A DNA stretch of 64,000 bases from Candidatus Harrisonbacteria bacterium. Its GTDB lineage: Bacteria; Patescibacteriota; Minisyncoccia; UBA6257; 02-FULL-45-10c. A program made the translations under genes and the position numbers. The notes under the pieces are model-generated. The model searched no databases. It had not been told where the DNA came from and worked only from the letters and a program-made list of their open reading frames with translations. The stretch lies in NCBI GenBank assembly GCA_016214655.1, contig JACROC010000002.1:67801-131800 (forward strand). Reading direction: 5' to 3'. Below are positions 1 through 64,000 of the stretch, one piece after another; within the stretch, counting starts at the first letter, position 1, and every line of letters begins with the position of its first letter.

Positions 1-1
1 A

Positions 2-817
2 ACCCTCCCTACAATAGCCGGCAACTACAATACACCAGGCGATGCCAGAGGTGTTTATGTCACCGAAAATTACGCTTATGTGACAGACGGATCTGCCGGT
101 CTACAAATTATAAATATTGCTAATCCGTCAGTGCCATCGCTCACCGGAATTTTTAACACGCCAGGAAGCGCGGAAAAAGTTTATGTTTCCGGAAATTACG
201 CTTATATTGCCGACGGCTCCGCTGGACTGCAGATAATCAACGTATCTAATCCGGCCAGCCCAGTTTTAACCGGATCTTACGACACGTCCGGTAGTGCCGG
301 CGATATAAAGGTTTCCGGGAAATATGCCTATATTGCCGATGGTTCCAATGTTCTTCAGATTGTTGACGTCTCTAATCCGGCTAATCCAAAACCAGTTGGC
401 AGCTATGACAATGCCAATGACTCCAGTGAAAACATTTTCATTGCTGGTAAATTTGCATACGTCACAGTCGGCAGCGCCGGAATACATATAATTGATATCA
501 AAGGAGCAAATATCATTTCCGCCGATATAGATAACCTCACGTCAAATAACATTAATATAAAAAATAATTTTTATATTACCGGCCAACTGACTGCCAATAA
601 TGCCGTAAATACCGGCGCCGGCGGAATAGCCAGCGAAGGAATAATTTCTTCAGCGCACTATCTCCATGTCGGAAAAGCCACTGCCGGATCGCCGCCAACG
701 CCTGATTGCGACTCGGAATCAGAGGTCGGAAGAATAGCAATTGATTTCAACAGCAACCGCCTTTACGTTTGCATTGGCGGAAGCCGGGGCTGGGATTCGG
801 CATCTTTAAGCAATTAA
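2..817 (+). CDS. LVIVD-repeat (beta-propeller) surface protein, 5'-partial; the frame is open to the window start
   Basis: Repeated units '[30 protein letters not shown]' are typical of LVIVD repeats. The frame is open from position 2. The C-terminal ~45 aa ([31 protein letters not shown]) is shared with the next gene. Confidence 0.75.
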   Translation, partial: [271 protein letters not shown]

Positions 818-821
818 CAAT

Positions 822-1835
822 ATGACAACTAACTATATAAACAAAAAAACGGAAAAACGGAAAAACGGAAAAACTTTATATTGGTTTTTTAGTTCTTTCG
901 TTTTTGGGTTTTTTGGTCTGGCAATTATCATTGCCAGCGCTGCCACTTTCGATTCCGACGTCCTGCCATCCAAAAATAATACCTACAATCTAGGATTCCC
1001 TACCCTAAGATGGCAAGATTTATATCTTTCCCGAAATTTAATTGTCGGCGGCAATTTACTAGCCGGCAGCCTAATCGCGGATCCCGCCGGTTCCAACGGA
1101 ACTTTTTATTACAACGCTACCCTATCATCTTTCCGAGCTTATCAAGGGGGAAGCTGGAATGATCTTGGGCTATGGAATTTTTCCAGCGCCACTAATCAGA
1201 TTTACAACTCTAATTCTGGAAAAGTAGGCATCAATACCCCTAATCCTTCTCAGAAATTGGAAGTAAGCGGCACGATCCGCGCAAAAGGATTTCTCCTGCC
1301 CACCGGCGCCAACAACGGTTATCTTCTTACTTCGGATAGCAACGGCGCGGGAACTTGGCGCGCTCCTGCCGTGAGTTTATGGCTGCCAAACGGAAACCAC
1401 ATTTATAATTCCAACAATGGCAATGTCGGCATCGGCAACAGCAACCCGCAGGAAAAACTGCATATTTCCAACGGAACCCTAATAATTGATAACAGCGCCA
1501 ACCCATCAATATTGGGAGCCAGTATTGCCACGGCAAAGATCAATAATCTGACCACAACCTCAATGACCGTAACGGAAAACTTAGATTTGGATATAACTAA
1601 TAATTTACAAATCGGAAATTCACTATCTGCAGGCCGCGGCGGGATTTTCAGCAATGGAGAGATTTCTTCTTCGGACTATTTAAAATTCGGCAAGATTAAC
1701 AGCGGACCGCCGGTAAGCGAGGACTGCAACTCCGATTCCGAACGCGGAAGAATCACTATGGATACCAATAGCAACCTTCTTTACATCTGCAATGGCGCAA
1801 CCCGCGGCTGGGACAACCTGAGTCTATTCGATTAA
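822..1835 (+). CDS. Membrane-anchored surface protein with phage-tail-fibre-like repeats and the shared C-terminal module
   Basis: N-terminal TM helix (YWFFSSFVFGFFGLAIIIASAA). Repeats 'IYNSNSGKVGINTPNPSQKLEVSGTIRA' and 'IYNSNNGNVGIGNSNPQEKLHISNGTLII'. C-terminus 'DCNSDSERGRITMDTNSNLLYICNGATRGWD' is homologous to the C-terminus of the upstream gene. Confidence 0.7.
   Translation: MTTNYINKKTEKRKNGKTLYWFFSSFVFGFFGLAIIIASAATFDSDVLPSKNNTYNLGFPTLRWQDLYLSRNLIVGGNLLAGSLIADPAGSNGTFYYNATLSSFRAYQGGSWNDLGLWNFSSATNQIYNSNSGKVGINTPNPSQKLEVSGTIRAKGFLLPTGANNGYLLTSDSNGAGTWRAPAVSLWLPNGNHIYNSNNGNVGIGNSNPQEKLHISNGTLIIDNSANPSILGASIATAKINNLTTTSMTVTENLDLDITNNLQIGNSLSAGRGGIFSNGEISSSDYLKFGKINSGPPVSEDCNSDSERGRITMDTNSNLLYICNGATRGWDNLSLFD
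845..874 (+). repeat. Tandem 8-nt repeat (aaaaacgg) of about 3.75 units inside the 5' end of the surface-protein gene
   Basis: Sequence acaaaaaaacgg aaaaacgg aaaaacgg aaaaac read directly. The unit length is not a multiple of 3. Confidence 0.8.
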
Positions 1836-2423
1836 AAGGGGCAAGAGATTTTTAATCGCTGTTTGGCGATGGCCGATCAAGCCCTCTTCCTCCATAGTCA
1901 CGTCTCCCAGTACCTTATTTAACGCCGGAACATAAAAAAGCGACCGGAATGGAAATCCGGGAATCATATTAGCTGATGGAGTTTCCAATATCCGTCCGCG
2001 CAAGATACCTTCCGCGGTCACGACTTTGCTTTGCGGCGAAAGCTTTAAAGCCACTGCCACCCGGAATTGCGCGCCGCGGTTTTCCGCCGGCACACCCCTT
2101 AATTTCCGCAGCGCTAAATCAATTAGTTCCTTGTCGGTTGCTTTATATCCTGGCCAGCGGCGCGAAAATACTCCCGGCTCTCCGTTTAAACAATCAATTT
2201 CCAAACCGGAATCTTCCGCTAATACCGGCAAATCAGTAAAACGAGAATAAAATTCCGCTTTTTTAACCGCATTTTCTTCAAAAGTTCTGCCATTCTCCTC
2301 CGGCTCATCATCAATATTTAAATCATTCAACATTAATAACTTAAACGGCAATTCTTTTAGAATTGCTTTGTATTCCAGAATTTTTCCCGGATTATGTGTT
2401 GCAATAACTATATATTTCATCAA
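1824..2423 (-). CDS. rdgB: Non-canonical purine NTP pyrophosphatase (RdgB/HAM1 family)
   Basis: Motifs 'IATHNPGK' and 'EDSGLEIDCLNGEPGVFSRRW' are typical of Ham1/RdgB ITPases. Confidence 0.85.
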   Translation of the reverse strand: MMKYIVIATHNPGKILEYKAILKELPFKLLMLNDLNIDDEPEENGRTFEENAVKKAEFYSRFTDLPVLAEDSGLEIDCLNGEPGVFSRRWPGYKATDKELIDLALRKLRGVPAENRGAQFRVAVALKLSPQSKVVTAEGILRGRILETPSANMIPGFPFRSLFYVPALNKVLGDVTMEEEGLIGHRQTAIKNLLPLLIE

Positions 2424-2439
2424 AAATTGCTTATGAACT

Positions 2440-2991
2440 CTATTTTTTCGCGCGCATTATAAAATAAGGAAGAAAATTCCTAGGCTCGAAAGATAAGTCC
2501 ACTTTTTTAAAGAATTTCTTCAATATAGGCAAAACTAACGGTGTATATTGATAAACCAAAAATATCCCGCCCTTATTAATTGCCGAATAAGTATTCAGGA
2601 TAACTTCCGACCGCTCTTTTGGCTTAATAACAGTAAAAGGAATTCCGGAAACCACAGCATCAATTCTGGGCAGACCCAATTTCTTTAAATCTCTGGAGGC
2701 GACTATTACATCATCATTCAAAACTTTTAACCGATTGTCATTAATCTTCCTAAGTTCAGCGGCAAAATCTTTATTCAGCTCAAAAGCGACCAGCCGTCCG
2801 TCCGCCGACAATCGCTTTAAAATCTCTTTAGTAACAATCCCGTCACCGGCTCCATATTCAACAATATATTTAAAATCCGAACCCAATTCCTTCATCAGGC
2901 TCTGCACAACATATTTGGAACTGACGGTAATGGCGCCAACCTTATAATCTTTAATTACCGCTTTTAAAAAATTAAATCCGCTCATAAACAA
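2440..2991 (-). CDS. Class I SAM-dependent methyltransferase (RrnaAD / COG3963-like)
   Basis: 'VGAITVSSKYVV' and 'EYGAGDGIVTKEIL' resemble the PmtA/KsgA-like N-terminal SAM-binding region. Confidence 0.6.
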   Translation of the reverse strand: MFMSGFNFLKAVIKDYKVGAITVSSKYVVQSLMKELGSDFKYIVEYGAGDGIVTKEILKRLSADGRLVAFELNKDFAAELRKINDNRLKVLNDDVIVASRDLKKLGLPRIDAVVSGIPFTVIKPKERSEVILNTYSAINKGGIFLVYQYTPLVLPILKKFFKKVDLSFEPRNFLPYFIMRAKK

Positions 2992-3044
2992 ATTTATACG
3001 TTAATTAGGTTCTTTATAAAATAACATAAATCCACTTAAAAATC

Positions 3045-3073
3045 AAGAAATTAAAAACCCGTGAATTCACGGG
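3045..3073 (-). terminator. Rho-independent terminator after the 92-aa gene
   Basis: Perfect palindrome cccgtgaa/ttcacggg (3058..3073), followed on the minus strand by a T-run. Confidence 0.6.
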
Positions 3074-3089
3074 TAAACCTATCTCAATT

Positions 3090-3368
3090 CTAATCTCCTG
3101 AAAGCCGGCCACAAAAATGAATTATTCCCTTATTTCTTTGGTTCCTGACGCTAACCAAAATAACATGCTGGGTAATATTGCCGAGGTCCGGCTTAAGATT
3201 TTCTAAAACATCCAACACTTCAGCGCGATTTTCTGCCTGTTCAACCGCGGCGTTATCATTTGGCGCGTAGATTTTTTCAATGGAAAAATCTATAATCTCT
3301 CCCTGGGTTACAAATGATATAAAGCCATATTGTGCTAAATATAAATGTCCTCGATGGCCCTTGCGCAT
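3090..3368 (-). CDS. Hypothetical protein (92 aa)
   Basis: ORF only; a terminator hairpin lies downstream. Confidence 0.4.
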   Translation of the reverse strand: MRKGHRGHLYLAQYGFISFVTQGEIIDFSIEKIYAPNDNAAVEQAENRAEVLDVLENLKPDLGNITQHVILVSVRNQRNKGIIHFCGRLSGD

Positions 3369-3439
3369 CAGAGCTCCTATTTTAAAAACTAAATATAATT
3401 TAAATTAAAACTCTTAAAAAATCAATATTTTTCATACCC

Positions 3440-3468
3440 TTGACCTTATGGTTAAAAGCTGTTATACT
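3440..3468 (+). promoter_or_regulatory. Sigma70-like promoter for the 3523 gene
   Basis: TTGACC, a 17-nt spacer, then TATACT, with RBS GGAGG before the ATG at 3523. Confidence 0.55.
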
Positions 3469-3522
3469 TTTTAAAGCTTAGAAGTTCTTTGACAGACAGC
3501 ACTTAGGAAAGGAGGTAATGGA

Positions 3523-4305
3523 ATGACCGTAGCATTGGTGGCTGCTGTAGTTGCGGCGGTGATTATAGGTGTGGCTATGGAAAGCTTTTCTGCGGTTGTT
3601 GTTGCTGCACTCATCGGCGGCGGAATAGTTTTTGGGGGTAATGCGCTAATTACTTACGGCGCCCTCGCCGGACTGATAACTGGTTTAACTTTGGCTGGAG
3701 CGCTTGCGGTCGGTACGGCTGGATTCTGGCTGCTCGTAGCAGTATCTACCGTTGCACTCGCTTGTCTAGTTGAGAACGAAGAAGGAGCTTGGGCTACTGG
3801 GACGCTTCTTCTAACGCTTCTACTTCTCCAGCTGTTCGGTGACATCAAAGTTTTCACTTCTGCATACAACCATCCGCTTGTCGCCCTTATGTGCGTTGCC
3901 GGATATTTTATGGCTGGAATGGCTTGGGCAATTTGGAAATGGGTGCTTTATAACCGTGACCAAAAAATGCTATATGACGAACGGAGGACTGCATTCCTAA
4001 AGGATAATAATATTACCGACAACACAATACCCGCAGATCTAAAAACGAATTTTGATCAGTGCGTAAACGGAATTGACATTCGTCCGCCAGTTACCGAACA
4101 TAAGGAACGAGTTCTGCGATGGATGACTTATTGGCCGTGGAGCGCGCTTGCTTGGTTGCTCAGCGATCCAATCCGCCGGTTATTCCGGGAAATTTATCAT
4201 CAAATTCAAAATACTCTGCAGAAAATTTCAGACCGGATTTGGCAGGGAGTTGAAAATGATCTGCCGCCACCTGCGACTAGCAGGCGAAGGCGGAATCAGC
4301 ACTAA
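3523..4305 (+). CDS. Hypothetical polytopic membrane protein, GC-rich
   Basis: Several hydrophobic helices (VALVAAVVAAVIIGVAM...). Strong RBS aggaaaggaggtaatggaATG. GC is noticeably above surrounding DNA. Confidence 0.6.
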   Translation: MTVALVAAVVAAVIIGVAMESFSAVVVAALIGGGIVFGGNALITYGALAGLITGLTLAGALAVGTAGFWLLVAVSTVALACLVENEEGAWATGTLLLTLLLLQLFGDIKVFTSAYNHPLVALMCVAGYFMAGMAWAIWKWVLYNRDQKMLYDERRTAFLKDNNITDNTIPADLKTNFDQCVNGIDIRPPVTEHKERVLRWMTYWPWSALAWLLSDPIRRLFREIYHQIQNTLQKISDRIWQGVENDLPPPATSRRRRNQH

Positions 4306-4350
4306 AAACAAAATAGCGAGGTTTTACCTCGCTTTTTAATTTCCCGAAAT

Positions 4351-4827
4351 TCAATCGCTGTTCTTATTGGAAGACGAACTACCGGATCCCTTGCCCATGA
4401 CCAACCCCAACAATAAAAGAAAACCGCCGATCATCAGCTTAGTCTGATCCCACTCTGCCCCGCCAGATACAGTCAAAAGCAATGAATTATGGAGTAAATA
4501 TGTTCCATAAATAAGTGAAAGCCGTCCAACTGCAACACTAACGAGCATCAAGAGTGATAAAGCTCCTCCGCCAAGCAATCCGAGGAGCGCACCAGCTACC
4601 GCGCCAGCTTTTCCTCCGCCGCTCTCGCTGCCGACAAGACCGCCGGTAACAGCTCCGCCAACTGCAAACATTAATGTAGCTAAACCAACCACTAACCCAA
4701 TCAAAGCCGAAGTCACTACATACCACCAGAATAGAAAATTAGTGCTTGTCAAAAAAATCTCCGGCCAATTGGTCGTGCGGAACAAGTAAAGAAATCCGGC
4801 ATAAATGGCCGCCAACAAGATTCCCAC
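4351..4827 (-). CDS. Hypothetical Gly-rich membrane protein; GTG start with an AAGGAGG RBS
   Basis: TM helices and a Gly-rich loop (GGAVTGGLVGSESGGGKAGAVAGA). RBS aaggaggcacaaGTG at 4825-4827. Confidence 0.55.
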   Translation of the reverse strand: MGILLAAIYAGFLYLFRTTNWPEIFLTSTNFLFWWYVVTSALIGLVVGLATLMFAVGGAVTGGLVGSESGGGKAGAVAGALLGLLGGGALSLLMLVSVAVGRLSLIYGTYLLHNSLLLTVSGGAEWDQTKLMIGGFLLLLGLVMGKGSGSSSSNKNSD

Positions 4828-4950
4828 TTGTGCCTCCTTTGATTAGGATTTCAAACGACTATGATTAAAATAACACCAAACAAAATCAAAGTCAATCCTT
4901 ATTGTACATATATAATTAGATTGTAAACACTTTTCCGCCATCGCCTCCAC

Positions 4951-5100
4951 TCTATAAATACCCGAAATTATGTTCCGTGCGGCAACTACGGAGCGCCAAA
5001 TTGCTGGGTCTTACTATGTAAGAATTTGGCGTGAGGCGTAGGCGGCGTCAACCGCTGGAGTTGGCGAACGCCGGTGCCGTCAGGAATATAATTTCGGGTA
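4951..5100 (-). ncRNA. Candidate structured cis-regulatory RNA, copy A, in the 5' leader of the 4827 membrane-protein gene
   Basis: GC-rich island homologous (~75% identity) to copy B at 5827..5957. Hairpins gccaaatt..aatttggc and cttac..gtaag are preserved in copy B with different sequences (compensatory changes). An 18-bp long-range stem pairs 4959-4976 with 5083-5100. Confidence 0.55.
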
Positions 5101-5163
5101 TTAAGACCTGAATGATCCCACCGCCAGCCCGAATGTCGGAAAAGCGTCAACAATCCGTTAAGA

Positions 5164-5775
5164 TTATACAACCTTATATAAGTTATTTTCTTTTATATAT
5201 TCAGAAACGCCCTTAGATAAATATTGACTAACCGGCTTGCCGCTGGCTATCAATGAACGTACATCGGTACTGGAAAAATTTGACGGGTCTAAATTTCTTT
5301 CCAACACCATAACATTTTTAGGCAAATTTTCCGGCAAAGAGATTCCTGGCCGGACAAGCACTATAAAATTAGCTTCTTTATATAATTTTTCGCCATTCAC
5401 CCATTTGGTTTTTATATCATTAAAACTGTCAGAACCAACTACAAAATAAAATTCAAAATCCGGATACTGATTTTCCAATTCTGTTTTAGTTTCATAAGTA
5501 GTGGTCAGCTTCGGACGATCCAATTCTAAAGTGGGTATTTTTATCGGCACCTTGGCATCCTGAAATAATTCCTTGATTAAAATTTCTACCATTTTAAACC
5601 GATGCTGTCCGCTGACACTCATAGCCTTATCGTGCCGGTCGGCAGATGGCATCACCCAGATCTCATCGCAAGGAAATTTTTTAAGGACAGAACGGATAAC
5701 CGAAACATGGCCTAAATGAGGCGGATTAAACGCCCCTCCAAAAATAACTATTCTTTTACCACTATTCTTTGTCAT
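5164..5775 (-). CDS. nadD: Nicotinate-nucleotide adenylyltransferase
   Basis: 'IVIFGGAFNPPHLGH' is the (H/T)xGH nucleotidyltransferase motif of NadD. The internal ATG (MTKNSGKR...) was preferred over the longer ORF extending to 5847. Confidence 0.85.
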   Translation of the reverse strand: MTKNSGKRIVIFGGAFNPPHLGHVSVIRSVLKKFPCDEIWVMPSADRHDKAMSVSGQHRFKMVEILIKELFQDAKVPIKIPTLELDRPKLTTTYETKTELENQYPDFEFYFVVGSDSFNDIKTKWVNGEKLYKEANFIVLVRPGISLPENLPKNVMVLERNLDPSNFSSTDVRSLIASGKPVSQYLSKGVSEYIKENNLYKVV

Positions 5776-5826
5776 TTTATGATTATCAAGCCAAAAATTT
5801 ATTTCGGCAATCTCCGCCGTCCTTTT

Positions 5827-5957
5827 CCTACCGACACCGGCGTTCATCGACTCTTGCGGTCAGCGCCGCCTACGCTTCACCGCGATTTTTCGCTTCGCGA
5901 AACCCAGTAAATCGCAATTCCGTAATTGCCGCACGAAGAATAGTTTCGGATATTTAC
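5827..5957 (+). ncRNA. Candidate structured cis-regulatory RNA, copy B, in the 5' leader of the histidine-phosphatase gene
   Basis: Homologous to copy A. It has hairpins gcgattt..aaatcgc and ttcgc..gcgaa at the positions of copy A's hairpins. It shares the conserved strings cgccgcctacgc, acccag and ttgccgcacg. Confidence 0.55.
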
Positions 5958-6036
5958 ATAAAAAAATGATTGCTTTCCATCGAAATTTCTTTTAAAATAT
6001 AGACGGAACTTAGTTAATTCAATAGGGAAAGCAAAG

Positions 6037-6819
6037 ATGAAATGGCCGCGGAAGCTGATCCTTATCCGGCACGGCGAATCTGCTTATAATCTTATGAAAA
6101 AACAGAAGGAGTCAGACCCGGACTATAAAGAATTCAGGAAGGCATATGAGGAATTTGAAAGAGACGGCTTTCGCAATGAGCTCGCCCGCCAACTGGCGGA
6201 AAAACTGAAAGAAAAATGCGATGTCGGAGTAAGCGATCCGGAAACTCCCCTTTCTCCCGAAGGGCATCGCCAAGCTTTAGAAACTGGAAAAGGCCTGTCT
6301 GTTCATTCCCGGCTTCCTGATGTCATTTTCGTTTCTCCATATGTCCGAACTCAGCAAACGCTCGCTGGATTAGTAAAAGGCTGGCCAAAACTGGGAACGG
6401 TCAAAATTATCCTAGATGAACGCATCCGGGAGCGGAATATCGGCTTATTGGAGATATTCAACGACTGGCGAATATTAAATGTGCTTTATCCGGAGCAAGC
6501 CAGACTGCACGCACGGCAAGGAAAATTTTATTACCGCTATCCGCAAGGAGAAAGCATTGTGGATGTGCAATCGCGAAACCGGCAATGGTTCCAAACCCTT
6601 ACCAGAGATTGGGCCGGCAAACGAGTACTAGTGGTATCCCATCACCTGACTATCCTTAGCATCCGAAGCCTACTGGAACGCTGGACTCCAGAACAATTCA
6701 TTGATGTGGATGAAAATCACTCTCCGAAAAATTGTTCATTAACTGTTTATCGCGGAGATCCGAAACAAGGCACCGACGGCAAACTTTGCCTCGAAACCTA
6801 TAATCAAGTTTTCTATTAA
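6037..6819 (+). CDS. Histidine phosphatase family protein (phosphoglycerate-mutase-like)
   Basis: The 'LIRHGES' RHG catalytic motif sits at the N-terminus. Confidence 0.75.
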   Translation: MKWPRKLILIRHGESAYNLMKKQKESDPDYKEFRKAYEEFERDGFRNELARQLAEKLKEKCDVGVSDPETPLSPEGHRQALETGKGLSVHSRLPDVIFVSPYVRTQQTLAGLVKGWPKLGTVKIILDERIRERNIGLLEIFNDWRILNVLYPEQARLHARQGKFYYRYPQGESIVDVQSRNRQWFQTLTRDWAGKRVLVVSHHLTILSIRSLLERWTPEQFIDVDENHSPKNCSLTVYRGDPKQGTDGKLCLETYNQVFY

Positions 6820-6846
6820 AAAATAAAGGCGCATTTCTGCGCCTTT

Positions 6847-8064
6847 TTAATATTTGCATTCCTCTGATTCGTTTCTTGTATATCCGAAAATCTTCTTAAA
6901 TCTTTCAATATCATTCGAATCTCCCATCGCCTTTGCCAGATTATCACTCAACTTCACCGTGCCGTGGCCGTTAGCTTCAGTAACCTTAACCACCAATGAT
7001 AACGCTTTAAATCCTAAGTCGTTGGTAAGGTTTGTCCCCCATCCGAATACAACATTAGTTCTTCCGCTAAATCGCTCATGGAGTTTAACGATCATATCCA
7101 CATCCAGCCCATCACTGAAAACAATAGTCTTTGTTTTAGGATCAATACCATATTTCTGATAAAACGCAATCGCTTTTTCACCGAACTCAAATGGATCTCC
7201 CGAATCCTGCCGAAAACCTCGCCACTTTCTCACCTGCTCTAAAGTTAAATCCTTAAAAAAGAAATCAGTTCCATAAGTGTCAGTAAGCGCAATTGATAGC
7301 GGCTCGCCATACTCCTTCCACCAAAGCTGTAACACCTTATTATGAGAGTACCGGATAGAATCATCACTGCCATGATAAACTCCAGATAACACCATATCCA
7401 TTTCGTGCGCAAAAGTGCCGATCGGACGGATTCCAAATCGTTTTGCAAAAGCAACATTTGAAGTTCCCAGAAGCTGATCCGGAACCGATCGCACTAAGCG
7501 GCCGATAACGTTATCCTGCCAGTAACGGCTGAATCGTCGGCGCGTGCCAAAATCTGAAAACTTTATTCCGGGATACAGGTTCAAAATCTCGATCTTTCGA
7601 GATAAACGGCTCTGTCCTTCACTCCAAACTCCAACTTCCGACCGCCCTTCCTTTCTAAGTAAAGAACGGTAATAAAGTTCGTTCACTACGGATAAAATCA
7701 GAGTTTCCCACCAAATCGCTTCCGGCCAAAGTCCAAAAACCTCAATCTTGTAAGTAGCGCCGTCTCTAGCCACAACAACTTCCGGAAGCTTCAAATTTTT
7801 TAAGAATCCTAAAAAGTCTTCGGAAAAAATCTTGAGTCCGCGCAGATATGCAATTTCCTCATCGGTAAACCGCAGGCTCCTAACATGATCCAATTCCATT
7901 CTCAAGTCTTCTTCATTGATATATTCAGCCAGCAGAACATTTTTTGTCCGATTTTTAAAACTGTACCTTACGGGTACAGTTTGATAATGCTTCCAGGCAA
8001 CCTGTGCCATCGTAAGCTTATAATAATCAAGATCTAACAGAGATCGGATGATTGGAGTATTCAT
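6847..8064 (-). CDS. pncB: Nicotinate phosphoribosyltransferase
   Basis: 'FSDFGTRRRFS', 'AHEM', 'FRQDSGDPFEFGEKAIAFYQKYGIDPKTKTIVFSDGLD' and 'VKLSDN' match NAPRTase. The start was set at MNTPIIRSLLDLDYYKLTM. Confidence 0.85.
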   Translation of the reverse strand: MNTPIIRSLLDLDYYKLTMAQVAWKHYQTVPVRYSFKNRTKNVLLAEYINEEDLRMELDHVRSLRFTDEEIAYLRGLKIFSEDFLGFLKNLKLPEVVVARDGATYKIEVFGLWPEAIWWETLILSVVNELYYRSLLRKEGRSEVGVWSEGQSRLSRKIEILNLYPGIKFSDFGTRRRFSRYWQDNVIGRLVRSVPDQLLGTSNVAFAKRFGIRPIGTFAHEMDMVLSGVYHGSDDSIRYSHNKVLQLWWKEYGEPLSIALTDTYGTDFFFKDLTLEQVRKWRGFRQDSGDPFEFGEKAIAFYQKYGIDPKTKTIVFSDGLDVDMIVKLHERFSGRTNVVFGWGTNLTNDLGFKALSLVVKVTEANGHGTVKLSDNLAKAMGDSNDIERFKKIFGYTRNESEECKY

Positions 8065-8065
8065 A

Positions 8066-8665
8066 TTAACCGCGGTCTCTAAAGAGAAGGAAGGTTTCGA
8101 TTGAAAGAGAAATAACGCCACTGCGCACCATTTCCTCTACCGCCCTATCTCCGTCGCCTGGATTGATATTTACTGCCCTAGAACCGTCAGAGAGAAAATA
8201 AGTCTTGAAACCCGCTCGTACAGCGCTTAGCGCCGTAGCTTTCACGCAATAATCAGTAGCCAAACCGCCGACATAAACCTCTTCCACACCCGCCACCCGT
8301 AAAACCCTTAACAAATTCATGCCAATATCAGTCACCCCATCAAAGGCAGAATATCCGCCATCATCATTAAGATCCATGCCCTTAGAAACGACGATCGCCT
8401 GTTCTACCTTAAGATCTTTATGAAATTTCGCGCCTTCAGTATTCTGTACACAATGCGGAGGCCACAAACCACCGCCAGTGTTAAAGTGCCTTGTTTCTGC
8501 CGGATGCCAATCACGAGAAGCGATAATTATCCAACCCTTTCGCAAGGCAAAATCTGCCATCCGATTAAGCGGTTCAACCACTTTATCGCCGTCTTTCACG
8601 GCCAATGCTCCGCCCGGACAAAAATCATTCTGTACATCCACCAAAATCAGCACTGCCCTTGCCAT
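8066..8665 (-). CDS. pncA: Nicotinamidase / pyrazinamidase (isochorismatase family)
   Basis: 'LILVDVQNDFCPGGAL' is the PncA motif. The start is at MARAV, preceded by aaggaggcaaagATG. Confidence 0.85.
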   Translation of the reverse strand: MARAVLILVDVQNDFCPGGALAVKDGDKVVEPLNRMADFALRKGWIIIASRDWHPAETRHFNTGGGLWPPHCVQNTEGAKFHKDLKVEQAIVVSKGMDLNDDGGYSAFDGVTDIGMNLLRVLRVAGVEEVYVGGLATDYCVKATALSAVRAGFKTYFLSDGSRAVNINPGDGDRAVEEMVRSGVISLSIETFLLFRDRG

Positions 8666-8793
8666 CTTTGCCTCCTTTTTTCCTTTTTCGAGGAACGTTG
8701 TCATATTACCTATGGGCCACGCCCCTCGTCAATCCTGTTAGAGGCCGCGAGAGCTCACAGCGAGCTTCTGCCTCTAACGGGATCAACCTTACT

Positions 8794-8816
8794 AATAGTG
8801 TATCATGGACACTAAC
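8794..8816. promoter_or_regulatory. Candidate NrtR operator 1 (AATAGTGT-N7-ACACTAAC) upstream of pncA-pncB
   Basis: A palindrome TAGTGT-N7-ACACTA that also occurs at 11052..11074 and 15943..15965. All three are in promoter regions of NAD/ADP-ribose genes. Confidence 0.5.
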
Positions 8817-8902
8817 AAATAGTCAATACAAAAAGCCTTTGCTAAATTAGTGGCGCTTTAACGCGTTAAAGCGCCGAACAAGTAAAACTAAAATTAAAAT
8901 TG

Positions 8903-8925
8903 AAAAAACCCGCGGTCAGCGGGTC
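8903..8925 (-). terminator. Terminator after the ADP-ribosylglycohydrolase gene
   Basis: Hairpin acccgc-ggtca-gcgggt, followed on the minus strand by TTTTTT. Confidence 0.55.
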
Positions 8926-8932
8926 TATCAAC

Positions 8933-9862
8933 CTATTCCAGTTTCTTTTCTAATTTCTCTCCTAGCTGAATCAAGTAATCTCTGCCACATGGTCCGTTCT
9001 CCAGATCTCTTAGTAGAAATTCCGGAAACGAATCAAGTCCGCACTGGATTGCTTTTAAGCCAGTCGCAAGTGCGGCAACGCTATCTGTATCCCCGCCGAG
9101 CAAAACTGATTCTTTAAGCACGCTTACGGTGTCAGGATATTTTGTAACCAGATACAACACCGCTCCCGCAGTCCGCATACCATCGCAAGGAACGCCGTAA
9201 TCTTTATCTGCTTCTCCAAAAAGTAAGACTGGATCAAATTCTTTCATATCCCCGATTGCCGTCCAATACTCGGTAGATTCCGGATCAATAGCCAAACTTA
9301 GTTCCAAACAATAATTAAACAATTTATCAATCGGTCCGACATCGTGCAAAAAATAATGCGATGCAAGCGCCATGCAAACCGAAGACGCTTTTCCTTTAAG
9401 CGTATCGTGCGTAACTGAGGCATTTGTCATTGCGGCTTCAATCACTAATCTTGCATTCTTCAGAAGGCCTAATGGCGTTGCGCGCATTGCCGCGCCATTC
9501 CGGATAGAATTAGTCTTAAGCTTCGCAATCAATCCTTTCCCATCCGACACCTCCGGCAGCGTAATTCGCAATCCCTTGCCATAACCATTCCGTTCATCGC
9601 GCTTATAAGTTTTTACAAAATAATCAGCGAAGTTTTCTTTGGTCAACAGCTTTCCGGACAAAAGCAATTCCGCAATCGCAATGGACATCTGCGTATCATC
9701 AGTATATTCTCCGGCTCCGTTTCCCCATTCTTCTTTCGGATTCCTCTGATATTTAGTAAAATCAAAAACCCTAGGAATTTCATATCTGGTCATAGTCTCA
9801 TAGCGGATCCCGAATGCATCGCCCACCGCAAGTCCCAATAAAAGATTTTGTATCTTATTCAT
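8933..9862 (-). CDS. ADP-ribosylglycohydrolase family protein
   Basis: The N-terminal 'LLGLAVGDAFG' motif is characteristic of the DraG/ARH family. Confidence 0.75.
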   Translation of the reverse strand: MNKIQNLLLGLAVGDAFGIRYETMTRYEIPRVFDFTKYQRNPKEEWGNGAGEYTDDTQMSIAIAELLLSGKLLTKENFADYFVKTYKRDERNGYGKGLRITLPEVSDGKGLIAKLKTNSIRNGAAMRATPLGLLKNARLVIEAAMTNASVTHDTLKGKASSVCMALASHYFLHDVGPIDKLFNYCLELSLAIDPESTEYWTAIGDMKEFDPVLLFGEADKDYGVPCDGMRTAGAVLYLVTKYPDTVSVLKESVLLGGDTDSVAALATGLKAIQCGLDSFPEFLLRDLENGPCGRDYLIQLGEKLEKKLE

Positions 9863-11033
9863 CGCCTTTCTCTGTTAAAACCGAAAGAATCTTGCCAATA
9901 TTACTCCAATCAAGGAGTCTCTCCGACAAAATTTCCTTCACGGTTTTTACTTCAATATAAGTACGTTCGCCAGTGGGATTATCTAAATCCGCCCCATGCA
10001 CAACGCCCCTTTGACTGATAAACCATTGCATTTCCTTTTCGGTAAGCTCTACGGAAAAAAGATGCGCCTTATGCGCGGTAAAAGTTCCGGCTAACTGACG
10101 CGCGCCATGAGCTTGAAAACGCTTCGGCTCACATTTGAAGCCAGTTTCTTCATAAACCTCTTCCGCAGCAACCGAATACGGGTCGCTGTTGGGCTTAGCC
10201 GGAGATCCGCCCGGCAACTCCCAAATATAGCAGTCCGGAGTGGAGGCGGGCGTCCTAAATTCCCTAACCAATATTACTCGAGACTGTAAAATATCCAACG
10301 CTCGCGTATAAAGAATTACCGTGGCAATATCTGGCCGAGAAATCAAAATCTCGTTGGTTTTATTTCTGTTTTCACTGGCAATATGGATATTCAGGTGCAT
10401 GGCAAAGCTAAAAATGTGTTCCCGGTTTTTCCCAACTCGATGAATCCATTTCAAAACCGCGCCATCAATTCGATTCCCGACTCTCTTCTGCGCTCTATAC
10501 CACAATTGAAAAGTTCCAGTCCGCCAAATCCGAAGCGGCACGTCCCGTTCCCCGCCAACTCGCATCGCTCCTGGATTAAGCAGGTCTAAACACTTTTCAA
10601 TCGTTTCCTGCAGAGTATGTAAAATCGGAATATCATTTTTCTCGGCAACCAGATCAAGATATTTAATCTTTTCCGCTTCCGGCGGATATCCTAAAACCGA
10701 TTTGCCCAAATGAACATAAAGCCCGAATTCCACATTCGTCGTAAAGCCTGGCAGCATTTCCAAGTTGCGCGGCACCCAGAAAAGAATGCAATCGGCGGCA
10801 TTCAGTGCCTTATGTTCCCATTCAACTTGCTCCCGATAATTAAAATTCTCATAAATTCCGCCGCCACGATCTTCCGGCACAAATACCACCCCGTCATAGC
10901 CGAAGGTTTTTAAGATGCGCAACGCCTCAGAGCGCCAAGATTTAACTTCCGCTTTCTGCGGAGTCGGCCCGGCAAGGAAAATAGATTTCTTCCAAGCCAG
11001 CGGAAACGTTTCACGGCTATAGACCACTTCCAT
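9855..11033 (-). CDS. Fusion protein: nucleoside 2-deoxyribosyltransferase-like N-domain plus NUDIX hydrolase C-domain
   Basis: N-terminal 'SIFLAGPT...W...VVFVPE' resembles the NDT-like fold. The C-terminal 'ELPGGSPAKPNSDPYSVAAEEVYEETGF' is a Nudix-box-like motif. It overlaps the downstream gene by 8 nt, so the two form an operon. Confidence 0.6.
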   Translation of the reverse strand: MEVVYSRETFPLAWKKSIFLAGPTPQKAEVKSWRSEALRILKTFGYDGVVFVPEDRGGGIYENFNYREQVEWEHKALNAADCILFWVPRNLEMLPGFTTNVEFGLYVHLGKSVLGYPPEAEKIKYLDLVAEKNDIPILHTLQETIEKCLDLLNPGAMRVGGERDVPLRIWRTGTFQLWYRAQKRVGNRIDGAVLKWIHRVGKNREHIFSFAMHLNIHIASENRNKTNEILISRPDIATVILYTRALDILQSRVILVREFRTPASTPDCYIWELPGGSPAKPNSDPYSVAAEEVYEETGFKCEPKRFQAHGARQLAGTFTAHKAHLFSVELTEKEMQWFISQRGVVHGADLDNPTGERTYIEVKTVKEILSERLLDWSNIGKILSVLTEKGDE

Positions 11034-11051
11034 ATTTTCACCTATTAAATG

Positions 11052-11074
11052 TTAGTGTACTAATTACACTTTAT
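11052..11074. promoter_or_regulatory. Candidate NrtR operator 2 (TTAGTGT-N7-ACACTTT) in the divergent region between the Nudix-fusion gene and a methyltransferase
   Basis: Same TAGTGT-N7-ACACT architecture as sites 1 and 3. Confidence 0.45.
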
Positions 11075-11117
11075 TTTGATATTAGAATTCTGTCAATAAC
11101 ATTGATAGACTGACTGT

Positions 11118-12068
11118 ATGGAAAAAGAATTAGCCCGCGGCAGAAAATTCCGCATTTATAGCTCTTTAATGGATGCGGCAATTGAGCAAAAAATAAAAGA
11201 TGTTATACCATGGGTCAAACCAGGAATAATCGTGGATGCCGGCTTTGGAACCGGCCTGCTCCTTTTCCGATTATGGGAAAGATTCAGGGATTCTAAGCTT
11301 ATCGGCATCGATCTCTCTTCGCATTTTTTTGAAAAATCCCAAAGGCAATTCCATAACATCCCCAATGTTACGCTGCTCAAGAAAAACATCATTCAGCAGA
11401 ATCTTCCAAATAATTCAGTGGATACTAAAATCTTTTCCACTATTCTCCATGAGGTATATTCTTACAATGGCTGTAATTTAAAATTTGTAAAGACTGCGCT
11501 CAAGAATTCCCTAAAAGAATTAAAACCAAGCGGCCGCATTATCATCCGCGATGGCGTAAAACCAGAATCAGAAACTATCTGCCTATCATTTAAAAATGGT
11601 GATGACACAGAAACAATGTTTCTGCGCTTTGCCAAAGAATATAAACATAATAAAGGAATAAAATATAAAGTTCTAATAGACAAGTGGCTAGGCAAATTAT
11701 ATTGTACCGACTCTTCTTCGGCTTACGAGTTTCTTTCTAAAAAAGACTACCGCGATAACTGGCATATTGAAGTAAACGAGCAATTTGGATATTTAACTCT
11801 TAAAAAATATATGAAACTACTGCAAAAACTTGGCTTCAAAATAATTTATACAAAGGCTTATCTAAATCCCTGGATCCTAAAGAACCGCTGGCTTGGTAAA
11901 GTAAAACTTTATCGAAGGACAAGGCACGAATTAAAAACCATTCCTTATCCAAATACAAATTTAGTAATTATTGCGGAAAAACAAAAACCCCCGAAGGGGT
12001 TTAATTGGCAAAACATTGCCGGGCATCCTGATTCAAAAATTTCCATAATCGGCGGCAGAATTCTCTGA
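11118..12068 (+). CDS. Class I SAM-dependent methyltransferase
   Basis: 'IVDAGFGTGLLL' glycine-rich SAM-binding motif. Confidence 0.65.
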   Translation: MEKELARGRKFRIYSSLMDAAIEQKIKDVIPWVKPGIIVDAGFGTGLLLFRLWERFRDSKLIGIDLSSHFFEKSQRQFHNIPNVTLLKKNIIQQNLPNNSVDTKIFSTILHEVYSYNGCNLKFVKTALKNSLKELKPSGRIIIRDGVKPESETICLSFKNGDDTETMFLRFAKEYKHNKGIKYKVLIDKWLGKLYCTDSSSAYEFLSKKDYRDNWHIEVNEQFGYLTLKKYMKLLQKLGFKIIYTKAYLNPWILKNRWLGKVKLYRRTRHELKTIPYPNTNLVIIAEKQKPPKGFNWQNIAGHPDSKISIIGGRIL

Positions 12069-13248
12069 AGCGTTCCCAATGGGAAGGCCTGTATCCTTTT
12101 TCCGTATAATAATATCTTCCTCCTAAAACGGCTTTACCGGAAGCAGAGTCCAGGCAAGTATCATTAGAGTAAATATGAGTTTCCATAGAAGTATCAACTG
12201 CAATATGGGCTTGTTTTAAAATCTGGCGGATCGCCTTTTGCATCAAAATCCGATAACGCTGGTTACCATAAAGTTTTTCAATAGCAGCTGCCGGCTTCTT
12301 CCGCCTTAACGTAAGACCTGCCCGGATAATCATCCTGGAGACAAATTTATCGCCCTGCATCACATAAGCAATCACTGCGGAATTGGCAATATCTTCATAA
12401 AGCCCCTTACGATAATCGCCACCCTCCAAATTCACACAGCTATCCCAAGGTTTTTCGGTTGAGGCCTGCAGAATATCCAGCGACTCATTAGAAATTACTA
12501 AATCTATCACATGCTCTTCGGAACGGCCGAAAAAAGAAAGGATCGGATTCCGCGGATGCACCCCTAACCGCATCAAAACTTTAGTAATCTTCCTTGAATC
12601 AGCAATGATCTCATCCGGCGAAATTGGTGAGTTGAACATCTCTAATAATAAACCGATCTTTTCTTTCAAAGCTGCTGAATCGGTGGTCGCATTGACAACA
12701 TACCTGCCAGCCACTTTATCAAGAAAATTATTCCTTACGGATCTTTTTTCTAACGCATCCGCCAAAAGCTGTTCGTCCACCAAACGCCGCAATGCTTCTG
12801 GTTCCGGCAAGTCAGTCTTATGGCTTGCTTTTGCTAAATCGGAAAAACCGAATTCAAAAATATCCGGAGCATTCCAGGTATTTAAAAACTTTTTCTGCCG
12901 CTCCTCCTTAGCGCCAGACCGCGAAAGATTTAAGTCAAATAGCTGGGCATGGCCTCGCCATAAATAAACCTCTCCGAAATTTCTTTTAAGATATTCTTCA
13001 ATACTTCCGCTCTTGGCAATCTCTTCTAACACCTGGCCAAGCCTCGGAAAGTAGCGCAATAATAATTTCCGTAATTTTTGCCCTTGATAGATTTGCAGCG
13101 AATATTTATCTAAAGATTCTCCGAAAGAAACTAATTCTGAAAGAGAAGAATCCTCGCGACAAGTCGCATGAATTTTAACTGATAACGACCCGTTTCTGGC
13201 AGCCTTTTCCGCACTATGCAAGGATTCTGGAAATTGCCGGTCTCCCAC
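12001..13248 (-). CDS. Hypothetical protein (415 aa), co-directional with nadE and nrtR
   Basis: Long ORF with no recognisable motifs. It is probably the last gene of the nadE-nrtR operon. Confidence 0.5.
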   Translation of the reverse strand: MGDRQFPESLHSAEKAARNGSLSVKIHATCREDSSLSELVSFGESLDKYSLQIYQGQKLRKLLLRYFPRLGQVLEEIAKSGSIEEYLKRNFGEVYLWRGHAQLFDLNLSRSGAKEERQKKFLNTWNAPDIFEFGFSDLAKASHKTDLPEPEALRRLVDEQLLADALEKRSVRNNFLDKVAGRYVVNATTDSAALKEKIGLLLEMFNSPISPDEIIADSRKITKVLMRLGVHPRNPILSFFGRSEEHVIDLVISNESLDILQASTEKPWDSCVNLEGGDYRKGLYEDIANSAVIAYVMQGDKFVSRMIIRAGLTLRRKKPAAAIEKLYGNQRYRILMQKAIRQILKQAHIAVDTSMETHIYSNDTCLDSASGKAVLGGRYYYTEKGYRPSHWERFREFCRRLWKFLNQDARQCFAN

Positions 13249-13331
13249 TTGATCCTCCGTTTACTCATATTTAGTTTTGAGTGACTGATGATATTTTAAC
13301 AGAAAAATAATAAAAAGTCAAAGAGCTATTA

Positions 13332-14012
13332 TTAAAAGAATTTCTTCAATTCTGTCGGCTTGGTAGTAATGAACTGATAAAGCTTCGCTGGGCGCTGAGG
13401 CGTGCCGGAAAGCATTTTACGGGTAGATCGCATTAATCCAAGAGATAAAAATTTCTTACGGAAATTCCGCTTATCCAATTTTTTATCCAAAATTATCTCA
13501 TAAGCGCTCTGAAGCTGATTGAGGGTAAAATATTTCGGCAATAAAGAAAATACCACATTAGTATATCCCAGCTTCGCCTGCAGCCGCTTGACGGCATAGC
13601 TGATTATATTTTTATGATCAAAAGCAACCGCCGGAAGCTTCTTTACCGGATGAAACGCCGGGGTTTGCAAATCGCCGCTTCCTTCAAACCCGATTTTATC
13701 CCGCGGCACAAGCGCAAAATAAGCAACAGTCAGCACGTGGCCGCGCGGATCGCGTCCCAAACTGTCAAAAGTATAAAGCTGTTCCGCATAAACATTTCTA
13801 ACTCCGGCTTTTTCCTTTAAAATCCTGAGCGCGCCTTGCTCTGAAGTTTCATTCCTTAAAAGAAAACCTCCTGGCAAGGCCCAGGATCCTTTGAATGGCT
13901 GGTCAGCTCTTTTAATTAATAAAACCTTTAATTGGCCGTCTTCTATAGTAAAAATGACGGTATCTACGGTAACTGCTGGCGGTGTGTATAATTTCATAAT
14001 TCTTTTAGCCAA
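13332..14012 (-). CDS. nrtR: NrtR-family transcriptional regulator (Nudix-like domain plus C-terminal winged helix)
   Basis: Nudix-like 'LPGGFLLRNETSEQGALRILKEKAG' with the C-terminal 'FTLNQLQSAYEIILDKKLDKRNFRKKFLSLGL' signature of NrtR regulators. Confidence 0.75.
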   Translation of the reverse strand: MAKRIMKLYTPPAVTVDTVIFTIEDGQLKVLLIKRADQPFKGSWALPGGFLLRNETSEQGALRILKEKAGVRNVYAEQLYTFDSLGRDPRGHVLTVAYFALVPRDKIGFEGSGDLQTPAFHPVKKLPAVAFDHKNIISYAVKRLQAKLGYTNVVFSLLPKYFTLNQLQSAYEIILDKKLDKRNFRKKFLSLGLMRSTRKMLSGTPQRPAKLYQFITTKPTELKKFF

Positions 14013-15934
14013 AGATTTACTTCTGCGTCAGATGGCATGCGCCAATCACCGCGAGGTGATAATGCGACCGATCCGACTTTCGGCCCATCCGGCATAACCG
14101 ACCGCTTCCACTGATTGCGGAAGAACCGGGTCACAAAAACCTTCAGCCATTTATGGATCGTCTCCGGCTTGTATTTCTTATCAAAAGCGTTTTCCGCCAA
14201 AAAAAGGATCTTTCTAGGACTGCTTCCCCACCGCAAAAAATGATACAAGAAGAAATCATGAAGTTCGTAGGGACCAACCAAATCCTCAGTTTTTTGCGTA
14301 ATGCCCTTTTTACCGCTACGCACCAACTCCGGAGAAATCGGCGTCGCTAAAATATCTCTTAATACTTTCTTCGCTTTTACAAAATCTCCCTGCTCACTTA
14401 CCCATTCCACCAGATATTTAACTAATAATTTGGGGATACTCGCATTAACGTTATAATGGGAAATCTGATCGCCGGTAAATGTATTCCAGCCAAGCGCAAT
14501 CTCCGAAAGATCGCCCGTACCCACCACGATCCCGCCAAGTTGATTGGCTTTATCCATCAGCGTCAACGTCCGATAACGCGCCTGCACGTTCTCAAAAGTA
14601 AGGTCCTGAGTTTTAGTATCGTGGCTGATGTCTTTTAATTGCTGCAGCGCGCCTTTAGTAATATCAATTGTTTCAATACTCACTCCAAGCGCTTCTGCTA
14701 ATTTCAGCGCATTGGATTTTGTCCTTTTAGTTGTCGCGAATCCCGGAAGCGTATATGTATGAATATTTTTTAGCGGCAATCCTAAAAGGCCGGCGGTTTT
14801 TACCGCGACCAAAAGAGCCAGAGTTGAATCCAGGCCGCCAGAAACACCGATCACCAGATTCTTTATCCCCGCCTGCTCCAAACGCTTCACCAGCCCCGCA
14901 GATTGGATCGCAAATATTTCTTCCGCCCGCTTGCTGCGCTCAGCCGGATCCTGCGGCACAAAAGACCACGGATTCACGTGCCTATCAAACGTACGCACAG
15001 CCAAAATTGGAAGCGGCACATCTGCAAAACGGAAATTTTTTCTGGCAGATTCATGAATTGATTCTCCGAAACTCGTCTGGCGTTCGCGATCCAATGAAAG
15101 ATGCTCCAGATCTATATCGGAAAAAATAAGATCACTAGTCCGGGAAAACCGCTGGTTTTCAGAAAGTATATTGCCATTTTCCGCAATCAGCGCATGCCCG
15201 CCAAACACCACATCAGTCGTGGATTCATGAACGCCGCATGAAGAATAAATATAACCGCACACCCCGCGCGCAGATTGCTGGGCAATAAGGTTCTTGCGGT
15301 AATCTGCCTTCCCCACTAAATCATTAGAGGCGGAAAGGTTGGCAATAATCGTCGCGCCAGCCACTACCTGAAACGAACTCGGCGGAATCGGCACCCAGAG
15401 ATCTTCGCAAATCTCTAAGCCCAGAACCGCTTCCGGCATATTCTTAAATCGGAAAAGAAGGTCTGTCCCGACAGGAACGCTTTTACCGTCAATCAGCGTT
15501 TCTTTCGCAATTAAATCGCGAGCGGACGCAAACCACCGCTCCTCATAAAATTCTTTGTATCCTGGAATATATGTCTTCGGAACCAGCCCTAAAATTTCGC
15601 CGCGACTCACCACTGCGCCAATATTAAAAATTTTTCCGTCCAAACTAAATGGCAATCCGGCAACTAAAACGGCATTTAAATTCCTAGAAGCCTTTTTAAT
15701 GGCAATCAAGGCCTCTTTAGCTTTTTTTAATAAATTCCGCTGATGGAATAGATCGGCGCAGGTATAACCGGTTAGACCAAGTTCCGGGAAAACTGCAACC
15801 GAAGCGCCGAGTTTTGCGGCTTTTTCCGCCAAAGTTAAGGTCTGCTTAAGATTATAATCAACGTCTCCCACTTTAAGGGTTGGTACGGCTGCCGCTACTT
15901 TTATAAAGCCAAATTGATTTAATTTACCGGCCAT
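13994..15934 (-). CDS. nadE: Glutamine-dependent NAD+ synthetase (nitrilase domain plus NAD synthetase domain)
   Basis: The N-terminal C-N hydrolase domain has 'FPELGLTGY'. The C-terminal PP-loop has 'VIGVSGGLDSTLALLVA'. Confidence 0.85.
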   Translation of the reverse strand: MAGKLNQFGFIKVAAAVPTLKVGDVDYNLKQTLTLAEKAAKLGASVAVFPELGLTGYTCADLFHQRNLLKKAKEALIAIKKASRNLNAVLVAGLPFSLDGKIFNIGAVVSRGEILGLVPKTYIPGYKEFYEERWFASARDLIAKETLIDGKSVPVGTDLLFRFKNMPEAVLGLEICEDLWVPIPPSSFQVVAGATIIANLSASNDLVGKADYRKNLIAQQSARGVCGYIYSSCGVHESTTDVVFGGHALIAENGNILSENQRFSRTSDLIFSDIDLEHLSLDRERQTSFGESIHESARKNFRFADVPLPILAVRTFDRHVNPWSFVPQDPAERSKRAEEIFAIQSAGLVKRLEQAGIKNLVIGVSGGLDSTLALLVAVKTAGLLGLPLKNIHTYTLPGFATTKRTKSNALKLAEALGVSIETIDITKGALQQLKDISHDTKTQDLTFENVQARYRTLTLMDKANQLGGIVVGTGDLSEIALGWNTFTGDQISHYNVNASIPKLLVKYLVEWVSEQGDFVKAKKVLRDILATPISPELVRSGKKGITQKTEDLVGPYELHDFFLYHFLRWGSSPRKILFLAENAFDKKYKPETIHKWLKVFVTRFFRNQWKRSVMPDGPKVGSVALSPRGDWRMPSDAEVNLWLKEL

Positions 15935-15942
15935 GATAATAT

Positions 15943-15965
15943 AATAGTGTCACTTTTACACTATT
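15943..15965. promoter_or_regulatory. Candidate NrtR operator 3 (AATAGTGT-N7-ACACTATT) in the 41-bp nadE/nadK divergent intergenic region
   Basis: The most symmetric copy of the TAGTGT-N7-ACACTA palindrome. Confidence 0.5.
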
Positions 15966-15975
15966 CTAACCTAAT

Positions 15976-16821
15976 ATGATTAACCCGTCAATAAAGTCGG
16001 TTGGTTTCTTTTATCGGCCGGGTAATCCAAAGATAGCGGCCTGGGAAAAGAAAATCTGTGCCTGGCTTAAACAAAAATATCCGCAAGTTAAACTAACCGA
16101 GAAAAAGCCGCAGGCTCTGATTGTGCTTGGCGGCGATGGAACTATCTTGGAAGCCGCCCGGCGATATCTTTCACAAAATCCGCTGGTGGTAGGATTAAAT
16201 TTAGGCCACATCGGTTTTTTGGCATCAGTCCGCAAGCCGAAGGATTTCCTATCCGGACTAAATTTATTAATAAAAGGAAAATACCGCATTACCGAAAGAA
16301 TGATGCTGGCTGCCGAAGTTAAAAGAAAAAATAAAATAATCTTAAAAACCTATTCCTTAAACGATATTGCAGTGCAAAGTCTGCTGGGGGTAGCGGAGAT
16401 GGAAGTCGGCATTGACCATCAGCCGGTCCAATACATCCGCGGCACGGGCGTTCTAGTGGCCACCGCTACCGGCTCAACCGCCTATAATCTTTCGGCACAC
16501 GGACCGATTGTAATGCCAGACATCAAATGCTTTATTGTAACTGAACTAATGGATCATAACGTACCCACCCCAAGCATCGTGGTAAAAAGAAACCGGGAGA
16601 TTTATATAAAAATTTCCGACTTCCGGGAACGCGGCGTTCTTTCGATTACCAAAACCGGAGAAAAAGTTGATGTCATCCTTTCTTCCGACTGTGAGAGTGC
16701 TTTTCCGATAAAAATCGGTGATGAAATCACTATCCGCCGCTCCCCCCGCCTGGTCCGCTTTGCCGAATTCGAACCGCATTATTTCTTCAGAAGCCTGCAG
16801 GAAAAATTCGCTTTTCGATAA
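15976..16821 (+). CDS. nadK: NAD kinase
   Basis: 'LIVLGGDGTILEAAR' is the GGDG motif of NAD kinases. Confidence 0.8.
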   Translation: MINPSIKSVGFFYRPGNPKIAAWEKKICAWLKQKYPQVKLTEKKPQALIVLGGDGTILEAARRYLSQNPLVVGLNLGHIGFLASVRKPKDFLSGLNLLIKGKYRITERMMLAAEVKRKNKIILKTYSLNDIAVQSLLGVAEMEVGIDHQPVQYIRGTGVLVATATGSTAYNLSAHGPIVMPDIKCFIVTELMDHNVPTPSIVVKRNREIYIKISDFRERGVLSITKTGEKVDVILSSDCESAFPIKIGDEITIRRSPRLVRFAEFEPHYFFRSLQEKFAFR

Positions 16822-16823
16822 AC

Positions 16824-16856
16824 AAAAAGGCTCTCTTTCGAGAGCCTTCAATTTTT
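16824..16856. terminator. Bidirectional terminator hairpin (ggctctc-tttc-gagagcc); left copy of a ~50-bp direct repeat
   Basis: A-run, 7-bp stem, T-run. About 85% identical over ~50 bp to 20803..20852. Confidence 0.6.
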
Positions 16857-16869
16857 GAAAAAGAACTAA

Positions 16870-18708
16870 TTACTTTTCGCCGTTCAGCGCAACTTTCTGA
16901 GCCTGCAGCTGAACGCGCATCTGGTCAGCCATCGTTTCAACATTCTTCTTGTACGATTCATCGCGATACCGCCTCTCAACCTCAAACTGCTGTTCCAGCG
17001 CAGTCATAATCAGTTCCGCGGTAAGCGGCTGATAGAGCTTTTTGACAAGCTCCGTCCGCTCATCCCAAGATCTAGTCCGGAATGCTGACGGATTAGTAAA
17101 CCACTCTTCTGGAATCTCAAAATCCGACGCTTGAGCAATGGCCACCTGAATGGCATTCTTTACCGGTCTGCCGGTAAATTTCGGATCTCTGGCACGAAGC
17201 TCGGCGCAAAGCTTTCCGATATTCTCCCAAGTACCACCTTTCTTTCCTTTATACATCTTCTGGATTTCCGGAGAAAACAGCGATGCAATCTTATCCGGAG
17301 CCGGCCTGGACATCGGAACGTATTCCCCTTGGGAAACTTCCAAAAGTCCGGTCTTCTTGAAATTCCGAAGCTCATGCGCGACAAGATCAGTGTAATCTTC
17401 CGTACTCTGCGGTCCCTGGATGATAGCGCGATAGACAAACCTCTGCCTGAGCGCATCATCAGTCGCCGTCGGCTTATTCGTCGCCGCCACCGCAATGTAG
17501 TTGCCAATGTAATTGGTGCCGGTACCGGCAAAAAAGTCCATCAAAGCTTTCATGATGTCCATATCCGCGCCGCTGGTTCCAGCCGTATCTCGATTGCCGG
17601 ACAAAAGAAGATCGATGTCATCAACAAAAAGCAAAGTCAGAGTCGCCGGATCCTTAACCACTTCTAGTAACTGAGCAATCAGCTGGGCGGTTTTTCCATA
17701 CCACTCGCTCTTAATCTGATCGGCACTAATGGACTTGAAATTATACGGTGTCGCCATCTGCTCGGCACGCATCGCCAAATGAGTCATCATCATCCGCTGG
17801 CGGATAGTCTTACCGGTACCAGGAGGGCCGTCAACTAAAATTGATTCAATCAGTCCGCCGAAATCCGAAATCGGATTTTTCTGTAACATTGGATCATAGA
17901 GTGCCAACCGGTCGCACAATCTCCGCATCATAATTGTGACATCAGGATCACCGACAACTTCATTCGGCTGAACCGGCGCCCAGCTCATGATTTGGATTTC
18001 CTTACGATCATCAACCTTCAATCCAGTGACCGCAAAACTTCCAAGATGGAAAGTAGTGTGGTTTACCGGAGCCAGCAATTCCGCCGGAGTTTCGTTCACC
18101 GCGGCTACCGCTTTTACGGAAACCGCTTTCCAATAATCCCTGGTAACCGCCAAAAGATCTCCAGTATTTTGAATCAAAGATACGCCGCCGGTCGTTGTGA
18201 CCCTCAAGGCATCGGTGTAATAAGAAAGTGCCCAGGTCAGGTCAATGGAAACTCCTTTGCCGACCACTAATTCGCAATTGTTGGTATCCAGCTGTGCCAC
18301 TTGAGGATTATTCTTTTTCCGAAGCTCTTTTTCGCAGCGGGCCACGATATAGCTCGCCATCACAAAAAAAGAATAGGCGCTGATAAACTTAGCTTTCGTC
18401 TGAATAGCTGGAGTTATGGGAATTCCCTGATTTTTCGCTTCCTCCACAGCTCTGCGCTGTCCGGTGCGATCCATTAAGAGATCAAAGAAATAGAGATAAA
18501 GACAAGTTGCCTGGCGAAGAATGTAAACCAACGCCAGCTCTTCCGGAAGCGTCCGGTATGTCTCTTTAGGAGACAACTGCCTGAAAACATCTTCAATATC
18601 ATCCTTGCCCTTCACGCTCTTTAAATGCTTTTCTGCGATTGAAGTCCATTTCTCCAGATCCGCGTCAGTGATCGGGTGCGACTGTTTGGTCGTCGGCACT
18701 TCAGCCAC
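16870..18708 (-). CDS. AAA-family ATPase with a large N-terminal domain of unknown function
   Basis: Walker A 'GPPGTGKT', Walker B 'LLFVDDID', sensor 'ATNKP', Arg finger 'RQRF'. GC-rich. Confidence 0.7.
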   Translation of the reverse strand: MAEVPTTKQSHPITDADLEKWTSIAEKHLKSVKGKDDIEDVFRQLSPKETYRTLPEELALVYILRQATCLYLYFFDLLMDRTGQRRAVEEAKNQGIPITPAIQTKAKFISAYSFFVMASYIVARCEKELRKKNNPQVAQLDTNNCELVVGKGVSIDLTWALSYYTDALRVTTTGGVSLIQNTGDLLAVTRDYWKAVSVKAVAAVNETPAELLAPVNHTTFHLGSFAVTGLKVDDRKEIQIMSWAPVQPNEVVGDPDVTIMMRRLCDRLALYDPMLQKNPISDFGGLIESILVDGPPGTGKTIRQRMMMTHLAMRAEQMATPYNFKSISADQIKSEWYGKTAQLIAQLLEVVKDPATLTLLFVDDIDLLLSGNRDTAGTSGADMDIMKALMDFFAGTGTNYIGNYIAVAATNKPTATDDALRQRFVYRAIIQGPQSTEDYTDLVAHELRNFKKTGLLEVSQGEYVPMSRPAPDKIASLFSPEIQKMYKGKKGGTWENIGKLCAELRARDPKFTGRPVKNAIQVAIAQASDFEIPEEWFTNPSAFRTRSWDERTELVKKLYQPLTAELIMTALEQQFEVERRYRDESYKKNVETMADQMRVQLQAQKVALNGEK

Positions 18709-18779
18709 CTCCTCTTTGCACGGCCTTTCTAAAAAAGAGGGGGGATTTTACTCCCCCCGTCCGGCAGATATCGGACAAA

Positions 18780-19379
18780 TTAATGCCCCCGGAGGTGATC
18801 ATCCAGCCTTCGAAGACGCTCTGTCTTATCCGCCTGACTTTTGGCATCGGCTTCCTTGCGCCGATTCTCCAAACCCTGGCGGACGCCGTTCACCAGCGAA
18901 CCGACTCCATCAGCCAAACCCTTCACGATATTCTTCAGCCAAGTGGAATCATCCACGGGCGGAGTCTCTTGCTCCACCGGTGCTGGCGGCTGCTGAGAAA
19001 CCACTGGCGGAACGTTCTCTGGCAAAGCCGGAGGCGTTCCCGAAGATTCTGGACGCCAATCGCTTTGCGGCTCCACCAGCATCATCGCCAAGCGGTCAAC
19101 CAAGAAAAGGCCGAGAGTCAGTCCGACCGCCTGAAATGGCGAAAGCGCCAGCTCGGCGTAAAGCCGGGCTCCGACTCCCCAATGAAAACTGGTCGCCACC
19201 TCGAAAACCAGGGCAACAAGATAATAACCGATCCAGTGCATCTTGGTGCCGAGGATCAGCGGACCGAAACGCAAAAGCGTTCTCCGCTTGCCGTAATAAT
19301 AGCAGACGGTCACCGTCAAAACTGCCAAAGTCACGCCAATAAAAAAGTGCGTCATTACTTCCTGCAGGAACATCGCCAC
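18780..19379 (-). CDS. Hypothetical membrane protein with a Pro-rich C-terminal tail
   Basis: TM helices; RBS aaggaggtggcgATG; GC-rich. Confidence 0.55.
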   Translation of the reverse strand: MAMFLQEVMTHFFIGVTLAVLTVTVCYYYGKRRTLLRFGPLILGTKMHWIGYYLVALVFEVATSFHWGVGARLYAELALSPFQAVGLTLGLFLVDRLAMMLVEPQSDWRPESSGTPPALPENVPPVVSQQPPAPVEQETPPVDDSTWLKNIVKGLADGVGSLVNGVRQGLENRRKEADAKSQADKTERLRRLDDHLRGH

Positions 19380-19462
19380 CTCCTTGCAGCTGAACAGCTG
19401 TTGTCATTCATGTTGTGTAGAACTGACTATATGATAGTACAAAAAAATAAACTTGTCAATAT

Positions 19463-19500
19463 AGCATACTTGACAAAATAGTTTCAGAAATGTTAGTATA
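19463..19500. promoter_or_regulatory. Divergent promoter region with an inverted TTGACAA repeat
   Basis: cttgtcaa-N10-ttgacaa. TTGACA-18-TAGTAT on the plus strand for the 19580 gene. The reverse TTGACA-17-TATCAT serves the 19379 gene. Confidence 0.45.
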
Positions 19501-19579
19501 TCTTCAGCACTAAACAACACGAAGACAACGACGTTTAGTATTAGCTAAGCCGCAGTTTCACACTGCGGCAGGAGGCAAA

Positions 19580-20749
19580 ATGGGAAAGACAACGGACACG
19601 CTTCTAGATGGACTGAAAGAGAGGCGCGGCCAATTAGGGAAGCTTCAGACTGGCGTCACTACAATCACTGGCCTGGACGAATTGGATGTTACTAAAGAAG
19701 GCGGGGCCAAGACTACTGCGCAGGTTCTAAAAGGGGCTAGCAGCAAGCTAGCCGAGGCCAAGGTCTTTGGCGACCGTATGGAGCAGGAGCTCCGCGATCT
19801 CTGTATGGGGCTTGAGACCAAGCTTGAGGAAATCGGATATTCAGTTTCCGATTCTTACCGCTTCCGTGGCACAGAAAAGGTTTGGGCGTTTTTCGGTGGC
19901 CTAGGACTAAAGTCCTGCACTGATCGCGCTCAACGCCTCCGCCTGCATCGGCTCCAGACTCAGGATGTCCAAGAGAGCGTTAAGGAAGTCAATGATCTGG
20001 TGGAAAAGACTATCCGCGAACTTGGAGAGATCGAAAAGCAGTATCTCGCCGATATCGGTGATGTGAAAGCCGGCACTGGCTACAACGCCACTCTGCGTTT
20101 GGTCATCGAAAAGCTAAAGGAGGCTCAGCCAAAATTCCGCGAAGTCAAAGAACGACGGGAGAAGTTTGAAACCGAACTGAAGACCCTTCAGATGGAACTT
20201 GAGTCCGGAACTGTTTCCGAAAGCGAGCGTCCGGCCAAAGAAGACGAACTGGAGGAACTCCGAAAGAACCATCAGAAGGCTTATCTCCTTGAAACCGAAT
20301 TACATGAGGTTATCCAGAACGCCCAACGGGCAATTCCGGAGATTCAGAAGAACCGCGATGCTGCACAGCAAGCAGTCCAGTCTCTACGACAGATGCGCCG
20401 AGGCCTCCTCGAGAAGATGGAGAACTTCCGCATCGTGCTGGAAACGGCGATGACTGCGGTCCGGGCTCGCGCGAAACTCGAGCGTTACGAGAACGTTGAT
20501 CCAGCCCTGAACAAGACCATTACACTGCTCAGCGAGCATAACGTGAAGGTGGCGGCCGCAGCGATGGAGATTGCCATCGAACGAGCCAAACATGCGGCCA
20601 TCAATCCGGAAGATTCCGCCAGATTACTCAATGAACTCACCGAAAGCATCAATACCTACGCTACCGAACTAGCCGCACTGGAAGAGGACGCCAAGCAAGG
20701 CGCCAGGAAGAAACGAGGCACTTCGCAAGCTAACGGAGACGGCAACTAA
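19580..20749 (+). CDS. Coiled-coil protein (possibly TelA-like), GC-rich
   Basis: All-helical, charged heptad-like sequence with no TM segment. RBS ggcaggaggcaaaATG. Confidence 0.5.
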   Translation: MGKTTDTLLDGLKERRGQLGKLQTGVTTITGLDELDVTKEGGAKTTAQVLKGASSKLAEAKVFGDRMEQELRDLCMGLETKLEEIGYSVSDSYRFRGTEKVWAFFGGLGLKSCTDRAQRLRLHRLQTQDVQESVKEVNDLVEKTIRELGEIEKQYLADIGDVKAGTGYNATLRLVIEKLKEAQPKFREVKERREKFETELKTLQMELESGTVSESERPAKEDELEELRKNHQKAYLLETELHEVIQNAQRAIPEIQKNRDAAQQAVQSLRQMRRGLLEKMENFRIVLETAMTAVRARAKLERYENVDPALNKTITLLSEHNVKVAAAAMEIAIERAKHAAINPEDSARLLNELTESINTYATELAALEEDAKQGARKKRGTSQANGDGN

Positions 20750-20758
20750 AATTATCAA

Positions 20759-20790
20759 GCCGCACCAACGGGGTGCGGCTTTACTTTTTA
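20759..20790 (+). terminator. Rho-independent terminator
   Basis: gccgcacc-aacg-gggtgcggc, followed by a T-rich tract. Confidence 0.6.
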
Positions 20791-20802
20791 AAATTTTCTA
20801 CT

Positions 20803-20836
20803 AAAAAAGCTCTCTTTCGAGAGCTTTCTAATTTTT
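20803..20836. terminator. Bidirectional terminator hairpin (agctctc-tttc-gagagct); right copy of the ~50-bp direct repeat
   Basis: Near-identical core to 16824..16856. Confidence 0.6.
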
Positions 20837-20851
20837 ATAAAGAACAAATAA

Positions 20852-22888
20852 TCACCAGCTGCCGGAGGCGCCGCCTCCGCCAAAACTTCCGCCACCAAAT
20901 CCTCCGAAACTGGAACCGCCACCACTAGATCCACTACTTGAACCGCCGCTAGAGCCAAAACTCGAACCGGATGACCAACTGGAACCGGACGAATATCCGG
21001 AAGAATAACTGCTTTCTCTTGCTCGCTCCTCTTCTTCCTCTTCCTCGCGTTGGCGTCGCGCTTCTTCCGCTCTGCGTCGACGAGCTGCATCTTTATCTGA
21101 CTCTGCTCTTTTAACAACATCTGCAATTAAAGATTCAAGCCCAAGTAAAACCGGATAGACAACAACCCAATCAATTGGAGTACGTTCAGTCATCTTCTGG
21201 ACCTTCTGGTATTCCTTTTTTACATCCCCAACCATAGATTTGGTATTTCGGGTTACGTCATTATGCGAAACAATCCTCTCTAACCGAGTAATGCTTTCAG
21301 GATAGTTTCTGATTAACTTCGGGCCCTCTCTGCGAGCTTCAGCCGCATAAGCGATTTCTTTCTCGCCAGCGTCGTTTACACTATTCATAAATCTCTCGGC
21401 GGCAATCAGAGCTGCTAAAGCTGTAACCCAGTTTAAGCCATTCCCCATCTCATTTTGGCAAGCAGACCTTGCCCGTTCATAGTCCTGCTCACCTTCCCCA
21501 GCCTTCTTCCGAGTCATATCAGAAACATCCTCGTGATCAACTGTCTTTTGCATCGCATCCAAAACATCCGGAAGGCTCTTCAATAACGCCCTGCCTTTTA
21601 CCGCAGAGGCAATTTCTTTTTCAGCCGCTTCCGTAATGTTACGCAAGGCAACCTCAACTGCGACTAATGCCGTCGCGGCCTTCAACCAATTCAGCTTGTT
21701 GACAGATTCATTTTGACAACGAAACCGCGTTTTTTCATAATCTGCTTCTGATTTCTTAAGTAACTCACGAGTCTCGGATGAAACATCTTGATGGTTAAGT
21801 TTATTACGAAGCGCTCCAGCTTGGCGCGGCAAATCTTCTAATAGATGTTGCGCGTCTTTCTGGGCCTTACGAACTTTCGCTACATCGCTTTTCACTGACC
21901 CCAAAAGCTTAATCGCAGCATGTAAATCAGCGGAAACCCCCTCAACTTTAGTCTTAATAGTATCAGCATCTTCATAACTGCCATTGGAATGTTCAGACTT
22001 GATTTTATCTCCGCGCTTTTGAAAAGCCATCAAACTATCATGCACACCGGCGATTCTTTGAACTAACGGGTCCCAAACCTCTTGCGGGTGCTCTGACTTA
22101 AATGCACCAAGTAAAACTTCTGTCTCCGACTGATCTGATCTCAAACGTTCGATTTCACTTTCACATTTTTCCAAAAGCTTAACATTTTTCTGATACTGCT
22201 CCTTTAACCGCCTCTGGCGGCGATATCGGGCGATAGCTATAAACCCAACCAGCAAAACTCCGGCCAGTACGGTAACCACAATAAAAGTGTACTTTACAAC
22301 AAAAGCACGGTGCTCTTGGGCCAGCCTTTCCTCGCGGAGCCTTTTAGCTTCGGTAGCGGCCAGCTCTTCCTCGCGGACAGCCATCGGCTTATTGCCAAGC
22401 TCGCGGATCATAGCCCCAACTCCAGCGGTGATTCCCTCAGACATCTTCCCTTGCTTGAAGCGAGGAACCAATTCATCATTAATAATCCTTGCAGACAAAG
22501 CATCTGGCAGCCATTCTTCCATTCCATAACCGGTATGGATGCGCATACGCCGCTCATTCGGCGCAATTAATAACAATAATCCAGTATTCTTCATTGCACT
22601 GTGTTTCCAGGCCTTGCCAATTCCCCAGCCAGGCAAAGAAACCAATTCCTGCGCAAACTCTTCTACCTCCAATCCCTGAAGAGAACCGACTGTGACGACT
22701 GCTATCTCAATAGCAGTCTGCTTTTCATAATCGCTAAGCCGCTTTTCTAAATCCTTTTCAGCGGATTCCGGAATAACATTGGCAAAATCATTGACATAAC
22801 CTGCCGGCTTAGGCACATCGATTGACAAAGCCGAAACAAAATTAACAAAACCGATTAAAGCACCTGCTGCTAGCGCAACCCGCTTCAT
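20852..22888 (-). CDS. TPM-domain protein (YgcG-like) with TM helix, long coiled coil and a Gly/Ser-rich C-terminus
   Basis: TPM domain 'YVNDFANVIP...IEIAVVTV'. C-terminal GSSGGSSSGSSGGGSSFGGFGGGSFGGGGASGSW. Confidence 0.75.
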   Translation of the reverse strand: MKRVALAAGALIGFVNFVSALSIDVPKPAGYVNDFANVIPESAEKDLEKRLSDYEKQTAIEIAVVTVGSLQGLEVEEFAQELVSLPGWGIGKAWKHSAMKNTGLLLLIAPNERRMRIHTGYGMEEWLPDALSARIINDELVPRFKQGKMSEGITAGVGAMIRELGNKPMAVREEELAATEAKRLREERLAQEHRAFVVKYTFIVVTVLAGVLLVGFIAIARYRRQRRLKEQYQKNVKLLEKCESEIERLRSDQSETEVLLGAFKSEHPQEVWDPLVQRIAGVHDSLMAFQKRGDKIKSEHSNGSYEDADTIKTKVEGVSADLHAAIKLLGSVKSDVAKVRKAQKDAQHLLEDLPRQAGALRNKLNHQDVSSETRELLKKSEADYEKTRFRCQNESVNKLNWLKAATALVAVEVALRNITEAAEKEIASAVKGRALLKSLPDVLDAMQKTVDHEDVSDMTRKKAGEGEQDYERARSACQNEMGNGLNWVTALAALIAAERFMNSVNDAGEKEIAYAAEARREGPKLIRNYPESITRLERIVSHNDVTRNTKSMVGDVKKEYQKVQKMTERTPIDWVVVYPVLLGLESLIADVVKRAESDKDAARRRRAEEARRQREEEEEEERARESSYSSGYSSGSSWSSGSSFGSSGGSSSGSSGGGSSFGGFGGGSFGGGGASGSW

Positions 22889-23370
22889 TGGCCGCCCCCA
22901 AGAATCACATCGTCCGGGAGCTCGTTTATATCATCTGATTTTCTCGGAAAATGCTCCGCGAGCTCATGGCCAACACGGTTCACGGCTAAAAGCACGCCTT
23001 CGGCAAATAAACCATCTCGGAAATACTGTGCCATGTCGGCTGATAACTTCTGCCACTCCTCGGGAACAATCTTGGCATTAATTCCTTCATCTGCCACGAT
23101 TTCGAACTTCCGCTCTCTCAGCGCTAAAAGAATAAGTACGCCAGTCTTATCGCGAGTATTCTGCATGCCGGCTCTTTCAAACTCCATTAAAGCCTGAATC
23201 CGGGAATCCAGATAGTCGCACTTTTGAAGAACCACTACCCGGATCTCTCCGGAAGTTTTCTTTTCCGCTTCGCCAACAGCTTCCTTAATCCGTGCCAATG
23301 CCTCTTCAGAAAAAAAGTCAGACGGTTTGTCTGACTCTAATCTTAAAAGACGCCGCAAAGAATTAAGCAT
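22885..23370 (-). CDS. TPM-domain protein
   Basis: 'EIRVVVLQKCD' TPM-like. Operon partner of LemA. Confidence 0.6.
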   Translation of the reverse strand: MLNSLRRLLRLESDKPSDFFSEEALARIKEAVGEAEKKTSGEIRVVVLQKCDYLDSRIQALMEFERAGMQNTRDKTGVLILLALRERKFEIVADEGINAKIVPEEWQKLSADMAQYFRDGLFAEGVLLAVNRVGHELAEHFPRKSDDINELPDDVILGGGQ

Positions 23371-23981
23371 TATAAATCAACCTTCGGAGCCTTCTTCGCT
23401 TCCTCGTCCATCTTGAAATAAGGCTTCACTTTAAATCCAAAAACAAATCCGACAGCATTGGCTGGAAACTGCTTCCGGAAGGTATTATATTCCTGAGCGC
23501 TATCGTTGTAATTCTTTCTCTCCACCGCAATTCGATTCTCAGTTCCCTCAAGCTGAACCATCAGGCTCTCAATTTGGGTATTGGCCTTAAGTTCCGGATA
23601 CTTCTCCATAACCACCATCAAGCGAGAAAGCGCGCTAGAAAGCTGGCCCTGAACCTCCTGAAACTTAGCAAGATTTTCCGGAGTCAGATCTCCAGCGTTA
23701 AGATCAAGCTTCACCTTACCAGCATCGGACCGCGCCTTAGCAACATCCTCAAAAGTACCGTGCTCGTGTTTCATGTAGCCCTTTATAGCATTCACTAAAT
23801 TCGGAATAAGGTCGTAGCGGCGCTGATATACGTTCTCAACCTGAGACCACTTGGCATCAACATTTTGATCAAGTGTAGCATACTTATTAAAAGTAACCAC
23901 AATCGATGGCGCCATCACGACGCCAACTCCGGCTATAACAAGTAACATCGCAACAACGACTCCTGCTACCAGCTTCTTCAC
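23370..23981 (-). CDS. lemA: LemA family protein
   Basis: N-terminal TM helix. 'QVENVYQRRYDLIPNLVN' and 'NYNDSAQEYNTFRKQFPANAVG' are LemA signatures. Confidence 0.8.
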   Translation of the reverse strand: MKKLVAGVVVAMLLVIAGVGVVMAPSIVVTFNKYATLDQNVDAKWSQVENVYQRRYDLIPNLVNAIKGYMKHEHGTFEDVAKARSDAGKVKLDLNAGDLTPENLAKFQEVQGQLSSALSRLMVVMEKYPELKANTQIESLMVQLEGTENRIAVERKNYNDSAQEYNTFRKQFPANAVGFVFGFKVKPYFKMDEEAKKAPKVDL

Positions 23982-24125
23982 TCAGCACCTCCTGATTACT
24001 GCTTTTTCTTGATGTCATTCTTTCCCCGGCTAAAAAACCGAGGTCCCGATTGTTGTTTTCGGGATTCCTTATCAAGGTACGTCAGTAGAAATAATAACAT
24101 GAAACTTGCATACTTGTCAAAATCA

Positions 24126-24153
24126 AAAATCCCCGTATTAACGGGGATTTTTG
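24126..24153. terminator. Bidirectional terminator hairpin
   Basis: aaaatccccgt-atta-acggggatttt. Confidence 0.6.
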
Positions 24154-24167
24154 GAAAGCATCTATAA

Positions 24168-25046
24168 CTAGAAAGCTAAATCTCCGCAAGCAACATAAAC
24201 CCCCGCCTCGGCTGCGGATTTATGGACATTTAAAACCAACGGCAATTGCGCCCTCAGCTGATCAAAGGATATGTCCAGAGTGGTTTCTGATTTTCCGTTA
24301 ACCGGAAAAGTTAACGGCCATTTTACTCCGCCAATCGAAGCACAGGCGCCAGAATGAATATGTGCCGGCTGAGTAACGCCTTTCGGCGCCCCTTCCAATC
24401 TTAATTTAACTTCTGTCTTACCGCCTCTCTCGCTTAAAACCGCAGTTCCGGATTCCCCGGAATTATTCTGAACCGATAATGACACAACTATTGTTTTGAC
24501 AACCTCTCCCCGGCCAAGCGCCTTTTGAGAAGCTTCTAGCGCCCGTTCCAATCCTTCCTTGGCCTGTTCCGGGACTTTTGCCAGATTTTCTTGGAGAACT
24601 TCCAATTGTTTTTTAGTGGTTGAAGCCGCTTCTTCGGCCAATTTCTTGATATCCTGGCCTTTATCTTTTAGTTCTTCCGCCTTCTTCAAAGCTCTGCCTA
24701 ATTGATCTTCGTATTTTTGAAGCGTTCTTTCGGCAATTTCGGTTTTGCCTTTTTCCACCATCCTTTGATATTCCGCCAATCTCACTCCGGCTAAATGAAG
24801 GTATTGCTTGGCCTTATTTTCGGCTCCAAAAGTGAAAAAAAGCTGAATCTGCTCCTTCCAGGACTTCAAGAAATATAAAGGGCTGTCCGGAGTCAATCCG
24901 GCCTCCGGAAGACTAAACTTATCTACGCCTGCCATAGCGCTTTTTTCTTCTTGGCCATGCGACAAACTCATGCCCAGACTAAAAACCAACAAACTAACCG
25001 CTAAATAGAACAGTATTTTTCTATTAATAGAAATAGATAATTGCAT
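24168..25046 (-). CDS. Secreted protein with an N-terminal DUF5667-like region and a CHRD-like C-terminal domain
   Basis: Signal peptide present. 'QPAHIHSGACASIGGV' resembles the CHRD AHIH.G motif. Confidence 0.5.
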   Translation of the reverse strand: MQLSISINRKILFYLAVSLLVFSLGMSLSHGQEEKSAMAGVDKFSLPEAGLTPDSPLYFLKSWKEQIQLFFTFGAENKAKQYLHLAGVRLAEYQRMVEKGKTEIAERTLQKYEDQLGRALKKAEELKDKGQDIKKLAEEAASTTKKQLEVLQENLAKVPEQAKEGLERALEASQKALGRGEVVKTIVVSLSVQNNSGESGTAVLSERGGKTEVKLRLEGAPKGVTQPAHIHSGACASIGGVKWPLTFPVNGKSETTLDISFDQLRAQLPLVLNVHKSAAEAGVYVACGDLAF

Positions 25047-25084
25047 ATTTTATATTTTAATTATTATAAATTCATTATAGCATA

Positions 25085-26257
25085 TTATAAATCCAGCAGG
25101 GATTTTATATTTTCAAAAATATCGTAAGAAGTCAGAATATACGCCTCGTCCCATTTAGATTCAGTCTTATCGCCGCTGGCGCCGTGAGTGACTATCCCGA
25201 TTAAATTACCTTTATAAAATGCCGGGCCGCCGGAAAACCCTCCCCTAAAATACGGAGTGATTACGCCAAGTTCGGTGTCTTTCCAAAAATCCGGCTCGTA
25301 ATAATAAGGGTTGCGCTTAATAGAATATCTTAAGCCGCACGGCTTAATAGAACCGTCGCAAACCGATTCCCGATAATAAGTTATTTCTACAAACTGGCTG
25401 TCAAATCTTTCCAATTTTTGAGGGCTAGCGCTCTCTCTTCCCGGATAACCAATAATAGTAATCAAATCTCCGCCTTTTAAAACAACCGGCTTAGGCAGCA
25501 ATTTGAACGCAGGCAATCCGCTTGCGCCTTCAATCTTCAAAATGGCGTAATCAAAACCGGCGCTATCGCGATAATCTTCATCTGTGGGCTTAAAAATTAT
25601 TTTAACCGGCTTAAAACGAGAGTCGCTTTGTTGTCCCCAAAAGCCAATAGAAGAAATTGGGGTCCGATCTTTGTCAGTTTGCGCAGCATCGCATCCCTGA
25701 AGAGTCCAGATTCTTCCGGCCGGATCGTTCAGTATTTCTGCGCGCACTTCTAAAATATGCCTGGCAGTCAAAATGTGGCCATCAGGCGTGATAATAACTC
25801 CGGTTCCGACATTATATTCCTGCTCGCCCCACGGCTGGCGCGAATCCTTAAAATACTGGGTCTGAAATGAACAACGGGTCAAAACAATACTGCGGACGTC
25901 GATGCTTTTTTCGCTTAAAGATTCCGGAACGATCAAAGGGGCCGGAGTCGCCGTACTCACCCGGACCAAAGGCAAAGCCGGCTTAGAATCAGTTGGCAGA
26001 ATAATCTTCGTGAGCAGCGGCTTACTCAATGGCTTAGTCGCAGTTGCCGCTTGATTATGCGGGATTGTTGTCGTTGAAACCGATACCGGAATCGCAATCA
26101 ACGCTTCAGCAGTAGTAGTGCCGACCTCCGTAACCGGGGCAGTAGACGTAGAAAATTCCGCAGGCCGAAAAGTATTATTTCTGAAATATAGGCCAACAAT
26201 AGCCAGAGTTGATGCAATAATAAACGATACGGTCAATTTAAATAAAGAACCCATCAT
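25085..26257 (-). CDS. Membrane-anchored trypsin-like serine peptidase (S1 family)
   Basis: His motif 'GHILTARHIL' and Ser motif 'GFSGGPAF'. N-terminal TM helix. Confidence 0.65.
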   Translation of the reverse strand: MMGSLFKLTVSFIIASTLAIVGLYFRNNTFRPAEFSTSTAPVTEVGTTTAEALIAIPVSVSTTTIPHNQAATATKPLSKPLLTKIILPTDSKPALPLVRVSTATPAPLIVPESLSEKSIDVRSIVLTRCSFQTQYFKDSRQPWGEQEYNVGTGVIITPDGHILTARHILEVRAEILNDPAGRIWTLQGCDAAQTDKDRTPISSIGFWGQQSDSRFKPVKIIFKPTDEDYRDSAGFDYAILKIEGASGLPAFKLLPKPVVLKGGDLITIIGYPGRESASPQKLERFDSQFVEITYYRESVCDGSIKPCGLRYSIKRNPYYYEPDFWKDTELGVITPYFRGGFSGGPAFYKGNLIGIVTHGASGDKTESKWDEAYILTSYDIFENIKSLLDL

Positions 26258-27051
26258 AAAACCATTTTAAATTCATTAGAAACTTGCGCTTCTAAAAATA
26301 AGAATAAAGGAAACTCTGATCTAGCTCGGTTTTCGGCTGCTGCCCGCGGCCCCGGCTCACTTTTTTTATTGGAAACCCACTCTTCAAGCCGGCAAACTGA
26401 AAAATTATTTTTATTCAAAGCCTTAAAATAAAACTGCAGCGGGCGGTGAAAAGATAGCGTATATTCATTTGCCTGCTCGCCCGGATGCATTTGAATTTTA
26501 ACTTTTGATTCCGATAAGTAACTATCAATTCTCCGGAATTGAATTTTATTCTCTGCGTCCCAGCCCCAGCTGCTCTCCTTCGGATTCCGGAAAGCCGGGT
26601 GGTTCATTACCAAAAATATTTTTCCTCCCGACTTCAACACGCGGGCGCACTCTTTAAAAACACCGTTAACATTTTCCATATTTTGGATTGCCAAAACCAG
26701 CGTAATCTTATCCGCAGATTTACCGGAAAGAAAATCCAAATCGTCTGCCGGCGCAACACGGAACTGAAGCCCGGCTTTATCTTTGCCGCTGATTCCCTTA
26801 TTTGCCAAATCAATCAGCTCTTTTGCAATATCCGCGCCAATTACTTTAGCGCCTTTTTTCGAAAATTCTTTGGCAAAGAATCCCTGCCCGCATGCAAGAT
26901 CCAAAATCACTTCTCCTTTTTTAATATCCAAAAGCCGCAGCAAATTCGGCAGAATAACATTTTTTTGATATATCCCCTCTCCGCCTAATAAATTTTCATA
27001 CCAATCTGCCACACCTCCCCAAGAAGTATTTTTCTTGTTCATCCCACGCAT
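26254..27051 (-). CDS. Class I SAM-dependent methyltransferase
   Basis: 'VILDLACGQGFFAKEF'. Confidence 0.7.
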   Translation of the reverse strand: MRGMNKKNTSWGGVADWYENLLGGEGIYQKNVILPNLLRLLDIKKGEVILDLACGQGFFAKEFSKKGAKVIGADIAKELIDLANKGISGKDKAGLQFRVAPADDLDFLSGKSADKITLVLAIQNMENVNGVFKECARVLKSGGKIFLVMNHPAFRNPKESSWGWDAENKIQFRRIDSYLSESKVKIQMHPGEQANEYTLSFHRPLQFYFKALNKNNFSVCRLEEWVSNKKSEPGPRAAAENRARSEFPLFLFLEAQVSNEFKMVL

Positions 27052-27055
27052 AAAA

Positions 27056-27712
27056 TCATTTTACTACACTTAAATCGCTGATTCTAACAGAATTTTCTTT
27101 AGTAAACTGTCCGACCCGAATCCGTTCTAAATCTGCCAGATACCCGCCGCAACCTAACTCTTTACCGATATCCCGAGCCAAGGAGCGGATGTAAACTCCC
27201 GGACCGGTTACTGCGCTTAATTCCAAAAACGGCCACTGGTATTTAATCAAATTGATTTTTTTTATTTCCACTTCCCTTGCCTTTAATTCCGGCGCCTTAC
27301 CCTGACGCGCCAATTTATAAGCTGATTTCCCGCTTATTTTAATGGCAGAAAATATCGGCGGAACCTGCATAATTTTTCCCTCAAACTTTTTCAAAACTTC
27401 TCCAACTTCTTCTTTTGATGGCTGCCGGATAATTTTCTTTTCTGTCTTATCGCCCTCTTCATCATCAGTACTGCTGATTACACCCAACTTGATTTCGGCC
27501 AAATATTCTTTCTCTTTTTTAACTTCACCACCCAATCTTTTAGTCGCCTCCCGGCCGATGCCAATCACCAAAACTCCGCTTGCAAGCGGATCCAAAGTAC
27601 CGGCATGTCCAATCTTTTTATCGCCGATGGTCTTCTTAATCTCCCTCAAGATATCATAAGACGTCGGGCCTTTCGGCTTATAAACCGCAAAAATTCCGGA
27701 GGTTTTTTCCAT
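27056..27712 (-). CDS. truB: tRNA pseudouridine(55) synthase
   Basis: 'GIFAVYKPKGPTSYD' and 'GHAGTLDPLASGVLVIGIG'. Confidence 0.85.
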   Translation of the reverse strand: MEKTSGIFAVYKPKGPTSYDILREIKKTIGDKKIGHAGTLDPLASGVLVIGIGREATKRLGGEVKKEKEYLAEIKLGVISSTDDEEGDKTEKKIIRQPSKEEVGEVLKKFEGKIMQVPPIFSAIKISGKSAYKLARQGKAPELKAREVEIKKINLIKYQWPFLELSAVTGPGVYIRSLARDIGKELGCGGYLADLERIRVGQFTKENSVRISDLSVVK

Positions 27713-27716
27713 AAAA

Positions 27717-28901
27717 TTATATCTTGCATTTCAACATTTGCCTGGCAATTTCTCCCATCTCATCAGTATGAATCACCGCGATTTTAACTGGAGCCCTCTT
27801 TTCATGAATAAAGCCGTCGGAGCCAACTAATTTATCATTTTTTTTCTCATCCAAAGCTATCCCCAATCCCTCCAGCTCGCTGCAAATCCTGGAACGCATA
27901 ATAAAAGACCTCTCCCCAATAGTTGCCGTAAAAACTAAAAGTTCCAGCCCATTCAAGGCTGCCGAGTAAGCGCCGATATATTTTTTGATGTGATAAACAA
28001 AAGTTTCCAGAGCAATCTTTGCCTTACGGTCACCGGCTTTCTCCAATTTGATCAACTCTCGGACATCCGCAGTTTTGCCGCTCAAACCCAGCAAACCGCA
28101 TTTGGAATTAAAATAGGTTTCCAACTGCCGCAAACTCAAGCCAAGCTTCTGCGCTAAATAAATAACCGCCCCGGCATCAATATTTCCAATCCGCGTACCC
28201 ATCGGCACCCCCTCCAGAGGCGTAAACCCCATCGAGGTATCAATACTTACTCCATTTTCCACCGCCGCAATACTGGAACCGCTGCCCAAATGGCAAATTA
28301 TCATCTTGGACGGAAGCTCGCCTAGTAAACTTTTAACCTTCGGCAAAATAGACTGCATAGAAATTCCATGATAGCCGTAGCGGTACATTCCAAATCTCCG
28401 AACTACTTTTTCGGGCAAACTATAAAGTTTAGATTGAAACGGCATATTCGCATGAAAGGCACTATCCGAAACTCCCACAACCTGAACGCCGGGCAAAATC
28501 TTTTTTAACTGCCTAATTTCGGCAATAATCGGATGAATATGAAGCGGAGCTTCCTGTTCTGAAGCTTTTAATTTATTAAAATAGGTTTTATCCACTACAC
28601 AGCTGGATAAAAAATAGTCTCCGGGCGCAACCACTCGCAAACCAATCATCTCAATATCTGATTTAGCGCTGATTATCTTTTTTGCTTGCAATAATTCTAA
28701 CAAATAGCGTATGGACGCACCATACTCAGCTTGAGTAATATTTTTTTTATTCCTCTGCAAACCGGCAGTAAAAGTCACCACCAATTTACCATCCTCCTTT
28801 TCAAAGTGGGCTTTACAAACTTCTTTTCCACCGGCATATAAAGCGTATTTCTTGGACGCGCTGCCGGTATTTACAATTAAATATTTCTTGTCCATTGCCA
28901 A
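27717..28901 (-). CDS. ackA: Acetate kinase
   Basis: 'LIVNTGSASKKY', 'YGYHGIS' and 'ICHLGSGSSIAAVENG'. Confidence 0.85.
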   Translation of the reverse strand: MAMDKKYLIVNTGSASKKYALYAGGKEVCKAHFEKEDGKLVVTFTAGLQRNKKNITQAEYGASIRYLLELLQAKKIISAKSDIEMIGLRVVAPGDYFLSSCVVDKTYFNKLKASEQEAPLHIHPIIAEIRQLKKILPGVQVVGVSDSAFHANMPFQSKLYSLPEKVVRRFGMYRYGYHGISMQSILPKVKSLLGELPSKMIICHLGSGSSIAAVENGVSIDTSMGFTPLEGVPMGTRIGNIDAGAVIYLAQKLGLSLRQLETYFNSKCGLLGLSGKTADVRELIKLEKAGDRKAKIALETFVYHIKKYIGAYSAALNGLELLVFTATIGERSFIMRSRICSELEGLGIALDEKKNDKLVGSDGFIHEKRAPVKIAVIHTDEMGEIARQMLKCKI

Positions 28902-31225
28902 TTTTCTATTTCCTCCGGATCAACTCCGTATTTCTTAATAAATTCGCGGTGTTCTTCTAATTTCTTGTCATACTTTTTTATAAGCTGATCAGATTTATCT
29001 TGACTGACAACTCCGGCCTTAGCCATCTTAGCGAAGACTTCTTTTGCCAGATGATAGCGGCTAGTTTCATTCCTGACTTGCATATCGAATGGCGTAGTCG
29101 TAGAACCGTTCTCAATATAGCCATGAACCGAAAACCGCCTATTGTCATTTTCTTTATCAAAAAGAATCTGTTTTAAGGTTCCCGGATAGCCGTGAAAATT
29201 GAAAATAACCGGTTTGTCGTGCGTAAAATAACTGTCAAAACTCCAAGGAACTACACATTCGCTGTTGCCGATTTCTAAAACTGAAAGTTCCATAATATTC
29301 ACAAATCGAACTTTAATTTCAGATGCTTCTTGCTTAATGATATCTATCGCGGCTAAAGCCTCTTTGCTTAAATAATCACCCACGGCAGAGATCACGATAT
29401 CCGGATCCGGATCGCTGGCAAAGTCCCAAGTCATCAAGCCATTTCCCATCTCTTTTTCAGCCAGTTCCGGCGTCAGCCATCTTGGCTCCTGAGTCTTGCC
29501 AGCCACAATAACATTGATTGCATTTCTCAAGGAAAGACATTTTTTCAATACCGCTAACGTGCTGTTGCCATCCGGCGGAAAATAAACATGCACCAGACAG
29601 CCATGCTTATGCAAAATATTACTGATAAAACCGGGATTCTGATGCGAAAAGCCATTATGTTCCTGCCGCCATCCGGAAGAGGTCAGAATGTAATTTAAAG
29701 AAGGCACATCTCCCCGCCAGGGGAATTCTCGCGCTATTTTTATAAATTTAGAATATTGATCAACCATGCTGGAAATTATCTGAATAAAAGCCTCATAAGA
29801 AGCGAATATTGCATGGCGGCCGGTCAAAACATAGCCCTGCATCATTCCCTGTAAAGAATGCTCGCTTAACATTTCCATTACCCGCCCGGACGGCTCCAAA
29901 TCCTTATCCCACTTCTCTTTCGGCAACATAAAGGCTCTGGCAGTCGTTTCAAAAACTGCATCCAATTTATTGGAATAAGTTTCGTCCGGAGACATTAAGC
30001 GGAAATTTTTATTTTCCTTATTCAATTGGAAGACTTTATTCAAATACAATCCTGCGCGGCGCATACTGCTGGAACCCATAGTGCCCGGAACAGATGCATC
30101 TTCGCTGAATTCCGAAGCTGTTGGTAAAATAAGCGGTTTCATAGCTTCTTCTCCGCCAAAAGTATGTTTATTCCGCCCCATCAGCAATTCCGGAGCCGGA
30201 ATTAATTCCCGCACCCCATCTATGAATCCAGAATCGGCATTAAAAAGTTCGTTAAAATTATAAGAACGGAACCACTTATCAATTGCCTTAAGTTCGTCCT
30301 TATTAGTCTTAGCGCCGGAAGCAATAACCTGATGCGATAAATAATTGCCCTCTATTTTTTTTCCGTTTAATTTTTTAATCCCAGTCCAGCCCTTGGGAGT
30401 TTTTAAAATAATCATCGGAAAGCGCGGCGGCAATTCAGACGAAGCTCCCTTCCGGGCCCGATCTTGGATTTCGCGGATTGACCGGTAACAATCCTCCATC
30501 ACCTGCAATGTTTTTTCGTACAAATTTTTACCGTCAACTATATGCGGTTCATAACCATAACCGATAAAGAGGGCCTTAAGTTCACGATTAGACATTCTGC
30601 CAAAAATAGTCGGGCCGGAAATTTTATATCCATTAAGGTGCAGAATCGGCAGCACTGCTCCGTTAGTTGCCGGATCAATAAATTTATTAAGATGCCAAGC
30701 CGTTGCCGTTGGTCCAGTTTCCGCCTCACCATCGCCAATAACACAGGCCGCTATCAAGTCCGGATTATCTAAAACCGCTCCGTAAGCAGTAGAAAGCGCA
30801 TAACCAAGTTCTCCGCCCTCTAAAATAACTCCCGGAGAACCTGGATTGCTATGGCTTGGAAAGCCATAAGGCCAGCTGAAATTTTTTGCCATATAACCTA
30901 TGCCATTCGCATTCTGAGTGACGTCCGGATAATATTTGCCAAGGGTACCTTCAATGAAAAGATTGGCCTGAAGCGCCGGAAAACCATGCCCCGGGCCTAA
31001 AATAAATAACATCCTAGCATTATATTTTTTTATCAAATAATTTAAATTTGCATAAACAAGGTTAATGCCGGGGCAAGTTCCCCAATGTCCCAGTAACCGC
31101 GGCTTAATATCGTCAAAAGAAAGTTTCCGCCCTAATAAAAAATTATCCTGCAGATAAATCTGAACCGCAGTCAGATAATTAGCCGCCCGGACGTATTTTT
31201 TTATAGATTCTAAGCCATGTTCCAT
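28877..31225 (-). CDS. xfp: Xylulose-5-phosphate / fructose-6-phosphate phosphoketolase
   Basis: 'GHWGTCPG' and 'ILGPGHG'. 782 aa. Overlaps ackA by 25 nt, which is the typical xfp-ackA arrangement. Confidence 0.85.
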   Translation of the reverse strand: MEHGLESIKKYVRAANYLTAVQIYLQDNFLLGRKLSFDDIKPRLLGHWGTCPGINLVYANLNYLIKKYNARMLFILGPGHGFPALQANLFIEGTLGKYYPDVTQNANGIGYMAKNFSWPYGFPSHSNPGSPGVILEGGELGYALSTAYGAVLDNPDLIAACVIGDGEAETGPTATAWHLNKFIDPATNGAVLPILHLNGYKISGPTIFGRMSNRELKALFIGYGYEPHIVDGKNLYEKTLQVMEDCYRSIREIQDRARKGASSELPPRFPMIILKTPKGWTGIKKLNGKKIEGNYLSHQVIASGAKTNKDELKAIDKWFRSYNFNELFNADSGFIDGVRELIPAPELLMGRNKHTFGGEEAMKPLILPTASEFSEDASVPGTMGSSSMRRAGLYLNKVFQLNKENKNFRLMSPDETYSNKLDAVFETTARAFMLPKEKWDKDLEPSGRVMEMLSEHSLQGMMQGYVLTGRHAIFASYEAFIQIISSMVDQYSKFIKIAREFPWRGDVPSLNYILTSSGWRQEHNGFSHQNPGFISNILHKHGCLVHVYFPPDGNSTLAVLKKCLSLRNAINVIVAGKTQEPRWLTPELAEKEMGNGLMTWDFASDPDPDIVISAVGDYLSKEALAAIDIIKQEASEIKVRFVNIMELSVLEIGNSECVVPWSFDSYFTHDKPVIFNFHGYPGTLKQILFDKENDNRRFSVHGYIENGSTTTPFDMQVRNETSRYHLAKEVFAKMAKAGVVSQDKSDQLIKKYDKKLEEHREFIKKYGVDPEEIENWQWTRNI

Positions 31226-31227
31226 AT

Positions 31228-31270
31228 GAGACCAGGATACGAATTTGAGCCAAGTTCGTATCCTGGTCTC
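31228..31270. promoter_or_regulatory. Perfect 16-bp-arm inverted repeat (gagaccaggatacgaa-N11-ttcgtatcctggtctc) abutting the xfp start codon
   Basis: Read directly. It ends 2 nt before the xfp ATG (31223-31225), and no RBS lies between. Confidence 0.6.
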
Positions 31271-31278
31271 TTAATTAT

Positions 31279-31295
31279 AATCCAATAATTGGATT
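31279..31295. promoter_or_regulatory. Palindrome aatccaat-a-attggatt upstream of obg
   Basis: Perfect 8-1-8 palindrome, read directly. Confidence 0.4.
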
Positions 31296-31323
31296 AATAA
31301 AAATTTTAGATTACAATAACAGA

Positions 31324-32298
31324 ATGTTAATCGATGATGTTACCATTACCGTGGCTTCCGGAAACGGAGGGCGCGGAGCAGTGGCTTTTAATAAAAATAT
31401 GATGAGCTTGGGTCCGGCCGGCGGCAGCGGAGGAAATGGCGGCAGCGTTTACTGCGAGGGCGTTGTTGACCTTTCGGCATTGCGCCAATTCCGGTTTAAA
31501 AAAGATCTGGCCGCCAATAATGGAGAAAACGGCAAAGCCCAATTTAATGACGGCAAAGACGGCCAGGATCTGATCTTAAAAGTTCCGGTTGGAACGGTAA
31601 TTCATAATTTAGAAACCAGCCAAGATGCGGAAATTACCGCTATCGGCGAACGCACGCTGGTTGCCAAAGGCGGCCACGGCGGCAAAGGCAATTTTCTTTT
31701 CCGTTCGCCCCGCAACACCAGTCCGAAAAGATTTCAGGAGGGCTTACCCGGAGAGAAATTTACCCTAAGATTAGAACTCAAACTTATTGCCGACGTCGGG
31801 TTGATCGGTCTCCCGAATGCCGGGAAATCCAGCTTACTTAACGAACTGACCAGCGCTAAAAGCAAAGTTGCGAATTATCCATTCACAACCCTGGAGCCAA
31901 ATTTAGGAACTTATTATGAATTAATCCTTGCTGATCTTCCCGGACTGATTGAAGGCGCATCCGGCGGCAAAGGATTGGGAATAAAATTTCTACGCCACGT
32001 TGAAAGAACTAAAATACTGTTTCATTTAATCTCCGCCGAATCCGCCGGACCCGTAAAAGAATATAAAATAATCCGCAAAGAATTAGGCGCCTATAACAAA
32101 GAACTTCTCAAGAAAAAAGAATATCTCTTTCTCTCAAAGAGCGATGCGGTCAGTCCGGCTAATCTGAAAAAGAAACTGGCGGTTTTGAAGAAATTAAATC
32201 CATCCGTAATAGCGATTTCAATATACGATTTTAACAGTATTGAAAAAGTTAAAAAGATTCTTAACGGTATTATCAAAAATAAGTACGCGAAAAAATAA
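31324..32298 (+). CDS. obg: GTPase Obg
   Basis: Gly-rich N-domain 'SGNGGRGAVAF...GPAGGSGGNGGSVY'. G1 'GLIGLPNAGKSSLL'. Confidence 0.85.
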   Translation: MLIDDVTITVASGNGGRGAVAFNKNMMSLGPAGGSGGNGGSVYCEGVVDLSALRQFRFKKDLAANNGENGKAQFNDGKDGQDLILKVPVGTVIHNLETSQDAEITAIGERTLVAKGGHGGKGNFLFRSPRNTSPKRFQEGLPGEKFTLRLELKLIADVGLIGLPNAGKSSLLNELTSAKSKVANYPFTTLEPNLGTYYELILADLPGLIEGASGGKGLGIKFLRHVERTKILFHLISAESAGPVKEYKIIRKELGAYNKELLKKKEYLFLSKSDAVSPANLKKKLAVLKKLNPSVIAISIYDFNSIEKVKKILNGIIKNKYAKK

Positions 32299-32320
32299 AA
32301 ATAAGCCTTTAGGCTTATTT

Positions 32321-33943
32321 TTAAATTATCTTTGCCTTTTTTAGCACTTGCCGGACAGAATGCGGATAATCATGAACTTTTGCCAAGGCTTTGCGCGCTT
32401 GCGCCTTGCTGATAAATCCAACCGTCACCTCCCTGGCTAAACGCGTTGTATCAGGATGAAAACCTAATAATCTTCTGGCTTTATTCTCTGCCGCCCGCGC
32501 GAATAAACAAGAATTAGAATTGGACTCAATCAAAGCCTCGCCTCTAGGTATCCGCCAGCCTAATTTTCTAAGGATTCTTCCGGTATCGGAAATCTTGCGC
32601 TGAAGAAGAAAAGGCAGATGCACGATATAAACTGCCGGTTTATTTTTAAACGGTTTTAATCTCCGGATAGCGGAAAAAATAAATTTTTGGGAGTCGCTAT
32701 TCTGGCTTAATCCTGCCCATTCGTTAATTCCTAAAATCACCGCGCGTGCGCCATACTTTAGCGCTTCGGCATAATAAGCGCGGATAATAAGCCGCCGGCA
32801 TAACTGGCAAGTTCTTACAAACGGTATGGCATGCCGGCATTTAATTGAATAATGTCTTCTGCCCTCCCCATACCACCGCCGAAACTTTTCTCTTAACTCC
32901 GGAGAGTCTTTTTCATCGTATAAGTCTGCGGTTTTTATAAAACTTAAACGATCCGCCGGACGGATATATTTTCTTACATCAATCTTTTTATAATCAGCGC
33001 CTAATTTCTTAACAACTCGCCTAGCGCGCCGAAAAATATGTTCTGGGTAATATCCGGTGTCCAGGGAAAAAGCCAGCGGAGTAAATCCTAATCTCTTAAC
33101 TTCGTAAAGGGTTGCGGTGCTGTCCTTTCCTCCGGAAACACCGACTAAAGCGTCGTATTTGCCGCGGCCGGTATTCCTGATAGAGAGCAGAAATTTTAAC
33201 TCTTTCTGAAACAGCCGAATACTGAAATTTGATTCATATTGCGCGCATACATCGCAAAGTCCAGACTTACTGATAACGGTCGAAGAATTGACACTGGAAT
33301 TCACGCATCGTTTGCATTCCGCCGCTTTTACCAGCGCCTTAATCTGCCTGGCAATCTCCTTCCTCTGGGTAACCGCAGTATTAAAAGAAAGATGGCTGAT
33401 TTTCTCCACTTCATTAGTGGAAAAAAGCCGCTGTTCAATTTCCTTTTCTTTTTCTGCCAGCTTACGGGAAAAACTTTCCCGCTTCGCCAGACGGCTGACT
33501 AACTGCCTGGCTGGCGTTTTAAGATAAACAATTAAATACCCGTGATTTTTTAAATAGACCGCGTTCCGATAACCGCGGGTACCGGATATAATTACAAACT
33601 TCTTTGAAAAATCTTTTTCGTGCAGATAAATTAAAGTTTTGGCGATTACTGCCGGGGAATACTTATTTTTTAAATAGGTAAAAAGATTTCGCGCTTCTTC
33701 TCTCTCAAGTCTCGCCATAAACGGCTTTTTATAAATCTTTTTGATCGCCCGTAAAAAAGAATTTTCACCGCGCGGCAATTTATCAGCAATAGCCGCAGCG
33801 GGCTTAATAATATAAGTGGAAGCTTCAATATATTTGGCAGCCGGAAATTCGGCTAAGAGATATTTAGCCAGCGTGGTCTTGCCGCTCCCCGGAGCGCCGA
33901 AAATAGCAATTCCTTTATAAGTAGCTAGGCTTCGGATTTTCAT
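32321..33943 (-). CDS. Fusion protein: P-loop NTPase/kinase-like N-domain, Cys-rich zinc ribbon and PP-loop ATP pyrophosphatase C-domain
   Basis: Walker A 'GAPGSGKTT', PP-loop 'GVSGGKDST', and CxxC clusters (CKRC...CDVC; CQLC). Confidence 0.55.
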   Translation of the reverse strand: MKIRSLATYKGIAIFGAPGSGKTTLAKYLLAEFPAAKYIEASTYIIKPAAAIADKLPRGENSFLRAIKKIYKKPFMARLEREEARNLFTYLKNKYSPAVIAKTLIYLHEKDFSKKFVIISGTRGYRNAVYLKNHGYLIVYLKTPARQLVSRLAKRESFSRKLAEKEKEIEQRLFSTNEVEKISHLSFNTAVTQRKEIARQIKALVKAAECKRCVNSSVNSSTVISKSGLCDVCAQYESNFSIRLFQKELKFLLSIRNTGRGKYDALVGVSGGKDSTATLYEVKRLGFTPLAFSLDTGYYPEHIFRRARRVVKKLGADYKKIDVRKYIRPADRLSFIKTADLYDEKDSPELREKFRRWYGEGRRHYSIKCRHAIPFVRTCQLCRRLIIRAYYAEALKYGARAVILGINEWAGLSQNSDSQKFIFSAIRRLKPFKNKPAVYIVHLPFLLQRKISDTGRILRKLGWRIPRGEALIESNSNSCLFARAAENKARRLLGFHPDTTRLAREVTVGFISKAQARKALAKVHDYPHSVRQVLKKAKII

Positions 33944-33977
33944 ATTCTGAGCATAACAAAAAGTCGCCTCATCGGCG

Positions 33978-34145
33978 ACTCATATTCTATAAAATTCCTT
34001 CTTCTTTCGCTTGATCAAGTAAAAGATCGGCATGCGCCCGCTTATTCTCTAACGATATCTCGCAATGATTTGGTTCAACGCAATTCGCACCAGACTTATC
34101 AATTTTGCATTCATCGCAAACCCACGGCTTATGCTTAGTCTTCTT
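33978..34145 (-). CDS. Small Cys-containing protein (55 aa), hypothetical
   Basis: Hand-translated MKKKKTKHKPWVCDECKIDKSGANCVEPNHCEISLENKRAHADLLLDQAKEEGIL. RBS-like gagggg upstream. Not in the ORF track because it is under 60 aa. Confidence 0.3.
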
Positions 34146-34162
34146 TTTCTTCATCTGCCCCT

Positions 34163-34441
34163 CTACTTAGATTTCCGAACTACCACAAAATAGCCCATAT
34201 TATGTCCATAACTGCCATTACCATTGCCAGTCATAGCTGATACCTCCATCATGGGAAAATTTTTTAGAAAAGTGCTTAATGCATTAGCGAAATTTGCCTC
34301 GATACACGGAAAATAATAAACTCCGTTCCCATAATCCAATGGAGTGCATCCACTTTTCTTGATATTGTTCGGATCTTTTGCCGCATCACAAGCCGCAAGC
34401 AAAGCAACCGCCAACAACGGAAATACAGCTCGTCTGACCAT
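34163..34441 (-). CDS. Small lipoprotein
   Basis: Lipobox 'LLAVALLAAC'. RBS aaggaggggaaaATG at 34441. Confidence 0.55.
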   Translation of the reverse strand: MVRRAVFPLLAVALLAACDAAKDPNNIKKSGCTPLDYGNGVYYFPCIEANFANALSTFLKNFPMMEVSAMTGNGNGSYGHNMGYFVVVRKSK

Positions 34442-34560
34442 TTTCCCCTCCTTTTCAACGAACGTTACGACCATAAACATAATAACATAAAAATTAAGGT
34501 GATGTCAAATTAAAAAGCGGCCTCACAAAGCGGGGCTTTATTTTTAAAATAATCTTTCAG

Positions 34561-34816
34561 CTCCGGGAGCAGGGATCGAACCTGCGACCGTCGCGTTACA
34601 CTTACCCTCTAATTACTTAAAGGCGTGGACTATATCTTTACCTCATTAAGGTATCTCGGTATCTAGTCTCTACGGAGCCCTCGATTTTACGAGGTTCCCA
34701 CGGTATTATCCGCCAGCTGACGGACTTCACCGTTATCCCGAGAAGTTTCAACCTAAGTCGCCTTAGGAAGCTGCGTCATTTCACAGCGCGCCGCTCTACC
34801 GCTGAGCTATCCCGGA
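34561..34816 (-). tRNA. tRNA-Asn(GUU) interrupted by a group I intron
   Basis: Exon 1 (34783..34816) gives acceptor UCCGGGA, U8, D-arm GCUC-AGCGGUA-GAGC and anticodon-stem 5' strand GCGCG + CUGU. The intron is 34599..34782. Exon 2 (34561..34598) gives UAA + CGCGA, the T-arm GCAGG-UUCGAUC-CCUGC, the 3' acceptor strand UCCCGGA and discriminator G. The spliced anticodon loop CUGUUAA, with U1-A72 and G73, matches bacterial tRNA-Asn. Confidence 0.7.
34599..34782 (-). ncRNA. Group I intron (184 nt) in the tRNA-Asn anticodon loop
   Basis: P1 hairpin GCUGU|G..GCAGC has a U.G pair at the 5' splice site. R-like element GUAGAGACUAGA and S-like element AAGAUAUAGUCC are present. The 3' terminal residue is G. 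Confidence 0.65.
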
Positions 34817-34913
34817 GCTCAAAGATTATTATTTTTAATACAAAGAACTATTCTACAATATAAGATAATATAACAAATATCCAGAAAAAAATAAACTCCT
34901 CAGTTAATCGATT

Positions 34914-37196
34914 CTAAATCTCACAAACTCCGCTGACGCACGCCAATTCTTTTGACCCTTCGGTCTCATCGTCTTTTTCATAAAGAAGAATCTTGGCAAA
35001 ATCTATTTCCGGAAAAGCGGCAACTTTTTTCTTATAAGTTTCTTCATCTACTGCTTCGTATGGAGCAAGCACATAAACATGCTCTTCGCGCGGCAAAAAA
35101 GAAAGTCCGCCCAGCATATCCCAATTCTCATAAAGCCAATTAGCAACTTTAACCCACTCATCCTCCCCGACCGAAATAGTTACTGATGGATTATGCTCGG
35201 TATAATTCGTTTTTACTTTTCGCCAATATTCCAGCTGTTCAGCCGCGCTCAAATCCCTAAGAATAGAAGAATCTTTGGGAGCTGCCACTGGGAATTCTAT
35301 CACATAAGTCGTTGCTGCGCCTTCGGCCTGCCCAACCTCCGGAAAATAAGGAATTTTTTGATCGCGAAGCATATGGAACAAACTATCCGTAGCCGCAATC
35401 CTAATTCTTCTCAGATAATATTTGGCGTGCCGCGGATGCAGCCCGGAAGAAGCGTCAACCAACTGCGATACTGTTCCGGACGGCTTAACGCAAGTCACAC
35501 AAGTAGACGGAGTAATCCCAAACTTGGCGGCATACTTTTTATTTATCTCGATTGCCTTTTGCTTTAATTTCCTCAAAACCCTGTCTTTCCTTACCGCCTG
35601 ACAATCCCATTGTCCAGTAATGGAAACTCCGAGTAACCGCTCTTCCTCACAATGCTCTTTCCACTCTTTGGAAAGGAATTCAAAATTCGTAAGAGTAGAC
35701 TGATAAGTTCCCAAGATTGTTGCCAGCCGTATTTTACGAAGCAAAGTCTTTTCAGTGTCTTCTGATCTCGCAATTACCTCTGATAAATTGCAAAATTCCT
35801 TGGATTTTAAAACGATCTCTCCGCAAGGATTTGTACCGCAGGTAGCAGAATCTTTCTTAAAAACTTTCCAGCGCCGCTCTGGCAACTGCTTCTGCAAACT
35901 GCCGCGGTTAAAGATTCCCCTTTCTCCGGTGCCGCTTTTTGCCAGTGCCAGCCATTCTTCCATAAAATCTTTAGTTGATGGCTTATTATTGTAAACCGCG
36001 GAATTATTAGCCATAGCTCGATGAGGATTAGTTACATAAAACTGTCCTTGCTTAGCAGCCCGCATTTCCGAATCATCCAAATCGGAAAGGGAAATCAAAG
36101 CGCTCCGCCTGACACCGCCCATAACTACAATTTCTCCAATTTTACAGATAATATCATGTACATCTAAACTTCCGAGCCGCCCTCCTTGCCGGCTGAAAAT
36201 TTTATTTCTTGTAAAATTTAATAAATCCTGCAATGGCCTCGGACCAGAAGTCTTACCGCCCATAGTTTTTAACCGGGCGCCTTCCGGACGGATCTTAATA
36301 AAATCAAACTGCACGTCGCCGCCGTTAAACCAAGTTTTCAAACCGAAATAAAAAGCTTCCGCCCAGCCCTCTTTGCTGTCATCAATAACATGAACCGGAA
36401 CTTTCTTATGATTAGTCTGCCGCTTGATCTGCGGAAGCGCGTGGACATTCTGGTGTTCAACCGAAAAACCAACACCAGTGCCGCACATAGAAATATACAT
36501 AATCTCGGCAAAATCTCTCAACTTGCGCGGAGCAATAAAAGAACAGTTATACGCGGCGACATTAGACTTACGGGCTGCATCCCCGGCCGACCACATCAGA
36601 CGCATGGATGGCATGACCTCCTGCCTCAAAATTGCCTCCCGGATTTCCCTGTATTCTTTTTCCGAAAGTTTTTTGCCGATTTTTTCTTTCATAAAGTTCA
36701 TGAACCGGTCCACAGTTTCAATCCAGGTCTCGCGGCGGCCTTCTTTTTCAATCCAGCGCGAATACGACCGGTAATAAATAAATTCTGCCAGAGGATTTCT
36801 GAAATATTTTTTGCTCTCGGCTGCCAGATCCTTAACGTGCTCAGGAATTTCCCTGGTTTGTTCCCTTAGTTTAGCTCGCTCATTCCTATAAAGAATGTAA
36901 GCTTTGGCGGTCTGGAGAAAATCCATCAAAATCAGGTTCGTTTCCACGATATCTTGTATCTCTTCAATATCCGGATTTACATCCGGCGGCAAAATACCGC
37001 CCTTCATGTACTTTTTCAGTAAATCCTGGACGACCGCATCGGCAACCTTCTCCGCCGCATCCGGATTACCCTCTCCGGTAGCCATCATGGCTTTCAAAAT
37101 CGCATTTGTAATTCTTGCCTTGTCAAAAGGCACAAGCCGGCCTTCGCGTTTTCTGACATACCTGAATCCAACTTTTGATTTTACCGGAGACATCAT
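34914..37196 (-). CDS. nrdJ: Class II (adenosylcobalamin-dependent) ribonucleotide reductase with an N-terminal ATP-cone
   Basis: 'NPCGEIVLKSKEFCNLSEV' active-site region. The ATP-cone is 'VRKREGRLVPFDKARITNAI'. Confidence 0.8.
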   Translation of the reverse strand: MMSPVKSKVGFRYVRKREGRLVPFDKARITNAILKAMMATGEGNPDAAEKVADAVVQDLLKKYMKGGILPPDVNPDIEEIQDIVETNLILMDFLQTAKAYILYRNERAKLREQTREIPEHVKDLAAESKKYFRNPLAEFIYYRSYSRWIEKEGRRETWIETVDRFMNFMKEKIGKKLSEKEYREIREAILRQEVMPSMRLMWSAGDAARKSNVAAYNCSFIAPRKLRDFAEIMYISMCGTGVGFSVEHQNVHALPQIKRQTNHKKVPVHVIDDSKEGWAEAFYFGLKTWFNGGDVQFDFIKIRPEGARLKTMGGKTSGPRPLQDLLNFTRNKIFSRQGGRLGSLDVHDIICKIGEIVVMGGVRRSALISLSDLDDSEMRAAKQGQFYVTNPHRAMANNSAVYNNKPSTKDFMEEWLALAKSGTGERGIFNRGSLQKQLPERRWKVFKKDSATCGTNPCGEIVLKSKEFCNLSEVIARSEDTEKTLLRKIRLATILGTYQSTLTNFEFLSKEWKEHCEEERLLGVSITGQWDCQAVRKDRVLRKLKQKAIEINKKYAAKFGITPSTCVTCVKPSGTVSQLVDASSGLHPRHAKYYLRRIRIAATDSLFHMLRDQKIPYFPEVGQAEGAATTYVIEFPVAAPKDSSILRDLSAAEQLEYWRKVKTNYTEHNPSVTISVGEDEWVKVANWLYENWDMLGGLSFLPREEHVYVLAPYEAVDEETYKKKVAAFPEIDFAKILLYEKDDETEGSKELACVSGVCEI

Positions 37197-37275
37197 AAAA
37201 ATTAAAGTTGCTTAATAATTTAATTTTAGAATTTGCTCACCGCCAAGTAAATAGTTGCCTGTGGATAGAATTATA

Positions 37276-37300
37276 AAATACCCGCTTGCGGGTGTTTTAT
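37276..37300 (-). terminator. Terminator after ftsZ
   Basis: acccgc-ttgc-gggtgt hairpin, followed on the minus strand by attttat. Confidence 0.45.
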
Positions 37301-37317
37301 ATCTCATTTCCTATATT

Positions 37318-38439
37318 CTATTTCTTTTTCCGCCTCAAAAATGTCGGTATATCCCAGACATCAGAATCTTTTTTGTGTTCCGGTTTATGTTCCAGTTTCC
37401 TGGGTAATTTCGGTTCTTCGACAGTTGCGCCCTTGGCTAACAGCGGTTCAGGCTTTTTTTCTACCGGAGCAGTGAATAAATTAGAAAGTGAGGAGGGATT
37501 TTTTGTTGATGATGTTCCGCTGAATCCAGTTGCAATTAGAGTAACTTTAATTTGGCCATTTTTCATATTGCGGTCATGGTAAGCGCCAAAAATAATTTTC
37601 GCCGAAGGATCCACTGCTTCAGAGATGGTTTTGGCAATATCGTTAATTTCATTCATTTTCAAATCTTTAGCCCCAGAAACTCCGAAAAGTACTCCCTTAG
37701 CTCCTTCGATTGAAACTTCCAACAAGGGCGAATTAACCGCTTGGCCAACCGCAGTCATTGCCCGGTCTTGCCCTGAACCAAGTCCAATGCCAACCAAAGC
37801 AGTACCAGCATTTTCCATAATCGTTTTGACGTCCGCAAAATCCACATTTATGATTCCCGGCATGGCAATTAATTCGGCAATACCCTGAATCGCATCACGT
37901 AAAATATCGTCCACAATTTCAAAAGCTTTAACTAAAGTAGTTTCCTTATCAATAACGCTGAAAATCCGGTCATTAGGAATAACAATCAAAGTATCAACCT
38001 TATCTTTCAATTTCGTTAATGCCTCCTGGGCGATTCTTCCGCGCTGCGCTCCCTCAAAAGAAAACGGTTTAGTAACAACTGCTATTGTCAAAGCACCCAT
38101 TTCCTTGGCTGCCTCGGCAACTACCGAAGATGCGCCACTACCAGTACCGCCGCCCAAACCAGCAGTAATAAAAACTAAGTCCGCGCCCTTAATCGCTTCC
38201 ACAATTTCCGCTCTGGTTTCTTCCGCCGCCTGCCTGCCTAAATCCGGATTCATGCCAGTGCCAAGACCCTTAGTAAGATTTTTGCCAATATGAATCTTAA
38301 CATCGGCATGGCACAACTCTAAATCCTGAGTGTCGGTATTGATAGCAATAAAATCCACTCCCCTAAAAAGCTCCTTTCTCATTCTGGAAATCGCGTTGCC
38401 GCCGCCGCCCCCGACTCCGACAACCTTGATTTTCGCCAT
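37318..38439 (-). CDS. ftsZ: Cell division protein FtsZ
   Basis: 'VVGVGGGGGNAISRM' and 'GLGGGTGSGASSVVAE'. The start was set at MAKIKVVG with a GAGG RBS; the longer ORF runs to 38601. Confidence 0.85.
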   Translation of the reverse strand: MAKIKVVGVGGGGGNAISRMRKELFRGVDFIAINTDTQDLELCHADVKIHIGKNLTKGLGTGMNPDLGRQAAEETRAEIVEAIKGADLVFITAGLGGGTGSGASSVVAEAAKEMGALTIAVVTKPFSFEGAQRGRIAQEALTKLKDKVDTLIVIPNDRIFSVIDKETTLVKAFEIVDDILRDAIQGIAELIAMPGIINVDFADVKTIMENAGTALVGIGLGSGQDRAMTAVGQAVNSPLLEVSIEGAKGVLFGVSGAKDLKMNEINDIAKTISEAVDPSAKIIFGAYHDRNMKNGQIKVTLIATGFSGTSSTKNPSSLSNLFTAPVEKKPEPLLAKGATVEEPKLPRKLEHKPEHKKDSDVWDIPTFLRRKKK

Positions 38440-38488
38440 TTCATGCCTCAAACCCTCTTCGTTATTTTTTTTATTTTTAACAGCCATT

Positions 38489-39718
38489 TTACGGTAATAA
38501 ATTTTTAAAAAGATTTTTAACCCAAGAACCCACTCCGACCGCTTGGCCATCGCTGTACAGCCGGTCCCTCCCCCAAAGCAACAAGCCGATAGCGCCGACA
38601 AATTCCGGATCTTCGGCCTGGAGGCTCAATTCTCCGCTCGGCATCTCCAAAGAAGAAAGGTCTGGGATACCGATCTGCGCCGGCAAATCTAATTCCTCTT
38701 TCGCTAAATCTACTAAGCCGGGAATCTTTGACCCACCGCCTACCAGAACAACTCCTACCGGCAACTTTCCGGCCTTGCCTATTTGTTTAAGTTCATTATT
38801 AACAAATTCAAAAATTTCAGCAAGCCTCACCTGGATAATATCGGAAATAAACCGGCGGGAAATATTAGTTTTAGAATTCGGATCGATTTTTTTAAGATCA
38901 ATGGTTTCCCGGCCGGAAGCTCCGCGCGGAGAAGCCGAACCAAAAGTAAGCTTTACCGCCTCTGCCGCATCAACTGAAGTTTTTAAACCAATCGCTAAAT
39001 CATTGGTAATGTTTCCGGAACCAAGCGGAAAAACCGCCGCATGAATAAGCTTATTTTCTTCATAAACACAAAGGCTGGTTGTACCAAAGCCGATATCCAC
39101 CAAGGCGACGCCTAAATCTTTTTGATTTTTTGAAAGCACCGCTCTGGCGCCGGCCAACGGCGAAAAAATAAGCCCGCCCACAGTAGCGCCGGCCATTTCT
39201 AAACATTTAGTAAGATTTTTTACCGATGGCGCAAAAGCATCAATGATTAAACTGTTGACTTCTAATCGATTGCCGATCATTCCTAGCGGATCGCGAATAT
39301 CTCCGACTCCATCAACCACGAATTCCCTGGTAATGGCATGTAACACCATGCGGTTCGGCGGCAAATTAATCGCTTGCGACGCCTGAACTGCCCGGTCAAT
39401 ATCATCCTGATGAATTTCATAATCCGCCCTGGCGACAGCCACGATTCCTTTGGAAGATTGGGTGTGGATATCTCCGCCGTTAACATTAATAAAGATATTA
39501 CGGATAGCATTGCGAGAAAGCTTCTTTATCTCACCAAACATTACATTCAGCGCCCTGGTCATTTCCGCCAAATCATCAATAGAGCCCTTCCGCATGCCGC
39601 CGGACGGGGTTTTTAAAAGCTTAACTACAACGGTCTTGCCGTCTTTCCTGACCTCGGCAATGACGGTTTTTAAACTATTGGTGCCAATATCTAAACCAGT
39701 AATAAAATTATTAGCCAT
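38489..39718 (-). CDS. ftsA: Cell division protein FtsA
   Basis: 'ITGLDIGTNSLKTVIAEV' actin-like fold. Confidence 0.8.
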   Translation of the reverse strand: MANNFITGLDIGTNSLKTVIAEVRKDGKTVVVKLLKTPSGGMRKGSIDDLAEMTRALNVMFGEIKKLSRNAIRNIFINVNGGDIHTQSSKGIVAVARADYEIHQDDIDRAVQASQAINLPPNRMVLHAITREFVVDGVGDIRDPLGMIGNRLEVNSLIIDAFAPSVKNLTKCLEMAGATVGGLIFSPLAGARAVLSKNQKDLGVALVDIGFGTTSLCVYEENKLIHAAVFPLGSGNITNDLAIGLKTSVDAAEAVKLTFGSASPRGASGRETIDLKKIDPNSKTNISRRFISDIIQVRLAEIFEFVNNELKQIGKAGKLPVGVVLVGGGSKIPGLVDLAKEELDLPAQIGIPDLSSLEMPSGELSLQAEDPEFVGAIGLLLWGRDRLYSDGQAVGVGSWVKNLFKNLLP

Positions 39719-39735
39719 TAAAATAAAAGAGTGAG

Positions 39736-40137
39736 TCAAAAATTGCCACTTAATTGCTTAAGTAATCGCTTTTCTTTATTCTCCATCTTAATTCTATCAC
39801 TTTTTTTCTCATGATCATAACCAAGAATGTGCAAAACTCCGTGCACCAGCATCAGTGCCAAATCTTCTTTATGGCGCCTGATATAAATCGGGTCTAAATA
39901 TATCTCTCCAAGTTTAATCCCGGGAAAATTCTTCGGTTTTTGAAAAGAAAGCACGTTGGTGGGCTTATCTTTTCCGCGAAAACGCTTGTTAAGATTGCGC
40001 ATCCGCCGGCCGTTGATAATATATAATTCAATTTCGCCTTTTTTCGGCAAAAATTCCGATAGCCGCTTAGCAATTTTTAAAAGTGTCCTGTTAAATTTTT
40101 TAACCTGTTTATCCAAAATGATAACTGGCAATTCCAT
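39736..40137 (-). CDS. ybeY: rRNA maturation endoribonuclease YbeY
   Basis: 'HGVLHILGYDHE' zinc-binding motif. Confidence 0.8.
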   Translation of the reverse strand: MELPVIILDKQVKKFNRTLLKIAKRLSEFLPKKGEIELYIINGRRMRNLNKRFRGKDKPTNVLSFQKPKNFPGIKLGEIYLDPIYIRRHKEDLALMLVHGVLHILGYDHEKKSDRIKMENKEKRLLKQLSGNF

Positions 40138-40160
40138 GAAATTAATATAAATTATACCCC

Positions 40161-40190
40161 AAAAACAAAGGCGGCCATAGGCCGCCAAAA
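40161..40190 (-). terminator. Terminator after the pilin-like gene
   Basis: ggcggcc-ata-ggccgcc hairpin, followed on the minus strand by tttgttttt. Confidence 0.55.
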
Positions 40191-40194
40191 AATT

Positions 40195-40593
40195 TTAATT
40201 TAACTCTTGCACTTCCATAACTTCGTAACCGCTTTCTCCCACATAGACAGGCATAAGCAGCCACTGCCGATACTTCAGCCGAACTTTATTCCCCCTCTCC
40301 ATGGCCAGTGACAGCTTCTTCAAAACCGCTTCGCTCTTTTTATCCACACTGAAATCAAACGGAGCTTGAGTGGCAACCTGCTCTCCTTGCCCAACCTGAA
40401 GCTGAGCCTCGTGGGTTTTGAAAACCACACCCTTCACCGAAAGCTTGGTCACATAACCAACGCGCTCGCCAGTGGAATAATTGGGCATAACTCCGATGAG
40501 ATTAACCTTGGATAAAACCAGACTTCCCAAGATACCAACAATGAAAAGAATAATCATCAGTTCAATCAGCGTGAAACCCCGGCTCTTCTTCAC
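40195..40593 (-). CDS. Type IV pilin / pseudopilin (prepilin-type N-terminal cleavage/methylation domain)
   Basis: 'KKSRG|FTLIELMIILFIVGILG' class III signal. GTG start with RBS aggaggtgggga. Confidence 0.7.
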   Translation of the reverse strand: MKKSRGFTLIELMIILFIVGILGSLVLSKVNLIGVMPNYSTGERVGYVTKLSVKGVVFKTHEAQLQVGQGEQVATQAPFDFSVDKKSEAVLKKLSLAMERGNKVRLKYRQWLLMPVYVGESGYEVMEVQELN

Positions 40594-40680
40594 TCCCCAC
40601 CTCCTTTGGTAAGGTACGACTGGATAAATACTAACACAACGACAATAAAAAGTCAAAACAAAAAGCGCCCTCGCGGCCGC

Positions 40681-41313
40681 TTAGAAGATTGCAAGATCTT
40701 TTAATTCTGGCATTGATTCGATTATAAAATCCGGCTTCATTTTCTTTAATCTTTCGTGATCATGCAGTCCGCCGCAAAATGCAATACTTACACAGCCGGC
40801 GCTTTTTGCATGCCGCACGTCCCCTTCCTGGTCACCGACATAGGCGACCTCGCTAGCAGACAAATCAGCAGCGACCGCAAGATCGTGCAAGGCCTGAGAC
40901 TTATCCGAAACACTGCCGAAAATCTTGAAAAACAAACCATGAAGACCGTATTTTCCCAAAAGCGGCGCAGTGATCGTATTCTGTTGAGTACTTACGATAG
41001 CCAGCAATAATCCATTTGATTTCAACCACCCTAAGGTTTCTTTCAGTCCAACAGCAGGAGCCGGATGTTCTTGGCTCTCGTAGAATTCATTGTAAATCTT
41101 ATAAAGATCGTTATCGCTTGCCATTTCTTCGGTTATTCCGTATTCACGATAGATCCTCGTCCAAGGCTGACCAAACTTTTTCTGCAAAATTTCCAGCGGC
41201 AATAACGGCTTCCCGTACCTCGGGAAAATTCCATTAATCGCTTCCCAAAAAATCTTCGTATCGTCAAAGAGTGTCCCATTCACATCAAACGCCACTAGCT
41301 TAACTTTTTTCAT
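40681..41313 (-). CDS. HAD-superfamily hydrolase (subfamily IA-like)
   Basis: 'KLVAFDVNGTLFDD' motif I and 'YVGDQEGDVRHAKSAG' motif IV. Confidence 0.65.
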   Translation of the reverse strand: MKKVKLVAFDVNGTLFDDTKIFWEAINGIFPRYGKPLLPLEILQKKFGQPWTRIYREYGITEEMASDNDLYKIYNEFYESQEHPAPAVGLKETLGWLKSNGLLLAIVSTQQNTITAPLLGKYGLHGLFFKIFGSVSDKSQALHDLAVAADLSASEVAYVGDQEGDVRHAKSAGCVSIAFCGGLHDHERLKKMKPDFIIESMPELKDLAIF

Positions 41314-41372
41314 ATTTATTATTTTAATCCTAAAGCTACCTGCAGTATAGACCAATCCTTCTTTAAAAATCA

Positions 41373-41519
41373 AAAACCCGCGCAAGCCCGGTATTTTCTA
41401 GTGCTACACTATCATGCAGCTCTATGCTATAGCATAGAGCCGTTCTCATAGTACTATCCTACAAGATAGCACCTATCTATTTTTTAATTTAAAAAATAGT
41501 TCAACAAGCTTCGTCAAAT
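41373..41519. repeat. ~147-bp direct repeat, copy 1
   Basis: Identical over 139 bp to 42401..42539. It contains a 22-bp perfect palindrome gctctatgctatagcatagagc (41420..41441) and a 10-bp palindrome atagtactat. Confidence 0.85.
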
Positions 41520-41738
41520 AAATACCGGATGACCAATAATTGGCACGCGCATCGCAAGCGCAAAAGTCGTTATAAATAATATACCAACCGGAGTCATAAT
41601 AGCGGACCAGAACAACTTATCATAATCTTTCATTTCTCTAAATCTACCATCGCTCGTCTTATAACTAGCTTTGTACCAATTGGTACCTAAAAAGGATAAA
41701 AAAATTCCGGCCAGAAACAGAACCCACCATCCCATCAT
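41514..41738 (-). CDS. Small membrane protein (74 aa)
   Basis: Two predicted TM helices. Its 3' end runs into repeat copy 1. Confidence 0.4.
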   Translation of the reverse strand: MMGWWVLFLAGIFLSFLGTNWYKASYKTSDGRFREMKDYDKLFWSAIMTPVGILFITTFALAMRVPIIGHPVFI

Positions 41739-41837
41739 ATTTTAATTTTATTTTTGCAAACATCTAAAAAGAGATTACATCAAACAAAATATCCGCGCAA
41801 GATCCTCAATCAACCCAAAGTAGCCCAATATCGCATC

Positions 41838-41861
41838 GGCACTACACCGCGGTGTAGTGCC
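41838..41861. promoter_or_regulatory. 24-bp perfect palindrome ggcactacaccg|cggtgtagtgcc
   Basis: Read directly. It lies in the intergenic region upstream of the 74-aa gene. Confidence 0.5.
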
Positions 41862-41913
41862 ATCCCATAAGATACTGCTAATTTCTCTTCACGATTCAAA
41901 AATGAAAAACGGC

Positions 41914-42336
41914 TCATTGAGAGCCGTTGGCTTTCTCTAAACCACCCTTCAAAAATCTTATGTAATATCGAACCTCGGATAATTCTGAACAATCAGCAAG
42001 ATGAGTCATCAAATGCTTATAATCTTTTTCGGTCATCTTAGAGATATCTTCTGGCGGCTTTGGTGTTTCCTTAAATAATTTCTCCAGCTTTTCATCTAGC
42101 ATCTCTTCAATCCTAGTTTCCTTTAGATAAACTAAGAGTGCGTGCGCGCTTTTATGAGATCTGACATGATCTCCTATGCAAATAACAGCTAACGCAACCA
42201 ATCGCCCACATTCAAGCAAGTTATTATAATCCTGTAAATTACGCTTTTTTAATTCCTCCAAAATCAGCGCCAGCGCATCTTCCCTCTCAAATAATTTAAC
42301 CTGACCAGCCCAGTAATTCACCGATCCAGCTCCCAT
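41914..42336 (-). CDS. Hypothetical protein (140 aa)
   Basis: RBS gaggaggttaaATG. A terminator hairpin overlaps its stop codon. Confidence 0.5.
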   Translation of the reverse strand: MGAGSVNYWAGQVKLFEREDALALILEELKKRNLQDYNNLLECGRLVALAVICIGDHVRSHKSAHALLVYLKETRIEEMLDEKLEKLFKETPKPPEDISKMTEKDYKHLMTHLADCSELSEVRYYIRFLKGGLEKANGSQ

Positions 42337-42393
42337 TTTAACCTCCTCAAAAACTATTTATTCAAGAACTACCAAGTATTCTAAATTAGATAT

Positions 42394-42539
42394 AAAAACC
42401 GCGCAAGCCCGGTATTTTCTAGTGCTACACTATCATGCAGCTCTATGCTATAGCATAGAGCCGTTCTCATAGTACTATCCTACAAGATAGCACCTATCTA
42501 TTTTTTAATTTAAAAAATAGTTCAACAAGCTTCGTCAAA
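42394..42539. repeat. ~147-bp direct repeat, copy 2
   Basis: See copy 1; the only difference is a 1-nt indel at the 5' end. Confidence 0.85.
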
Positions 42540-42803
42540 CACAAATAGAAAATTGACTATATAAGAAACTGTTAATCCCAGTAATAACATTTTCCAGCTT
42601 CTCAACCAAACAGCAAGTAAAACCGGGAGCAATAAACTCAAATACCAATAATGAAACATCGGCTCGACAGCTCCCGAAAGAATGGCTAATACCATCCATT
42701 CCTCAGACTTATCAAATAATCTAATAAATGGTATACTGGATTTATGAACATCGAAAAATATCCCCTTTCTGCTCCTCGTAAAAATAAGAGTGATAGAGAA
42801 CAA
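42522..42803 (-). CDS. Small membrane protein (93 aa; possibly 58 aa from an internal Met)
   Basis: Hydrophobic helices. The 5' end overlaps the divergent GDPD gene by 60 nt, so one of the two starts is probably shorter. Confidence 0.35.
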   Translation of the reverse strand: MFSITLIFTRSRKGIFFDVHKSSIPFIRLFDKSEEWMVLAILSGAVEPMFHYWYLSLLLPVLLAVWLRSWKMLLLGLTVSYIVNFLFVFDEAC

Positions 42804-44108
42804 AAAACGAAGGATGATAGGGGCGCCTTCGAAAACTTAAAATATTTTACCCTTAATGAAGAAGAGGCAAAAATAATAATAGAAACAGAAAAGTATCCGA
42901 AATTTCTTTCCATAGAAGAAACGGCGCAAAAGATGAGGGAGGTTCTGATAAATTCACCTCATCGTCCAGAATTCGTTGCTGAGATGAATGGCGTACTCGA
43001 AAATCTTAAGAGGTCCGCTGAACTCCTTGAGCTCTCGTTTAAAAATCAGGCAGAATATAACCTTGTTGATAAACGATGGATGCGCCGACCTGATTATATG
43101 AAAGAAGCACTTGAAAAAGGGCGCCTTGCTATGGAGCTTGATGTGCGCATGGATAAAGATGGTGCGTTTTGGGTTTCCCATGCTACCGGCGCCCGCGCTA
43201 GTTTCACTCCGCCTTTTATTCATGAAATGACTACAGAGGAAATGGAGAAAAGGGGGAATCGTTTTACTGTCGAAGAGGCTCTACAAATATTTTCGGAATA
43301 TAACGACGGAAAGCATAAAATTATTCTTGAGCTTAAAACTCTTGGATCAGACGAAAAAAATTTTCCCAGAATTGTAGAAAATCTTAAAGCCTTGATAGAC
43401 AAAAATGGATTAAAAGACGCGATAGCCATATCTTCTCTTTCGCCTGGCCTGCTCATGTCTGTTCATAAAGTTTTTCCGGCAGCGCCCCTAATTCTGAATG
43501 GCGGAATTGTCCCCGGTATTAGTTATGAGCGGCCCCAGGAGCAACAAGGAATTACTGAAAAGGTAATGAATTATATTAAAAGAAAACTTATTCCGGCAGA
43601 TAAAAAATGGAGGGCATTTGGAATCAAACTTCCTTGGCTCGGAAAGCTTTCAGAAGTTTTAATTTCCGCCTCTGAAGAAACTGTTATCCGTCCTGACGGA
43701 GAAGGAACGCAGACTGGCTATGCTTTGATGCGCCTACCGGATGATCTGACTAGAGCATTTTTAGAACAGAAACAAGAAGGTCGGGAACTTGGGGGCATGG
43801 TTTCGCTTTCTGCAGTAACCATTTTTGCCAGCGTTCTTGATGCGGTTGGCGCATCAGAGAAAGCAAAAGAAATGAGGCAATATTATACCGAGGTAGTAGA
43901 TAGACTCGGTCTCGGGAAAATGGCTACGACATGGGGACAAGGATTAAGCGAAATACCATTTCTTGGGAGTACTCTTTTTAGAAAATTGGAGCCAAAAGAA
44001 CAAATAAGAGTTTTTAAAGAACAACTCGGAAAAGACACTATGGTCTATACCAAAGGTCCAGAAAGATTTGCGCACGAGCTTCCAGATTTTATTGCGACCT
44101 ATGAATAG
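42744..44108 (+). CDS. Glycerophosphodiester phosphodiesterase (GDPD) family protein
   Basis: 'RLAMELDVRMDKDGAFWVSHA' is the GDPD catalytic motif. Confidence 0.65.
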   Translation: MNIEKYPLSAPRKNKSDREQKTKDDRGAFENLKYFTLNEEEAKIIIETEKYPKFLSIEETAQKMREVLINSPHRPEFVAEMNGVLENLKRSAELLELSFKNQAEYNLVDKRWMRRPDYMKEALEKGRLAMELDVRMDKDGAFWVSHATGARASFTPPFIHEMTTEEMEKRGNRFTVEEALQIFSEYNDGKHKIILELKTLGSDEKNFPRIVENLKALIDKNGLKDAIAISSLSPGLLMSVHKVFPAAPLILNGGIVPGISYERPQEQQGITEKVMNYIKRKLIPADKKWRAFGIKLPWLGKLSEVLISASEETVIRPDGEGTQTGYALMRLPDDLTRAFLEQKQEGRELGGMVSLSAVTIFASVLDAVGASEKAKEMRQYYTEVVDRLGLGKMATTWGQGLSEIPFLGSTLFRKLEPKEQIRVFKEQLGKDTMVYTKGPERFAHELPDFIATYE

Positions 44109-44150
44109 ATTAATAAGTCCAATAAAAATATTCGCCGACAGCGAATATTT

Positions 44151-44591
44151 TTATCCCAACTTTTCTTTAACTGCCTCACTTATCATTTTCCCATCCGCCT
44201 TCCCTTTCAGTTCTGTCATAACCGCTTTCATCACCAAACCCTGATTGCTTTTATCAGCTAAACCAGTGAGTACTTTCTCTACTGCCACAACCACCTCTTC
44301 CCGCGACATCTGCTTCGGCAAATAAACTTCCAAAATGGCCAGTTCCTTTCTCTCATTATCCGCAAGATCAGCGCGGTCTCCCTGCTCAAATGCCAATACG
44401 GATTCCTTTCTCTTTTTAGCTTCTCGCATCAAAACTTGTGCCACTTCTTCTTCAGTCAATACCGCATCCTTGCCTTTCTCAATAGCTTTATTCTTCAATG
44501 ACGCATTAAGCATCCTTAAAACGCCGACTTTGTCGGCGTTGCCAGCTTTCATCGCTTCTTTTAAATCTTGGCTAAGTTTTTCCTGTAACAT
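44151..44591 (-). CDS. GatB/YqeY domain protein
   Basis: Typical YqeY sequence 'LKEAMKAG...LTEEEVAQVL...LEVYLPKQMS'. Confidence 0.75.
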   Translation of the reverse strand: MLQEKLSQDLKEAMKAGNADKVGVLRMLNASLKNKAIEKGKDAVLTEEEVAQVLMREAKKRKESVLAFEQGDRADLADNERKELAILEVYLPKQMSREEVVVAVEKVLTGLADKSNQGLVMKAVMTELKGKADGKMISEAVKEKLG

Positions 44592-44594
44592 AAC

Positions 44595-44804
44595 CTATAA
44601 CAGGCCTAATTTTTTGGCCCTTTCAGTTTCTTTCACTTTCTCAGCTCTATATTTTGCCGCCAATCTTAATTTATTGCGATTCTGGGAACGCTTATAAAAT
44701 CTCCGCTTTTTTGCTTCCTTTAAAATACCGCTTTGCTGAATCTTTTTAGAAAAGCGATATAAAAGCGAACTAATATTTTCTCCATCTTTTTTTCTAACTT
44801 GCAT
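44595..44804 (-). CDS. rpsU: 30S ribosomal protein S21
   Basis: 'KKRRFYKRSQNRNKLRLAAKYRA'. Confidence 0.85.
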   Translation of the reverse strand: MQVRKKDGENISSLLYRFSKKIQQSGILKEAKKRRFYKRSQNRNKLRLAAKYRAEKVKETERAKKLGLL

Positions 44805-44948
44805 ACCCGGTGCTACAACTGCGATTGCACTTCGCAGAATTTAACATTTTTTAATTAAATAAAACGACTATTAATACTGATTTTTTGCTATTACCAGATA
44901 GCTAAGAGCGAATTGGTTAAATTCCTATCGCAGTTGTAGCTACCGGGC
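44802..44948 (-). promoter_or_regulatory. Long-range inverted repeat (~23 bp with a 1-nt bulge) enclosing ~105 nt of the rpsU leader, with the start codon inside one arm
   Basis: catacccggtgctacaactgcgat (44802-44825) pairs with atcgcagttgtagctaccgggcat (44925-44948). Confidence 0.45.
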
Positions 44949-44974
44949 ATAGGTTATATTAACAAAAATTAATC

Positions 44975-45337
44975 TTATTTATCAAGCCCCGGGTGCGGCA
45001 TTGCATCAATTTCTTCTTTTCTTATCCAACCCCCCAATAAATGCAAATGGAGGTGGTCAATCACCTGTCCGCCTTCGCGGCCGACGTTAAATACCAATTT
45101 ATATCCTTTTAATCCCACTTTTTCCGCTAAAGATTTTGCCACAAAAATAAGCACCGCCACAATGTCATGATGATTGTTGCCCAAGTGCGCGATTGACTGG
45201 ATATGCTCTTTAGGAACCACTAAATAATGAACTGGCGCGGATGGCCGGATATCTTTAAAAGCAATAACGCTATCATCCTCATAGATAACATCAGCCGGAA
45301 TCTCTTTTTGAGTTATTTTGCAAAAGATACATTCCAT
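44975..45337 (-). CDS. HIT (histidine triad) family protein
   Basis: 'VIDHLHLHLLGG'. Confidence 0.8.
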   Translation of the reverse strand: MECIFCKITQKEIPADVIYEDDSVIAFKDIRPSAPVHYLVVPKEHIQSIAHLGNNHHDIVAVLIFVAKSLAEKVGLKGYKLVFNVGREGGQVIDHLHLHLLGGWIRKEEIDAMPHPGLDK

Positions 45338-45344
45338 ACAGATA

Positions 45345-46643
45345 TTATTTAAATCTTTTCTTCACTTCATTAACCACTTTTCTGAGTGGTACGGTTTCCT
45401 GAACGCCATTCTTAAGATCACGGACAATAATTGAATCTTCAAATGCCTCTTTTTGCCCGAAAATCAGCGCGTAATCGGCATTTTCCTTATTCGCCGATCG
45501 CAATTGCGCAGCCAAAGAATCTTTGCCTAGCGATTCTAAAACCGGAATACCGGCATCGCGCAATTCTTCTATTAAAGACAAGCTTTTCTTTTTAGCCACA
45601 TCCCCAATATGGATAAAAAATACCTTTTGCCTGCTGCGCAAACCAAGATTAATTTTAGTCTTTCTCATAACCTCAATTACTCTTTCCATACCAACCGCTC
45701 CCCCGACTCCGGAAGACTGCCTTGAACCAAAAAGTTCCAGCAGATAATCGTATCGGCCGCCGCCAGCCAAAGCAAAATCAAACTTAGTGCCATCTTCAGC
45801 AACCGAATCGGTAAAAAATTCAAATGCAGTCCGGTTATAATAATCCAGACCGCGGACCAGATGATGATCCAGCTGATAAGACAATTTTAATTCTTCCAAA
45901 AATTCCAGCACTCCCTTAAAATGTTTGTTGCAATTGGAACAAAGAGAATCCAAAATCATCGGAGTACTGGCTTTGTATTGCTGGCACTGCTCATTTTTGC
46001 AATCAAGCAGCCGCAATGGATTCTGCTTCATCCTGCGGCGGCAATCCTTACATAATTTAGGAGCCAGATCCCTGTAATAATCCAGTAATTTTTTCCGATA
46101 AACCGGCCGGCAGTTTCTGCAGCCGATACTATTAATATGAAGTGATAGATTTTTTATTTTAAACCGCTCCAGCAAACGATAAATGGCCAGAATCAGCTGC
46201 GCATCGTATACCGGATCGTCATCGCCCCCGATAATCTCAAAACCAGCCTGATGAAATTGCCTGAACCTTCCGGACTGCGGCTGTTCTTTCCGGAACATCG
46301 GACCGATATAAAATAATTTCAACGGCTGACCCAAATGGCTCAATCCATGCTGAACATAAGACCGGACAATGGAAGCGGTTCCCTCCGGACGGAGCGCAAG
46401 TCGGTCTCCAGAGCGGCTTTTAAACACAAACATCTGCTTCTCAACGATGTCCGTGGTTTCGCCGAGAGATTTCTCAAATATTTCCGCGCGCTCTAAAATG
46501 GCAGTGTCAATCCGGCTAAAATTATAATAATCCGCGATATAATCTACTTCTTTTCTGACCTTATCCCACCACATCTGCTCCTGCGGAAGAATATCGTGCA
46601 TTCCTTTCGGGGATTGTAAGTTTTGAATTTTTGATCTAGACAT
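45345..46643 (-). CDS. hisS: Histidine--tRNA ligase
   Basis: 'PKGMHDILP', 'RPEGTASIVR' and 'GGGRYD'. Confidence 0.85.
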   Translation of the reverse strand: MSRSKIQNLQSPKGMHDILPQEQMWWDKVRKEVDYIADYYNFSRIDTAILERAEIFEKSLGETTDIVEKQMFVFKSRSGDRLALRPEGTASIVRSYVQHGLSHLGQPLKLFYIGPMFRKEQPQSGRFRQFHQAGFEIIGGDDDPVYDAQLILAIYRLLERFKIKNLSLHINSIGCRNCRPVYRKKLLDYYRDLAPKLCKDCRRRMKQNPLRLLDCKNEQCQQYKASTPMILDSLCSNCNKHFKGVLEFLEELKLSYQLDHHLVRGLDYYNRTAFEFFTDSVAEDGTKFDFALAGGGRYDYLLELFGSRQSSGVGGAVGMERVIEVMRKTKINLGLRSRQKVFFIHIGDVAKKKSLSLIEELRDAGIPVLESLGKDSLAAQLRSANKENADYALIFGQKEAFEDSIIVRDLKNGVQETVPLRKVVNEVKKRFK

Positions 46644-46672
46644 AAATTTTCTAATCGCTAGTCGCTAACCGC

Positions 46673-47212
46673 TTAATAAGCGAACGCTTGCACCTTTGTA
46701 ATCGGCAACAATCTCAATCTAGCTATTCCGATTATATACTTTTTCGGCAGAGTCCCCCAGCTCCTGGAATCATAGCTGTAATTCCGGTTGTCACCAAGCA
46801 CGAAGTATTCTTCGCCGCTCAAAGCAGTGGAAAGATTTCCGGAGGTCTTCAGGCCAACCGGCAAATACTCTTCCTCCAAAAGCATTCCGTTTAGGTTTTC
46901 ATTGTCTGCAATATATACGGATCCTTTTTTAATTTCAACTTTTTCTCCGGGCAAACCAACAATCCTCTTAATATAATAAGTCGAGGGATTATCCGGATAT
47001 TTAAAAACAATCACTTCTCCGCGCTTCGGTTCACGCAGCCGATAAGTGATTTCATCAATAATCAGATAATTGCCCGTGCCAAAGGTCGGCTCCATACTTG
47101 CGCCACTGACTAAAAACGGCTGGATCAAAAAAGAACGGATTAAAAATACCGTTACTACGGCCACCACCACAACCTCTAAAACTTCCCAAACCGCTAGAAA
47201 AAAAGACTTCAT
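46673..47212 (-). CDS. lepB: Signal peptidase I
   Basis: 'VSGASMEPTF' and 'YIKRIVGLPGE'. Confidence 0.85.
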   Translation of the reverse strand: MKSFFLAVWEVLEVVVVAVVTVFLIRSFLIQPFLVSGASMEPTFGTGNYLIIDEITYRLREPKRGEVIVFKYPDNPSTYYIKRIVGLPGEKVEIKKGSVYIADNENLNGMLLEEEYLPVGLKTSGNLSTALSGEEYFVLGDNRNYSYDSRSWGTLPKKYIIGIARLRLLPITKVQAFAY

Positions 47213-47246
47213 GGCTGAATAGGTAAAATTTTACTATAATAAAAGC

Positions 47247-47732
47247 GTGAATACAAGCAAGCCAAAATTTAAACTTATTATAGGCCTGGGCAATCCGGAT
47301 CCGGAATATCAAAACACCTACCATAATGTTGGTCACCTATTCGCCGACTTCTTAGAGAGCCAGGCATCGAACGTCAGATGTCGGGTGTTAAAATCAGATG
47401 TCTACATGAACGAGTCCGGGACCTTTGTAAAAAAAGCACTGAAAAAATATAGGACAAAACCGGAAGAGTTGCTGATAGTCCACGACGACAGTGATATCAC
47501 TCTCGGCAATAATAAATTGGCGTTCGGCCGAGGCGCTGCCGGCCACCACGGCATAGAAAATATTATGGCGACGCTTAAAACGAATAATTTTTGGCGGATC
47601 CGCATCGGCATCCGCCCAGCCAAAGAAAAAATCCGCCAAAAAGCGGAAAAATTCGTACTTAAAAAAATAACAACCGCGGATAAAAAAATCCTTGAATCGG
47701 TGTTTCAAAAGGCCGCCGAAGCTACAGCTTAA
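47247..47732 (+). CDS. pth: Peptidyl-tRNA hydrolase
   Basis: 'LIIGLGNPDPEYQNTYHNVGH'. Confidence 0.85.
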   Translation: MNTSKPKFKLIIGLGNPDPEYQNTYHNVGHLFADFLESQASNVRCRVLKSDVYMNESGTFVKKALKKYRTKPEELLIVHDDSDITLGNNKLAFGRGAAGHHGIENIMATLKTNNFWRIRIGIRPAKEKIRQKAEKFVLKKITTADKKILESVFQKAAEATA

Positions 47733-49230
47733 AAGTAAGTGTAAACGAAACCGTCTTATCCGGATTTACAACTATATTAGAAAGCGGGAGAGAAACATTT
47801 TTAAACCCGCCCTGAAACAACGTATTTTTAAAATTAACCGCCGCAGATTGGTCGGCGGCTTTGCCGGTTAGAAGAGCAGAAGATTGCGAAGAATCAAGCA
47901 GGATTCTTGTTATATTAACGTCATTTTTGAGCGAAGCATTGACGCGAGTCAGCGTCGCTGACAATTCACTTTTTTGGCCGCGCGCAGCAAATATCTTATC
48001 TAACAATTGGTTGAATGCTTTCGCCTGTTCCTGCAAAGCCAATACCTCATTTCCAGCCGGACTTTTAACAATCTCCTGAAGCTGAAGCACCAACTTATCC
48101 GAAGCTTGAGAAAGGATAGTGTCCACCAAGATAAAAAGCAGGATTATAAAACCAAGAGTAGCCGCGATTATATTACGCCAAGATTTAACAAAAAACATTA
48201 TTTGCGATTGCCGATAATCTTCTTCCGTTCCTGTCGCCATCAGACTGATTAAAATATCTTCCGCCCTGGACATTCTGCCGCGCAGCATGCTTCCTAAAAC
48301 GCCGAACCAAGACGGAGGTAAATCGGTAAATTTATTCAGCTTCAGTTCAATAACGTCAAATTGAAAATTTTCATTGATGAAATTTTTGATTTCCGTGTTT
48401 AGGGCCTGAGTAACTAAAATTAATTTTTCCAGCCTCCCCTCCCAATGACTGCCATAAAATGCATAAACTTTCTTGATCTCTCGGATAATAGTTTCTTTAA
48501 AATCGGAAAATAGTATTTCTCTGCCCGATCTGCCTTCATCCTGAATCAGCTTCCAGGGAGTAAAATAATCAAAATACAAATTCCCATGCCGCAGCACCAT
48601 AAAATCGATTCCGTCACTGGAAACATTAAGAACCACTTGCGGCTTTTCAATATCCACCCCGGCAGCGAATTCCTTGATGCTACGCGCCAGGGCCAAAGCC
48701 GGAAACTCCACCGCTACAGGAACAAACCCGGCCTCAACTAAAGAACCGATATACTCATTAATAACCATAGAATTGGCAAAAGCACCCAATATTTCCAAGC
48801 GGCCATCTTGCTCCCTGACCCCGATTTTTTCCCAATCCGCATAGCTCAAATTAAGATCAATTGGAGAAATGCCGACCAAATTCAATTTAGCGGCATCGGC
48901 CAGATTCCCATCCGCCAAAGGCGGTAAATTAAAAACCTGCGTATAAACATTAATGGAAGGGACCAGTAAAATAACTGGAGTTTTTTCCTTTGGTAAAGAA
49001 AATTGCTGATGAAGCCTTTTTAGATTTTCTGCCAGTTTTTCTTTATCTTTAATCCTGCCATTCTCAATAATGCCCGGCTCCAAAATAACCGCGGATTTTT
49101 TCAAACTACCGTCATTCTGCAGCTGGCAAATCCTGATAGCCACATCTTTAATCTCAAGCCCGGCAATCGGCCGCTCATTCTTAAAAAATTTCTTGAGTGC
49201 AAGAGAAGATTTTTCCGGCAATAATTTCAT
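47722..49230 (-). CDS. pilM: Type IV pilus assembly protein PilM with a C-terminal PilN-like TM segment (fusion)
   Basis: Actin-like N-domain 'IAGLEIKDVAIRICQL'. C-terminal TM 'IIAATLGFIILLFILV'. Confidence 0.65.
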   Translation of the reverse strand: MKLLPEKSSLALKKFFKNERPIAGLEIKDVAIRICQLQNDGSLKKSAVILEPGIIENGRIKDKEKLAENLKRLHQQFSLPKEKTPVILLVPSINVYTQVFNLPPLADGNLADAAKLNLVGISPIDLNLSYADWEKIGVREQDGRLEILGAFANSMVINEYIGSLVEAGFVPVAVEFPALALARSIKEFAAGVDIEKPQVVLNVSSDGIDFMVLRHGNLYFDYFTPWKLIQDEGRSGREILFSDFKETIIREIKKVYAFYGSHWEGRLEKLILVTQALNTEIKNFINENFQFDVIELKLNKFTDLPPSWFGVLGSMLRGRMSRAEDILISLMATGTEEDYRQSQIMFFVKSWRNIIAATLGFIILLFILVDTILSQASDKLVLQLQEIVKSPAGNEVLALQEQAKAFNQLLDKIFAARGQKSELSATLTRVNASLKNDVNITRILLDSSQSSALLTGKAADQSAAVNFKNTLFQGGFKNVSLPLSNIVVNPDKTVSFTLTFKL

Positions 49231-49260
49231 TACTCTAATTATAACCTATCTTTAAGCGCC

Positions 49261-49728
49261 CTATAATTCTACCTCCTTTAATGATTGCAGCCGCGCCTCT
49301 CCCGTAGCCGAATCGACGGAAACTATTGCTTCAAGTTTCCGGCTTCTATTTTCCGCCGTTCCGACAGCCGTAATTTTATGTTTCCCATCTCCAACGCAAA
49401 TCGGTTCGGGCAAATCCTTACAAACAGAAACTTCGACCGAATAATTGCCGACCGGCAAAGTATATGATGAAGAGGTAAAATTTTTGTCCCTGACAACCCT
49501 TATTAAAGCATCCTGAATTCCGGATCTGGCAGCAAAAAGCGCCCTCGAACCCAATCTTATCCCGAATTCCGAACTCACCAAAAGATAAGAACTCAGTGTG
49601 GCGGCAATCATAATTTCCATAATTAACCCCCCCAACAAAAGAACGGTTGGCAAAGCGGCCACCCCATGAAAACATTTAACATTTAACTTTTGACACTTAG
49701 CCATATGTATTAATTTTACGGGCTCCAA
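49261..49728 (-). CDS. Pseudopilin-like protein (minor pilin)
   Basis: Prepilin-like 'LGG|LIMEIMIAATL' with a Glu at position +5. Confidence 0.5.
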   Translation of the reverse strand: MEPVKLIHMAKCQKLNVKCFHGVAALPTVLLLGGLIMEIMIAATLSSYLLVSSEFGIRLGSRALFAARSGIQDALIRVVRDKNFTSSSYTLPVGNYSVEVSVCKDLPEPICVGDGKHKITAVGTAENRSRKLEAIVSVDSATGEARLQSLKEVEL

Positions 49729-50684
49729 TTTAAAATTACGTCATCGACTCGCGGCGATAAAATACCAGCTCCATCGGGTTCCAAAATAATTTTATAGCGT
49801 AAATACCGCTTATTATCGTGATCTGCTTGGCGCACCGCAATCTGAACACTAGGTCCGGCCGGAACATAAAAACTCGAAGAAGAACCATCAGAACCAAGGT
49901 AATCCCAAGGCCCGGATGCGCTATTAGAAGAAGCAATTTGAAATTTTACGTTGGTTCCGGCAGGTTTTTCTCCCTGCCATATTACAGTATTTAACCTCGC
50001 GCCAACAGCAATAGCGGTATCAAAAATACTAGAAATTAACTCGCCTTGATTTGGAACAGCCGCCAGCAACGAGGTGGAAGCGCTAATAAAAGCCGAAGAA
50101 AAAAATTTAGTATTCGGCTCGCCGTATGGGCCGCTGTATCCGCTGCCGCCGGACCAGTCGGTTTGCTGGAATGAACTGTTCCGCCATCGGGTTAAATATA
50201 AAACTCCATAAGCTGTTGAGGTAGCGCCGCCAACGGGAAAGCTGACAACTATGGTTGCCTTTTGAGTCGATGAATCATCATTGGCGAAATTATAGCTGGC
50301 CTCAATATTACCGGTTGCATCGCGTGAAACATTTTCAATATAAAAATAGCGGCTGAAATTGATATTATTGACATTAATCAGTTCTTCCCCGGTTTGAACG
50401 ACTATCCCATTGGCGGAAGTCGCCAAATAATATCTATTTTCACCGCCTTCCGCCAAGTTATAAATTCCTTGCCAGCCGGATTCAGTAAATGCAGTTAAAT
50501 TATCCGATAAGCCGTTAGCCAGCGACGAAGCGAGCCGATTTTTCTGAGAAAGCTCGCCGGAGCGCAAGATTATAAAAAGCGCGCCAGAAGCGGTTCCGAT
50601 CATTAGAACTCCTACACCCAAGGCAACTAAAATCTCAATAAGTGCCTGGCCGCTATTTCGCATAGTCGATGACCCCATTAGCAT
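49716..50684 (-). CDS. Pseudopilin / minor pilin
   Basis: 'NSG|QALIEILVALGVGVLMIG' class III signal. Confidence 0.6.
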   Translation of the reverse strand: MLMGSSTMRNSGQALIEILVALGVGVLMIGTASGALFIILRSGELSQKNRLASSLANGLSDNLTAFTESGWQGIYNLAEGGENRYYLATSANGIVVQTGEELINVNNINFSRYFYIENVSRDATGNIEASYNFANDDSSTQKATIVVSFPVGGATSTAYGVLYLTRWRNSSFQQTDWSGGSGYSGPYGEPNTKFFSSAFISASTSLLAAVPNQGELISSIFDTAIAVGARLNTVIWQGEKPAGTNVKFQIASSNSASGPWDYLGSDGSSSSFYVPAGPSVQIAVRQADHDNKRYLRYKIILEPDGAGILSPRVDDVILNWSP

Positions 50685-51114
50685 TTATATTAATCGTAAA
50701 AAAACTGCTCTCGTTGCCGCTTAAAGCAAGCTTAACCACCGCCGGCGAAGTAGCGCCGCTGACTTTAGAAAAAATAATATCCTTTGTAGTTCCTTCGGCC
50801 GGATCCGAAAATTTTAAGCTTAAAGGCAAAAATATTTTATTTTGGACAGAGCCGGTAGCATAATCATTTCCGCTGAAAATGGAATATGAATCATTATCGT
50901 TGACTGCGGCGTCAAAATGGACCCCCCACTTGCTGGATGCTTGCTGGGATATAGCCCTCGATTGCGCATCGCGCAAATAAGCGACCAAATTCTCAGTTGC
51001 CAGCTCTAGCTCTCTTTGGCTGCGGAAACCGGCAAGATTTAAAACAACAATACTCCCAATAATAACCAAAAGTCCGATAGAAATTATAAGTTCTAGTAAA
51101 GTGAAACCCCTCAT
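50653..51114 (-). CDS. Pseudopilin (prepilin-type N-terminal cleavage/methylation domain; GspH-like)
   Basis: 'MRG|FTLLELIISIGLLVIIG'. Confidence 0.7.
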   Translation of the reverse strand: MRGFTLLELIISIGLLVIIGSIVVLNLAGFRSQRELELATENLVAYLRDAQSRAISQQASSKWGVHFDAAVNDNDSYSIFSGNDYATGSVQNKIFLPLSLKFSDPAEGTTKDIIFSKVSGATSPAVVKLALSGNESSFFTININANGVIDYAK

Positions 51115-51115
51115 T

Positions 51116-52324
51116 TTAAATTCCCCCTACCAGCTGATAAATCGGCACCACCACGGCCAAGGCGATTGATCCGATTAAAACGCCGATAAAAAGAAGCATG
51201 ATCGGTTCAATAAATGCAACCATAGTCTTAACGGCATTATCCACCTCCGTTTCATAAAAACCGGAGAGGGTTTTGAGAATTTCGTCCAGGTGCCCGGCCT
51301 TTTCCGAAACAGAAATTAGATTAATTACTACCAGCGGAAAAACTGCTTCCCGGCGAAAGGCATCTCCGATGGTAAGACCCTTAGCAATACCTTCGCGGGC
51401 GATATGCCTTAAGCTCGATTTAAATTTTTCCGAGCCAACCGCATCGGCAGTGATTTCCAAAGAATCAATAATCGGCATGCCAGCTCTTAATAAAGAAGCG
51501 AGAGTGGCAGCAAAACGCTGGAGCGCCAGCTGATCAATAACCGTACTAATCAGCGGCAAATGAGATGCCAGCAGAGAGAGCAACTTCTTACCAACAGGGA
51601 CTGCCAGCAGAAAATAAGCAACACCCACGACCGCAATGCCTCCTAAGGGAAAAATAATCAGCGCATTCTTGCTCAAAAATAACCCGATGCCAAAAACTAT
51701 CCTGGAAAAAAGCGGGGGCTGCACGCCGGTGGATAAAAATACATTAGCGATTTTCGGCAAAGCAAAAGTCACCAAAAGCAGGAGCATTAAGAGCGACATA
51801 ACCAGCAGAATAATTGGGTAAATCAACGCCGACTTGATTTTACTCTTCAACTCCCTCTCCTTTTCCAAGGAAACACTTAAGTTGTCCAGAACCGCGGTCA
51901 GATTTCCGGACGCTTCCCCGGCCTTAACGAGATTCACAAAAACTGAAGAAAAAAAATTGGGGTATTTGGCAAAGGTAATGTAAAATGGGTTCCCTTTTTC
52001 CAGATTATTCTTAATTTCGGTCAGCAGAGCTTTCAACACCGGCTTATCCAGATCGTTAATTAAAATATCAATTGCTCTAAAAAGATCGGTGCCGGCTCTC
52101 AGCATTAAAGAAAGATACCTGGTCAAAAATACTTTGTCAGAAATAGTGACCTTCTGCCCAAAGAATTTTACCCCGCTAAAATCGATGGTGCTTACCGCTT
52201 TGACGGAAACCGGCTTCAAACTCCGGCCAGCCAATATTTGAGCAACCTCACCGGATGCCTGCGCGACCATTTCTCCTTCCACGATCTTACCGTCAGGTTG
52301 TGTTGCAATGTATTTAAATTTCAT
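51116..52324 (-). CDS. pilC: Type IV pilus / type II secretion platform protein (GspF/PilC family)
   Basis: Two GspF repeats and polytopic helices. It follows pilB. Confidence 0.8.
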   Translation of the reverse strand: MKFKYIATQPDGKIVEGEMVAQASGEVAQILAGRSLKPVSVKAVSTIDFSGVKFFGQKVTISDKVFLTRYLSLMLRAGTDLFRAIDILINDLDKPVLKALLTEIKNNLEKGNPFYITFAKYPNFFSSVFVNLVKAGEASGNLTAVLDNLSVSLEKERELKSKIKSALIYPIILLVMSLLMLLLLVTFALPKIANVFLSTGVQPPLFSRIVFGIGLFLSKNALIIFPLGGIAVVGVAYFLLAVPVGKKLLSLLASHLPLISTVIDQLALQRFAATLASLLRAGMPIIDSLEITADAVGSEKFKSSLRHIAREGIAKGLTIGDAFRREAVFPLVVINLISVSEKAGHLDEILKTLSGFYETEVDNAVKTMVAFIEPIMLLFIGVLIGSIALAVVVPIYQLVGGI

Positions 52325-52325
52325 T

Positions 52326-54029
52326 TTATTCTCTTATAACCCTAAGTACTTCTTCCACCGTAGTCATTCCCTGCATGGCTTTTCTCAAGCCATCTTCAAA
52401 CATAGTAATCATCCCTCTTTTACGTGCCAATTTTCTAAGTCCATCAAGAGAAAAATCCGGATTAATAATATAAGCCCGGATCTCATCGTCAACGTTCAAT
52501 ACTTCGTAGATTCCAATTCTGCCTTTCAAGCCGCTGTGGCCGCAACTCTTGCATCCCTTACCGCGAAAAAGAGTTTTTGGCAGTTTCAAGCTTTCGATGC
52601 CTAAATCCTCGATCTGTTTTTTAATTAATTGTAGCAAATAATCGGTCGGCTTATAAGATTCTATGCAATCGTTACAAATTTTACCCACCAAACGCTGGGC
52701 AAAAGCCATATTTAGAACCGCCGAAACTAAAAAAGGCGGAATTTTCAAATCGGTTAATCTCGGAATAGCCGTCGGCGCATCATTGGTGTGCAAAGTAGAT
52801 AAAAGCAAATGACCCGTCAAAGCGGCATTGACGGAAATTTCTGCCGTTTCCGGATCCCTGATTTCACCGACTAGAATAATATTCGGATCTTGCCTCAAAA
52901 GCGCCCGCAATCCGCTGGAAAATGTAATTCCGGCCTGGGGATTAATCTGAGTCTGATTAACATATTTAATATTGTATTCCACCGGATCTTCAATTGTCAC
53001 GATATTCACCTCGGGATGATTTAAACCATTAAGAATGGAGTAAAGTGTAGTGGTTTTTCCGGATCCGGTTGGTCCGCAAATTAAAACCATTCCGTAAGTT
53101 TTGTGTATATTCTCTTCTACGATTTTAATCGTATCCGGAAGCATGCCCAATTCCACGAAAGATAACGGGCGCTGAGCAGCGGTTAACAAGCGCATCTCCA
53201 CCTTCTCGCCGTAAAAAGTGGGGATAACTGAAACACGGAGGTCAATAAAATTCTGTTCTAATTTCTGGCGGAAACGGCCGTCTTGCGGGCGAGTATGCTC
53301 ATCCAATTTTAAACTTGCTAGAAGTTTAATGCGGGCGGTAATCGCTGAATGGACTTCTTTGGGTAATCTCATCATTTCCCTAAGTATTCCATCAATACGG
53401 TAACGGACTAAAAGAATATCTTCTAAAACTTCTAAATGAATATCCGAAGCCCTTAAAGAAGCCGCATAAGCAAGGAGATTATCTACGATGGCAACAATCG
53501 GCAGTTCCTCCGCCGCCTTCTCCGCGCCTGCAGCGCTGGCACGAATAGAAGCAGCCACATTTTCTTCAATTGCCCAACGAAAATCCTCTACCCCGCCGCG
53601 AGAATATACTGAGAAGGCTTCATTGAAATCCTCAGGTGAAGCAATGTAGGGTCTAATATCGGCTTTTAAATATCGCTTTAAAAATTCAATTGAAGCTAAG
53701 TCGCTGGGATCTTCCATAGCCACCGCCAAAGAACCATCTTCTTCTTTCCTAAAAACAACCGCGCGCTTCTCGCGAGAAATCTCCTTTGGCAAAAGATGAA
53801 GTATCTTCTCGTCAATTACCTGGGAAGATAAACTGGCTTTCTTAACCCCAAAATAAGCCGCGACCAAATCATAAAAATATTTCTTAGTAATAAAGCCGCG
53901 GGATACTAAAATATCAGCCACCTCAAAACCCATCCGGCCAGCCTCTACGACGATTTTATCAAACTCCTCCGCATCAATCAGTTTTTCCGTTATTAACAGC
54001 TCTTTTAATTTTTCATTAGGGATTCTCAA
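52326..54029 (-). CDS. pilB: Type IV pilus assembly ATPase (GspE/PilB family)
   Basis: Walker A 'GPTGSGKTTTL', His box, and a tetracysteine 'CNDC...CKSC'. Confidence 0.85.
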   Translation of the reverse strand: MRIPNEKLKELLITEKLIDAEEFDKIVVEAGRMGFEVADILVSRGFITKKYFYDLVAAYFGVKKASLSSQVIDEKILHLLPKEISREKRAVVFRKEEDGSLAVAMEDPSDLASIEFLKRYLKADIRPYIASPEDFNEAFSVYSRGGVEDFRWAIEENVAASIRASAAGAEKAAEELPIVAIVDNLLAYAASLRASDIHLEVLEDILLVRYRIDGILREMMRLPKEVHSAITARIKLLASLKLDEHTRPQDGRFRQKLEQNFIDLRVSVIPTFYGEKVEMRLLTAAQRPLSFVELGMLPDTIKIVEENIHKTYGMVLICGPTGSGKTTTLYSILNGLNHPEVNIVTIEDPVEYNIKYVNQTQINPQAGITFSSGLRALLRQDPNIILVGEIRDPETAEISVNAALTGHLLLSTLHTNDAPTAIPRLTDLKIPPFLVSAVLNMAFAQRLVGKICNDCIESYKPTDYLLQLIKKQIEDLGIESLKLPKTLFRGKGCKSCGHSGLKGRIGIYEVLNVDDEIRAYIINPDFSLDGLRKLARKRGMITMFEDGLRKAMQGMTTVEEVLRVIRE

Positions 54030-54103
54030 TTCATTTGAGGGTTTAGGGTTCAGGGGTTAGGGGTTAGAAAAATTTCTATACCCTATACCCTATGCCCTAT
54101 ACC
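54030..54103. repeat. Telomere-like G-tract repeats (GGGTTTA GGGTTCA GGGGTTA GGGGTTAG) followed by complementary C-tract repeats (ATACCC TATACCC TATGCCC TATACCC)
   Basis: Read directly. Four G-tracts on each strand satisfy a G3+N1-7 quadruplex pattern. The two halves form an imperfect inverted repeat. Confidence 0.8.
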
Positions 54104-54694
54104 CTACAATTTTAGTAATTGCCACCATGGCAACACGCTTAGCCACTTACTTATTATTATAGTCAAAAACGCGGTCGGCAGCCAAAGATAATAAAAAGAA
54201 AGACGCTCGCTTTTAACAAATGATAAATGACTACTGACAAATGACAAAATAAGAGCCGAAATCAAAAGCACAAATAAATAAACAAGCCAGGCAGGATGGC
54301 CAACTGAAAAAATCGCGGTCGCCAGCAAATATGGTTCTATCAGTTCAAAAAACCTTTCTCCAAATCTTTTATTTAAATATCTGGTTGCCGCTAAAAAAAT
54401 AATTCCTACAATCAATGACAATAAATATTGGTTAAAAAATCTGGTTCTGATAAAAAACACAAAATAATCTAAATTCCGGTATGGAGGAAGAAAGAATTTT
54501 CCGATTTCATTCCCTTGCCACAACTTATATTGAGCCCAAGAATAATAGCCCGCTAATCCGAAAATTATGATTGCAGCCGAAATAAAGATTGTTAAACCGA
54601 AAAACCCGCTCCTATAAAAATCAGAGCGGGTTTTTCTGGATATCAGCTGAACAGAAAAAATTATAACAAGAAACCCAAGAATAATTATGTCCAT
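54104..54694 (-). CDS. Hypothetical polytopic membrane protein
   Basis: 5-6 TM helices. No prepilin-peptidase motifs were seen. Confidence 0.5.
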   Translation of the reverse strand: MDIIILGFLVIIFSVQLISRKTRSDFYRSGFFGLTIFISAAIIIFGLAGYYSWAQYKLWQGNEIGKFFLPPYRNLDYFVFFIRTRFFNQYLLSLIVGIIFLAATRYLNKRFGERFFELIEPYLLATAIFSVGHPAWLVYLFVLLISALILSFVSSHLSFVKSERLSFYYLWLPTAFLTIIISKWLSVLPWWQLLKL

Positions 54695-54697
54695 TAC

Positions 54698-55273
54698 CTA
54701 GAGCGAAAGTCCCGGAGCTGTTCCAAGTTCATAAACATCAGCGTCAGTGCCGCCATCTTTGGATTCCTTATCATCCGTACCGGTATTTGCATATCTGGCA
54801 CTTTCCAGATTCGCATCCAACTCAAACGTCTTGGCGGTATTATCGCAGGCATAGGAATAGAAATAAGTTGCATCGTTGATTGGATCAATCGGCAAAATTG
54901 CCAGCGGTGCGCCGCCTGGAATAGCGCCAAGATTCACTGGCACCCAGCCATTGCCATCCACTTCCCTAGTAAGATCCTCGGTAGTAGTTTTAGTACCGTG
55001 GCGTCCGCCGCAATTGGCCGCAACTCCTGAAGCACCAACATAACAAAGGGTCGAGCAGCTATTTGTGCCGCCATCCATATCAGGACCAGTGACAGTAGCA
55101 AGATAAGTGGCTAACGCGCCATTTAAATTACTCAAATCCTGAAACCTGGTAGCATCGCGTCCTTGGGCAAAAAATTGGGCTGGATTCAATACCAAAACCG
55201 TAACCGTACCCAAAATGGCCAAAATACCGATAACGATGACTAATTCTAATAATGTAAAACCTTTAATTGCCAT
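54698..55273 (-). CDS. pilA: Type IV pilin (probable major pilin)
   Basis: 'MAIKG|FTLLELVIVIGILAILG'. Confidence 0.8.
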   Translation of the reverse strand: MAIKGFTLLELVIVIGILAILGTVTVLVLNPAQFFAQGRDATRFQDLSNLNGALATYLATVTGPDMDGGTNSCSTLCYVGASGVAANCGGRHGTKTTTEDLTREVDGNGWVPVNLGAIPGGAPLAILPIDPINDATYFYSYACDNTAKTFELDANLESARYANTGTDDKESKDGGTDADVYELGTAPGLSL

Positions 55274-55377
55274 AAAAAATTAAAATTAAGCTTATTTTCT
55301 CGACCAGTTATGATTAGTTTAAGTATAGCATATCCATAATAAACGTAACCCAAGGCCTGTGGATAACCACGTCACCT

Positions 55378-55746
55378 TTACACCCCCAGAAAAGCCCTTA
55401 TTTTGGAGACTAATTCATCAATAGTAACCTTGGCCTTTACGATATAATCCGCCACGCCTAATTCCCTGCCCCTTTCAACGTCGGTATCCTGGCCTAAATT
55501 AGAGATAATAATCACCGGAATCTTAGCCGTTTCCGAAACTGCCCTTATCTCTTCCAAAACCTCAAATCCGGACTTTCCCGGCAAAATAAGATCAAGTAAA
55601 ATCAGGTCCGGCTTTTGTGCCTGGGCAGCTTTTGCCGCTTCACTACCGCTTTTCACCGAAACCAAATCAAACCCTTCCCGCTTCAGGCGGTTTCCCAGAA
55701 GAGAAGACAAAAACGGGTCGTCTTCAATAAGTAAAATCTTTTTCAT
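55378..55746 (-). CDS. Single-domain response regulator (CheY-like receiver)
   Basis: 'ILLIEDD...DLILLDLILPGKSG...KAK' with the conserved Asp/Lys pattern. Confidence 0.8.
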   Translation of the reverse strand: MKKILLIEDDPFLSSLLGNRLKREGFDLVSVKSGSEAAKAAQAQKPDLILLDLILPGKSGFEVLEEIRAVSETAKIPVIIISNLGQDTDVERGRELGVADYIVKAKVTIDELVSKIRAFLGV

Positions 55747-55785
55747 AATCGGAGCAATTCCTAATAATGCGAATTATAGCAAATA

Positions 55786-56064
55786 ATGCTGATAATACCT
55801 AGGCTATTGACGAAATATTTTAATATGATATTATCTGAACAGTACAAATTCGTAAAGCTCGGGGAACGCATGAGAAAGTTGCTGAACGATTATTGGTTTT
55901 ACTGCAAGCATGTCTGGCGTAACCCGCTCTGTTACATATTAACACTGCCGCCGCTCTTCGGCTCAGGTTTAATCGTAATGAGACTAACTACTACGACTTT
56001 CCTGATGCTCCTTGTTCCTGCCATTGTGATGTTACAGCTCTATCTAGAATCCAAATTACTATAA
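55786..56064 (+). CDS. Hypothetical small hydrophobic protein
   Basis: ORF only, with a terminator hairpin downstream (56093..56130). Confidence 0.3.
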   Translation: MLIIPRLLTKYFNMILSEQYKFVKLGERMRKLLNDYWFYCKHVWRNPLCYILTLPPLFGSGLIVMRLTTTTFLMLLVPAIVMLQLYLESKLL

Positions 56065-56092
56065 AAAACTCCACCGAAAAACTAACCCTCAA

Positions 56093-56130
56093 ACAAGACG
56101 CCGAATCTTAATTGATATGGCGTCTTTTTT
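56093..56130 (+). terminator. Rho-independent terminator
   Basis: aagacgcc...ggcgtctt stem followed by TTTTTTT. Confidence 0.55.
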
Positions 56131-56589
56131 TATTTAAAAAATCTAACTCCTATCAACCACTCCACTAAAATAAAAACAAGCTAGTATGTTTTGTAGAGCA
56201 ACAGTGAGTTTATTTTTTCTGCATCATAAAAACGGGTTACTGTGCTTTGTAGAGAAACTACGAAACCCAAACTCCATCAACCAAACTAAAAAAGGTTTAC
56301 TTGTTTATCGTGCAGTAACTACGGAGCCGCGATTTGCTAGGTTTGTTTTGCGAAGCAAAACAAAAATCGCGGCGAGGCGTAGGAGCCGCTTGCCGCAGGA
56401 GCAAGCGGACTCCGGTACTGTCAGATAAATAAGTAAACCTTTTTAAGAAAACTTTCTAGTTATCCCAACCTTATGCGACCCGATATAAATATCGGATAAG
56501 CAAATCGAGACTTAAGGTTCCTCGATCAACACCTTTGAATATGCTTTCGCATACTATCGTTCTCCATCAAATATAAATATTTGATTTTT

Positions 56590-58555
<1,966 letters not shown>

Positions 58556-58957
58556 TAAATTTGATTGCAGGAAACCCTCGAACGAGTTTCTCGCAACCAA
58601 ATTCTGTATTGGGACAACTAGAAAATTTTCTTTTTTAATCTTGGACTCGCTCATCCCGCAACACGGGACAAACGATTTTGCTCAATTAACTAATTGATAA
58701 TTTTACCTTTTTGTTTTATCAAAGCGGCGAGTACTATTTTCCGTGAAAATAATACACCCGCCTTGTTCCTCGGTTTCCCAAGAAGCAAGGCGGATGTACT
58801 TTAAAAATCCAAATATTTATTTTTTAATTAAGCACCAATAATCATATTAGTAATATACATTATATTCGCAAACACAAATAGCGTCAATACCCCTCCAAAA
58901 CTTTCTTCCCCGCGCAGTTTAAATGCGCGGAGACTGAAAATTCTCGAGAATTTTCGT

Positions 58958-59188
58958 TTATTGTTGTCCGCTTGGCATGCAAGTGCCGCAATCCGAACAA
59001 TCCATCTTAATCGGAGTAGCTAAAGCGGCAAGAACCAGCGCATTCCAATACCAAGCTAACGGCTCCAGGCCCGCGACTAATCCCCGACTCCAGACTGCTA
59101 CCCATGCCATAACTAAAGAAACTGCGCTAGCCAGCCACAAAAGCTTCCAAAGCAAGCACTTCCGTGAATGACTCATTAAACTTTTCAT
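58958..59188 (-). CDS. Hypothetical small membrane protein with a Cys-rich C-terminus (76 aa)
   Basis: Two hydrophobic helices and C-terminal 'DCSDCGTCMPSG'. GC-rich. Could be spurious. Confidence 0.3.
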   Translation of the reverse strand: MKSLMSHSRKCLLWKLLWLASAVSLVMAWVAVWSRGLVAGLEPLAWYWNALVLAALATPIKMDCSDCGTCMPSGQQ

Positions 59189-59310
59189 AAAATTGCAGGA
59201 ATGATTATTGCGACCTTTATTTATAAATCCAATTATAACAATAAAATCTCCGGTGGCAAAATACTAGGTCCCTTGCCAAAACAAAATTTCATATATATAA
59301 TAAATCAAAT

Positions 59311-59580
59311 ATGAAACAAGATGTCCATCCAACTTATTTTCCAAAAGCAAAAGTGAAATGCGCTTGCGGCGCGGTTTTTGAAATTGGCTCAACTAAGCCG
59401 GAACTCTTAGTCGAAATCTGCTCCCATTGCCACCCCTTCTTTACCGGTAAAGAAAAACTTATTGATACCGCCGGAAAGGTAGAGAAATTCAAAGCGCGCA
59501 GAGAAAAAGCCGCTGCTTCTGCTGCTAAACGCCAGACTAAAAAGGGAAAAAAGCCAAGGGTAAAGAAGCAGAAGAAATAA
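59311..59580 (+). CDS. rpmE: 50S ribosomal protein L31
   Basis: '[10 protein letters not shown]...[33 protein letters not shown]'. Confidence 0.85.
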
Positions 59581-59597
59581 CTACCTTGAGCGATTAG

Positions 59598-59628
59598 CGA
59601 CTAGTGGTTAGCCACTAGTTTTTATTTT
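59598..59628 (+). terminator. rpmE terminator
   Basis: actagtgg-ttag-ccactagt followed by tttttatttt. Confidence 0.6.
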
Positions 59629-59681
59629 GAATATTTCAAAGTTTACTAGTCGCTAGTGGCTAGTCGCTAACTACTAAAAAT

Positions 59682-60407
59682 ATGGTTCAAAAACTAATTC
59701 TCGAAATAAGAGGCGGAGCCGGCGGCGATGAAGCCTCTATCTTTGCCGGTGACCTGGCCAGAATGTATCAGCGTTATGCCGCAACTAAAAGCTGGAAATT
59801 TGGCATTCTCGATACCAGCGCCGGAACAATTGGCGGCTATAAAACTTTTATCAGCCGAGTGGAGGGTGAGGAATGCTTTAACGCGTTAAAACAAGAGTCC
59901 GGAGTGCATCGAGTACAGAGAATTCCTAAAACCGAAAAATCCGGCCGCGTGCATACTTCTACCGCTACCGTGGCAATTCTGCCGGTAGTAGAACCGAAAG
60001 AAGTAAATATTAATCAAGGAGACCTTGAGGTTACTTTCTCACGCGCCGGCGGCCCAGGAGGACAGAATGTGAATAAAATCGAATCCGCAGTCCGGATCTT
60101 GCATAAACCGACTGGCATTGTAGTTTCCTGCCGGGAAGAACGGAATCAGCATGCCAACCGCGAACGCGCTATGGAGGTGCTCCGCGCAAAGCTATATGAA
60201 ATCCAGCAAACTAAAGAAGTCGGAGATATTACTGCCGCCCGCCGCGAACAAGTCGGCAGTGCGGATAGGTCAGAAAAAATCCGCACCTACAATTTCCCGG
60301 ACGACCGAATAACCGACCACCGATTCAATATTAAAGTGCACAATATAGAAAATGTTTTAGAAGGCGACCTAGATGCGCTTTTAAAGAAAATCAACAAAGC
60401 CCAATAA
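59682..60407 (+). CDS. prfA: Class I peptide chain release factor (RF1-like, PKT motif) lacking N-terminal domain 1
   Basis: 'ILEIRGGAGGDEA', 'RVQRIPKTEKSGRVHTS' (a PxT-type codon-recognition loop) and 'GGQNVNK' (the GGQ motif). It is only 241 aa. The upstream 100 nt hold the rpmE terminator and have stop codons in all frames. Confidence 0.7.
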   Translation: MVQKLILEIRGGAGGDEASIFAGDLARMYQRYAATKSWKFGILDTSAGTIGGYKTFISRVEGEECFNALKQESGVHRVQRIPKTEKSGRVHTSTATVAILPVVEPKEVNINQGDLEVTFSRAGGPGGQNVNKIESAVRILHKPTGIVVSCREERNQHANRERAMEVLRAKLYEIQQTKEVGDITAARREQVGSADRSEKIRTYNFPDDRITDHRFNIKVHNIENVLEGDLDALLKKINKAQ

Positions 60408-60409
60408 AA

Positions 60410-61906
60410 TTATTGAGAGCTTGCGTCCAAAATTTCAATATCCCTTTCAAAATCCGCCGCGCGTTCGGCAACACGATATCCGTATCGGCCAACTCTCATA
60501 TAAGAACGCCAGCTGCCTCCGGCATAATATTTTGCCGCGGCACAATTTTCCTGCGAAAAAATAGTGCTATAAATAGATTGGCATCCTGTAAGGCCGTCCT
60601 TTAAATAGAGCGCAGTCGCGGTAAATGCATCCGCATTATTGAATGGCGATGGCGGCTCATTGCCGGTAATACCGACTACCCGTTCTTTGTAAATCTGCCA
60701 GGTAGCTGGCATAAATTGCGCGGGTCCCATTGCTCCGCCATAGGAGCCGTCCGAAATAATCGGGCAAGATATTGGTGTTTTCGCGGGATCAAGCTTCAGC
60801 TCCGACATCAGTGCCAAAAATACAGATTTTTGCTGATTACTCATCACCGTTCCGCTTGGATTTCGTCTCGGATCATTGTAATAACATTTACCTAGATTCA
60901 CGCCGATCACGCCGTCCACTGACGATTCCTGGGTAAGTATCGCAAGGGTAAATGCGGCGCGCACACCCGTTGCGCTCTCGGCAACTTTCGCGATTTTCAC
61001 CGCCTCGCCAAAAGGCAATTCGCCTCCCCCCAGTAATTTAAAAATTTGGCTTCGGATTTGAGCGGCGGTCTTTTGAGTCTCCTTCAGGAGAGTTTTATAC
61101 TTTTCTTCATTTCCTTTCGTAATCTGCAAAAGGTTGGCTTTTTCACTTTTAACATTATTCAAAGAAGCCCGCTGGGAATCTTGGTAAGTTTTTAATTGCT
61201 CGGCGTCATTTTTCCTGACCGCCAGGGCTTCTTTTTCATTCAAGAGATCTTCGCGAAGCTGCAAAACCTTTTCCAAAGCACCGCGCACGCTTTCCTGCAC
61301 ATCTATTAAATCGCTGATATCGGCAAAAAAGTCCGCCAACGACGGCTTGCGCAACAAAATCTCGGCCAAGCTTACATTTTCTTTTTCATAAATACTCTGA
61401 AGATAACGGGTAAGCGTATCCTTGCTCTGGTCTATTTTTTCCTCCGTCTGGCTAATTTTATTTTTATTCACAACAATCTCTCCGTTTAATTTCTGAAGCG
61501 AAAGAGTAATGGCCTTGACCTGAAGATTTAACTTATTAATCTTTGCGTTCAAACGGCTGATTTCATCCTGCAAACCCTTACCCTTACTCTTATATTGATC
61601 GACTGTTTCCTGGTAATTGGCAATCTGCGCTTCCAGATCTTCCAGCTGTTTTTCTAATTGTTGTCGCTCATCTTCATTTTCCGCGGCAAAAGAATGCTGA
61701 TTCTGCCCGACCGGCGCCAGCGCCGATCCGAAAACCAAATAGGAAAAAACAACTGCTGTAACAGCGATTTTGGACAATAAAATAAAAGGGATTTTAATAA
61801 TCTTTCGGCTGCTTAAATTCACCCGCGATTTAATTTCAAGATCACTGCTCTTATTTGAATATAAATCCCTGAGAACTCGGGGCCTATTTCTAAACATATA
61901 TTTCAA
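60410..61906 (-). CDS. Membrane-anchored coiled-coil protein with a C-terminal lytic transglycosylase (MltB-like) domain
   Basis: 'GAMGPAQFMPATW' is a lytic murein transglycosylase motif. N-terminal TM helix and ~250 aa of coiled coil. Confidence 0.65.
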   Translation of the reverse strand: MKYMFRNRPRVLRDLYSNKSSDLEIKSRVNLSSRKIIKIPFILLSKIAVTAVVFSYLVFGSALAPVGQNQHSFAAENEDERQQLEKQLEDLEAQIANYQETVDQYKSKGKGLQDEISRLNAKINKLNLQVKAITLSLQKLNGEIVVNKNKISQTEEKIDQSKDTLTRYLQSIYEKENVSLAEILLRKPSLADFFADISDLIDVQESVRGALEKVLQLREDLLNEKEALAVRKNDAEQLKTYQDSQRASLNNVKSEKANLLQITKGNEEKYKTLLKETQKTAAQIRSQIFKLLGGGELPFGEAVKIAKVAESATGVRAAFTLAILTQESSVDGVIGVNLGKCYYNDPRRNPSGTVMSNQQKSVFLALMSELKLDPAKTPISCPIISDGSYGGAMGPAQFMPATWQIYKERVVGITGNEPPSPFNNADAFTATALYLKDGLTGCQSIYSTIFSQENCAAAKYYAGGSWRSYMRVGRYGYRVAERAADFERDIEILDASSQ

Positions 61907-61948
61907 TTATATCAAAGAAAGGCCCGATTGAATCGGGCCTTGAAAGAA

Positions 61949-62650
61949 TTATTTTGACGGCGGGATTTTAGCTTCCGGTACAGGCTGGGCTTCTGTCGTT
62001 GCGGGTTGCGCCGTTTCCCGTTCAGCTTTCTTCTCTTCAGTTTCCACTTTGACTGCCTCAACGCCGCCGGTAGCTGCCTGCTGCATAGCGAGCTCTTCTG
62101 CTTCAGTCATTTTAGCCGTTACCGTAACAACCACCGTATCCGGACTGACTAAAAATCTGACGTTGGCCGGAATTGCCAAATCTTTTACATAAATACTTTG
62201 GCCGATATCAGTTAATCCGGCCAAATCAACTTTCAGATCATGGGGTAGATCAGCCGGCAAAGCCTCTACTTCCATCTCCTGAAGGGATTTTACTAAAAGA
62301 CCGTTCTTTTCTTTTACTGCCGGCGCTATGCCGACAAATTCCAGCGGAATGCCGACTTTCAGCTTCTCATCCATGCGGACCTGATATAAATCAACACTTT
62401 CAATATCGTCAGTTAAAGAATCATAAGCAACTTCTTGAATCAGTACTGGGTGCTTCTGGCCGTCCAATAAAACATTAACGATGGTGTTTTCGCCCGCTTC
62501 TTTATAAACCTTCTTAAATTCTCTTTTGGGAACGCTTAAATGAAGGTTCTCTAAACCTCTTCCGTAGAGCTCGGCTGGAATTAGCCCCTCCCTACGGAGT
62601 GCCTTAACGCCACGCCCCAGTATCTCACGCTTTTGAACCTGTAATTCCAT
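61949..62650 (-). CDS. rplY: 50S ribosomal protein L25 / general stress protein Ctc
   Basis: 'LQVQKREILGRGVKALRREGLIPAELYG' with an acidic C-terminal tail. Confidence 0.8.
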   Translation of the reverse strand: MELQVQKREILGRGVKALRREGLIPAELYGRGLENLHLSVPKREFKKVYKEAGENTIVNVLLDGQKHPVLIQEVAYDSLTDDIESVDLYQVRMDEKLKVGIPLEFVGIAPAVKEKNGLLVKSLQEMEVEALPADLPHDLKVDLAGLTDIGQSIYVKDLAIPANVRFLVSPDTVVVTVTAKMTEAEELAMQQAATGGVEAVKVETEEKKAERETAQPATTEAQPVPEAKIPPSK

Positions 62651-62719
62651 AACTTAATACATCTAATAACAATGTAGGTTATTATACATTTTCCAAAAAA
62701 TAATTGCAAGAAGAAGGAG

Positions 62720-64000
62720 TTATATCTCTAAATCTTTATCGATATCGCGGATTTCCTTTTCTACCAGCATTTCTGAGCCATTTAATTGTTTGATGATTTC
62801 TTTCTTTAATTCCCGGTTATCCGGCGAAGAATCACTGATGCGAGTTTCAATGTATTTTTTTAGCGCGCCAAAGGCTATATGCAACGCGTGCTCGCTTTCC
62901 GCAATACTGTGTTTCAATTTTTCTTTGGTTGATTTTATCTTGTAAAAGATAGCTATCAGCAAAACCAGCAAACCGATTAACACTACTACCAGCATTATAT
63001 TACCGAAAATTGACTGGAAACGGGCACTTGCAGATTCTTGCACCGGTATTTTGTACTTTTCGGTAGTGGCACTCTTTAATCCTTTTTCATCCTCCGATTC
63101 TGCCCAGATGTTGTAAACTCCCGCCGAAACCGGCTTTTTATAAATTAAAGTAAAGTTACCGCTGGAATCGCTGGCAACCGTTTCAACCATTGGCTCATCC
63201 CCATCTTTCTGCAGAGAAATTTTTATCTTTGAGTCAGGCGATGCAATGCCTCGGACAACTAAAATATCTCCGTCATAAAGCTGCTGGGGCAGATCCAGAA
63301 ACTCCGGGGTTTTCAGCGTGTCAACGGTGATCTCGATTGAGGATTCCAAATATTTGTCCGCTCCGTAATAAGCGCGTACGGTAATTACATGCTTCCCCGG
63401 ACCGAGCTGAGGCGTTGTATAAATATGATTCCCGTCGTCCTGCCATGTCAGGAAATCTCCGCTGTCTATCCGAATTTCATAATGGTCTATGGGCGAATCA
63501 AAATTTCTGACGTCAAATTTCAATCTGGGGCTAGGCGTATTAACCGGCATACCATCCAAAGAAGTAATAGCAAACCTGGCCTCCGGCGATGGCAATCTCG
63601 GAGCATTTATTTGCGGCTCAATGACATATTTAGCATTGCCTATTTGGGTTAAAATATTAGTTCCTAATCCGTCATTGGCTAAAACCGATGAAGAAGGAAA
63701 GGTGAGATTGGCGGTTCCTTCGGCTTTTGGCTTAAAAGTAATCTGCAGAATCTTGCCATTCCTCCCGATAAAACCCGGATTCAATACCACCCCTTCCATT
63801 CTTATCTTGCCGGTACTATTGTCAAGGGTCGGCTCTTCCACCCAAAAATTGATGATAGAACCGCTTTTAGACAGACTAGAAACGGATAATATGTCTTTCG
63901 GAAAATCTATTATTGCCTGAACCGCATTCATGGCCTGATCCGGGCTGGAAACATTGACACTAACGCTGAAAGCGCCTCCTACACTGTAAGTTCCGGATGC
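62720..64000 (-). CDS. Large surface protein with a C-terminal TM anchor, 5'-partial; the frame is open past the window end
   Basis: No stop upstream of the M at 63931. C-terminal helix 'IMLVVVLIGLLVLLIAIFY'. Confidence 0.6.
   Translation of the reverse strand, partial: ASGTYSVGGAFSVSVNVSSPDQAMNAVQAIIDFPKDILSVSSLSKSGSIINFWVEEPTLDNSTGKIRMEGVVLNPGFIGRNGKILQITFKPKAEGTANLTFPSSSVLANDGLGTNILTQIGNAKYVIEPQINAPRLPSPEARFAITSLDGMPVNTPSPRLKFDVRNFDSPIDHYEIRIDSGDFLTWQDDGNHIYTTPQLGPGKHVITVRAYYGADKYLESSIEITVDTLKTPEFLDLPQQLYDGDILVVRGIASPDSKIKISLQKDGDEPMVETVASDSSGNFTLIYKKPVSAGVYNIWAESEDEKGLKSATTEKYKIPVQESASARFQSIFGNIMLVVVLIGLLVLLIAIFYKIKSTKEKLKHSIAESEHALHIAFGALKKYIETRISDSSPDNRELKKEIIKQLNGSEMLVEKEIRDIDKDLEI

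Follow-up and report, generated by a model that had tools for sequence, protein, structure and literature searches.

Structured palindromic repeats around nadD and at other loci of Candidatus Harrisonbacteria and related Patescibacteria

In the 64,000-nucleotide stretch of Candidatus Harrisonbacteria DNA that we analyzed (the window), the nadD gene is bracketed by two copies, A and B, of a structured element of approximately 155 nt, and a third copy, C, is found elsewhere in the window (Table 1). No tRNA or tmRNA was found in the window. The preliminary description of this DNA had started nadD at 5847, from the longest open reading frame; the start is at 5775. It had also reported two homologous elements in inverted orientation, and both are present where it placed them, with all of the conserved blocks that it quoted. 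Alignment of 4920-5130 (minus strand) with 5800-5990 (plus strand) by MAFFT showed that 4954-5104 and 5807-5957 are inverted homologues with 77% column identity, and a repeat search of the window found the inverted pair 4955-5086 / 5825-5956 (132 nt, 72% complementary). The same search recovered the long-range closing stem that had been attributed to copy A, as a pairing of 4957-4984 with 5075-5102 (28 nt, 86%). The count of two copies needs correction, however: motif matches and a covariance model located copy C at 56287-56445, and copy B proved to be degenerate.

Table 1. Features of the element copies and of the nadD locus (window coordinates).
Feature	Position	Strand	Basis or remark
Copy A (winA)	4954..5104	+ (strand of the selected fold)	Covariance model R1 146 bits, E 4.5e-32; MFE -74 kcal/mol, z -8.1
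Copy A, P1	4957-4976/5083-5102	+	Consensus structure
Copy A, internal loop	GTG 4977-4979 / TCA 5080-5082	+	Consensus structure
Copy A, P2	4980-4984/5075-5079	+	Consensus structure
Copy A, P3a	4987-4990/5037-5040	+	Consensus structure
Copy A, P3b	4994-5002/5023-5031	+	Consensus structure
Copy A, bulge GCTGGGT	5003-5009	+	Consensus structure
Copy A, P3c	5010-5014/5018-5022	+	Consensus structure
Copy A, P4, loop GCTGGAG	5041-5052/5061-5072	+	Consensus structure
Copy B (winB), subfamily of copy A	5807..5957	-	Covariance model 107 bits
Copy C (winC), intact	56287..56445	+	Motif matches; covariance model 153.7 bits, E 7e-34
Outer stem P0, 5' arm	4919..4941	+	Repeat pair, 23 nt, 83% complementary
Outer stem P0, 3' arm	5133..5155	+	Repeat pair; conserved TAAGACCTGAATGATCCCACCGCCAGCCCGAAT just before the arm
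277-nt insertion (P0, loops, copy A)	4903..5179	.	Alignment of window 4815-5215(-) with L052 3585-3712
nadD, 203 aa	5164..5775	-	Pfam CTP_transf_like 3.3e-19; exact match to NaMN adenylyltransferase of Ca. Harrisonbacteria
Promoter-like site of the 158-aa membrane-protein gene	4867..4895	-	TTGACT-17-TATTTT, TG before; between copy A and the gene
Promoter-like site of nadD	5810-5782	-	TTGCCG-17-GATAAT

The three window copies were matched by the covariance model with E values of 1e-22 to 1e-34, and the next-best matches, at approximately 1e-5, were their own reverse strands. Their similarity and fold are far beyond chance. Copy A lies within an outer stem, P0, which also encloses a conserved C-rich loop sequence, CATCGCCTCCACTCTATAA; P0 covaries, and its loop sequences are conserved, in 7-8 contigs of unrelated gene context. 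Copy C is antisense to the 16S rRNA gene region, approximately 170 nt past the 3' end of the 16S. Copy B is a degenerate, decaying copy. It retains the core helices but its P1 is largely broken, its fold z-score is approximately 0 on both strands, and it scores 107 bits with the covariance model, as compared to 146-154 for copies A and C. Read on the strand used in the preliminary description, it has eight C·A and three other mismatches. Its 3' end overlaps the promoter-like site for nadD.

Pattern scans and the covariance model together yielded 55 copies, 48 of them distinct, in Candidatus Harrisonbacteria and in contigs of related Patescibacteria. There are three in the 64-kb window, three in an 11-kb locus (L056) and at least nine in one MAG. 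Four loci picked up by the pattern scans (L003, L004, L008 and L013) were chance matches, and a search of viral contigs gave one chance match only. Covariation statistics were computed on the 48 distinct copies, including those from other contigs. In the resulting fold, a sequence-variable closing stem of approximately 16-22 bp (P1) leads to a conserved 3x3 internal loop (GUG/NNA), then to a 5-bp P2, and then to a three-way junction, of which one arm (P3) carries a GCUYGG bulge and an apical C-GNA-G or C-GNNA-G loop and the other (P4) a GCNGGAG loop. The loops and junctions are strongly conserved and the helices covary: 95.3% of pair cells are standard pairs, double changes occur at 44 of the 56 pairs, and the covariation score is 0.627, versus 0.176 for shuffled and approximately 0.1 for slid controls. 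From hairpins that differ in sequence but still pair, the preliminary description had argued that the secondary structure is conserved and covaries, and that the element is no decaying repeat. It was right in this, and such hairpins hold throughout the 48 distinct copies. A further pairing between the GCUYGG bulge and the apical loop ('helix 5' of the alifold prediction) showed little covariation and was inconsistent over loop variants, and it was not adopted.

The ends of the element pair with each other (P1, P0) but their sequences vary by copy, and the interior is the most conserved part. The only recurring end motif, CGAGC/GCGAG, is confined to one clade. Copies of the window type have a TATAAA box directly 5' of P1, but the flanks of the copies showed no common feature and no promoter or terminator conserved across copies. 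Copies within a genome are only approximately 70-75% identical, with no recent burst apparent. Rfam 15 gave nothing relevant at the gathering threshold, no match to window positions 4800-6100 at E <= 10 and none to five other copy-bearing loci at E <= 1, in agreement with the earlier statement that no described class fits, and our literature search turned up no account of an element of this kind in CPR/Patescibacteria. The three window copies most likely belong to a previously undescribed palindromic-repeat family, members of which we encountered only in Candidatus Harrisonbacteria and closely related Patescibacteria.

As to the strand that carries the fold, our results differ from the preliminary description. 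Over the 48 copies, G·U pairs outnumbered C·A mismatches by 94:15 on the strand opposite to the one it had chosen. The ratio was 33:5 for copies opposite to both neighboring genes, 19:1 for copies co-oriented with their neighbors and 42:9 for the remainder. Similarly, 40 of the 48 copies have C-GNA-G or C-GNNA-G apical loops on this strand, and the alifold energy is -88.7 there versus -69.4 on the other. Selection on the fold acts on the strand opposite to the one originally named, whatever the orientation of the neighboring genes. No orientation bias was observed with respect to GC skew or gene strand: the sense strand of the flanks was G-rich at 21 copies and C-rich at 21, and 46% of the flanking coding sequence shares the strand of the element. 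Elements that depend on the lagging strand are normally biased in orientation, and this lack of bias argues against lagging-strand ssDNA mobility.

The nadD locus has a counterpart in L052, the closest nadD locus, whose NadD is 81% identical. There, only 59 nt separate nadD from the 158-aa gene, and the site is empty. The alignment shows that copy A, with P0 and its loops, belongs to a 277-nt insertion in the window. The direct repeat ATAAGG lies on both sides of this insertion, from which nadD takes its final two codons and its stop codon. The sequence TGTATAAT at 5163-5170, which had been proposed as a promoter element driving transcription through copy A, overlaps this stop codon, inside the insertion that the relative lacks. 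The promoter-like sequence at 4867-4895(-) is conserved in L052, where no element precedes it. The only copy upstream of nadD in L052 has the orientation opposite to that of copy B, and the L053 and L055 nadD loci have no element; in the closest nadD loci the element is absent after nadD, or absent altogether. These are differences of presence and absence between relatives. The reading of copies A and B as 5' leaders does not hold, since a promoter-like site separates each of them from its assigned gene. No terminator-like site was found adjoining copy A or B.

Elsewhere, the copies occupy short intergenic spacers, often abutting stop codons, and many lie 0-8 nt from the adjoining open reading frames. 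Their neighbors include genes for CorA, HrcA, GrpE, a sugar transferase, a pilin-like protein and a DGR reverse transcriptase, as well as a sigma-70 gene. Seventeen copies are opposite to both neighbors, ten have the same orientation as both, and the rest are mixed. Three copies are in frame within genes, in mnmA (L010, L031) and alaS (L038/L056). The two mnmA copies have the identical site and frame in two genomes, the alaS copy is in another frame, and all three are stop-free. Pfam confirmed AlaRS, and MnmA with its HUP-domain match split in two stretches. The inserts are probably translated, because the reading frame stays open. An open reading frame was rejected as a general property of the element, most copies carrying stops in all sense frames (the three sense frames are free of stops in only 10, 3 and 9 of 45 copies, respectively). 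A protein-level search that used the element's frame-0 translation as query returned four short open reading frames only, all probably spurious, and yielded no list of in-gene insertions. Beside the mnmA copy there is a second palindromic repeat family (L010 4780-4944), which also occurs in L042.

Several features of the distribution point to mobility. Near-identical P1 sequences recur in unrelated gene contexts, copies of the winA type occur in unrelated gene neighborhoods, copies are nested inside outer hairpins, and a synteny break between L030 and L020 falls at an element. TAA was present at both ends of 20 of the 44 copies but may belong to the element itself, and A/T-rich ends blurred the element boundaries in the flank test for target duplications. 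No transposase was recognized among the few annotated open reading frames of the fetched loci. Other copies appear to have been kept in place. The mnmA copies are 82% identical, as compared to 56% for nearby third codon positions, and the arrangement hrcA-[element]-grpE is kept between genomes whose HrcA and GrpE proteins are 65% and 48% identical, respectively. The conservation at mnmA and hrcA-grpE indicates selection in place, which would not be expected of a purely selfish dead insertion.

The preliminary description had proposed that the element is a riboswitch sensing a metabolite, or a cis-regulatory leader RNA, in connection with NAD or ADP-ribose, on the grounds of the conserved, covarying structure and of two copies adjoining nadD in a region that it called NAD-metabolism genes. 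We find this scarcely credible. The selected strand is antisense to the genes that had been named, the element is a multi-copy repeat found in both orientations by unrelated genes and in frame in mnmA and alaS, promoter-like sites lie downstream of the elements, the orthologous spacer of L052 and the nadD loci of L053 and L055 lack the element, and no expression platform was found, either as a terminator-like site by copies A and B or as a shared feature of the flanks. Nothing supports a link of the element to NAD metabolism, and nadD has no functional tie to copies A and B, neither of which would be expected to sense a metabolite. A retroelement-linked RNA, acting as the SINE-like partner of the DGR-type reverse transcriptase or as a small intron that host mRNAs lose, is also very improbable. 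The stop codon of a DGR-type reverse transcriptase gene in L016/L056 is followed at a distance of 2 nt by an element in the same orientation, and the in-gene copies resemble homing introns in lying in conserved regions of essential genes. However, no element follows the orthologous reverse transcriptase of JACPTS, which adjoins bAvd, only a single reverse transcriptase was present among 437 open reading frames near copies, neither poly-A nor variable-length target duplication was seen, and the open frame of the in-gene copies is unneeded for an intron. This reverse transcriptase family is widespread in Patescibacteria, and we regard the association as a coincidence.

Two further explanations start from the strand specificity of the fold. 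It is quite unlikely that the element is mobilized as ssDNA, with one folded DNA strand undergoing cleavage and joining by an HUH or tyrosine enzyme as IS200/IS605-derived PATEs, REP/RAYT or attC sites do. Selection on one strand whatever the direction of transcription would suit such an element, as would structure recognition with variable termini and a conserved interior, and the commonest apical loop, GCGAAGC, with its C-GNA-G variants, matches a DNA mini-hairpin motif that has been described as very stable; against it stand the absence of orientation bias, the occurrence of inverted copy pairs within 1-2 kb of each other and the absence of any visible Y1/HUH gene in the fetched loci. A minor possibility that deserves more weight is a host-functional structured RNA module or sRNA family. 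Each copy would be expressed from the selected strand, under a promoter of its own or that of a neighbor, and would work by way of a dedicated RNA-binding protein or RNase, for example to affect the processing or stability of mRNA or to serve as decoy or scaffold; the repeat-like spread would be secondary. GNA/GNRA-type loops and tandem G·A motifs, both of which occur here, are typical of functional RNAs. The strand-specific selection regardless of host gene orientation, the conserved loops and junctions with covarying helices, the retention of copies at orthologous sites over deep divergence and the TATAAA box before P1 in window-type copies are all consistent with this explanation. It is difficult to reconcile, however, with three copies in frame inside coding genes, with the many copies so close to open reading frames that there is no room for a promoter or terminator, neither of which is conserved across copies, with a P0 that covaries though its 5' arm sits upstream of the TATAAA box, and with the decay of copy B and an insertion site that is empty in a close relative.

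Thus, copies A, B and C are probably palindromic repeats like the Rickettsia palindromic elements (RPEs) and MITEs, recognized as a folded single strand by a trans-acting factor. The elements are shown by their distribution to behave like non-autonomous mobile or selfish DNA of this type. The termini are variable and the core and fold are conserved on one strand regardless of transcription or GC skew; we therefore infer that a factor encoded elsewhere would recognize the element as folded RNA or ssDNA, and a classical transposase reading conserved terminal repeats appears unlikely. At nadD, two copies of one subfamily probably came to flank the gene by separate insertions; copy A would have arrived within the 277-nt composite unit and rewritten the last codons of nadD, and copy B is decaying. 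This reading has to accommodate the absence of an identified mobilizing enzyme or partner IS in the fetched loci, termini that differ between copies, unlike the terminal inverted repeats of classical MITEs, and a within-genome identity too low for a recent burst. It must also accommodate orthologous copies conserved well above neutral and the retention of hrcA-[element]-grpE across divergent genomes; given the former, the element may have a host-level RNA function. It is unlikely that the fold is the working part of a new small structure-guided element, either a tiny ribozyme or intron-like RNA removed from the mnmA and alaS transcripts or the recognition module of an undiscovered, CPR-specific system for mobility or processing directed by RNA or ssDNA, which selection would maintain at orthologous sites.

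If the palindromic-repeat reading is correct, organisms of the Candidate Phyla Radiation have, in their ultra-small genomes, structured palindromic-repeat families of their own, which remodel gene ends (the NadD C-terminus), mark synteny breaks and add segments of approximately 52 residues to essential enzymes such as MnmA and AlaRS. To our knowledge, such gene remodeling and in-gene repeats are best documented for Rickettsia, and we know of no mobilizing enzyme for RPEs. RPEs are palindromic repeats of approximately 150 bp that insert in frame into unrelated genes and have been described as encoding a conserved peptide (PMC10969869). The present element resembles them in size, palindromic structure, copy number and residence in a small reduced genome, in occurring both in intergenic regions and in frame in essential genes with the open reading frame preserved, and in sharing its genome with more than one family (here the second family in L010 and L042). 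It differs in its unrelated host phylum, the likeness being one of description and functional analogy only, in a core that branches at a three-way junction, has invariant loops and covaries very strongly, and in that most copies are not open reading frames.

Like MITEs and ERIC, BOX, Correia/NEMIS, RUP and SPRITE repeats, the element is small, non-coding, multi-copy and palindromic, lies in intergenic spacers and at gene ends, can alter gene 3' ends, varies between relatives and nests. In classical MITEs, in contrast, the terminal inverted repeats are conserved, the target duplication is defined, and both match a partner IS, whereas the termini of the present element (P1, P0) are its most variable part and no partner IS was found in the fetched loci. 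The one-strand fold and apparent recognition of a folded single strand recall REP/BIME with RAYT and the IS200/IS605-derived PATEs; however, REPs are simple hairpins of 20-40 nt, and PATEs have separate subterminal hairpins and a replication-orientation bias, neither of which occurs here. The clean covariation and strict strand specificity make the family a good case for studying how such elements are recognized and maintained. Finally, conserved junction and loop nucleotides and covarying helices are shared with riboswitches and leaders such as the nadA (NAD+) riboswitch, from which the element differs in that neither a 5'-UTR position nor the associated genes and orientation are consistent, and in that no expression platform or Rfam match was found. 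As a practical lesson, strong covariation together with nearby metabolic genes can mimic a riboswitch when the sequence is a repeat.

Copies A and B, which bracket nadD, had been described as homologous and inverted, and this was confirmed: pairwise alignment of window positions 4920-5130 (minus strand) with 5800-5990 (plus strand) gave 77% column identity, a repeat search of the window returned an inverted pair of 132 nt (4955-5086 / 5825-5956), and all quoted conserved blocks were present. The long-range closing stem proposed for copy A was recovered by the same search at 4957-4984 / 5075-5102. A conserved-block search allowing mismatches located copy C at ~56290-56435, just past the 16S rRNA gene region, and a covariance model run with filters off detected these three copies in the window and no others (see table). 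Folding of copy A gave z scores of about -8 to -9 relative to shuffled sequence on both strands, and folding of copy B a z score of about 0; copy B has lost most of the closing stem, P1, and its 3' end overlaps the promoter-like site for nadD. Rfam contained no match to the element, either for the window at gathering threshold or for 4800-6100 at E <= 10, in agreement with the preliminary description, which recognised no described class. We found no description of such an element in CPR in the literature, and a peptide-level search with the element translation yielded four small ORFs only.

Coordinates of the element, its helices and associated features
Feature	Sequence	Position	Strand	Remark
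Copy A	window	4954-5104	+	strand whose fold is selected
Copy B	window	5807-5957	-	strand whose fold is selected
Copy C	window	56287-56445	+	strand whose fold is selected
Promoter-like TTGACT-17-TATTTT	window	4895-4867	-	between copy A and 158-aa gene
Promoter-like TTGCCG-17-GATAAT	window	5810-5782	-	between copy B and nadD start
P1				closing stem, about 16-22 bp, sequence variable
3x3 internal loop				GUG/NNA, conserved
P2				5 bp
Three-way junction				follows P2, carries P3 and P4
P3				invariant UACG/CGUA helix, internal loop, 10-bp helix, GCUYGG bulge, apical hairpin
P4				GCNGGAG loop
Element copy	L056	3077-3231	-	after sigma-70 gene
Element copy	L056	5990-6143	+	after reverse transcriptase gene
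Element copy	L056	8593-8747	+	inside alaS
Inverted pair around hrcA	L007	5245-5397	+	first copy
Inverted pair around hrcA	L007	6156-6308	-	second copy
DGR-type cassette	L058	4639-5993		
DGR-type cassette	L056	5001-5987		
DGR-type cassette	L016	969-1919		
Second palindromic repeat	L010	4780-4944		in-frame within mnmA, immediately 5' to element
Second palindromic repeat	L042	6455-6573		intergenic
Second palindromic repeat	L010	3824-3879		intergenic

Genome and metagenome contigs were each scanned once with a sequence pattern; apart from a few chance matches, every contig retrieved came from Ca. Harrisonbacteria/Patescibacteria. With 13 copies as input, a covariance model detected 55 copies in the full set of fetched loci, and 48 of these were distinct. 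In the 48-copy alignment, standard pairs occupied 95.3% of pair cells, as compared to 70% in shuffles, 44 of the 56 pairs had changes on both sides, and the covariation score was 0.627, versus 0.176 when shuffled and about 0.1 with slid partners. Thus, the conserved, covarying structure that had been proposed was upheld; the strand assigned to it was not. On that strand, the helix mismatches of the first 13 copies were mostly C·A (22, versus 5 G·U), whereas the opposite strand gave a G·U:C·A ratio of 94:15. The ratio was 33:5 for copies opposite to both neighbors, 19:1 for co-oriented copies and 42:9 for mixed ones; because the G·U excess tracks the element and not its host genes, it does not reflect a transcription- or replication-linked mutational bias. 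Consensus energy was -88.7 kcal/mol on the opposite strand and -69.4 on the original one, and the apical loop of the former reads C-GNA-G in 32 of 48 copies and C-GNNA-G in 8. The selected fold is therefore that of the opposite strand. An alternative helix pairing the GCUYGG bulge with the apical loop was dropped, as it showed little covariation and was inconsistent across loop variants. Copy density in L056, an 11-kb locus with three copies, is far above that in the window.

The copies had been tentatively interpreted as a sensor tied to NAD or ADP-ribose in the 5' leaders of the genes for a 158-aa membrane protein and a histidine phosphatase. A promoter-like site lies between copy A and the gene assigned to it, and its sequence is kept in L052, the closest nadD locus (NadD 81% identical), where no element is present after nadD. 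The octamer TGTATAAT at 5163-5170, suggested as a promoter for copy A, overlaps the nadD stop codon within the inserted unit described below. The nadD start is at 5775, giving the usual N-terminus and an exact match to a 203-aa database protein; the longest ORF (5164-5847) extends 72 nt further upstream into copy B (5776-5847, minus strand). Orientation relative to neighbors is mixed (17 copies opposite to both, 10 in the same direction as both, the remainder mixed), and relative to local GC skew it is split 21:21. Many copies take up the entire spacer, starting 0-7 nt from a stop codon. Genes adjoining the copies are mutually unrelated: CorA, HrcA, GrpE and DnaK in L007, a sugar transferase and a pilin-like gene in L009, and a sigma-70 gene and a DGR reverse transcriptase in L056. 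The riboswitch or leader reading is thus not supported, and nothing ties the family to NAD metabolism. An association with the reverse transcriptase did not hold up: the orthologous enzyme in JACPTS has no copy of the element. The DGR-type cassettes consist of bAvd and a reverse transcriptase of ~330 aa with LGNLTSQ and YADD motifs, from a family with about 70-80% identity across thousands of Patescibacteria proteins. In a small sample, copies 1-2 kb apart were always mutually inverted (5 of 5 pairs: A/B around nadD, one around hrcA in L007, and those in L009, L025 and L040).

Comparison with L052 revealed how copy A is embedded. In L052, nadD and the 158-aa gene are separated by 59 nt. The window has 277 extra nt there (4903-5179), made up of copy A, a covarying outer stem (P0) and conserved loop sequences rich in C, with the direct repeat ATAAGG on both sides. 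The final two codons of nadD and its stop codon come from this insertion. Seven or eight further contigs contain the same composite unit among entirely different neighbor genes, and some other copies are nested within outer hairpins bearing a related loop motif. L052 has a copy upstream of nadD, with nearly the same P1 and in the orientation opposite to copy B; the nadD loci of L053 (70% NadD identity) and L055 (65%) have none. The element at L030 4960-5107 is 99% identical to that at L020 8545-8692, where four upstream genes are common and the downstream genes differ, placing it at a synteny breakpoint. TAA, which may be a target duplication or belong to the element, brackets 20 of 44 copies. 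The conserved CATCGCCTCCA flank 5' of the element is interrupted in L018 and L040 by an additional GC-clamped hairpin (CCCCCACATAAATACTTATGTGGGGG), and a duplicate of ATCCAT stands on each side of this hairpin.

Beside copy C, on the minus strand, the SSU match to Rfam stops at 57148, and about 490 nt beyond it, at ~56600-56660, is a sequence resembling the 16S 3'-terminal helix (GTCGTAACAAGG...GGATCA). Since a group-II-D1D4-1 match (56874-56950) falls between them, the 16S gene seems to be interrupted by inserted sequence close to its 3' end. In the window, GGATCA is not followed by a CCTCC anti-SD, yet AAGGAGG-type sites precede start codons here.

Three copies lie in frame and free of stops inside genes. 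Those in mnmA (L010 and L031) share site and frame, and that in alaS (L038/L056) is in a different frame. Pfam supports the MnmA and AlaRS identities, with the MnmA HUP-domain match split in two stretches. Because stops are absent from only 10, 3 and 9 of 45 copies in the three sense frames, the in-gene copies look selected for translatability, like Rickettsia palindromic elements (RPEs), whose in-gene copies are translatable (PMC10969869). The frame-0 translation in L010 and L031 is Cys/Arg-rich (CVSCGNYGxLKCxxFC...RRRR), probably a by-product of RNA/DNA constraints. A second, unrelated palindromic repeat of ~150 nt (MFE -69.8 kcal/mol) is present in mnmA of L010 and between genes (84% identity over 122 nt), which suggests several repeat families per genome.

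Identity between the two mnmA copies is 82%, and the changes in P4 are compensatory; flanking mnmA third codon positions are 56% identical; the arrangement hrcA-element-grpE persists, in the same element orientation, across genomes in which HrcA is 65% and GrpE 48% identical; and the core is the most conserved part of the element and the termini the least. These observations were counted against pure junk. An RNA with a function for the host is conceivable, and we consider it unlikely. Rather, the copies probably form a new repeat family of Ca. Harrisonbacteria, palindromic, structured and similar in kind to RPEs and MITEs. From the conserved core, the variable termini and the retention in place, we infer that such a repeat is recognized as a folded single strand by a trans factor. 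The conservation pattern is the reverse of that of a classical MITE, and the core of this element is unusually conserved and branched.

Follow-up and report, generated by a model that had tools for sequence, protein, structure and literature searches.

The window analysed here is a 64-kb stretch of the genome of a small, uncultured bacterium of Candidatus Harrisonbacteria (Patescibacteria), in which genes of NAD recycling are kept in one cluster together with a regulator of a known and ordinary type, NrtR (Table 1). An earlier, sequence-only reading had named the genes of this cluster, including an ADP-ribosylglycohydrolase (ARH) and a fusion of a nucleoside 2-deoxyribosyltransferase-like (NDT-like) domain with a Nudix domain, and profile searches bore out all of these identities. 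The nadE gene scores 882 bits with NF002730 (cut-off 473) and is divergent from nadK across a gap that measures 41 bp, as claimed; this divergent nadK arrangement is conserved in relatives. The true start of pncB probably lies downstream of the GTG at 8121; in relatives the gene starts 5-6 nt after the pncA stop. No de novo NAD pathway was found within the 64-kb window.

Table 1. Genes, predicted operators and other features of the NAD cluster (positions counted from the first letter of the window)
Feature	Position	Strand	Description
nadD	5164..5847	-	TIGR00482, 124.8 bits, cut-off 112
Histidine-phosphatase-family protein	6037..6819	+	PF00300, 95 bits; without NrtR site here
pncB, nicotinate phosphoribosyltransferase	6847..8121	-	NAPRTase and NAPRTase_N domains; NF003704, 453 bits, cut-off 379
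pncA, nicotinamidase	8066..8704	-	Isochorismatase domain; NF008623, 173 bits, cut-off 174
O3, predicted NrtR operator, TAGTGTatcatggACACTA	8796..8814		Upstream of pncA-pncB; exact match, PWM 20.8
Sigma-70-like promoter of pncA-pncB	8797..8826	-	TTGACT-18-TACACT; scan, 9/12 matches, TG extension
Intrinsic-terminator-like hairpin ending the NDT-like/Nudix-ARH operon	8906..8926	-	8-bp stem, 5 G-C pairs, T-run
ARH, 309 aa	8933..9862	-	PF03747, 149 bits
NDT-like/Nudix fusion, 392 aa	9855..11033	-	PF15891 (1e-12), weak PF00293 match
O2, predicted NrtR operator, TAGTGTactaattACACTt	11053..11071		Between NDT-like/Nudix and methyltransferase genes; one mismatch, PWM 22.8
Sigma-70-like promoter of the NDT-like/Nudix-ARH operon	11068..11096	-	TTGACA-17-TAAAGT; scan, 10/12 matches
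Class I SAM-dependent methyltransferase, 316 aa	11118..12068	+	Methyltransferase Pfam matches; divergent from fusion gene
Insertion, 1.35 kb, outside the NrtR system	11982..13332	-	Synteny break against related contig L161 between 11981 and 13333
ORFan, 415 aa	12001..13248	-	Inside insertion; own promoter 13321..13293, terminator 12002..11985
nrtR, 221 aa	13332..13997	-	NUDIX and NrtR_WHD domains, LDKRNFRKK motif
nadE, glutamine-dependent NAD synthetase, 646 aa	13994..15934	-	CN_hydrolase and NAD_synthase domains
O1, predicted NrtR operator, TAGTGTcacttttACACTA	15945..15963		Between nadK and nadE; exact match, PWM 19.9
Sigma-70-like promoter of nadE-nrtR	15963..15991	-	TTGACG-17-TAGAAT; scan, 10/12 matches
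nadK, NAD kinase	15976..16821	+	NAD_kinase and NAD_kinase_C domains; divergent from nadE

The 221-aa form of NrtR matches the deposited protein with 100% identity and comprises two domains: residues 19-136 match PF00293 (E = 7.4e-15; 55.6 bits, cut-off 21.1) and residues 154-214 cover the full model of PF21906, NrtR_WHD (82.9 bits, cut-off 27). Its closest solved proteins, with which it aligns across both domains, are the Bacteroides protein BtAraR (2.8e-39) and the NrtR of S. oneidensis, SoNrtR (2.2e-31; 112 bits in phmmer, a moderate match). In the Nudix box, G44-x5-E50-x7-R58 ILKEK, the REUxEE core has Ile and Lys instead of Glu at its second and sixth positions; like the boxes of the non-enzymatic regulators it is degenerate, and in the same manner as in SoNrtR (RILKEK versus RKLAEK). 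With NCBIfam NF050029, "ADPR responsive transcriptional repressor", the protein reaches 166.3 bits (E = 8e-49), below the cut-off of 400, and on this score it is a family member and not an equivalog of the sequences behind that model. The SoNrtR residues reported to contact ADP-ribose, Phe15, Arg41, Lys76 and Arg98 (PMC4666351), align with Tyr4, Arg30, Lys63 and Arg85, of which the last three are invariant in 15 homologues; Asn43 is replaced by Asp32 and Tyr10 is without counterpart.

With at most one mismatch allowed, TAGTGT-N7-ACACTA matches exactly three times in the 64 kb, at the places where the sequence-only reading had put it; the coordinates given then hold, with one correction: written as 21 nt, the second site runs to 11072 and not to 11074. 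Three such sites had been held unlikely by chance, and dinucleotide-preserving shuffles agree, with 0.03 matches expected and none of 100 reaching three. Up to three mismatches give 11 matches against 10.6 by chance, so that the window holds no background of degenerate copies. All three sites are non-coding, in a window of which about 13.5% is non-coding, and all contain a GT-N7-AC core. A weight matrix (PWM) built exclusively from sites of other genomes ranks O2, O3 and O1 at the top of the window, the next match scoring 10.9 and the best scores in shuffled sequence spanning 7.4-15.6; since the training sites were chosen by the same pattern, independence is limited to the flanks and to the statistics of co-occurrence. 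The same matrix finds no match in the gap between nadD and the histidine phosphatase gene (5848-6036), and the nearest ones fall inside the nadD coding sequence (2.2 at 5184, -0.9 at 5746); nadD thus stands as a gene of the neighbourhood, without an NrtR site in this genome. Homologues of the histidine phosphatase in three Saccharibacteria loci (L013, L030, L048) have upstream NrtR sites scoring 23-29.

Each of the three sites overlaps one sigma-70-like promoter on the minus strand. The -10 of the nadE-nrtR promoter abuts O1, which would accordingly span about -7 to +12, and TTGACG with the operator is found again in the related contig L161. The -10 of the NDT-like/Nudix-ARH promoter overlaps O2, its TTGACA and spacing being conserved in relatives, and the -10 of the pncA-pncB promoter is the promoter-proximal half-site of O3; a TTGACT promoter had been proposed here with TTGACT-17-ATACACT, and the scan recovers it with an 18-nt spacer and TACACT. 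On the nadK side, the ATG lies 12 nt past the end of O1 and a TATAAT at 15940-15945 reaches into the left arm of the operator. The nrtR ATG overlaps the nadE stop (ATGA), which suggests that the two genes are co-transcribed and that nrtR would be autoregulated through O1. A score of 10/12 is the highest in the 7.5 kb scanned and is reached by two of the operator promoters and one other; the scan as a whole shows no enrichment (13 promoters found versus 14.7 expected in shuffles), and therefore only the coincidence of promoter and site counts as evidence. The operators are kept, amid variable flanking non-coding DNA, in contigs that encode an NrtR of 86-88% identity: O1 in L161, L162 and L164, O2 in six related contigs with an identical or near-identical sequence, spacer included, and O3 in L161 and L163 (PWM 30.1 and 28.4) despite differing flanks. 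A shared site between nadK and nadE or between nadK and nrtR also occurs in the loci L002, L004, L005 and L007.

The pattern had been proposed for checking in other genomes, and there it is enriched at NrtR loci: 80 such loci (1.2 Mb) yield 82 matches versus 2-4 in shuffles, 60 of them in non-coding DNA versus a non-coding background of 13.6%, with the consensus tTAGTGT-N7-ACACTAa. These sites usually lie upstream of nrtR or of NAD genes, and the genes found downstream are nrtR, nadE, nadK, pncA, pncB, nadD, pnuC, NAMPT, nadA, NH3-dependent nadE and ARH. One may ask whether the palindromes belong to some other DNA-binding protein or are mere promoter sequence, NrtR binding elsewhere. The half-site TAGTGT/TACACT does resemble a -10 hexamer, fitting TAnnnT, and a weak fourth match, at 19494, is nothing more than the -10 element in a promoter of the form TTGACA-N18-TAGTAT, but the full 19-bp palindrome is missing from the other promoters of the window, and it tracks nrtR, often directly upstream of this gene, over CPR bacteria, DPANN archaea, Acidobacteria, Planctomycetes, Chloroflexi and Proteobacteria. 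Its geometry is moreover the published one, most NrtR groups having a 21-bp palindrome with a GT-N7-AC core and sites that overlap promoters (PMC2330246). Even in metagenome loci chosen for a different gene, that of the NDT-like/Nudix fusion, strong sites occur mainly with NAD genes (11 of 12 loci with a strong site), and we regard a binding protein other than NrtR as highly improbable. The assignment of the three palindromes as predicted operators of the neighbouring NrtR is strongly supported, and the region very probably constitutes an NrtR regulon of Candidatus Harrisonbacteria, in which binding, repression and effector are proposed by homology. That such a regulon could be read from the sequence alone is upheld by the published operator form, the co-occurrence in 80 loci, the conserved positions and the promoter overlap.

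The operon behind O2 joins two ADP-ribose-related genes. The ARH gene, whose product has ARH3 and DraG as nearest solved relatives, overlaps the fusion gene by 8 nt, which places both in one operon, and an equivalent of its terminator hairpin is found in L161 and L163. The N-terminal half of the fusion protein matches PF15891, a nucleoside 2-deoxyribosyltransferase-like family, with 48.5 bits (cut-off 30); Asp81 and Glu102, the latter in G-x5-E-x-G, are invariant in 23 homologues and are, for this superfamily, putative catalytic residues. The AF2 model of the protein (pLDDT 88.9) gives the C-terminal module a predicted ADP-ribose pyrophosphatase-type fold (NudF/NUDT5/NudK group) of two parts, an N-terminal beta-sheet module and a Nudix domain; the top 50 Foldseek matches in the PDB are ADP-ribose diphosphatases, NudK and NUDT5 (E 8e-12 to 1e-9, target-normalised TM 0.6-0.75), and the Nudix box, EEVYEETGF, retains its glutamates. 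We infer the substrates of this enzyme, as those of the methyltransferase considered below. The 1667 homologues of the fusion are mostly from Patescibacteria, and no description of it was found in the searched literature. The place of the ADP-ribose operon in the regulon, already suggested before, is supported for this lineage, and further metagenome loci of Parcubacteria again show operons of ARH, fusion, pncA and pncB preceded by NrtR sites. A strong site lies directly upstream in only 3 of 75 fusion-gene homologues, so that control of the fusion gene would be either lineage-specific or located further up, where a longer operon begins.

The methyltransferase gene starts 47 nt from O2 on the opposite side, and it may be asked whether O2 controls only the NDT-like/Nudix-ARH operon, the methyltransferase being a bystander that is not regulated and whose function has nothing to do with NAD. 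The protein matches generic methyltransferase models only, its gene has no good sigma-70 promoter, the sole candidate of the scan overlapping the start codon, and a homologue is present in 2 of 80 metagenome loci chosen for the fusion gene (L081, L086). Against this, the divergent pairing with O2 is preserved in six of six related contigs (L161-L166), and on the strand of the methyltransferase a conserved TAGAAT follows the operator after 11 nt, a position from which O2 would cover the -35 region of the gene. Residues 2-290 moreover align over their full length, at 35-36% identity, with the C-terminal half of proteins of about 500 aa (E 4e-54 and 4e-58); for the N-terminal domain of these proteins, the only PDB matches are NMN adenylyltransferases (1e-11). 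This NadM-like domain, in which the (H/T)xGH motif reads TKFQ, is present in 32 of the best 150 representatives of the methyltransferase family, and genes for such fusions adjoin nrtR, with NrtR sites, in the loci L017, L034, L043, L074 and L026, the nrtR-linked fusions occurring in CPR bacteria and DPANN archaea; no description of them was found in the searched literature. The methyltransferase of the window starts at the methyltransferase domain, without the NadM-like one. On balance a bystander seems rather doubtful and the methyltransferase is likely a member of the NrtR regulon, as the sequence-only reading had it, on the strength not just of adjacency but of the NadM-like fusion and of the association, in distant lineages, with nrtR and NrtR sites. 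The targets of NrtR would then include two uncharacterised enzymes, the NDT-like/Nudix fusion and this methyltransferase, which are leads worth testing.

The 415-aa ORF had likewise been placed in NAD homeostasis, and here the proposal finds no support. It is carried, with its own promoter and terminator, by an insertion that close relatives lack, their nrtR and methyltransferase genes being directly convergent, and searches of four libraries gave it no family match, the only homologue detected being the protein itself; nothing therefore ties it to NAD. The last 26 residues of the methyltransferase also derive from this insertion.

Most probably, NrtR acts here as a dimeric repressor that combines a winged helix for DNA binding with a catalytically degenerate Nudix domain for the effector, and it would bind the three 21-bp palindromes tTAGTGT-N7-ACACTAa over the -10/+1 of the minus-strand promoters and, owing to this position, block RNA polymerase at three operons: nadE-nrtR, autoregulated and sharing O1 with the divergent nadK; the fusion of NDT-like and ADP-ribose-pyrophosphatase modules with ARH, whose operator the divergent methyltransferase probably shares because it lies over the -35 region of that gene; and pncA-pncB. 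Consumption of NAD would lead to accumulation of ADP-ribose, or of a close derivative, which would bind the Nudix domain, and NrtR would leave the DNA. Salvage, amidation and phosphorylation of NAD would thereby be induced together with enzymes that release and destroy ADP-ribose, and a negative feedback loop on the inducer would thereby be closed. ADP-ribose as the effector is what we infer for this protein. An NrtR bound to the same operators could respond instead to NAD, NaAD, O-acetyl-ADP-ribose, phospho-ADP-ribose or a similar molecule, and the logic could even be product repression, the ligand strengthening binding, instead of induction by a breakdown product. Members of the family are reported to respond to arabinose (AraR) or NAD (NdnR), AraR is the best solved match, the phosphate-contacting Asn43 has become Asp, the adenine-contacting Tyr10 lacks a counterpart and the equivalog cut-off for ADPR repressors is not reached. 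The invariant Arg30, Lys63 and Arg85 nonetheless correspond to the residues that bind diphosphate and ribose in SoNrtR, two of which AraR has lost, and the presence in the regulon of ADP-ribose-releasing and ADP-ribose-pyrophosphatase-like enzymes fits ADP-ribose as inducer. We consider another effector unlikely and retain ADP-ribose as the candidate.

The system may be compared first with SoNrtR (SO1979; PDB 3GZ5, 3GZ6, 3GZ8) and Synechocystis Slr1690, both shown by experiment to be repressors that respond to ADP-ribose (Rodionov et al. 2008, PMC2330246). The two-domain architecture, the degenerate Nudix box, the Arg/Lys/Arg residues that contact ADP-ribose in SoNrtR and the palindrome with a GT-N7-AC core overlapping promoters of NAD genes are common to SoNrtR and the present protein, whereas the wing/helix motif reads DKRNFRKK here and QGKSFRRR in SoNrtR. 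The targets also differ, being prs-nadV in Shewanella and nadA, nadE and nadM-nadV in Synechocystis versus nadE-nrtR/nadK, pncAB and the ADP-ribose operon here. As in the known salvage NrtR regulon, salvage-I genes and the universal nadE fall under one NrtR whose gene sits inside a regulated operon; added here are nadK, ARH, the NDT-like/Nudix fusion and probably the methyltransferase, while nadD is not covered. NAD kinase is mentioned nowhere in the 2008 NrtR paper (PMC2330246). For ARH under predicted NrtR control there is a published precedent in Streptomyces, nrtR1-draG-SCO1765 (PMC2330246), but there the regulon is only the ADP-ribose locus, whereas here the NAD regulon is wider, ARH occupying one operon of it in translational coupling with a Nudix fusion enzyme. 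Among solved structures the best sequence match is BtAraR, a Bacteroides repressor of the NrtR family that responds to L-arabinose (PDB 5BS6, 5DEQ; PMC4666351); BtAraR has the DKRNFRK motif of the DNA-binding domain in common with our protein. Its nucleotide pocket is filled, however, with Leu67 and Gly89 in place of Lys63 and Arg85, and it controls arabinose genes, while in the present NrtR the residues for nucleotide contact are retained and the predicted targets are NAD genes. Finally, the NadM-Nudix proteins of Synechocystis and Francisella (PDB 2QJO, 2QJT) offer a parallel for an NAD-pathway domain fused to another catalytic domain, and both an ADP-ribose-pyrophosphatase-type Nudix and a NadM-type domain occur in this regulon family; the partners are different, the Nudix module being joined here to an NDT-like N-glycosidase/transferase and the NadM-like domain, in relatives, to a methyltransferase.

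The pattern TAGTGT-N7-ACACTA, with at most one mismatch, matches the 64-kb window exactly three times: in the gap between the divergent nadK and nadE (O1), between the NDT-like/Nudix fusion gene and the divergent methyltransferase gene (O2), and upstream of pncA-pncB (O3). The mean over dinucleotide-preserving shuffles is 0.03 matches, and three were reached in none of 100. These are the copies described in an earlier sequence-only reading, whose sequences and coordinates were right save that its second site, as written, ends at 11072 and not at 11074. When three mismatches are tolerated, 11 matches are found for 10.6 expected; since the relaxed search adds chance-level matches only, the three palindromes form a discrete set rather than the top of a repeat family. 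The window sites extend to tTAGTGT-N7-ACACTAa, and their geometry exactly matches the published NrtR motif (PMC2330246): most NrtR motifs are symmetric 21-bp palindromes around a conserved GT-N7-AC core, and NrtR sites overlap promoters or fall between promoter and start codon (PMC2330246).

The same pattern follows NrtR across genomes. In 80 NrtR-homologue loci (1.2 Mb) drawn from one-genome-per-species collections and covering Patescibacteria, DPANN archaea, Acidobacteria, Planctomycetes, Chloroflexi, Proteobacteria and others, the 19-bp pattern matches 82 times versus 2-4 in shuffles, and 60 of these matches fall outside coding sequence, in loci that are 13.6% non-coding. The next genes 3' of the matches are nrtR, nadE (including the NH3-dependent form), nadK, pncA, pncB, nadD, pnuC, NAMPT, nadA and the ADP-ribosylglycohydrolase (ARH) gene. 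A weight matrix trained exclusively on outside sites, found with the same pattern, puts the three window sites at the top (22.8, 20.8 and 19.9); the fourth-best score, 10.9, is inside the range of best scores from shuffled windows. In contigs whose NrtR is 86-88% identical, gene order is unchanged and each of the three operators is retained amid varying non-coding DNA. Geometry, co-occurrence, the outside matrix and footprinting by conservation thus agree, and the proposal that the palindromes are operators of the neighbouring NrtR is strongly supported. The fourth-ranking site (TAGTAT-N7-GCACTA) was rejected as an operator, its score being within the null range and both mismatches striking the invariant core; it coincides with the -10 box of a promoter that precedes a 389-aa ORF with no family assignment.

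The NrtR family is described as bacterial. Homologues of about 50% identity are encoded by DPANN archaeal MAGs (Woesearchaeota, Pacearchaeota and Nanobdellati; loci L016, L017, L021, L024, L026, L028, L034, L040 and L043), with the same operators or TATTGT-N7-ACAATA variants 5' of nadA, NAMPT, pncB and nrtR. The NrtR-operator pair is common to DPANN archaea and many bacterial phyla. In Saccharibacteria-type loci, many operators have TTGACA as the first six spacer bases (TAGTGTTGACAATACACTA), and such an operator is therefore built around a -35 box, whereas the window operators overlap the -10.

All gene calls of the cluster (nadD, pncB, pncA, ARH, the NDT-like/Nudix fusion, a methyltransferase of class I, glutamine-dependent nadE, nadK and the regulator) were confirmed. 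The regulator, identical over its 221 residues to a deposited protein from a Candidatus Harrisonbacteria MAG, combines a NUDIX domain with the Pfam NrtR winged-helix domain (82.9 bits for a cut-off of 27). Its start codon (ATG at 13997) and the stop codon of nadE overlap (ATGA), which places nadE and nrtR in one operon. Its Nudix box (RILKEK) shows the same kind of degeneration as the box RKLAEK in S. oneidensis NrtR, which is non-catalytic. In the latter, ADP-ribose is held by Phe15, Arg41, Asn43, Lys76 and Arg98 (PMC4666351); by alignment, the window counterparts are Tyr4, Arg30, Asp32, Lys63 and Arg85, with Arg30, Lys63 and Arg85 invariant among 15 homologues. The best solved match to the window protein is the arabinose sensor AraR, which has Leu and Gly in place of Lys76 and Arg98 (PMC4666351). 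The comparison favours ADP-ribose or a close relative as ligand, with the AraR match and a score short of the NCBIfam ADPR-repressor equivalog cut-off calling for caution; that ADP-ribose itself is the specific signal seems reasonably probable. By architecture, degenerate Nudix box, operator geometry, promoter overlap, NAD targets and predicted autoregulation, the locus reads in every testable respect as an NrtR system, the sole departure being a score below the NCBIfam ADPR-repressor equivalog cut-off, a lineage-specific threshold.

A consensus scan finds a minus-strand sigma-70-like promoter overlapping or abutting each of the three operators, and at O2 the -35 boxes and spacings are conserved among relatives. 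An NrtR dimer bound to any of O1-O3 would occlude RNA polymerase, the mode of repression proposed for the family (PMC2330246), and the inducer would turn on NAD re-synthesis together with its own removal. We consider this operator and repressor model, predicted from sequence, to be highly likely for the window NrtR. On the other side of O1, nadK starts 12 nt past the site and a TATAAT overlaps the other arm; other Parcubacteria also have a divergent nadK-nadE or nadK-nrtR pair around a single common site, and together these features make nadK very probably co-regulated through O1. NAD kinase is absent from the 2008 NrtR regulon tables (PMC2330246). Within the pncA leader (about 90 nt), GTTAGAGGC...GCCTCTAAC forms a long hairpin; there is also a second palindrome, at 8851-8877. 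We rejected the leader as a riboswitch, its scores being far below the gathering threshold of every Rfam family and the hairpin being missing in the relatives; the second palindrome likewise has no Rfam match and is missing there.

Coordinates of the features in the window and, where an L number is given, in NrtR-homologue loci of other genomes
Feature	Position	Strand	Detail
O1	15945-15963
O2	11053-11071
O3	8796-8814
nadE-nrtR promoter	15991..15963	-	TTGACG-17-TAGAAT; -10 abuts O1
Fusion-ARH promoter	11096..11068	-	TTGACA-17-TAAAGT; -10 overlaps O2
pncA-pncB promoter	8826..8797	-	TTGACT-18-TACACT; -10 is one O3 half-site
Terminator-like hairpin	8926..8906		between ARH gene and pncA promoter
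pncA leader hairpin	8737-8778
Second palindrome	8851-8877
Rejected fourth site	19494-19512
Rejected site and overlapping promoter	19470-19512		TTGACA-N18-TAGTAT
389-aa ORF	19580-20749
Fusion gene	9855-11033	-
ARH gene	8933-9862	-
Methyltransferase gene	11118-12068	+
415-aa ORF	12001-13248	-
Histidine-phosphatase gene	6037-6819		between nadD and pncB
16S rRNA match	56874-58556, with the intron match	-
NadM-like-methyltransferase proteins, ~500 aa	L017:8416-9969, L034:8442-9941, L043:7735-9222
NadM-like-methyltransferase proteins, ~500 aa	L026:4765-6414, L003:6460-7983, L074:4039-5625
Histidine-phosphatase homologues	L013:16264-17085, L030:11716-12573, L048:10663-11487
Operators with TTGACA spacer	L013:11743, L025:10751, L070:10705, L072:6306 and 10702, L062:15757

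The fusion protein (392 aa) belongs to a widespread Patescibacteria family of 1667 homologues with a constant length of about 385-395 aa. A confident AlphaFold model (pLDDT 88.9), built from 23 sequences, can be superposed over its C-terminal 210 residues with ADP-ribose diphosphatases, NudK and NUDT5. The protein has an intact Nudix box, and Asp81 and Glu102 are invariant in the N-terminal NDT-like domain. A metagenome search for relatives found none with peptides alone and succeeded with an alignment as query. Of the 80 metagenome loci retrieved via the fusion gene, 19 have homologues of other cluster genes close by (mostly pncA, pncB, ARH, nadD, nadE and nrtR), and in several loci the fusion gene stands inside ARH-fusion-pncA-pncB operons headed by NrtR sites. 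In Saccharibacteria, the ARH gene and pncA have one site in common, and a published precedent for ARH under NrtR is the predicted nrtR-draG unit of Streptomyces (PMC2330246). These site-headed operons, with the conservation of O2 and its promoter, support the proposed inclusion of the ADP-ribose operon in the regulon of this lineage. An NrtR site of its own is not a general feature of fusion genes, a strong site being directly upstream in only 3 of 75 homologues. We found no literature on the fusion family and, in the library searched, no paper joining Nudix with NDT and NAD salvage.

The pairing of O2 with the divergent methyltransferase gene is conserved in six related contigs, as is a TAGAAT on the methyltransferase strand 11 nt past O2, which would put O2 over the -35 region of that gene. 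CPR bacteria and DPANN archaea encode ~500-aa proteins with whose C-terminal half the methyltransferase aligns end to end, at 35-36% identity (E-values 4e-54 and 4e-58). A 17-sequence profile of the N-terminal 200 residues of these proteins matches archaeal NMN adenylyltransferases over their full length, with E from 1e-11 to 3e-9; the sole other PDB match with E < 0.1 is the NadM domain of a bifunctional NMNAT (0.02). Among the 150 best representatives of the methyltransferase family, 32 carry this NadM-like domain; because its nucleotidyltransferase motif is TKFQ instead of (H/T)xGH, it may bind rather than adenylylate. The genes for these fusions adjoin nrtR: in three DPANN loci the two are divergent and have one site in common, in another the fusion gene lies within a site-headed operon ending in nrtR, and in a Saccharibacteria locus with two sites it converges with nrtR and diverges from pnuC. 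Domain fusion, gene adjacency and operators in common together support a tie between the methyltransferase family and NAD metabolism, in line with the role in NAD homeostasis first suggested for the window gene. Other family members are 700-790 aa long and carry the methyltransferase at the N-terminus. A literature search on the NadM/methyltransferase fusion returned a sole match, a different, SAM-cleaving nadM neighbour in haloarchaea.

The 415-aa ORF had been drawn into NAD homeostasis as well, and this part of the claim falls. The alignment to the closest contig breaks between 11981 and 13333, and the 1.35 kb at 11982-13332 are an insertion that none of the close relatives has; in these relatives, nrtR and the methyltransferase gene are directly convergent. 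The insertion brings a strong promoter (TTGACT-17-TAAAAT, TG-extended) and a terminator of its own, and swaps the methyltransferase end for a 26-residue tail. The ORF has no match in Pfam, NCBIfam, PHROGs or PADLOC and finds only itself in a collection of 5.8 billion protein sequences; since it lies within the insertion, we reject it as a regulon member. The sequence-based reading of the regulon is supported for its core, the ADP-ribose operon and the methyltransferase, and refuted for the 415-aa ORF. The matrix scan of the window gives no NrtR site at nadD or the histidine-phosphatase gene, homologues of which do sit at NrtR sites in Saccharibacteria; pnuC, NAMPT, nadA and a second nrtR were found nowhere else in the window. 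The histidine-phosphatase family recurs within NAD salvage clusters, and in Saccharibacteria has NrtR sites in common with pncA. Elsewhere in the window, a 16S rRNA match of only 1409 nt covers all 1533 model positions, and about 200 nt downstream lies a match to group II intron domain 1-4 (37.9 bits).

Patescibacteria have minimal metabolism, very few recognisable regulators and a NAD supply reliant on salvage, and here a complete regulatory circuit can be read in one of their genomes, from the sensor through operators and promoters to the targets. Through guilt by regulation, it points to two widespread families of uncharacterised enzymes as parts of NAD/ADP-ribose metabolism: the methyltransferase with its NadM-like fusions, and the NDT-like/ADP-ribose-pyrophosphatase fusion. 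It is tempting, if somewhat speculative, to see here an undescribed branch of NAD/ADP-ribose recycling under NrtR in Patescibacteria and DPANN archaea, built from these two enzymes. The first may be a SAM-dependent methyltransferase acting on a pyridine nucleotide or precursor, stand-alone in the window and fused elsewhere to a domain resembling NadM-type NMN adenylyltransferase; the second may be an NDT-like N-glycosidase fused to an ADP-ribose pyrophosphatase, which, if true, would degrade ADP-ribose, or NAD/NMN, to base and ribose-5-phosphate and so feed PncA-PncB. No paper in the library searched combines NrtR and Patescibacteria, so this is the first NrtR regulon reading that we could find for the group. 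The regulator and its mechanism are already known and not new; in comparison with the described systems, it is the predicted regulon that is extended, by nadK, the ADP-ribose-processing operon and the methyltransferase, and the specialist interest resides in the two enzyme families rather than in the regulator.

Follow-up and report, generated by a model that had tools for sequence, protein, structure and literature searches.

A candidate NrtR-controlled gene pair encoding an NDT-like/Nudix fusion protein and an ADP-ribosylglycohydrolase in Candidatus Harrisonbacteria

The window analysed here, a stretch of 64,000 nt from Candidatus Harrisonbacteria, contains on its reverse strand two overlapping genes encoding a 392-aa protein with a nucleoside 2-deoxyribosyltransferase (NDT)-like domain and a Nudix half, and a 309-aa ADP-ribosylglycohydrolase. 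The pair lies inside an 11.7-kb NAD(P) cluster comprising nadD, pncB, pncA, nrtR, nadE and nadK (Table 1). The 392-aa product, called the fusion protein below, is 100% identical to a 'NUDIX hydrolase' of Candidatus Harrisonbacteria (P0001). Because Patescibacteria, with their minimal genomes, rely on salvage, the maintenance of the NAD pool is a basic physiological question in these organisms, and the locus places an uncharacterised, very widespread two-domain enzyme within the NrtR/NAD regulon.

Organization of the locus and its predicted regulation

Table 1 Features of the fusion gene-glycohydrolase pair and of the surrounding NAD gene cluster (window coordinates)
Feature	Position	Strand	Basis or remark
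nadD (nicotinate-mononucleotide adenylyltransferase)	5164..5847	-	GGAFNPPHLGH motif, PF01467 69.4 bits
pncB (nicotinate phosphoribosyltransferase)	6847..8121	-	PF04095 187 bits, PF17767 95.8 bits
pncA (nicotinamidase), next downstream transcription unit	8066..8704	-	PF00857 96.8 bits
Second operator copy, pncA-pncB promoter	8797..8813		One mismatch to palindrome
Terminator-like hairpin and T-run, directly past glycohydrolase stop	8906..8926	-	8-bp stem, 5 GC pairs, then TTTCAATTTT
CDS, 309-aa ADP-ribosylglycohydrolase (ARH/DraG superfamily)	8933..9862	-	ORF and PF03747
8-nt overlap ATGAATAA, fusion-gene stop / glycohydrolase start	9855..9862	-	ORF coordinates
CDS, 392-aa fusion protein (NDT-like and Nudix)	9855..11033	-	ORF
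ADP-ribose/NDP-sugar pyrophosphatase-like half, aa 160-392	9855..10556	-	Foldseek; N-terminal beta domain and Nudix fold
Nudix box, aa 276-299 (GSPAKPNSDPYSVAAEEVYEETGF)	10137..10208	-	Conservation
NDT-superfamily domain (PF15891), aa 1-158	10560..11033	-	Pfam, model, fold match
Glu102 codon, TTNVEFG motif, predicted catalytic nucleophile	10728..10730	-	Conservation
Candidate NrtR operator (TAGTGTACTAATTACACTT) 5' of fusion gene	11053..11071		Perfect AGTGTA-N5-TACACT at 11054-11070
Sigma-70-like promoter (TTGACA, 17 nt, TAAAGT) of the two-gene unit	11068..11096	-	10/12 consensus; consensus match only
nrtR (Nudix-like effector domain and winged helix)	13332..14012	-	PF21906 and NUDIX
nadE (glutamine-dependent NAD synthetase)	13994..15934	-	L081 homologue: CN_hydrolase and NAD_synthase
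Third operator copy, between divergent nadE-nrtR and nadK	15946..15962		One mismatch; extended palindrome AATAGTGT-N7-ACACTATT
nadK (NAD kinase), divergent from nadE	15976..16821	+	PF01513, PF20143

The coupling of the two genes by an overlap of 8 nt, described in an earlier note on this DNA, is borne out by the open reading frames, and AGAAAGG is located just 5' of the glycohydrolase ATG. The overlap makes the pair a candidate for translational coupling. It recurs unchanged in the related loci L081 (4915-4922) and L082-L084, gene order and overlap being kept in relatives of 76-78% identity. Judged from its signals, the pair is predicted to be an independent transcription unit with its own promoter and terminator, the hairpin past the glycohydrolase gene separating it from pncA-pncB.

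The -10 hexamer of the fusion-gene promoter is overlapped by a palindrome which the earlier note had taken for a candidate NrtR operator. NrtR sites have been described as palindromes of 21 bp with a GT-N7-AC core, and ADP-ribose as the effector (anti-repressor) of NrtR (PMC2330246). The palindrome in the window agrees with this core and keeps its standing as a candidate NrtR operator. Three sites of the AGTGTA-N5-TACACT type are present in the window, all of them at promoters of NAD genes, and the copy in front of pncA-pncB overlaps a promoter-like -10 ending at 8797; by chance 0.56 sites are expected per window, and at least three sites were found in 3 of 100 shuffles. In 1.33 Mb of related loci the motif TAGTGT-N7-ACACTA occurs in 36 perfect copies 5' of operons with the fusion gene, against a chance expectation of about 0.1 by our own composition estimate. 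In L031, L039 and L081-L084 the orthologue is preceded at a distance of 36-43 nt by a site of this type, and the gene's own promoter also carries an NrtR-type operator in L008; at L039 there is no NAD gene nearby. The product of nrtR scored 82.9 bits for the winged-helix domain NrtR_WHD (PF21906) and 55.6 bits for NUDIX, and matched the NCBIfam model TransRepNtr with E 8e-49.

Two explanations of the locus were tried and rejected. The fusion protein is not a stand-in for a missing NaMN adenylyltransferase, since the cluster contains a normal nadD (5164-5847); NadD-like genes are present in related loci as well. A defence system was rejected because PADLOC returned no match for either the fusion protein or the glycohydrolase. 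No sensor, effector or mobile-element genes adjoin the pair in the window.

Domain structure of the two proteins

The glycohydrolase scored 149 bits for PF03747 (ADP_ribosyl_GH), with PDB sequence matches to ARH3 (6g1p, E 1.7e-15), MJ1187 (1t5j, E 1.6e-13) and DraG (E 2.6e-10). The metal-site motifs YTDDT and GGDTDS are intact in the alignment to ARH3. The NCBIfam equivalog cut-offs were far from reached, the scores being 53.6 against 337 bits for DraG and 48.3 against 490 bits for Tri1.

For the fusion protein, the earlier reading of an NDT-like domain at 'SIFLAGPT' (aa 17-24) followed by a Nudix domain at 'AAEEVYEETGF' (aa 289-299) is upheld, in the first case by PF15891 score and fold and in the second by fold. 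The AlphaFold model of the full 392-aa chain reached pLDDT 93.5 and pTM 0.88, which suggests that the domains are held in a fixed mutual arrangement; the N-terminal domain modelled on its own gave pLDDT 92.8. Profile searches place this domain in the NDT-like superfamily: PF15891 (Nuc_deoxyri_tr2) scored 48.5 bits at aa 15-118 against a cut-off of 30, and PF05014 (NDT proper, EC 2.4.2.6) 19.3 bits, below its cut-off of 28.8. The top fold match is 4mcj (TM 0.75, 20% identity), followed by the CMP N-glycosidase MilB, TIR domains, Rcl and NDTs. MilB (E 3e-4, TM 0.61) is, together with Rcl, the nearest characterised fold, and true NDTs rank lower; TIR domains occupy ranks 13-15 with weak matches (TM about 0.47), and no retron NADase effector is found in the top 50. 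At the sequence level the family profile detects only the uncharacterised 4mcj (E 2.4e-6), with no match to MilB or Rcl/DNPH1.

Glu102, which lies in the T/G-x-x-E-x-G motif past strand 4, is present in all 120 homologues compared, as are T98, N100 and G104, and in the alignment to 4mcj it is paired with the Glu of 'TLLEMG'. From this motif position we infer that Glu102 is the counterpart of Glu98 of NDT and of the nucleophile of Rcl. E73, R34, R89 and R158 show little or no variation, and position 26 is Arg in 117 of the 120; a phosphorylated substrate would fit this set of residues together with Glu102. In the window protein this position is taken by Gln, which counts against the recycling role proposed below.

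The Nudix call for the C-terminal half is slightly below threshold in the window protein (PF00293 at aa 250-308, 19.6 bits against a cut-off of 21.1), and it was rescued because the AlphaFold model matches ADP-ribose pyrophosphatases at E of about 1e-11; the homologues P0134, P0215 and P0172 score 25-29 bits, over the Pfam cut-off. Foldseek against PDB matched this half to the ADP-ribose diphosphatases of Klebsiella and E. coli, NUDT5 and NudK/YffH with E 1.5e-11 to 1e-10 and TMt 0.6-0.76 over about 205-230 aligned columns, which cover whole NudF, NUDT5 and NudK chains. The two-part architecture of ADP-ribose pyrophosphatases, an N-terminal beta-sheet domain and a Nudix domain, is present in it, and a sequence match to the Bacillus ADP-ribose pyrophosphatase was obtained at E 3e-3.

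The Nudix box had been called degenerate, with Glu in place of Arg, and this proved correct: the canonical Arg position (291) is occupied by E, D, A, H, K or N across the 120 homologues and by Glu in the window protein. The catalytic glutamates are retained, E292 and E296 in 120/120 and E295 in 118/120. G276, S277, E258 and R260 are invariant and G298 is conserved; the G-x5-E portion of the box has one extra loop residue compared with Bacillus NudF, and its Glu is not conserved. A proline located some 15-16 residues past the Nudix box is reported by Dunn et al. (1999) as a marker of ADP-ribose pyrophosphatases. This proline is absent from the fusion protein, where positions 314-316 read LAG, which counts against the ADPRase subfamily; the conserved residues downstream of the box are R312, Q313, T317 and H321. 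The earlier suggestion that ADP-ribose is hydrolysed to AMP and ribose-5-P agrees with the modelled C-terminal fold and leaves the role of the N-terminal domain unaccounted for.

Distribution of the fusion family and its gene neighbourhood

The domain combination had been regarded as unusual, which it is not: the fusion forms a large conserved family of 1,667 clusters (1,686 representatives, 474 of them at E<=1e-30) found in Patescibacteria, Myxococcota, Actinomycetes, Bacillota and Planctomycetota. Viral proteins, including a 412-aa 'Nudix hydrolase' of Klosneuvirus, share the fold of the N-terminal domain, and the family probably reaches giant viruses. Extra-domain variants amount to a RapZ_C fusion and a duplicated NDT-like domain and are not decisive.

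In a survey of gene neighbourhoods at 80 loci linkage to NAD genes was recovered, and the usual partner turned out to be pncA/pncB, not the glycohydrolase. At least one of pncA, pncB, nrtR and nadE was found in 29 of the 80 loci, with pncA in 19 and pncB in 21; nadE was detected by tblastn in 16. Directly 3' of the fusion gene and co-directional with it, pncA is found in 9 loci, and pncB adjoins it in 4. Co-directional, near-contiguous placement of pncA, pncB, nrtR or nadE recurs across many independent arrangements. The gene for PRPP synthetase, prs, is present in 5 loci and pnuC/nadR in 2. The glycohydrolase adjoins the fusion gene in only 7/80 loci, mostly at 23-26% identity and on the side opposite to that seen in the window, and the ARH genes of these 7 loci belong to different subfamilies. 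A gene for a radical SAM protein, which adjoins the fusion gene in 10 loci, was considered as a partner and rejected, being absent from the window.

NAD context is absent at about half of the loci, among them nearly all of those outside Patescibacteria, which argues that the core function need not depend on PncA. Members without NAD neighbours occur in Myxococcota, Actinomycetes and Shimazuella. No shared neighbours were detected outside Patescibacteria, either by tblastx among 24 high-GC or non-CPR loci or by inspection of the open reading frames of L080; apparent tblastx matches among the high-GC loci are compositional noise.

Possible functions and related systems

We propose, with middling confidence, that the pair is an NrtR-repressed unit which recycles by-products of NAD-consuming reactions. 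ADP-ribose would be set free by the ARH enzyme, either from proteins that carry it or from O-acetyl-ADP-ribose, and the Nudix domain, binding Mg2+ through E292, E295 and E296, would split it into AMP and ribose-5-P and might in addition split NAD(H) into NMN(H) and AMP. The NDT-like domain would use Glu102 to cut the N-glycosidic bond of a nucleoside 5'-monophosphate, the likeliest substrate being NMN, supplied by NAD-dependent DNA ligase or by the Nudix step and converted to nicotinamide and ribose-5-P. Nicotinamide would then pass through PncA, PncB, NadD and NadE, and ribose-5-P would return via PRPP. As ADP-ribose is the anti-repressor of NrtR, the unit would be induced during NAD consumption, and the Nudix activity, by removing the inducer, would provide negative feedback.

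A more specific version is put forward tentatively. The NDT-like domain may be the long-missing bacterial pyridine-nucleotide N-glycosidase (NMN nucleosidase), maybe with base exchange of the CD38/BST1 kind (NMN + nicotinate -> NaMN + nicotinamide), fused to an ADP-ribose/NAD pyrophosphatase. A single protein under NrtR control would then supply PncA-PncB with nicotinamide, AMP and ribose-5-P made from every amidated remnant of NAD: NMN, ADP-ribose and perhaps NAD(H) itself. On this reading a step of NAD recycling not assigned before would be defined in Patescibacteria and several other phyla. No gene is known for NMN nucleosidase (EC 3.2.2.14-type activity). In the literature on PF15891, NMN nucleosidase genes, NDT-Nudix fusions and NrtR in CPR we found no characterisation of the family, nor did the literature yield enzymatic data for any of its members, which makes the enzyme a plausible choice for a step of NAD recycling that lacks an assigned gene. 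Within the same fold superfamily CD38 and BST1 are reported to act on NAD, NMN and NR, and the Retron-Eco1 effector acts on NAD(P)+. The genomes of L005 and L036 also encode NadR or PnuC and have no obvious need for an NMN nucleosidase, which speaks against NMN as the substrate.

Pure disposal of ADP-ribose is a rather doubtful alternative in which the Nudix domain would again yield AMP and ribose-5-P, and the NDT-like domain, as an AMP (purine nucleotide) N-glycosidase, would produce adenine and a second ribose-5-P; both riboses would go to PRPP for PncB, and nicotinamide would not be a product. Two consecutive steps of this kind suit a fusion protein, and the ADPRase-type fold of the C-terminal half, the NMP N-glycosidases nearest to the N-terminal domain and the adjoining ARH genes are consistent with it. 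So is the presence of prs near the fusion gene, PRPP being required by PncB, as well as in NrtR regulons elsewhere (PMC2330246). It leaves unexplained why pncA, whose product consumes nicotinamide, is the commonest gene directly downstream, and residue-level support for adenine recognition was not obtained.

The position of pncA would be accounted for if the NDT-like domain, like TIR, CD38 and the Retron-Eco1 effector, cut NAD+ itself into nicotinamide and ADP-ribose, and the Nudix domain destroyed the ADP-ribose, with controlled turnover of NAD+ feeding PncA. The product of the first domain would be the substrate of the second, NAD(P)+ is hydrolysed by NDT-fold and TIR enzymes (PMC9503650), and TIR domains are among the fold matches. 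We consider this unlikely in view of the weakness of those matches, the missing retron effectors and the PADLOC result, and because a constitutive NADase belonging to an NAD-biosynthesis regulon that ADP-ribose induces would amplify the loss of NAD through positive feedback.

Nucleotide house-cleaning or salvage unrelated to NAD, for example from (d)NDP or NDP-sugar through (d)NMP to base and (deoxy)ribose-5-P in the manner of Rcl/DNPH1, would make the position in the NAD cluster an incidental feature of compact Patescibacteria genomes. Rcl and MilB as the nearest characterised folds, a match to NudK/YffH (GDP-mannose) as good as that to NudF and the family members without NAD neighbours all point this way; the recurrent contiguity with NAD genes and the NrtR-type operators at the gene's own promoter, even at L039, make it quite improbable. 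The breakdown of immune or signalling nucleotides made from NAD, such as isomers of cyclic ADP-ribose, or an anti-phage or anti-defence role, is very improbable in the face of the housekeeping NAD biosynthesis context under NrtR, the lack of adjoining sensor, effector or mobile-element genes and the lack of PADLOC matches, for all that Nudix, ARH and NDT/TIR-class domains are frequent in NAD-centred conflict systems (PMC9503650) and viral proteins such as that of Klosneuvirus share the N-domain fold.

Should the recycling of NAD by-products by the pair prove true, a gene would be assigned to nicotinamide release from NMN coupled to ADP-ribose clearance, a blank in current pathway maps for organisms without PncC or NMNAT. 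Should it prove false, the family would still be a well-defined target as a conserved enzyme of the NDT fold.

Among known systems, the glycohydrolase clearly belongs to PF03747 and, like ARH3, DraG and MJ1187, carries the motifs of the di-metal site, and differs from DraG and Tri1 in falling far under both equivalog cut-offs; a draG-like gene adjoining nrtR is known from Streptomyces (PMC2330246). The N-terminal domain of the fusion protein shares the FLAG, QVxWE and TxxExG motifs with 4mcj (BDI_0649 of Parabacteroides distasonis), which in contrast is a stand-alone, uncharacterised PF15891 protein of 154 aa from structural genomics without a Nudix domain. From MilB (CMP/hmCMP N-glycosidase) and Rcl/DNPH1 (dNMP N-glycosidase) it keeps the glycine-rich loop past strand 1 and the T-x-x-E-x-G motif, whereas these enzymes serve antibiotic biosynthesis and dNMP catabolism, respectively, and the context here is NAD salvage. 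The last approximately 210 residues superpose, including the N-terminal beta domain, on NudF (E. coli, Klebsiella), human NUDT5 and NudK/YffH at 12-17% identity, with all three Nudix-box glutamates in common; the fusion protein differs in the change of the box Arg to Glu/Asp, the extra loop residue, the lack of the marker proline and the possession of a second catalytic domain. A parallel in logic is offered by the NadM-Nudix enzymes (Synechocystis slr0787, Francisella and Acinetobacter NadM; NMN adenylyltransferase / ADP-ribose pyrophosphatase), likewise two-domain enzymes of NAD salvage with a C-terminal ADPRase-type Nudix domain and members of NrtR regulons (PMC2330246), in which an NAD-salvage activity is fused to the removal of ADP-ribose. 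In the fusion protein the N-terminal domain is PF15891 and the nucleotidyltransferase family PF01467 is not matched, so that the predicted chemistry is hydrolytic or base-releasing, not adenylyl transfer; if the proposal holds, the NadM-Nudix logic would be extended to a new catalytic partner.

The fusion protein and its glycohydrolase partner

The fusion gene and the gene for the ADP-ribosylglycohydrolase (ARH) are arranged in tandem and their reading frames share 8 bases, ATGAATAA, as the earlier note had stated; a purine-rich AGAAAGG lies directly upstream of the ARH start. The overlap is kept in close relatives (76-78% identity). The fusion protein is 100% identical to a deposited 'NUDIX hydrolase [Candidatus Harrisonbacteria bacterium]', which bears out a Patescibacteria origin, and contains both peptides quoted in that note, SIFLAGPT at aa 17-24 and AAEEVYEETGF at aa 289-299.

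Features of the NAD(P) cluster in the window
Feature	Position	Strand	Remarks
NAD(P) cluster	5164-16821		nadD, His-phosphatase, pncB, pncA, ARH, fusion, methyltransferase, unknown ORF, nrtR, nadE, nadK
Histidine-phosphatase gene (PF00300)	6037-6819	plus	between nadD and pncB
Operator copy, one mismatch	8797-8813		pncA-pncB promoter
Inverted repeat	8850-8880		between ARH terminator and pncA operator
Hairpin and T-run	8926-8906	minus	after ARH stop codon
ARH gene, 309 aa	8933..9862	minus	ORF, PF03747
Fusion gene, 392 aa	9855..11033	minus	ORF
Candidate NrtR operator AGTGTA-N5-TACACT	11054-11070		overlaps fusion-gene -10 hexamer
Sigma-70-like promoter of fusion gene, TTGACA, 17 nt, TAAAGT	11096-11068	minus	consensus match
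Class I SAM-dependent methyltransferase gene	11118-12068	plus	divergent from fusion gene
415-aa ORF	12001-13248	minus	between methyltransferase gene and nrtR
nrtR	13332-14012		
Operator copy, one mismatch	15946-15962		between divergent nadE-nrtR and nadK
nadK	15976-16821	plus	divergent from nadE-nrtR

Both domains proposed for the fusion protein were recovered. Its N-terminal part matches PF15891 (Nuc_deoxyri_tr2) in Pfam at aa 15-118 with 48.5 bits (cut-off 30), and since PF05014 is below its cut-off the protein is not considered a true nucleoside 2-deoxyribosyltransferase. An AlphaFold2 model built from 120 homologues is confident over the full length (pLDDT 93.5, pTM 0.88), and aa 1-160 modelled separately gave a pLDDT of 92.8. 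The fold closest to the N-domain is 4mcj (TM 0.75), a structural-genomics protein of PF15891 that is uncharacterised, followed by the CMP N-glycosidase MilB (E 3e-4, TM 0.61) and then by bacterial TIR domains, Rcl/DNPH1 and true nucleoside deoxyribosyltransferases. At the sequence level the family profile detected 4mcj alone (E 2.4e-6), with which the family has the motifs FLAG, QVxWE and TxxExG in common. Residues F19, L20, G22, P23, W33, R34, W72, E73, D81, P88, T98, N100, E102 and G104 are invariant in the homologue alignment; judged by its motif position, Glu102 would correspond to the catalytic Glu of NDT, Rcl and MilB. Position 26, in the GPTP-R loop, is Gln in the window protein, whereas Arg occupies it in 117 of the 120 homologues, the 78%-identical relative among them. 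One transition in codon 26 (CAG, 10956-10958) would restore CGG; Gln26 may be genuine and alter function, or it may stem from an error in sequencing or assembly.

The NUDIX match in Pfam (aa 250-308, 19.6 bits) is under the cut-off of 21.1. In Foldseek searches of the PDB about 210 residues of the modelled C-terminal half align with the ADP-ribose diphosphatases NudF of Klebsiella and E. coli and human NUDT5, with the GDP-mannose hydrolase NudK/YffH and with the Bacillus methanolicus ADP-ribose pyrophosphatase (E 1.5e-11 to 1e-10, TMt 0.6-0.76). By these matches the C-terminal half is a Nudix enzyme of the two-part 'ADP-sugar pyrophosphatase' type and not a minimal MutT. The Glu noted earlier in place of the usual Nudix-box Arg is indeed there, at a position occupied by E, D, A, H, K or N across the 120 homologues. 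Glutamates E292 and E296 are present in 120/120 of these and E295 in 118/120, and the G-x5-E segment has one extra residue and is without a conserved Glu. Judged from the alignment, the non-canonical box is a family-wide trait with its predicted metal-ligand glutamates intact.

The ARH is a member of PF03747 (149 bits in Pfam), closest in sequence to ARH3 (E 1.7e-15), MJ1187 and DraG, and its metal-site motifs YTDDT and GGDTDS align with those of ARH3. In NCBIfam its scores fall far short of the DraG and Tri1 equivalog cut-offs, and by this measure it is an equivalog of neither.

Family distribution and gene neighbourhoods

The domain combination, previously regarded as unusual, turned out instead to define a widespread conserved family found in several phyla, with 1,667 clusters at 90% identity (E<=1e-3) and 1,686 representatives at 50% identity, of which 474 reach E<=1e-30. 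Both domains and a length of 380-400 aa are shared by nearly all of the 150 best members. A genome scan placed the family in at least 554 genomes, extending beyond Patescibacteria to Myxococcota (Enhygromyxa), Actinomycetes (Glycomyces, Actinomadura, Dactylosporangium), Shimazuella and Planctomycetota. No characterisation of it was found in the literature searched. Among variants, P0208 carries an additional N-terminal RapZ C-terminal-type domain (PF22740), and in P0215 the Nudix domain is followed by a second NDT-like domain. In BFVD the N-domain model is matched by a 412-aa 'Nudix hydrolase' of Klosneuvirus KNV1 (A0A1V0SJZ7, TMq 0.75) and by several further viral proteins; by this structural comparison the same two-domain architecture probably occurs in giant viruses.

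Neighbours were counted in the best 80 loci of the family: pncB was found in 21, pncA in 19, nadE in 16, nrtR in 15, an uncharacterised radical SAM gene in 10, ARH in 7, nadA and prs in 5 each, a His-phosphatase in 3 and pnuC/nadR in 2. The pncA gene is directly downstream of and co-directional with the fusion gene in nine loci, and pncB adjoins it in four. Four loci have an ARH gene directly upstream, its product only 23-26% identical to the window ARH, which argues for non-orthologous, independently recruited enzymes. The fusion gene is thus firmly associated with the salvage route of NrtR and PncA-PncB, and not with the glycohydrolase. Relatives at 76-78% identity retain the order nadE-nrtR-(methyltransferase)-fusion-ARH-pncA-pncB; no conserved neighbours were seen among the non-Patescibacteria loci.

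Several accompanying genes were also recorded in related loci of other genomes (L-numbers). Homologues of the His-phosphatase, possibly a nucleotide or ribose-phosphate phosphatase, are immediate neighbours of the fusion gene in L012, L015 and, at 68% identity, L031. The radical SAM gene lies beside it in L019 (1282-2157), L013 (9048-9920), L047 (8949-9878) and L012 (12135-13097), often first in an operon headed by an NrtR-type site; its product matches PF04055, with weak MoaA- and viperin-like NCBIfam matches, and may be a further component of the NAD-related module. The methyltransferase gene and the fusion gene have the operator-containing intergenic region in common, an arrangement kept in L081-L084; the enzyme matched 'mad2' weakly in PADLOC (E 1.9e-9) and had a PRK06922-like NCBIfam match of 105 bits, below cut-off. 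The 415-aa ORF, which shares 68 nt with the 3' end of the methyltransferase gene, had no match in Pfam, NCBIfam or PADLOC and is taken as a lineage-specific insertion because it is missing from the otherwise syntenic L081-L084.

Operators and the NrtR regulon

The candidate NrtR operator previously placed before the gene pair was confirmed as a palindrome at the fusion-gene promoter, with copies at two other NAD-gene promoters; such a palindrome is expected by chance 0.56 times per window. NrtR sites have been published as a 21-bp palindrome with the core GT-N7-AC (PMC2330246), and the window palindrome is consistent in sequence with this description. The copy between nadE-nrtR and nadK extends to AATAGTGT-N7-ACACTATT.

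In 84 related loci (1.33 Mb) 75 sites of the TAGTGT-N7-ACACTA type were found with at most two mismatches. Thirty-six are perfect, against a composition-based chance estimate of ~0.1. Sites of this type lie upstream of operons containing the fusion gene: at -36 to -43 in L031, L039 and L081-L084, twice in L008, and before rSAM-fusion-pncA in L019, ARH-fusion in L006 and L028, and pnuC-nadR-ARH-fusion-pncA-pncB in L005. Motif and linkage together assign the fusion gene to the NrtR regulon.

The nadK gene shares the best operator copy, an 8-7-8 palindrome, which suggests that NADP synthesis is also NrtR-controlled in this organism. A strong second inverted repeat, GGCGCTTTAACGCGTTAAAGCGCC, may act as a bidirectional terminator or as a further site for protein binding.

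Proposed function and relation to known systems

The gene pair is most economically explained as a by-product recycling unit. ARH would free ADP-ribose, the Nudix half would cleave it and possibly NAD(H), and the NDT-like half would cut a nucleoside 5'-monophosphate at its N-glycosidic bond. The ADP-ribose processing put forward in the earlier note is plausible. The analysis establishes the gene layout, the domain folds, conserved residues of catalytic type and, through motif and linkage, membership of the regulon; the chemistry we infer. ADP-ribose is the published anti-repressor of NrtR (PMC2330246) and, since it de-represses NrtR, an enzyme destroying it inside the NrtR regulon would exert negative feedback.

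As the N-domain substrate we favour NMN, which would yield nicotinamide and ribose-5-P, because the most constant neighbour is PncA, a nicotinamide consumer, because among characterised folds those of NMP N-glycosidases come nearest and not those of nucleoside transferases or NADases, and because the same fold superfamily acts on such compounds elsewhere: CD38 and BST1 on NAD, NMN and NR, and the Retron-Eco1 effector on NAD(P)+. Disposal of ADP-ribose with AMP as the N-domain substrate is conceivable, if unlikely. A NADase step followed by an ADPRase step is more doubtful, and a general house-cleaning enzyme slightly more so again. Breakdown of signalling nucleotides is very improbable.

We rate the fusion protein as a bifunctional NAD-salvage Nudix fusion and a concrete, testable candidate for a NAD-recycling activity without an assigned gene. 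In function it comes closest to the bifunctional NadM-Nudix enzyme found in NrtR regulons, from which it differs in the fold and predicted chemistry of the partner domain.
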